From the NCBI GenBank assembly GCA_958009085.1, contig OY253673.1, positions 1,478,630-1,498,471 of the forward strand: a stretch of DNA of 19,842 nucleotides, given 5' to 3'. The DNA is from Protoeuglena noctilucae. Taxonomy: Eukaryota. The position numbers were made by a program, and so were the translations under genes. The notes beneath the pieces are model-generated. The model was not told where the DNA came from, ran no database searches, and saw only the letters and a list, made by a program, of their open reading frames with translations. Below are positions 1 through 19,842 of this stretch, piece by piece (within the stretch, counting starts at the first letter, position 1; every line of letters starts with the position of its first letter).

Positions 1-28
1 GCACCCCCGCTCGATGTCTGTTCTGCTT

Positions 29-68
29 ATATCTACATCATATCTATATCTATATCTACATCTATACA
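29..68 (+). repeat. Intronic (ATCTAY)n-like microsatellite
   Basis: atatctacatcatatctatatctatatctacatctataca, in the partial first intron (acceptor AG 110-111). Confidence 0.75.
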
Positions 69-111
69 GCTCACCGCCTCTCTCCCTCTCCTCCCCCCCC
101 CCACCCCCCAG

Positions 112-3100
112 CCTGGTCCAGGCGCACGCCATGCGCGACCACCCCGCATGCAAGGCGCCCCTGATGCCCCCCGCCCCTCCCCCCGCGGTGGGGGGAGAGC
201 CGCACTGCGTATTTCGCCCTCCTGCGGGTCATGCGGTGGCTGGCCAGCTCCGGGCTGGACCCCCAACGACCCAAGGAACGCGGACCTGCTGGAGCTGAAG
301 AAGTACAGGCGAGGGATGAGATAGATGGAGGGGTAGTACAGGCGAGGGATGGGAAGGGGGTGGTAGTGGTTACGAGGAGTTGAGAAGGAGAGGGATTTCA
401 ATGCGGCGTTGTCCGTGGGTGCAAGACAGCCGCTCTCCCTCCCCTCCCCCCCCAGGGAGCTAGAGGTGCAGCGTGGGGGTGGCGACGGCGTGGACGCCGC
501 TCTGCCCGACGCCGGGTCGCTGCGCCTGCAGCCGGCGAGGGAGGCGGCGGTGGGGAGGGGGGGCGTGTTTGCGGCCAGGCGCGCCAAGATGCTGCGGCTG
601 CGGTGGGAGGGGGAGACGAGGAGCAGCAAGAGCATGGGGTTCTGCATGCCGGTGAGGGAGTGAGGGGTTGCAGATCACAACACACAAGGTCGCCCTCCAT
701 CCACAGCTCTCTCCCTATCTTTGCTTGCACACCCACCACCACCCCCCTCCCCCATCACAGATCTCGGACGGCCAGGTGCAGGACCTGGACATCCACCGCC
801 TGCTGAAACGCAGCGGCATCCCCGAGCGCGACCTCCGGCAGCGCGTGGCGGAGGAGCTGGACCTGGCGGCGCAGGAGCGGCTGGTGCGGAGGGCCATGGA
901 CGCGCCCTCGCTCACCGCCCTGCAGGACCGCAGCCGGGCGATTGCAGAGTTCGCATACGACATTCGGCAGGCGGCGGTGGCCGGCCGCGCCAGCGAGGGC
1001 GCCCCCTCCCTGCGCGCCACCGACGACGTCGTGCGGCAGCCGCGCGTCGACCTGCTGCGGCTGGACGTGGGGGGGGTGGTCCGGGACGCCCTGCGCCCGC
1101 GCGCCAAGCTGCGCCCGGCCCGGCAGCGCGCCGTCGTGGCATCCACGGTCCCGCGCGACCTGGCGCTGGTGGTGGTGGTGCAGTCGGCCGAGCACCTGCC
1201 CATGCGCGCCGAGGCTGCCGAGGCGGTGCGCGATGCGGGGGGATACCTGGGCCCATCCGCGGACGAGCAGGCGCTGCTTGCGTGTTTCGCGGAGGTGCTG
1301 TTCGGGGACTACGCCGTGCGCACGCAGACGCAGATCGGCACCTCCGCCTCCTTCAACGAGGTGGGGGGGGGCTGCTTATATGTGTGCCGCTTAGATGTGT
1401 GCCTTGGAAAGATGTGTGCCTTAGAAATGAGATGTGTTCATTGCGGATGGAAAGGCAGTCCGCCTTCTTCCACGAGGTGGGGGTGACACTGGCTGGATGT
1501 GCGTGTGGTGGGTTTGCAGTGCCGGGGTCGCATGCGGCGAGTGGCTGTGTCTGATTGCTGTAGTTGCGAGGCTCAGCAGCAGTGGCGTCTCCCCACTCTG
1601 CCACTCTCGCCCCCCTCCATGCCCGTCGCTCATCCATAACCGTAACCCCTCCATCCCCCACCCCAGGTCCTCACGCTCCCCGTGGAGGCCCCCGACGGCC
1701 AGGAGCTGACCCCTCGCTTTTTATGGCTGTACGACGAGCCCATCGTGATCAACTTCTTTGACGAGGTGGCCGTGCAGACGGGAGGGGGGCTGCGGCCCAG
1801 GGAGGGCGCGGACCTGTCCAAGTACAAGCCCGCCATCGGGCAGGGGCAGGCGAGGGCAGTTTGCTGTACAGCGCGTTCCCTGCTCTGACTAAAGCACATT
1901 CCCTACCCCTTCCTCGCACGCACCCCCACCCTGCACCCACGCCCGTCGCACCCTCACCTGTCCCCCGCCCCCTTCGCAGACGGTGGTGACATTGGAGCGT
2001 CGCTTTTTGGGTTCTCTCCGCGTCCCCTTCTCGTCCGTCTTCAAGGCCGGCTCACTGCAGGGGTCCATGCGCATCGACGTCCCTGCTGCCAGCCTGGGGT
2101 ACACCCACAACCCGGCGGGGAGCCCGTCCGCCACCGTGTTCATCACCATGGCGAGTGGCATGGATGACCCATGGTGGCAGTCTGCGCGTAGAGCAGGGTA
2201 ACAAAGATGCAGGGATGCCCTCTGCACTGCGAGCGTGTCCGGCGACCGTGACATGCACGCCCACTGATGCGTTGCGCGTAGAGTGATAGAGACACACAGA
2301 CGCTCTCTGCATGGCGTGCATGTATCAGGCAGCTGTGACATCATACATACACCCCCACCCTCCCCCCCGCAGAGTCCCCAGGTGCCCCACCCCGACCCCG
2401 TCATTGACGAGCAGAGGGCGGGGGAGAGCCCAGAGCTGCAGGCCAGAGTGGCAGAGGCGAGAGATGCGCATGAATTCACACCCACTGCAATGGCATGCGA
2501 CGCTGTTCACCCCTGCTATCTACTCTGCAGTCGCAGCAGCACACACCCCTCGCGTTCACTCCACAGTGGCAGCAACACGTGACCACCCACCCCCCTCCCC
2601 TTCCCCCCCGCAGTGGCAGCAGGACGTCTTCCGCCGCACCCGCGGCCGCAACCGCGCCTCGTTGGTGGCCGTGGACAAGGCAGGCACGGCCGTGCTCATG
2701 CTGCGGTACGTCGCCCCGATCCCCTCCCCCCCCTCGCTAGCCGTGCGCCCCGAATCCGGCGCCGCTGCCCCGCGTCGCCTGGCATGGTTCGTCTCCCATG
2801 TGCCGTTCGTGGAGGACGACAACCTGGAGGCCGACCGCGAGGACATCTGGATGACGGCGGCCGACTTTGTGCGGCTGGGGGCGGGGGACCAGGAGGAGCA
2901 CGCCTGCCTGCTCGCGGGGTACTTCCTCAACATGGGGCAGGCGAGATGTGAATGGGGGGTAGATGCGGACGGCCAGGAGTGTGGCCCTGTCGACACGTCG
3001 CGTCTCTACCCTTCCTTCACTCCCCTTCCATCTCAACCCCTTTGCTCGCATCGCATCTCTCTCTTTCACCCTTGTCTCTCCCCTCCCTCTCATCGGATCT

Positions 3101-5061
3101 CTTTCACCCACTCATGCCCCATATCTCTCATCGACCCGCCCCCCCCCCCCCCCCCTATCGTCATATTAACATCATCCACTTATATCCCTCCCCCTCCATC
3201 TCCCACCCCAGGAGGCCTTTGTGGTGTCCGGCACCTCCACTGCCTCCAGCAGCGACTACTTCGTCCTCACCACGGGCAGGGCACACGACGAGGGGCGGTG
3301 GGCGCTGCAGCCGGGGCAGAAGACCACCCCCACGGACATCGCAGGCAGCGGCATCACGGGCGAGTGATGCGACACGGCCACGGTCGCTGCGTGCCCATGC
3401 ACTGCCCTATCCCACCGCATGCGTCGTCACTCATACGCCCACTATGGCACTATGGCCACCACTGTTCCCTCCCCTAACCACCGCATGCGGTGCCACTCAT
3501 CCCCTCTCCCGTCTTCACGGCATGCTGTATCTCACTCCTCCCCCTTCCTTCCCCCCCCCAGTCGCGTCTCTCACCCTCTGGAATGCCACCAAGGGCACAT
3601 CCGTCCCCGCCACGGACCCACAGAACGAACTCCGCGCCGTGTCGGTGGTGTTCAACGGGGGTGAGTTGCCGGGCAGATGGGGTGCATTAATGAGATGAGA
3701 CCACGCGCTTTGACGTTGCTGCATAGTACTAGCTGCTCTTATACGCTGCCGCACAGCAGCAGGAACACCGCCGTACAGCTCCCCCCCCCTCCCTCTCCCC
3801 CCAGCCAACGCCTGGGCCAACGTGCAGCCGTCCGCGCACCCCTGGGAGATCGACTGGGACCTCGACAACCCCCGCCTGTGGATGCCCCTCTTCAGCCCCG
3901 CGTTCCCACCGCGCAGCCTCGCGTCCGTGCAGGGGGAGGTGAGACGGGCGGGGAGGCAGTTTGTCATGAGTGGAACAACGATGCCCATTCATGCTGCCAT
4001 GCACCCACCGCATGCGAGTGTTGTGTCACCCACTCCCCCTCTCACGCACCGCATTGCACTCATCCTCTCTCCCCAGGTGTCGTATGAGGAGCACCGCCAC
4101 GAGTTCTTCGAGGACCTGGCGCGGAAGCTGGCCGAGGAGGTGCGGGAGGTCATCCGCGACGCACGCCTGGATCTGCTCTCCACCACCGCCCACTTCGACG
4201 CCACCCTGGACACCAAGCTCAAGGCGAGGATGGGGGGGAGGTGGCGTGGATGACATGCGTGCATGCATTGCTCTACTGCTTATCACTGCTCGCCTCTGCC
4301 TCTGATCCCGCCCATGCTGACCCAAGCACACAGCCCCTCACTTCCCCATCACCATACGCCCTCACCTGCCCCCACCCTCCATCACCTCCCCTCACCCGCC
4401 CTCACCTCCCCGCCCCCCCAGCGCCTCCTCCGCGACGCCCACGCCGACATGGAGAGAGGCTTCGCGTCCCTCCCCGCGTCGGACCCCCCCCCCGGCGTCG
4501 GCACCCTGGGTTCTTCGACCGTGGGGCGGTACCCCCGTGCAGCGGTCGAGAAGATCCAGGGCGACCACCGAGCGGTGCTGCTGCGGGAGTTCCCATCCTA
4601 CGACGTGCAGGGGGTACTGCTGCACATGCCATTCGGGGACATCGAGGATAAGCTGGCCGAGGTCATCCTCAACACCGGTGAGCGTGTTGGAGAGGGGGAG
4701 GGTGTGTATGTGGGTGTGGGGGTGGGTGAGGGTGGGGATGAACGGGGAGAGAGAGATGCGCGTGGGTGCTTGTGATGAACATGCGAGAGAGGGAGTCGAG
4801 AGTGGGGAGTCGCACCGGCTGTCTTCGTGAGGGATGCGTCGTCACTCACCCGCACCGCCCCGCTTCCCCCGTGCAGACCTGCACATGGCCCTGGGCGAGG
4901 GGGTCAAGTTCGGCGTGGACGTCCACTGCCAGCCCATGGGGTGCAGGTTCGCATTCCCCGTCTACATCTACCTCGTCCACCTCCGACGCAAGCCCGCACA
5001 CCTGCCCAGGGAACGGGGCCCTGCGCTGCCGCAGCCGCAGCCGCAGCCGCAACTCCGATAG
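112..5061 (+). CDS. CC2D2A: Coiled-coil and C2 domain-containing protein 2A (CC2D2A/MKS6), ciliary transition-zone protein; 5'-truncated by the window edge, about 900 aa encoded here
   Basis: Inferred exons: 112-308, 456-651, 761-1360, 1667-1849, 1980-2150, 2373-2456, 2614-2940, 3212-3359, 3562-3660, 3805-3938, 4077-4223, 4422-4677, 4877-5061(TAG). All 12 junctions are phase-consistent. The spliced protein shows CC2D2A-type motifs in the expected order: RW..SSGLDPNDPRNADLL (needs a 1-nt correction near 260), RRAKMLRLR, C2 domain (LVVVVQSAEHLPMR..FAEVLF..FNEVLTLP..INFFDE..ERRFLGSLRVPFSSV), CEP76-like transglutaminase-like domain (WFVSHVPF..DIWMT..GAGDQEEHACLLAGYF..LWNATKG..NAWANVQ..W.PLF), and C-terminal FGVDVHCQP..VYIYL. 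Recognised from memory of the family, no search run. Confidence 0.9.
309..455 (+). other. GC-AG spliceosomal intron (CC2D2A)
   Basis: AG|GCGAGG ... C-rich CAG; joins KKY-R-ELEV in phase 2; read-through hits TAG at 322-324. Confidence 0.75.
1380..1437 (+). repeat. Short intronic tandem repeat (atgtgtgcc core)
   Basis: atgtgtgcc occurs three times, plus a partial agatgtgt, inside CC2D2A intron 1361-1666. Confidence 0.7.
1850..1979 (+). other. GC-AG spliceosomal intron (CC2D2A)
   Basis: CAG|GCGAGG ... ttcgcag; phase 0 join to TVVTLERRFLG. Confidence 0.75.
2151..2372 (+). other. GC-AG spliceosomal intron (CC2D2A)
   Basis: ATG|GCGAGT ... ccccgcag; gives VFITM-SPQV, matching the family FIT.EP-like segment. 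Confidence 0.75.
2457..2613 (+). other. GC-AG spliceosomal intron (CC2D2A)
   Basis: GAG|GCGAGA ... cccgcag; phase 0 join VAE-WQQDV. Confidence 0.75.
2941..3211 (+). other. GC-AG spliceosomal intron (CC2D2A)
   Basis: CAG|GCGAGA ... ccccag; joins YFLNMGQ-EAFVVSG within the transglutaminase-like domain. Confidence 0.85.
3360..3561 (+). other. GC-AG spliceosomal intron (CC2D2A)
   Basis: CGG|GCGAGT ... cccccag; phase 1 join to VASLTLWN. Confidence 0.72.
4224..4421 (+). other. GC-AG spliceosomal intron (CC2D2A)
   Basis: AAG|GCGAGG ... cccccag; joins DTKLK-RLLRD. Confidence 0.8.
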
Positions 5062-5706
5062 CACGGCCGAGGCGCCGGCGCTGACTTTGGACTTTTCTCA
5101 GCTTGCCAGTGACAGATTGTGACACTCGCGACCCACGCACTTGAAACGGCACTGCATCTGGCGCCAGACACGGCCGCCATTCGCTTATCCGCCAAAGTGC
5201 GAATAAGTGGGGTCTAATGCGACTGTGGGCAATCCGCGCGGCACCGTTAAGGGCGTATCTAGCATACACTGCACCCGCGTGCGCAAAAATCGACACGAGG
5301 GCAAGAGGCATCGGGTTGTGCTTCGCGACGCACACAAGAGGCCCCCGCCGGTCGTTATAGATAGGGTCCATCCGATCGGCTTTGCAGCGGAGCACACGGC
5401 GCCAAACCTGCCCGTTGCAGGGCATGCAGAGTCCCGCGTTTGAAATTCTCGCTCTGGGTGGACGTCGCTGAATAAGCGTATCCTCACGGAGGTCGTGGAG
5501 AGGGAGGGAGAGCGAGGTGACGCGTGGCGGGTGGCTGCGGAGCGGCCTTTCCGCGTTTTGCTTGTCATCTTTGTTTCTTCCCCCCTCCCCCGTCGCTGGT
5601 CGATGTCGCCGCACCCGGCCAATGGCGCTGCTTGCTGTCGAAGTATGTGCGAGGCCAGTGCGACGACGAGCGGCCCTAGACGACCACTCCGCAGGTGCTC
5701 CCGGGG

Positions 5707-7234
5707 ATGGCCATGGTGCAGGTGTACGCCGAGCCCTTCGCGCGGCGGCAATACGCGCCGTGGGTGTCGCATGCCGTCGTCTACCGCATCCTTTCGTGGG
5801 CCCTCACACGTGAGTCGCTGACATGAAGCCACGCGCCGCTCGCTCCCGCGGGTGGGATGCGACCCGTGCCCCTCCCGCCCCCAGTGCTCGCGTCGGCGGT
5901 GATTGCGTTCGCGGCGGGCGGCCTGTGGGAGAAGTACAGCGTGGCGGTGTCCCAGCCGACCGTGGACTTCACGTATGACATGGTGGTGGTGCTGGAGGGG
6001 GACGCGTCGGCCGGGGGAGGGGAGCGGGTGTGGACGACGTCGGCGGCGATGAACGCGGCGCTGGGCCCGCGTCTGCTGGCGGCGAGCGTGCAGGTGGCGG
6101 CGGACGACGAGAACAACGACGGGAAGAAGGACGTGTTTGACATTGTGTGGAGGGGGTACGGGGCCAGGGCCGTCACGGGGGTCAAAGTCCTCACGCAGGT
6201 GAGGGGGCAGGGGCAGTGGTTGGTAGGGGCAGTGGTTGGTAGCACAGACTCACGCAGGCGAGGGGCAGTGGTAGGGACAGGGCAGGGGCAGGGGCAGGGT
6301 AGCACCGTCGTCCTACAGACGAGGGGCAAAGCCAGTGGTAGGGGCAGGAACGGGACTTATCTGCCAATGCGAGGGTGGTCTTTCACCCGCGTGCCTGACC
6401 ACATCTCACTTACCGTCGTCGCTCGCAGTACAAGTACACGTTCAACGACACGGTCAGCCTGCAGATGTACTCGCTGGCCTATGCGGAACACGCGGGTGCC
6501 GCGCCCGGCCGTGGCGCCTACATCGACGGGCAGCTGCGCCTGGTGCAGGACGTGGTGCCGGCAGCCAAGGCAGTGCGGTGAGGGGGCGCAAGGTGGGGGT
6601 TAGCATGCAGCAGCACTTATGCAGCGGCACCGCTCACACTGCCGGTCCCCTCTCCTCCCCGCAGCACCCAGTACCTCTCCAAGCCCCTCCAGGACCCCGG
6701 CAGCGGCACCGACACGCTTCAGCCCACCGTGGAGTCCAACCTCGTGCGCATCCTGGCATCCTACCACGACCGCGACGAGGCGAGCGGGGGGAGAGAGGGA
6801 CGCGGTTGTGAGTGAATGAGTTGAGTTGAGAGCACACGCACAGCTGCACTTATGTGTTTGGCTGCCCCGCAGGTGACGGTGCTGGACAGCCCCACCCGCG
6901 TGTGGCAGGTGGGGGACTCTTCGGAGTTCGTGCTGCAGATGCGCGTGAGGGTCCCCAAGGCACAGGAGTACCGGTACAAGAGGCGAGAGCTGCATTGGGA
7001 TAGCACCACCACCCACGGCCACTGCTCTGCCGCCGCGTCGACCCATGCGACCACCCCTTCCCTGCTCCCCCCAGGGACCGCCTGCAAGTGCTCCTCCTGG
7101 CCTGGGTCCAGATCCTCGCCATCTTCTACGTCCTCTGGTGGCTCGTCGGCCGCCTGTCCTCGGTGCTCTTCCACTTCCGCGTCTTTCGCACCCGCGTGGC
7201 ATCGGACCTCGACAAGAAGCTACACCACTTCTAG
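5707..7234 (+). CDS. TMEM231: Transmembrane protein 231, MKS-module ciliary transition-zone protein, 316 aa
   Basis: Inferred exons: 5707-5809, 5885-6198, 6429-6577, 6665-6779, 6873-6982, 7075-7234(TAG); 951 nt, in frame. Protein: MAMVQVYAEPFARRQYA.., N-terminal TM helix followed by GLWEK..QPTVDF, DDENNDGKKD, YIDGQLRLVQ, ILASYHDRD, and C-terminal TM ..AWVQILAIFYVLWWLV..KKLHHF. The two-TM topology, these motifs and the length fit the TMEM231 family. Alternative start ATG at 5713. Confidence 0.88.
6190..6349 (+). repeat. G-rich degenerate minisatellite in TMEM231 intron 2
   Basis: Repeated ggggcag and ggggcagtggttggtag blocks, plus re-occurrence of ctcacgcagg(t/c)gagggg. Confidence 0.75.
6780..6872 (+). 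other. GC-AG spliceosomal intron (TMEM231)
   Basis: GAG|GCGAGC ... cccgcag; joins YHDRDE-VTVL. Confidence 0.8.
6983..7074 (+). other. GC-AG spliceosomal intron (TMEM231)
   Basis: AG|GCGAGA ... ccccag; phase 2 join YRYKR-DRLQVLLLAWVQ; no GT is available in the intron. Confidence 0.85.
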
Positions 7235-7518
7235 TATAGGGGACGCTAGGATGATAGGCACGGGGGATGCGGGGTTTGCATGCGCGCACGTTCAAGCGAT
7301 CGAGTGTCACTACGTCACTAGGTCACAGCAAGGGCGATGGCCGCATGTCACAGCTCCGCCGCCCACGTCACGGGCCGCCACGGCAGCAGCTGGCCATTGG
7401 GGGCGATCATCGACAGGCGAGCGCGGAGAAGGCGGCGACGGGCACCTGCGGGGAGGGGCAAAGGGCAACGGTCGACCTGCGCAATGCGGATGACTGCTGT
7501 GTCAGGATGGCAGTGCCA

Positions 7519-10500
7519 CTATTGCCGAACGCGCATTGCATTCCCTTCCCGCTCACATGTCCGGTGAGTCCCAGCCTCCCCATCCTTCCCCGCCCCCTTC
7601 CCCGTTGCTGCCGGCGCGTTCTCCTTGTCGCCCCCCCCTCCCCGCGGGGACGCAGGCGCCGAGGCTGACGACGGGCGAGGGGGGGCGGGACGCGCATCCG
7701 AGGGGCGAGGCGGGGCGCGGGGCGCGGGGGCGACCCCGGGTGCGGCCGCGGCGGTCTGGGTCTGCCCTGCGCTGCCCGCCCCCTCGTCCCTGCCCCTCGC
7801 GGCGCCTGGCCCACCCCTGCCGGCCGCCGACCCCAGCCGCCCTGCGCCCCTCCCCGCACTCGTCGACCGCGCCGCCCCCCCAGCACCCCCGCCCCTCCCC
7901 GACCCATCCGTGCTGCGCGACCGCAGCCCCGTGGCCTTTGAGACGTCCCGCGACGCACCCAGCGCGTGCGAGCGCAGGGCACGCCCACGCCCCACGCCCG
8001 CCTCTGCCGCGTCGACCTCCCCGGAGTCCGAGGCGTCCACGCTGTGCGACCGCAGCGATCGCGCGGAGGCAGCCCTGCCGCGCGATGGCCCCGCGGGCCA
8101 TGCGGACCCCCGCAGGGACTGGGCAGGTCCCCGCCCGTCACCTGCCTCGCGTTCACCCTTGTCCCCCACCGCATCGCCAGCCCTGGCCGCCGTGAAGACA
8201 GTCACGCGCGGGGCCGCACCCCCCATCCGGCTCTCCGCCTGGTCCCCCGCCTCTGCGGAGCCAGTGCTGGTGGCCTGCGACGACTGCGCCAGGCTGGGCA
8301 GCGTGAAGACCGACCGGCGGGGGTGGGCCGAGGGATGAGGCTCGTCCTCAGCGGCTGGGGGCGCCTCCGCCCCACTGCCCCCGCTCCTGCCCCCGCTGAC
8401 CATGGACGGCACGCTCTCCGCCTCATCATGACCTGCGCCGACCGCCGGCACTTCCTGCGCGACGGGACCCGCAGAGTCCCGGGCGCCATGGGCGGTGCTG
8501 AGGACCGCTGGAGTGGCCGCGCCGCCCATGCCCGCCCCCAGGCCCGGCGTGGGAAGCGCCGTCTGCGACGCGGCTGCCGCAGCGCGTTGGGCCGGGGTGT
8601 AAGGCAGGCCCGGGCTGAGCAAACTCGCGTCCTCCTGCACGCGGGGCGAGTGGGGACGTCGTTGGCGGTGGTTGGGGGCGCATTGGTTGTTGGCCGTGGC
8701 ACGGCAAGCAAAGGTGCATCGATCGCCGCCCAGCTTCACCTGACGCGCTGCCTTTGCCGCGTGCTCTCCCGCGCCCCCTGGCATCCGGCGCCCCTCCGGT
8801 CCTGGCGATGGCGACGCGAGCTCTCCACCGCCGTGCCGCACGGTGCCCCAGTGCTTGACGGCGTTGGACACTCCCCGCCAGTCGACGCCGGGGGCCGCCT
8901 GGGCAGCGCCGGCGGGGGCCTGCGCCAGGGCGGACCGCGCCAGCACGCGCGGCATCTGACGGGTGGCTGCAACGCCGCCCCCCGGCGCCTCCACGGCCTC
9001 CAGGGAGTCAAACACGCCGGGGGTGGAAGGGGGCGAGGGGCGGGGGCTGGACGAGGCGGCGGGGGCGGCCTGGGGGGAGGACACCGGAGTCGCGGGCGAG
9101 GCAGGGGCCCTCTCGGGGCTCGCTGGCGCGGACGCAGGGGCGACCAAACCGTGGGCAGCTTCGGATGCCCCAAGGCCGGGGCTTGTGGCGGCATCGAGGG
9201 CGGTGCGCCTGGCCTTGGTCCGGCGCTCGAGTGCCTGCGGGGGAAAGCAAGCCAATTGCTGTGAGATGCAGCTGACAGCAAGACCGCGCCTCTGGTGCAA
9301 CCTGACCACCCGCCAAACGTTCACAGGTAAACAGCAAAACAAAGCTCGGGTCGCCCCTCACCCGCACCCGGGCCTGCATGCCCGCGTACGTCCTCTCCAG
9401 CACCGCGTTCCGCGCCCTCAGCGCCTCCGCCTCGGCCCGCGCCTCCTCCGGCGATGCGCAGCGGTCAACGCTCGCCGACCGCCCCCGCTCCCTCTCACGC
9501 TCCCTCTCCCTCTCCCGCCGCGTCGCTGCCACCGCTGCCGACTTGAGCCGTGCGACCTCCGCCTCCCGCAGCGTTAGCCGCTGACGCAGCGCCTGGACGT
9601 CCGCCGCCTCCGCCCGCGCCGCATCCACCGCCGCGGACGCCGAGGCCAGCTCCCGCCGCAGGCGCGAGATCTGCGGACGAGCCAGGGTTGTTGGCGTCAC
9701 CTGACGCGTTCTCGTTCTCGCGATCGCCGCCCCCCATACACCGCCCTCACGCACCTCCTTCTCCCGCGCCTGGCACTGCGCCGCCAGCACCGCCACGTCG
9801 GGGGAGTGGCTTCGCCTCCCCGCCGCCTTCTGGGCCCGCGTCAGCGCGTCACGCAGCCTCCCCGCCTCCTGCCGCGCCACGTCGAGCTGCTCCTCCAGCT
9901 CCGCCACGCGGCGCTCGGACGCGTGCCGCTGCGCGTGGGCCCCCTGCAGCCACGGCGACGGGGGACACGCATGGGCTGCGTGCTTACATCAGTTAACGCA
10001 TCGTCATCCATGCCCCTGCCCCTCCCTCACCCGCGCCTCCTCCTCCGCCCTCTCCAGTGCTGCGCGGATCTCCGGCAGGTCACGCTCCCGCTGCTCCACC
10101 AGCGCCGCGTGCGCCTGGCGCAGGGCAGCGGCCAGCTCCTCCGCTCGCGCGTGCTGCCGCCGCGCCCGGGCCCTCCACTCCTCGGCGGAACGGACCCTCT
10201 CCCCTCCCGCGTCCGGCCCCCCGCTCTCAGGGGTGTCATGCACCCCGCCCTTGTCTACAGCCAGCGCCGCTTCCAGCTCCGCCACCCGCGCCTCCCGCAA
10301 GTGCACCGCCGCCTCCAGGGCGCGGCGCCTCGCCCTCAGCTCCCGCACCTCCCCCAACGCCTGCCTGGCCTGGGCCTCCCCCTCGCGCACCTGCTCCCGG
10401 AGGCCCTGTGCCTCGGACGCCGCCGCCCGCTGCCTCGCCTCCGCCGCCTGCAGCTGTGACCGCAGCTCCTCCGCGCCGGCCACCGCCGAGGCCAGGCGCC

Positions 10501-13500
10501 CCTCTCCTTCTGCCACTTGCGACCGCAGCGCCTCCACGCACGCCTCCGCCTCCTCGGCACGCGCGCGGCAGGCGTCCTCCCCCGCCCGCGCCTCCCTCGC
10601 CCGCTGCTCCTCCTCTGCCACGCGCGCCTCCAGCAGCGACGCCCGCGACTCGCGCTCCTCTACACCCCCCCGCAGCGCCTCCACCTCGGCCGCCAAATCA
10701 ACCGCACGCGCGCTCGCGTCCCTGGCCTCGACCCGCAACGCCTCTGCCTCGGCGCGAGCGGACTTGGCCGAAGCCTCCGCTGCGTCTGCCGCCTCCGTCA
10801 GCGCCTCCGCCGCCGCCGTGGTCCTTGCGATCGATGCCCGTGCCTCCGACAGCTCCGCGGCGAGCCTGTCATGCCCTGCCCTCGCCTCCTCCAGCTCAAC
10901 GGCAAGACGCTGGCGATCCGCTCGCGCGTGCTCGAGGTCGGCAGCCAGCTTGTCGTGCCCTGCTCTGGCATCCTCCAGCGCTGCCATCGTCTCTCCCAGC
11001 TGAGCTGCCGACCGGTCGCGGTCTGCCCTCGCCTCGTCGAGCTCGGCAGCCACCCGGTCCCGACCCTCCTGCAGGACCAGCAGCTCACAGCGCAGGGCCT
11101 CCACCTCTGCCGATTGCGCGTCCCGGGCCGAGACCGCCGCATCCCGGTTCGCCATCAGAGCGGCATGCTCTGCGCTCAGAGCACGCAGCCTGGCCGTCGT
11201 CGCATCCCTCTCCTCGGCGAGCTGCCTGGCGCGCTCGTTTGCCTCGCTCGCCATCTCCCGCATCCGCTGGTCCCTCGCCAGCACCTCCTCCCGCATGCGC
11301 GCCTCCAGGCCAGCCGCAGCGTCCATCGCCGCCTGCCACTCGCCCCGCTCCTGCGCCCACCGGCTCTCCAGGGTCAAGCACATGTCCCGTGCGGCGTCCC
11401 TTTCCTCCCTGGCAAGCGCTGCGGCCTCCTCGGCGTCTGCCGCGCGACGCCTGACCTCGTCGAGCAGCGCGCAGAGGCCACGAATCGCCTCCTGCGCCGC
11501 CTCCGCGCACCCATCCACATCGCCTCCCACATCGTCGGCGTCCCCAGCCCCCTCACGCGCTGCAGCCGCGGCCACCCGCACCCGCATCAGCGCCGACCGG
11601 GCCACCTCCAAGCGGCCTTCCAGGTCCGCGATGGTGGCGTCGCGGGCGCGGAAGGCCTCCTCGATGGCACGGGCCTGGGCATCCAGAGAGGACACCGCCC
11701 CACGCAGGCGGCCGCGCTCGCGGGACAGCTCGGCGTCACGCTCGGCGATGCAGGCGCGAGCAGAGAGGACTTCTCCCTCCCTCTCGGCCAGAGCTGCGCG
11801 CGCCTGCTCCAGGCTCGCGCCCATCTCCCGCACCTCGCCCTCCCTCTCGGCCACCACCCTCTCCGCCACCCGTGCATCCTCCTCAATTCGGCTTTTCTCC
11901 TCCTCAGTAACGCCCAATGCAGCCAACGCCCTCGCCAACTCCGCCTCCCTGTCCCTCAGAAGCTCCGCCGCAGCAGTCGCCGTCTCCTGCAGCTCGGCCA
12001 CCTCCCTCTCGCGCTCTGCCAGGGACGCCAAAGCTTCCCGGAGTCGCGCTTGCACCTCGCCCAGCATCTGGTCGTCCTCTGCCACTGCAGCAGCCTCCCT
12101 CGCTTGTGCTGCAGCCGCTGCATCCCTTGCGCCATCCAGCTCTGACGCCAGCTGCGCCGACCGCGCCTCAGCAGCAGCCGCGGCCTCGCTCGCCCTCTCT
12201 AGCTCCCTCCTCGCCCCCTGCAGCTCCGACGCCAGCTGCGCCGACCGCGCCTCAGCAGCAGCCGCCGCCTCAGCTGCCGCCTCCCTCGCGCCATCCAGCT
12301 CCGACGCCAGCTCTGCCGACCGCGCCTCAGCCGCAGCCGCCGCCTCCCTCGCGCCATCCAGCTCCGACGCCAACTCTGCCGACCGCGCCTCAGCCGCAGC
12401 CGCCGCCTCCCTCGCGCCATCCAGCTCCGACGCCAACTCTGCCGACCGCGCCTCAGCCGCAGCCGCTGCCGCAGCAGCCGCCTCCCTCGCCCCCTCCAGC
12501 TCCGACGCCAGCTGCACCGACCGCGCCTCTGCTGCAGCCGCCGCCTCCCTCGCGCCATCCAGCTCCGACGCCAACTCTGCCGACCGCGCCTCAGCCGCAG
12601 CCGCTGCCGCAGCAGCCGCCTCCCTCGCCCCCTCCAGCTCCGACGCCAGCTGCACCGACCGCGCCTCTGCTGCAGCCGCCGCCTCAGCTGCCGCCTCCCT
12701 CGCGCCATCCAGCTCCGACGCCAGCTCTGCCGACCGCGCCTCAGCCGCAGCAGCTGCCGCAGTGGCGGCCTCCAGCTCCGACGCCAGCTGCATGGACCGC
12801 GCCTCAGCCGCAGCCGCCGCCTCCCTCGCCCCCTCCAGCTCCGACGCAAGCTGCACCGACCGCGCCTCAGCCGCAGCCACCGCATCCCTCGAGCCCTTCA
12901 GCTCTGACGCCAGCCCTGCCGACCGTGCCTCAGCCGCTGCCTCCCTCGCCCCCTCCAGCTCCGATGCCAGCCTTGCCAACCGCGTGTCAGCAGCAGCAGC
13001 AGCAGCAGCCTCCTTTGCGCTCTCCAGCTCTGATGCCAGATGCACCGACCGTGCCTTAGCCGCAGCCGCTGCCTCCCTCGCCCCCTCCAGCTCTGACGCC
13101 AGCCCTGCCGACCGTGCCTCAGCCGCTGCCTCCCTCGCCCCCTCCAGCTCCGACGCCAGCTGCACCGACCGCGCCTCTGCTGGAGCCGCTGCCGCAGTGG
13201 CCATTTCCAGCTCTGTCTTCGCCTTTTGCAGAGCGGTCTCTCGATCCCTTGCCTCCTCCGCGGCCTCTTCCAGCCGTCGCCGCAGCTCAGCCGCCCCTGC
13301 CTCAGCCGAGTCAATGGCAGCGCGCAGACGCTCCACCTCCCGCCCCGATGCATCCGCAGCACGCACTGCCGCCTCCACCTCTTCCACACGGGCACGCACC
13401 TCCCCCCGCAGCCGCTCCACCTCCTCCGCCAGCACGTCGGCGTCCAAGACGTCCCCACCCCCCGTCTCCGTCGCCGCATCTGCCGTGCGGGGCAGCAAAG

Positions 13501-16500
13501 CACCGCTGTCCCGGCCGTGACTCTGTGCCTGTCCGCCCAGGGCTGCCAGTCGAACAGCGGCAATGGCGTGGGCAGCGCGATCCACCGCCCACTCCAACGC
13601 CCCGGCCTCGCCGTCGCGTTGGGCCTCCAGCAAAGGGACGGGGGCTTGCAGAGGTGCCCCTGGCACATGCACCAGCCCTGCCCCTACATCGCCGTCCCCA
13701 CGGCAGCCGCGGGCGTCCAGCTCAGCCGCCAGGTCCGCGAGTTGCTGCTGCAGGGCCAGGGCGAGGCGCACGTGCTGCCTCCTCTCCTCCTCCTGGCATC
13801 TGCGAAAAAGGCAGTGCCAGGCCGTCGTCACGCGCCCCGGCCTTTCAAGGACCATTGCCACATGCTGCTTCTCCACCCCGGTCTCACCGAAGGGTCTCCA
13901 GCTGTCCCCCCACCGAGTCCAGCCGTGCCTCCATGTCCCGAGCGCAGGCCTCGGCCTCCGCTTTGGCCTCCTCGGCCGCAGACGCGCGTCCCAAGGCCGC
14001 AAGCAGGGACGCGAGGCGGTCCTCGGCGACCTCCTCCGCGGCCCGTGCACGCTGCTCCGCGTCTGCCACCGCCGCCCGCATCGCCTCGACGTCCCCCACC
14101 GCACGCGCCGCCTCCGCCTGCAGCCGTGCCACCTCTGCCAGAGCCGCTGCCTCCCGCGCCCCCCACGCCTCGGCTGCCGCGGCTGCCCGCTCCCGCGACG
14201 CCCTCGCCTGCGCCCGGCACTCCTCCGCCAGGGCGTCACGCTCACGGGCCAGCGCGGCACTCTGCTGCCGCGTGGCCTCCCACCTCTCCCGCGCGTACTC
14301 GAGCTCCTCAGCCGCGCGCCTCGCAGCCTCCTCGGCACCCCGCAGCGCCTCCCGCGCCGCGTCCCGCTCCTCCCGCAAACGCCTCGCCTCCCCATGCGCC
14401 GCGTCCCGCTCCTCACGCAGGCGCCCCGCCTCCGCCTCCGCCTCCGCTACGGCGTCCTCCTGGCCCCGCAGCTGCGCCCGCAGCCCCTCGGCGTCCTCCC
14501 CGTGCGCTGCGTGCGGCCTTGCTCCCTTGGCCTCCCGCTCCCCCGCCTCCTCCCGCGTGGACGCCGCCCACGACGCCTCCTCTGCCACCTGCCCCTCCGC
14601 CTCGTCTCCGGCTGATGCCCATGCCAACAGCTTCTCCTCCAGGAACGCGATGTACCCCCGCGCCTCCTCCAGCTCCTCCCACCCCTCCCCAGCCTGGCAT
14701 GCCCGGTCCTCGCGCCCCCCGACATCTTCTTCTGTGTCGCCCGGTCCATCCCATGACCGCTCCCCTCCCTCCGCAAGTGCGAAGGAAAGGCTCGCCTCCG
14801 CATCGCCGCCCACTTGGGCAGCGGGGGCGCGGGAGCGCGACCGCCGACGCGCTCGCAGTTGCGCCAGGGCCTGCAGGGAGCCAAGGAACACAGGTCAAGA
14901 GCACAAGTACGGGATGTGTGTGCTGCGCCATGCCAGCAAGGTGACGCCTCACGCACCTGGCTCCTCCCCGGAAGGCTCGACCCAGCAACTTCTGCGCCCG
15001 GCTCTGCAGCTGCAGTCGGCGTCGCAGCCGTCTCTCCCGCTGCATTCAGCTGCGCCTTGAGGGCGCCGATGCGCGCGGTAGCCCTGGCGAGCGCACTGCG
15101 ACTCTCCTCCAGCTCTGCCGCCAGCTTGTCGCGCTCCCCCCGCGCCGCACTGCGAGGGAACGACCACAGCTGCGCTCGCGTTGAGGCAGTCGTGCCTGCG
15201 TCCGTGCGCGGCACCCTTCCCCCTGCTCGCCTGAGAGCGCGGCCCCGCTCGTCCGTCTCGCTGCGCATCTCGACCACCGCCTCTTCCAGGGCTCTCAGCC
15301 CCTCCTCCGCCGCCCGCTGCCCGTCCTCCGCCTCCGCTGCCCGCGCCTCTGCCGACGCCAAGGCCCTCCGCAGCTGCTCCGCCAGCCTCGCCCGCAGCGC
15401 CCCCTCCCCCTCCGCCGCCGCCGCCCCTGCCCGCCGCAGCTCCGCGACCTCCTGCCGCAGGGCTGCCAGCTCGGCCTCATGCGCCGCCGTCTCCTCCTCC
15501 AGCGCCGCTGCTGAGCTGGCCGCCGCCGCCCTCTCCTCCTCACGCGCAGACAGCAAGGCCAGCTCCCCCTCCACCCGCGCCTCCTCCGCCTCCGCCCGTG
15601 CCGCGGCCGCCTCGGCCCTCGCCGCCTCGCACGCCTGCCGCCACGTCCCCGCCTCCTTCGCCCACCGCTCCGCTGCTGCCTGCGCCTCGTCCGCCTTGGC
15701 ACGCCACGCGTCGGCAGACCGCGCCTGGTGCTCCTGGAGCCGCCTCACAGACTCGGCGTGTTGGTCCATGCTCGCCTGCCCGTCCTCCCCGTCCCCGACG
15801 CACGACTCGTGCCGCCCCTCGCACGGCTCCACGGTGCTTGCCGACCTCGTCCCAGGAGCAGACCGTGCCATGCGGTCCGGCCACAGACGCACGGTGGTGT
15901 GCAGGGCGCCGTCTCGTGCGGGGGACGCGGAACCCGAGCGTGGAGGCGAGGGGCGGCGCGCGGGAGAGGACGGGCCGCTGGTGGCCCGCAGGAGGGCCCC
16001 GTGCACCTGCAGGCACGTGGGGAGGGACCAGCGCATGGGCACCCGACACCGAGGCGCCTGGCTGCACGGCCAGCGCATGTGCCGCGCCCTTGCACTCACG
16101 AGCTTGAGCGCCACCTCCTGATCGCGTGCCACGCCCTTCGCCCGCTCTGCGTCCCGCACCATGGCCTCCCGCAGTCCCCGCTCGCGCACCACCTGGGCCT
16201 CCTTGTCCGCCAGGGCCTCCCGGGCTGCCGCCAGCTCCGACCCCAGCCGCCTTGCCAGGGCCTCTGCGAGGGACGGTCAAGCGAGTCGTCGGCTGCGGCA
16301 GCGGCGGGCGGGAGGGCGCGTTTGGGCGACCGCGGGGCGCCGCCCTCGCACCCTGCTCATCGGCGTGCTTGGCCAGGACGGTGCCGTGGCCGCTCAGGGC
16401 TTGGAAACGTTCACGCAACGCCGAGAGCTCCGCCTCCAGGGACTTGCTGCGGTGGCGCTCCTCCTCGCGCGCTCGCTGGTGCTCCTCCGTCTCAGCTGCG

Positions 16501-17850
16501 AGCGCGGGTGCGGGCGCGTCAGGTTGGAGGGCCTGGCCGGGCCAGTCAGGACAGCGCCGGTTGGCAAGAGCGCCCCAATCTGCGCACCTTGCAGTCCCTC
16601 CATGTCGGCGATGAGGGCATGCAGCTCGCGCTCCATGTCGTCGATGCGCTCCCGGTGCTGGCGCTCCGCCGCAGCCGCCGCTTCTCGCGACAGCCGGACC
16701 TGCGCCGACAAGGGCCAGGTCATGTGCAGAGAAGGAGATCGGTGGCCCCGGCCTTGCCCCGTCCATGTCTACCCCCACCTCCTCGTCCCGGGCTCCCAGC
16801 TCCGCCTGGGCCACCAGCGCCTGCGCACGTGCATCCTCCGCCGCTCGAGCTGCCGCGGCGGCGTCTGCCCGCGCCTCGGCCAGCGTCTCCTCGAGCTCCG
16901 CGCACCGCCCTGCCAGGCTCGATTCGGATGCTGTCGCGGCGTCCCTCGCACGCAACGCCTGCGACGCACGCCCGGGCCACCAGCCGCTCTTGCCACGCCG
17001 AGCCCAGCACTGCACCGCCTTCGCTTAAACGACACTTGCATCTCTCACCTCATTCAGTCGCTCGCGCAGCGCGTCTGCCCCTGCCCGGGCCGCCGCCGCC
17101 TCCCCCTCCCGCTCTGCCGCGCGCGACTCGGCTGCCCGGCACGCCTGGGCCAGACGCGATGCCTCCTGCTTGGCCTCGCCCAGCGCAGCCCGGTCCTCGG
17201 CCGCGCGCTCTCGCAGTTCCGCCAGCTGAGACTCGGCAGCATCCTGGCGCGCGCGGGCCTCGGCCAGGGCGGACCGGGCCTCGTCCCGCTGCGGGTGGGG
17301 AGCAGCTCGTGGGCCGCGCTCTCGGCAGGGAAGCATGACGCGTACGACGGCACTGATTCGCTGCGGGGCGTGCGCTGCGGGAGGCCACGATGTGCGGGGG
17401 CGTTGTCCAGCCCACGCACCTCGGCCCGGATGGCACCCACCACCCGCGCGTAGTCCCGCTGCTGCTCGTCCCGGTCCTCCCGCTCCTTGACCAGGAGCGC
17501 GCGGAGGTCCCCTGACGCCGCGGTCTCCGCGCGAAGGCGCAACGACAGCTGCTCCACCTCATCAACCTGCGCCGGGGCCGCGGGCGCCGCGTTCGGGCCG
17601 TGCGACAGAGAGGCAGGACGCCGAGCGTCGCGGTCGGCGCCAAACCCGGCGAGCCACGGCGCCGAGATTTGAAAAGACAGCCGTGAAGCGCGGGCAGGGC
17701 CGCCCAGCCCGCGCGGTCTCGTTCCATCCTGCTTCACAGCCCCCGCAGGCATCGGTGGAAGCATCACGCACTCACTTTCTTCTGAAGGAGACGCTTCGCC
17801 CGGGCGTACCTCTCCGCGAGGTCGCCGGGCTCTCCAGACGAGACGTTCAT
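7519..17850 (-). CDS. Giant Ala/Glu/Arg-rich coiled-coil protein (about 2,960 aa) with internal 21-aa repeats and a disordered Ser/Pro/Gly/Ala-rich C-terminal tail; function unknown
   Basis: Inferred exons (minus strand): 17850-17776, 17566-17420, 17288-17049, 16958-16779, 16699-16588, 16495-16352, 16263-16100, 16006-15231, 15149-14957, 14870-13888, 13799-10031, 9943-9755, 9670-9368, 9234-8740, 8634-7519. Total 8886 nt, one continuous frame (MNVSSGEPGDLAERYARAKRLLQKK/VDEVEQLSLRL...). Fourteen introns of 79-209 nt (13 GT-AG, 1 GC-AG) join heptad-patterned helical segments. In-frame introns (e.g. 16099-16007, 15230-15150, 9754-9671, 8739-8635) are less certain, and the donor at 9367 has an in-frame alternative at 9361. 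Confidence 0.8.
12107..13177 (-). repeat. Coding minisatellite: 16 units, consensus EARSA/V-E/Q-LASEL-D/E-GAREAAAAA (63-bp core)
   Basis: Units read from the 10004..14416 ORF are 19-28 aa long (mostly 21 or 25) and vary mainly in poly-Ala length. Includes an exact 138-bp tandem duplication (copies starting 12403 and 12541). Confidence 0.95.
15150..15230 (-). other. Probable GC-AG intron (coiled-coil gene)
   Basis: CAG|GCGAGC ... ttccctcgcag; 81 nt, in frame; removal restores an uninterrupted helical pattern. Confidence 0.6.
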
Positions 17851-19579
17851 CGCGACGCCCGGATGGCCGCCGCGGTGGGGCCCGCGGGCGGCTGCGCAGC
17901 CGGAATATGGAGGGACGTGGAGGCGCGCAGGGCAGACACCTCCCCAGCCTCACTTGCCAAGCGACTGGCGTTGCGCTTCTGGCTTCCGACGAGCGGCTGG
18001 AGAAACACGGGGCGCGGAGGGCTTCTTGCCAGAACGGACGCAGCTCTTTGCGCGGCAGTCGTGCTTCTGTGTGTGTTGGAGGCTCAAGGAATCGGCGATG
18101 AGGTTCGACCGTGTTGCGGGCACCAGGCGGGCGCCGAGCGGAGCTGAAGGGCGAGGCGATGATGGCGTCAGCTGATGACTTGTATGCAGCTTTCGACACG
18201 GGGGGCGGCTGTGCCTCCGGGGCGTAGCGAGCGTCACGAGTGCTTGGAGACGCGCTGCTGGCTGGATATGTTGGCGCCACGGCGTTCGCGGTGAATCGTG
18301 AGCTGCTACAACATCACATGCCGCTTAGTGCGCGCGTCGCGGGGCTCATCAGGCCCGTGCCTGGCGCCTGCACGCTTTGCGACCACCAGCGGCGCCCAGG
18401 CGCAGGCGCCCAGGCGCAGCGCTCCTTGATTGCTACCCGGAGCTTCGCCGGCAGGCACGCCGGTTGCTGATGGCCGGTGGTGGTCATGGCGAGGCGCTGC
18501 GGCGCTTTTTAGCCTCGTGTTGCTGCCGGGTATGCACGTTTGGGCGGGTCCCACAGCGGGGGCGCTCTGGGGTTGGCGGGGCGGCGCCCCCGCTGCAGGG
18601 TGAGTCCCGCGCGTTCTGGATCGGGAAGCCGAGTGCATCGGACGTCGCGATAGCAGCAATGGTCGTGCGCTGGCAGCAATGCTTGGCTGCTGGGATGTGT
18701 GAAGCGTGGCGGGGCGGGCATGTCGAGGGACCACGGGTGGGCAGCCGCTAGGGTGACAGCAGCTCAAAAGCAGGGCGTTATATGGCACGGAGGCGGCTTT
18801 GTATTGCTTGGCTCAGGCCAGCGTCAAGGGGGCGGGATCATAGCCAGCGTTGCTGTCGATGAGCAATCCAGTGGATGGGCTGCCCGAGTCCAGGCTTGGC
18901 AGAGGCTTGGTGGGAGAGGTGCCGTGATGGTGCTGCGCTTCCGTCGCAGCTGTGCGCGGTCTGCTGCAGGGGGCTGGGCCGTTGCAGCAGCGCACAGATT
19001 GGGGCGGTGGGGGTTCATGGAGCGTTGATGCGGTGCGGCGCGTGGGCGATGCATCGTGCTATGCAGCCAGGTGGAGGCGTATGTGGCTGCATCCGAGTAG
19101 GGGTCGGCAAGTGCTGTGGGCAGGTGAGCTGCGGCACCCATTGTGAGCCATGGCTGCGCCAGACGCTGTGCTGACTTGCTGGCGAGGCCGACATGTCAGC
19201 CTCTGTGTCAGCATGTGGAGGGGACGAGGGCGCACTCACCAGGAGCACGATGGCTTCACCTGATCGGGGCGTACGTGCTGGGCGTGCCGGAGCGTGCGCT
19301 CGCGATGGGTCGGCGAAGCGTGGGGAGGTTGCCAGCATTGAGGGCGTCAGTGACCTTCCGTGAAGCTGCGTGGAAGGCAGCAACGTACGTTAGGGGCCTT
19401 GCTCCACCTGTTGCTTACCAGGTGAGGGTGGCTGCGACGTGTGCGTGTTGCGAGACCTCGTGGACTGCTGTGGGGCAGTAGGCTGGCTTTGAAATGTGAG
19501 GTGGGTGCTTTCGCAAACAAGTGTGGTAGGCGTCTGCGTCAGCTGCAGTCGCTGCTCAGGGGAGCTGCGATGGGCGCGG

Positions 19580-19842: not shown

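What the first reader, a model, noticed from the sequence alone, without database searches (positions are those of the whole stretch)
309..7074. GC-AG introns make up about half of all introns in two conserved genes, always with a GCGAG donor
Seen: 9 of the 17 complete introns in CC2D2A and TMEM231 are best modelled with GC donors (309, 1850, 2151, 2457, 2941, 3360, 4224, 6780, 6983), all reading GCGAG. The two lacking A at -2 (ATG|GCGAGT, CGG|GCGAGT) are the only ones with T at +6, consistent with compensatory U1 pairing. Established: GC-AG introns are typically around 1% of introns and favour AG|GCAAGT, although a few lineages (some haptophytes, dinoflagellates) are enriched. Inference: this genome has a spliceosome that treats GC and GT as near-equivalent donors, or has a variant U1 snRNA/U1-C/U6.
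Basis: partly seen in the sequence, partly recalled or inferred. Interest (0 to 1): 0.8.

Follow-up and report, generated by a model that had tools for sequence, protein, structure and literature searches.

The report
Real GC-AG introns in algal genes
About half of the introns in two cilium genes of a GC-rich marine alga really do start with GC instead of GT, a lineage-level oddity already described in a few other GC-rich marine algae, so it is genuine but not a new kind of thing.

Summary
The window carries a CC2D2A-like gene (partial, 12 complete introns) and a TMEM231 gene (5 introns). Nine of the 17 donors read GCGAG and eight read GTGAG or GTGGG.

- **RNA:** two 100%-identical metatranscriptome contigs join the exons across 1850, 2151, 2457 and 2941. 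GC..AG is the only cut ending in AG. Their lengths also fit 3360 and 4224.
- **Homology:** an intron-poor relative and 26 TMEM231 homologues support 309, 6780 and 6983.
- **Consensus:** GCGAG is just the C form of a local GYGAG consensus.
- **Organism:** it is unnamed. TMEM231 phylogeny and named hits point to a green alga, not a haptophyte.
- **Known parallels:** such enrichment is published for Emiliania huxleyi (about 55-65%), Micromonas pusilla (about 26%) and Aureococcus (14-40%). The last two have a canonical U1 5' end (PMC3033335).
the variant-U1 idea could not be tested, because no genome is held. The neighbouring gene has only 1 GC among 9 donors. A relative with 69% G+C has GT at the one orthologous intron that is GC in the window.

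Verdict: real, and probably a new member of a known kind. Interest is modest.

The parts
111..5062 (+). CC2D2A-like gene, 3' part (13 exons modelled, 12 complete introns, stop at 5060-5062)
   Evidence: One open frame after splicing. Pfam CEP76-peptidase-like on exon 2614-2940. 58% identity to relative P0001, which carries CC2D2AN-C2. RNA contigs cover about 600-5151. The start of exon 111-308 is not validated, and the window differs from the RNA contigs by five one-letter indels there.
5707..7236 (+). TMEM231 gene, complete (6 exons, 317 codons plus stop)
   Evidence: Open frame from ATG to stop. Pfam TM231 on three exons. End-to-end alignment with homologues of 310-314 aa at 35-41% identity.
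309..455 (+). GC-AG intron (cag|GCGAGG), 147 nt
   Evidence: Frame. Junction gapless against the relative's uninterrupted ORF. No RNA row seen. A tandem copy of the donor lies at 335-354.
1850..1979 (+). GC-AG intron (cag|GCGAGG), 130 nt
   Evidence: RNA joint in X1 and X2; only the GC..AG offset ends in AG. Gapless against P0001.
2151..2372 (+). GC-AG intron (atg|GCGAGT), 222 nt
   Evidence: RNA joint in X1 and X2. Gapless against P0001.
2457..2613 (+). GC-AG intron (gag|GCGAGA), 157 nt
   Evidence: RNA joint in X1 and X2. Gapless against P0001. Copies of the acceptor lie inside the intron.
2941..3211 (+). GC-AG intron (cag|GCGAGA), 271 nt
   Evidence: RNA joint in X1 and X2. Gapless against P0001.
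3360..3561 (+). GC-AG intron (cgg|GCGAGT), 202 nt
   Evidence: Frame. RNA contig lengths fit the model, but the joint row was not shown. The relative has a 5-residue indel just upstream, so homology is not decisive.
4224..4421 (+). GC-AG intron (aag|GCGAGG), 198 nt; the orthologous intron in the relative starts GT
   Evidence: Frame, with no in-frame GT alternative. RNA contig lengths fit. The relative L003 has aag|GTAAGC...cag|cgc at the same codon.
6780..6872 (+). GC-AG intron (gag|GCGAGC), 93 nt
   Evidence: Frame. No gap at the junction in the TMEM231 alignment. No RNA row seen.
6983..7074 (+). GC-AG intron (gag|GCGAGA), 92 nt
   Evidence: Frame. No gap at the junction in the TMEM231 alignment. 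No RNA row seen.
652..760 (+). GT-AG intron (ccg|GTGAGG)
   Evidence: RNA joint.
1361..1666 (+). GT-AG intron (gag|GTGGGG)
   Evidence: RNA joint. A donor copy lies at 1459-1483.
3661..3804 (+). GT-AG intron (ggg|GTGAGT)
   Evidence: Frame, and gapless against P0001.
3939..4076 (+). GT-AG intron (gag|GTGAGA)
   Evidence: Frame, and gapless against P0001.
4678..4876 (+). GT-AG intron (ccg|GTGAGC); the orthologous intron in the relative is also GT
   Evidence: Frame. RNA pieces end at 4676 and start at 4876. L003 has cgg|GTAAGG at the same place.
5810..5884 (+). GT-AG intron (cac|GTGAGT)
   Evidence: Frame and TMEM231 alignment.
6199..6428 (+). GT-AG intron (cag|GTGAGG); holds a copy of its own donor that reads GC
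   Evidence: Frame and TMEM231 alignment. Repeat 6190-6206 / 6249-6265 differs only at +2.
6578..6664 (+). GT-AG intron (gcg|GTGAGG)
   Evidence: Frame and TMEM231 alignment.
15150..15230 (-). Candidate tenth GC-AG intron (cag|GCGAGC), 81 nt, in the neighbouring coiled-coil gene
   Evidence: Modelled only. It is in frame and free of stops, so it could also be coding. No RNA or homology support.

Best explanation
These are ordinary U2-type spliceosomal introns of a GC-rich marine alga, most likely a green alga. In these two genes its 5' splice-site consensus is (A)G|G-Y-G-A-G, so intron position +2 can be C or T with about equal frequency.

Shown here:
- The mRNA is joined exactly at GC...AG for four introns, and its length is consistent with two more.
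- The spliced proteins are colinear with homologues at the other three.
- One GC intron has a GT orthologue in a relative.

Inferred:
- A normal U1 snRNA pairs with the donor and tolerates the single C-A mismatch at +2. The rest of the site is strong: G at -1, +1, +3 and +5, A at +4, and either AG at -2/-1 or T at +6.
- GC-biased mutation lets T-to-C changes at +2 accumulate, as proposed for Emiliania huxleyi, Micromonas pusilla and Aureococcus.
- The tolerance is specific to a lineage or to an intron class, not a simple function of G+C content.
For: - Nine GCGAG donors, open frames, and C-rich tracts before CAG at all nine.
- RNA joints at 1850, 2151, 2457 and 2941 in two runs. GC..AG is the only offset ending in AG.
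- Contig lengths of 529 and 786 unlisted letters equal the model's prediction across 3360 and 4224.
- Gapless junctions against P0001 at 309, 1850, 2151, 2457 and 2941, and against TMEM231 homologues at 6780 and 6983.
- GT donors of the same genes read GTGAG in 7 of 8 cases, giving the GYGAG consensus.
- AG at -2/-1 occurs in 7 of 9 GC donors against 3 of 8 GT donors. T at +6 occurs only where the exon side is weak (0 of 10 against 4 of 7). That is the pattern expected for pairing to a canonical U1 at its positions 10 and 3. The pairing scheme is recalled, not taken from a call.
- A tandem copy of the 6199 donor differs only by T to C at +2.
- Literature precedent, passages read: E. huxleyi 56-65% GC donors (PMC4028052; about 55% in PMC7779022); M. 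pusilla 22-26% against 1.5-2.7% in M. commoda (PMC3033335; PMC4815162); Aureococcus 39.6% or 14-17% (PMC3033335; bioRxiv 10.1101/2024.10.30.620910); canonical U1 5' end in M. pusilla, RCC299 and Aureococcus (PMC3033335).
Against: - U1, U6 and U1-C of this organism were not seen. No genome is held and there is no snRNA hit in the window or in the relative's contigs.
- Three of the nine GC donors (309, 6780, 6983) rest on frame and homology only.
- The neighbouring coiled-coil gene has 1 GC among 9 modelled donors (one-sided Fisher 0.045). The trait is therefore uneven, and the window cannot give a genome-wide rate.
- The relative's contigs are as GC-rich (0.68-0.71), yet its two CC2D2A introns start GTAAG. 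Mutation bias alone does not explain the GC donors.
- The -2/+6 pattern is post hoc, rests on 17 sites, and weakens when the GTGCGT donors of the neighbouring gene are added.
Confidence: 0.8

Rival explanations
1. The GC donors mark a particular class of lineage-specific introns that were recently gained, possibly from transposons or introner-like elements. This would parallel Micromonas pusilla, where most GC donors sit in introner elements. On this view the GC share reflects how and when introns arose, not a general property of the spliceosome.
For: - The relative's CC2D2A is one uninterrupted frame across all 10 window introns from 309 to 3939, 6 of them GC. It shares only the last two.
- The introns of the two ciliary genes are longer (mean 165 nt) and end in long C-rich tracts. 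The neighbouring gene's 8 modelled introns are 79-131 nt, mostly GTGCG-type, with 1 GC among its 9 donors.
- Four introns carry tandem copies of their own junction, so they are structurally dynamic.
- In M. pusilla, 43.5% of introns containing introner elements have GC donors against 9.7% of regular introns (PMC4815162).
Against: - The 17 introns do not form a sequence family. Only six short matches of 13-21 nt were found, mostly in C-rich tails.
- All GC donors read GCGAG, not the GYGCGT of M. pusilla IE-A1/A2 (PMC3879977).
- Intron loss in the compact relative explains the absences equally well, and no outgroup gene structure was available.
- The one shared intron that is GC here shows that GC also occurs in an old intron.
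Confidence: 0.3
2. The organism has an altered splicing machinery, such as a U1 snRNA changed opposite +2 (and perhaps +3), or a changed U6, U1-C or Prp8. This would make GC a fully matched donor.
For: - G is invariant at +3 (17 of 17) and C is frequent at +2. Both would be matched by a U1 with changes at positions 6 and 7; the pairing scheme is recalled.
- Iwata and Gotoh leave base modification or U1 snRNP proteins open for M. pusilla and Aureococcus (PMC3033335).
Against: - Not testable here.
- In the other GC-AG-rich algae examined, the U1 5' 11 nucleotides are canonical (PMC3033335).
- GT donors remain about half in these genes and dominate in the neighbouring gene.
- A GTGAG consensus with canonical U1 is common in GC-rich green algae (recalled, not tested).
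Confidence: 0.08
3. The GC donors are artefacts: mis-modelled junctions with nearby GT donors, or base errors in the assembly.
For: - The window does differ from the RNA contigs by five one-letter indels at 145-260, so the assembly or the strain is not flawless.
- GCGAG is frequent by chance in this composition: 24 sites in 7.3 kb.
Against: - RNA joints exclude GT..AG at four sites.
- No in-frame GTGAG alternative exists near any site.
- Nine independent T-to-C errors, all at +2, are implausible.
- DNA run contigs hold 0.97-0.98 of the sampled words, though they may come from the source sample.
Confidence: 0.02

Closest known systems
GC-donor-rich splicing of Emiliania (Gephyrocapsa) huxleyi (Feldmesser et al. 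2014, PMC4028052; PhycoCosm paper PMC7779022)
   Same: About half or more of the introns use GC-AG in a genome of about 65% G+C. The acceptor stays AG. Gene predictors that insist on GT mis-model such genes, as the public models P0001 and P0002 do here.
   Different: The window's genes group with green algae, not haptophytes. I could not see the paper's donor logos (figures are not held), so I cannot say whether GYGAG is shared.
GC splice donors of Micromonas pusilla CCMP1545 and their link to introner elements (van Baren 2016, PMC4815162; Verhelst 2013, PMC3879977; Iwata and Gotoh 2011, PMC3033335)
   Same: A GC-rich marine green alga with 22-26% GC donors. A sister species of similar G+C has 1.5-2.7%, which parallels the window and its relative. 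GC donors are concentrated in one intron class. The U1 5' end is canonical. Some donors in the window are of the Micromonas type (GTGCGT twice, GTGAGAC twice).
   Different: All GC donors here read GCGAG, not GYGCGT. The introns are not a repeat family. The local GC share is higher (9 of 17). The relative's PSME4 found no Micromonas protein among its named hits, which is weak evidence.
GC-AG introns of Aureococcus anophagefferens and Pelagomonas (PMC3033335; bioRxiv 10.1101/2024.10.30.620910)
   Same: A high share of GC-AG introns (14-40%) in a genome of about 69% G+C, with a canonical U1 5' end.
   Different: These are stramenopiles. No stramenopile appears among the 7 taxon-bearing names of the 26 hits looked up.
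Ordinary U2-type GC-AG introns of animals and plants (about 1%)
   Same: Same dinucleotides and presumably the same spliceosome. The other donor positions are stronger, to make up for the +2 mismatch: AG at -2/-1 in 7 of 9 GC donors against 3 of 8 GT donors.
   Different: The frequency is about fifty-fold higher locally. The consensus is GCGAG rather than GCAAG, following the local GTGAG consensus.

Membership tests
U2-type GC-AG spliceosomal intron | GC at intron positions +1/+2 and AG at the 3' end | tested here: met
   Nine of nine. For four of them it is the only cut offset compatible with the RNA that ends in AG.
U2-type GC-AG spliceosomal intron | Precisely removed from mature mRNA | tested here: met
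   Direct joints in two RNA runs for 1850, 2151, 2457 and 2941. Contig length fits 3360 and 4224. Donors 309, 6780 and 6983 were not seen in the listed rows and rest on homology only.
U2-type GC-AG spliceosomal intron | Remaining donor positions fit the U1-complementary consensus (recalled: CAG|GURAGU) | tested here: met
   G at -1, +1, +3 and +5 and A at +4 in 9 of 9. A at -2 in 7 of 9. T at +6 in the other two.
U2-type GC-AG spliceosomal intron | Not U12-type (no ATCC-type donor; motif recalled) | tested here: met
   All donors read GCGAG, and none reads ATCC after the first two bases.
U2-type GC-AG spliceosomal intron | Pyrimidine tract and branch site upstream of the acceptor | tested here: inconclusive
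   C-rich tracts precede CAG in 9 of 9. CTGAC- or CTCAC-like motifs are seen by eye, but no branch point was mapped.
Lineage-wide GC-donor enrichment (E. huxleyi / M. pusilla / Aureococcus type) | GC donors make up tens of percent of all introns genome-wide | not testable with these tools
   No genome is held. In the window, 10 of 26 modelled donors are GC: 9 of 17 in two genes and 1 of 9 in the third.
Lineage-wide GC-donor enrichment (E. huxleyi / M. pusilla / Aureococcus type) | High genomic G+C | tested here: met
   The window is 0.64-0.76 G+C per kb. This is the window only, not the genome.
Lineage-wide GC-donor enrichment (E. huxleyi / M. pusilla / Aureococcus type) | Canonical U1 5' end despite the GC donors | not testable with these tools
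   No U1 in the window or in L001-L004, and no genome.
Micromonas pusilla introner elements (IE-A / D-IE) | Introns are copies of a repeated family with shared motifs | tested here: not met
   All-against-all blastn of the 17 introns gave six short matches of 13-21 nt. This covers the window only; the published IE consensus was not available to compare.
Micromonas pusilla introner elements (IE-A / D-IE) | Donor AG|GYGCGT or AG|GTGAGAC (PMC3879977) | tested here: not met
   None of the 9 GC donors fits: all read GCGAG. Two GT donors read GTGAGAC (3939, and 13887 on the minus strand).

The most novel reading that the evidence does not exclude
This is a second green-algal lineage, independent of Micromonas pusilla and with a different donor consensus (GYGAG rather than GYGCGT), in which GC donors reach about half of the introns in some genes. 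They are concentrated in longer, C-rich, lineage-specific introns that an equally GC-rich relative lacks. That would mean either a recent wave of intron gain carrying a degenerate +2, or a relaxation of +2 recognition that evolved after the two lineages split.
Probability: 0.3. Interest if true: 0.5.

Novelty: new member of a known kind. Interest (0 to 1): 0.3.

Why it matters
- **Annotation:** gene finders that insist on GT donors will break genes in this organism. The public protein models for the relative's CC2D2A (P0001) and for this TMEM231 (P0002) both read through introns.
- **Biology:** another GC-rich alga with abundant GC donors sits beside a relative of equal G+C that has GT at the one orthologous intron that is GC in the window. 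This pair would be useful for asking why +2 recognition is relaxed in some lineages and not in their neighbours. Iwata and Gotoh called that question 'an enigma' in 2011 (PMC3033335). The phenomenon itself is not new.

Tried and rejected
- **Own genome:** the search for U1 (RF00003) failed because no genome is held.
- **Rfam:** no family found in the window or in L001-L004.
- **First metagenome scan:** with exon 761-1360 as query, no relative was found. The second scan, with P0001, gave L001-L004.
- **Protein Atlas:** no usable hit for exon 761-1360.
- **Earlier findings of this scan:** nothing for this genome or its look-alikes, and the word hits were unrelated single GC-AG introns.
- **Haptophyte (E. 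huxleyi) origin:** considered first because of the published 55-65% GC donors, then set aside. Of the 26 TMEM231 hits looked up, 7 carry a taxon name; 6 of these are green plants or algae and one is a toad. The relative's PSME4 hits Pedinophyceae and Nannochloris. A quick tree puts the window's TMEM231 inside the green clade. That tree is the quick search, since the careful one did not finish. It used 36 of the 55 hits (those of 250-400 aa) plus the model.
- **Micromonas pusilla origin:** considered and left open but unlikely, because the donor consensus differs and no Micromonas name appears among the hits.
- **Introner family among the introns:** not found. A shared GCATGCG...CACTCA motif turned out to be one tandem duplication inside intron 3360.
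- **TMEM231 next to CC2D2A in the relative:** no hit for TMEM231 in L001-L004.
- **RNA cover without a listed joint** (bins over TMEM231; the contig over 145-559): not used as evidence.
- **X4 contig spanning 368-879 unspliced:** this could be intron retention or DNA in the library, so it was not used.
- **Literature:** searches for about 50% GC donors in a green alga other than M. pusilla, or for U1 in haptophytes, found none in the held library. No supplements were read. Figures are not held, so donor logos were not seen.

Full report
**What is in the window.** Positions 1-7300 are 64-68% G+C and the rest reaches 76%. One is a CC2D2A-like gene, 111..5062, cut off at its 5' end, with 12 complete introns. 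The other is a complete TMEM231 gene, 5707..7236, with 5 introns (after correcting four off-by-one boundaries of my own). Pfam finds TM231 on three TMEM231 exons. It finds the CEP76-peptidase-like domain on exon 2614-2940. The one long relative found, P0001, carries that domain plus CC2D2AN-C2.

**The donors.** Nine of the 17 donors read GCGAG at exactly the coordinates given. The other eight read GTGAG (7) or GTGGG (1). GCGAG is therefore the C form of a local GYGAG consensus, not a signature peculiar to GC introns.

**RNA evidence.** Four RNA runs of one marine metatranscriptome study hold 0.21-0.40 of the sampled words of 1-7300.
- Two contigs of 2411 and 2476 letters, from two runs, match the window without a mismatch in the listed pieces.
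- They skip 109, 306, 130, 222, 157 and 271 letters at introns 652, 1361, 1850, 2151, 2457 and 2941.
- Each joint can be cut at 2 to 5 equivalent offsets. For the four GC introns, GC..AG is the only offset ending in AG, and none gives GT..AG.
- The joints for 3360 and 4224 were not among the 15 rows printed (32 hidden). The unlisted stretches of the two contigs are 529 and 786 letters, exactly the sum of the modelled exons. This constrains the total, not each boundary.
- I saw no RNA row for 309, 6780 or 6983.

**Homology evidence.** P0001 is 58% identical over 739 residues. In metagenome locus L003 it is encoded by one uninterrupted frame across the positions of ten window introns, 309 to 3939, so it serves as a natural intron-free reference.
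- The spliced model aligns to it with no gap at junctions 309, 1850, 2151, 2457 and 2941, nor at the GT junctions 652, 1361, 3661 and 3939.
- At 3360 a 5-residue indel lies just upstream of the junction.
- The TMEM231 model aligns end to end with full-length homologues of 310-314 aa at 35-41% identity, with no gap at junctions 6780 and 6983 (26 homologues aligned, 14 printed).
- No in-frame GT near any GC donor has the GTGAG consensus.

Four donors are shown by RNA, two by RNA length plus frame, and three by frame plus homology.

**Chance.** GCGAG alone proves little. It occurs 24 times on the plus strand of 1-7300, of which 9 are donors and 5 lie in exons. The weight lies in the junction evidence. 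Nine or more GC donors among 17 has a probability of about 2e-14 at a 1% background rate. It is about 0.005-0.015 at the M. pusilla rate and about 0.66-0.80 at the E. huxleyi rate.

**The -2/+6 remark.** It is correct as stated. Extended to all 17 donors, T at +6 occurs in 0 of 10 sites with AG at -2/-1 and in 4 of 7 without (p = 0.015). This is the trade-off between exon-side and intron-side pairing expected with a canonical U1; the pairing scheme is recalled, not from a call. The test is post hoc and small. It also weakens when the neighbouring gene is added, where GTGCGT donors follow AG.

**Which organism.** It is not named and no genome is held. I first suspected Emiliania huxleyi, but the evidence points to a green alga.
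- I looked up 26 TMEM231 hits; 7 carry a taxon name. Six of these are green plants or algae (Pedinophyceae sp. YPF-701, Mesostigma, Sanguina, Myrmecia, Bryopsis, Tetraselmis) and one is a toad.
- The relative's PSME4 finds Pedinophyceae and Nannochloris.
- A quick maximum-likelihood tree puts the window's TMEM231 inside the clade holding all named green algae (SH-aLRT 100), next to an unnamed protein and then Pedinophyceae (95). The careful search did not finish. The tree used 36 of the 55 hits plus the model.
- Some introns of the neighbouring gene have the GTGCGT donor and CTGAC-like motifs described for Mamiellophyceae (PMC3879977). The GC donors here, however, are GCGAG, not the GYGCGT of Micromonas pusilla.

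I leave the taxon as 'GC-rich marine green alga, species unknown', at roughly 75%.

**What the relative adds.** Its contigs are equally GC-rich (0.68-0.71), compact and intron-poor. Its CC2D2A has only two introns in the shared region, both orthologous to the window's last two.
- At the window's aag|GCGAGG (4224) the relative has aag|GTAAGC.
- At ccg|GTGAGC (4678) it has cgg|GTAAGG.

So one orthologous intron differs GT against GC, and G+C content alone does not dictate GC donors. Iwata and Gotoh made the same point for M. pusilla against RCC299 (PMC3033335). Six of the seven GC introns of CC2D2A lie at positions the relative lacks. Without an outgroup I cannot tell gain from loss.

**Heterogeneity within the window.** On the minus strand, a long coiled-coil gene runs from about 17575 to 9300. 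I modelled eight of its introns so that two long stretches stay open.
- The introns are 79-131 nt.
- Seven donors are GT (GTGCGT twice, GTGCGC, GTGCGA, GTGAGAG, GTGAGAC, GTGGGGG) and one is GCGAGC.
- The GCGAGC candidate (15230-15150) is in frame and free of stops, so it is the least certain.
- A ninth donor (GTGAGT at 16099) has no settled acceptor.

One GC among 9 donors against 9 of 17 gives a one-sided Fisher p of 0.045. The window total is 10 of 26. These minus-strand models have no RNA or homology support.

**Mechanism.** The best-supported reading is ordinary U2-type splicing with a degenerate +2.
- The donors keep G at -1, +1, +3 and +5 and A at +4 throughout.
- GC donors have AG at -2/-1 more often than GT donors do (7 of 9 against 3 of 8).
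- A tandem copy of the 6199 donor inside its own intron differs from the used copy only by T to C at +2.

What is shown is splicing at GC, and a GT orthologue. What is inferred is that a canonical U1 tolerates the mismatch and that GC-biased mutation feeds T-to-C changes.

The variant-snRNA rival could not be tested. For M. pusilla, RCC299 and Aureococcus the putative U1 5' 11 nucleotides are canonical (PMC3033335, passage read). I give that rival about 0.08.

This is as in M. pusilla, where 43.5% of introns containing introner elements have GC donors against 9.7% of regular introns (PMC4815162). The relative's missing introns and the contrast with the neighbouring gene favour it. The lack of any repeat family among the 17 introns counts against it.

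**Comparison with what is known.** Abundant GC donors are in print for:
- E. huxleyi: 56% of 241 curated junctions, 61% of Cufflinks junctions, 65% of 270 inspected (PMC4028052); about 55% (PMC7779022).
- M. pusilla CCMP1545: 22.2% (PMC3033335) and 25.6% (PMC4815162).
- Aureococcus: 39.6%, or 14-17% (PMC3033335; bioRxiv 10.1101/2024.10.30.620910).
- Some dinoflagellates, according to a review (PMC11282704).

For every paper I saw only the passages returned by term searches. I read no supplements and could see no figures. My searches of the held library found no report of about 50% GC donors in a green alga other than M. pusilla's 26%. Van Baren et al. wrote in 2016 that only E. huxleyi exceeded CCMP1545.

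**Verdict.** The phenomenon is a known kind, the variant-U1 idea has already failed in the closest analogues, and the genome-wide rate is unknown and looks uneven. I rate it a new member of a known kind, with interest 0.3.

Noticed in passing
window 140-265 (exon 111-308 of the CC2D2A-like gene): RNA contigs of two runs leave out one letter at 145, 155, 158, 190 and 260, all in G or C runs. With those omissions the exon reads in one frame colinear with the relative. As written in the window it needs three frames. This is either homopolymer errors in the assembly or a frameshifted allele. The DNA run agrees with the window at 190, but it may be the source sample.
   Followed up: partly
window 302-354, 1343-1483, 2510-2627, 6190-6265: Four introns contain tandem copies of their own splice junction, including exon letters. 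There are donor copies at 335-354 (GC), 1459-1483 (GT) and 6249-6265 (GC, while the used copy is GT), and acceptor copies at 2510-2580. RNA shows that the exon-proximal donor (1361) and the last acceptor (2613) are the ones used.
   Followed up: partly
window about 9300-17575, minus strand: A large coiled-coil gene with an internal tandem-repeat region (about 12100-13300). Its modelled introns are shorter (79-131 nt), mostly with GTGCG-type donors and CTGAC/TTGAC-like motifs. They look like a different intron population from the long C-rich GYGAG introns next door.
   Followed up: partly
L003 11306-14085 (also L001, L002, L004): The relative's CC2D2A lacks all ten window introns from 309 to 3939 and keeps only the last two, both starting GTAAG. 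Its contigs are compact, 68-71% G+C, and carry Npa1, a peroxiredoxin-like gene, Gpi16 and PSME4.
   Followed up: partly
P0001 residues about 1150-1320; P0002 residues about 112-245: Public protein predictions read through introns. P0001 translates the relative's two introns and the exon between them out of frame. P0002 reads from TMEM231 exon 2 into intron 6199-6428.
   Followed up: yes
window 368-879: One contig of RNA run X4 is colinear with the genome across intron 652-760 and part of intron 309-455. This could be intron retention or DNA in the library.
   Followed up: no
window 1-71 and 19671-19842: Simple tandem repeats lie at both ends of the window. The one at the 3' end was dense enough for read laying to refuse the full stretch.
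   Followed up: no
window 3412-3500: A 23-nt segment (CCACCGCATGCG..CACTCAT) is duplicated 66 nt apart inside intron 3360-3561. Similar CACTCA(Y) motifs lie about 20-30 nt before the acceptors of introns 3939 and 4678, and may be branch sites.
   Followed up: partly
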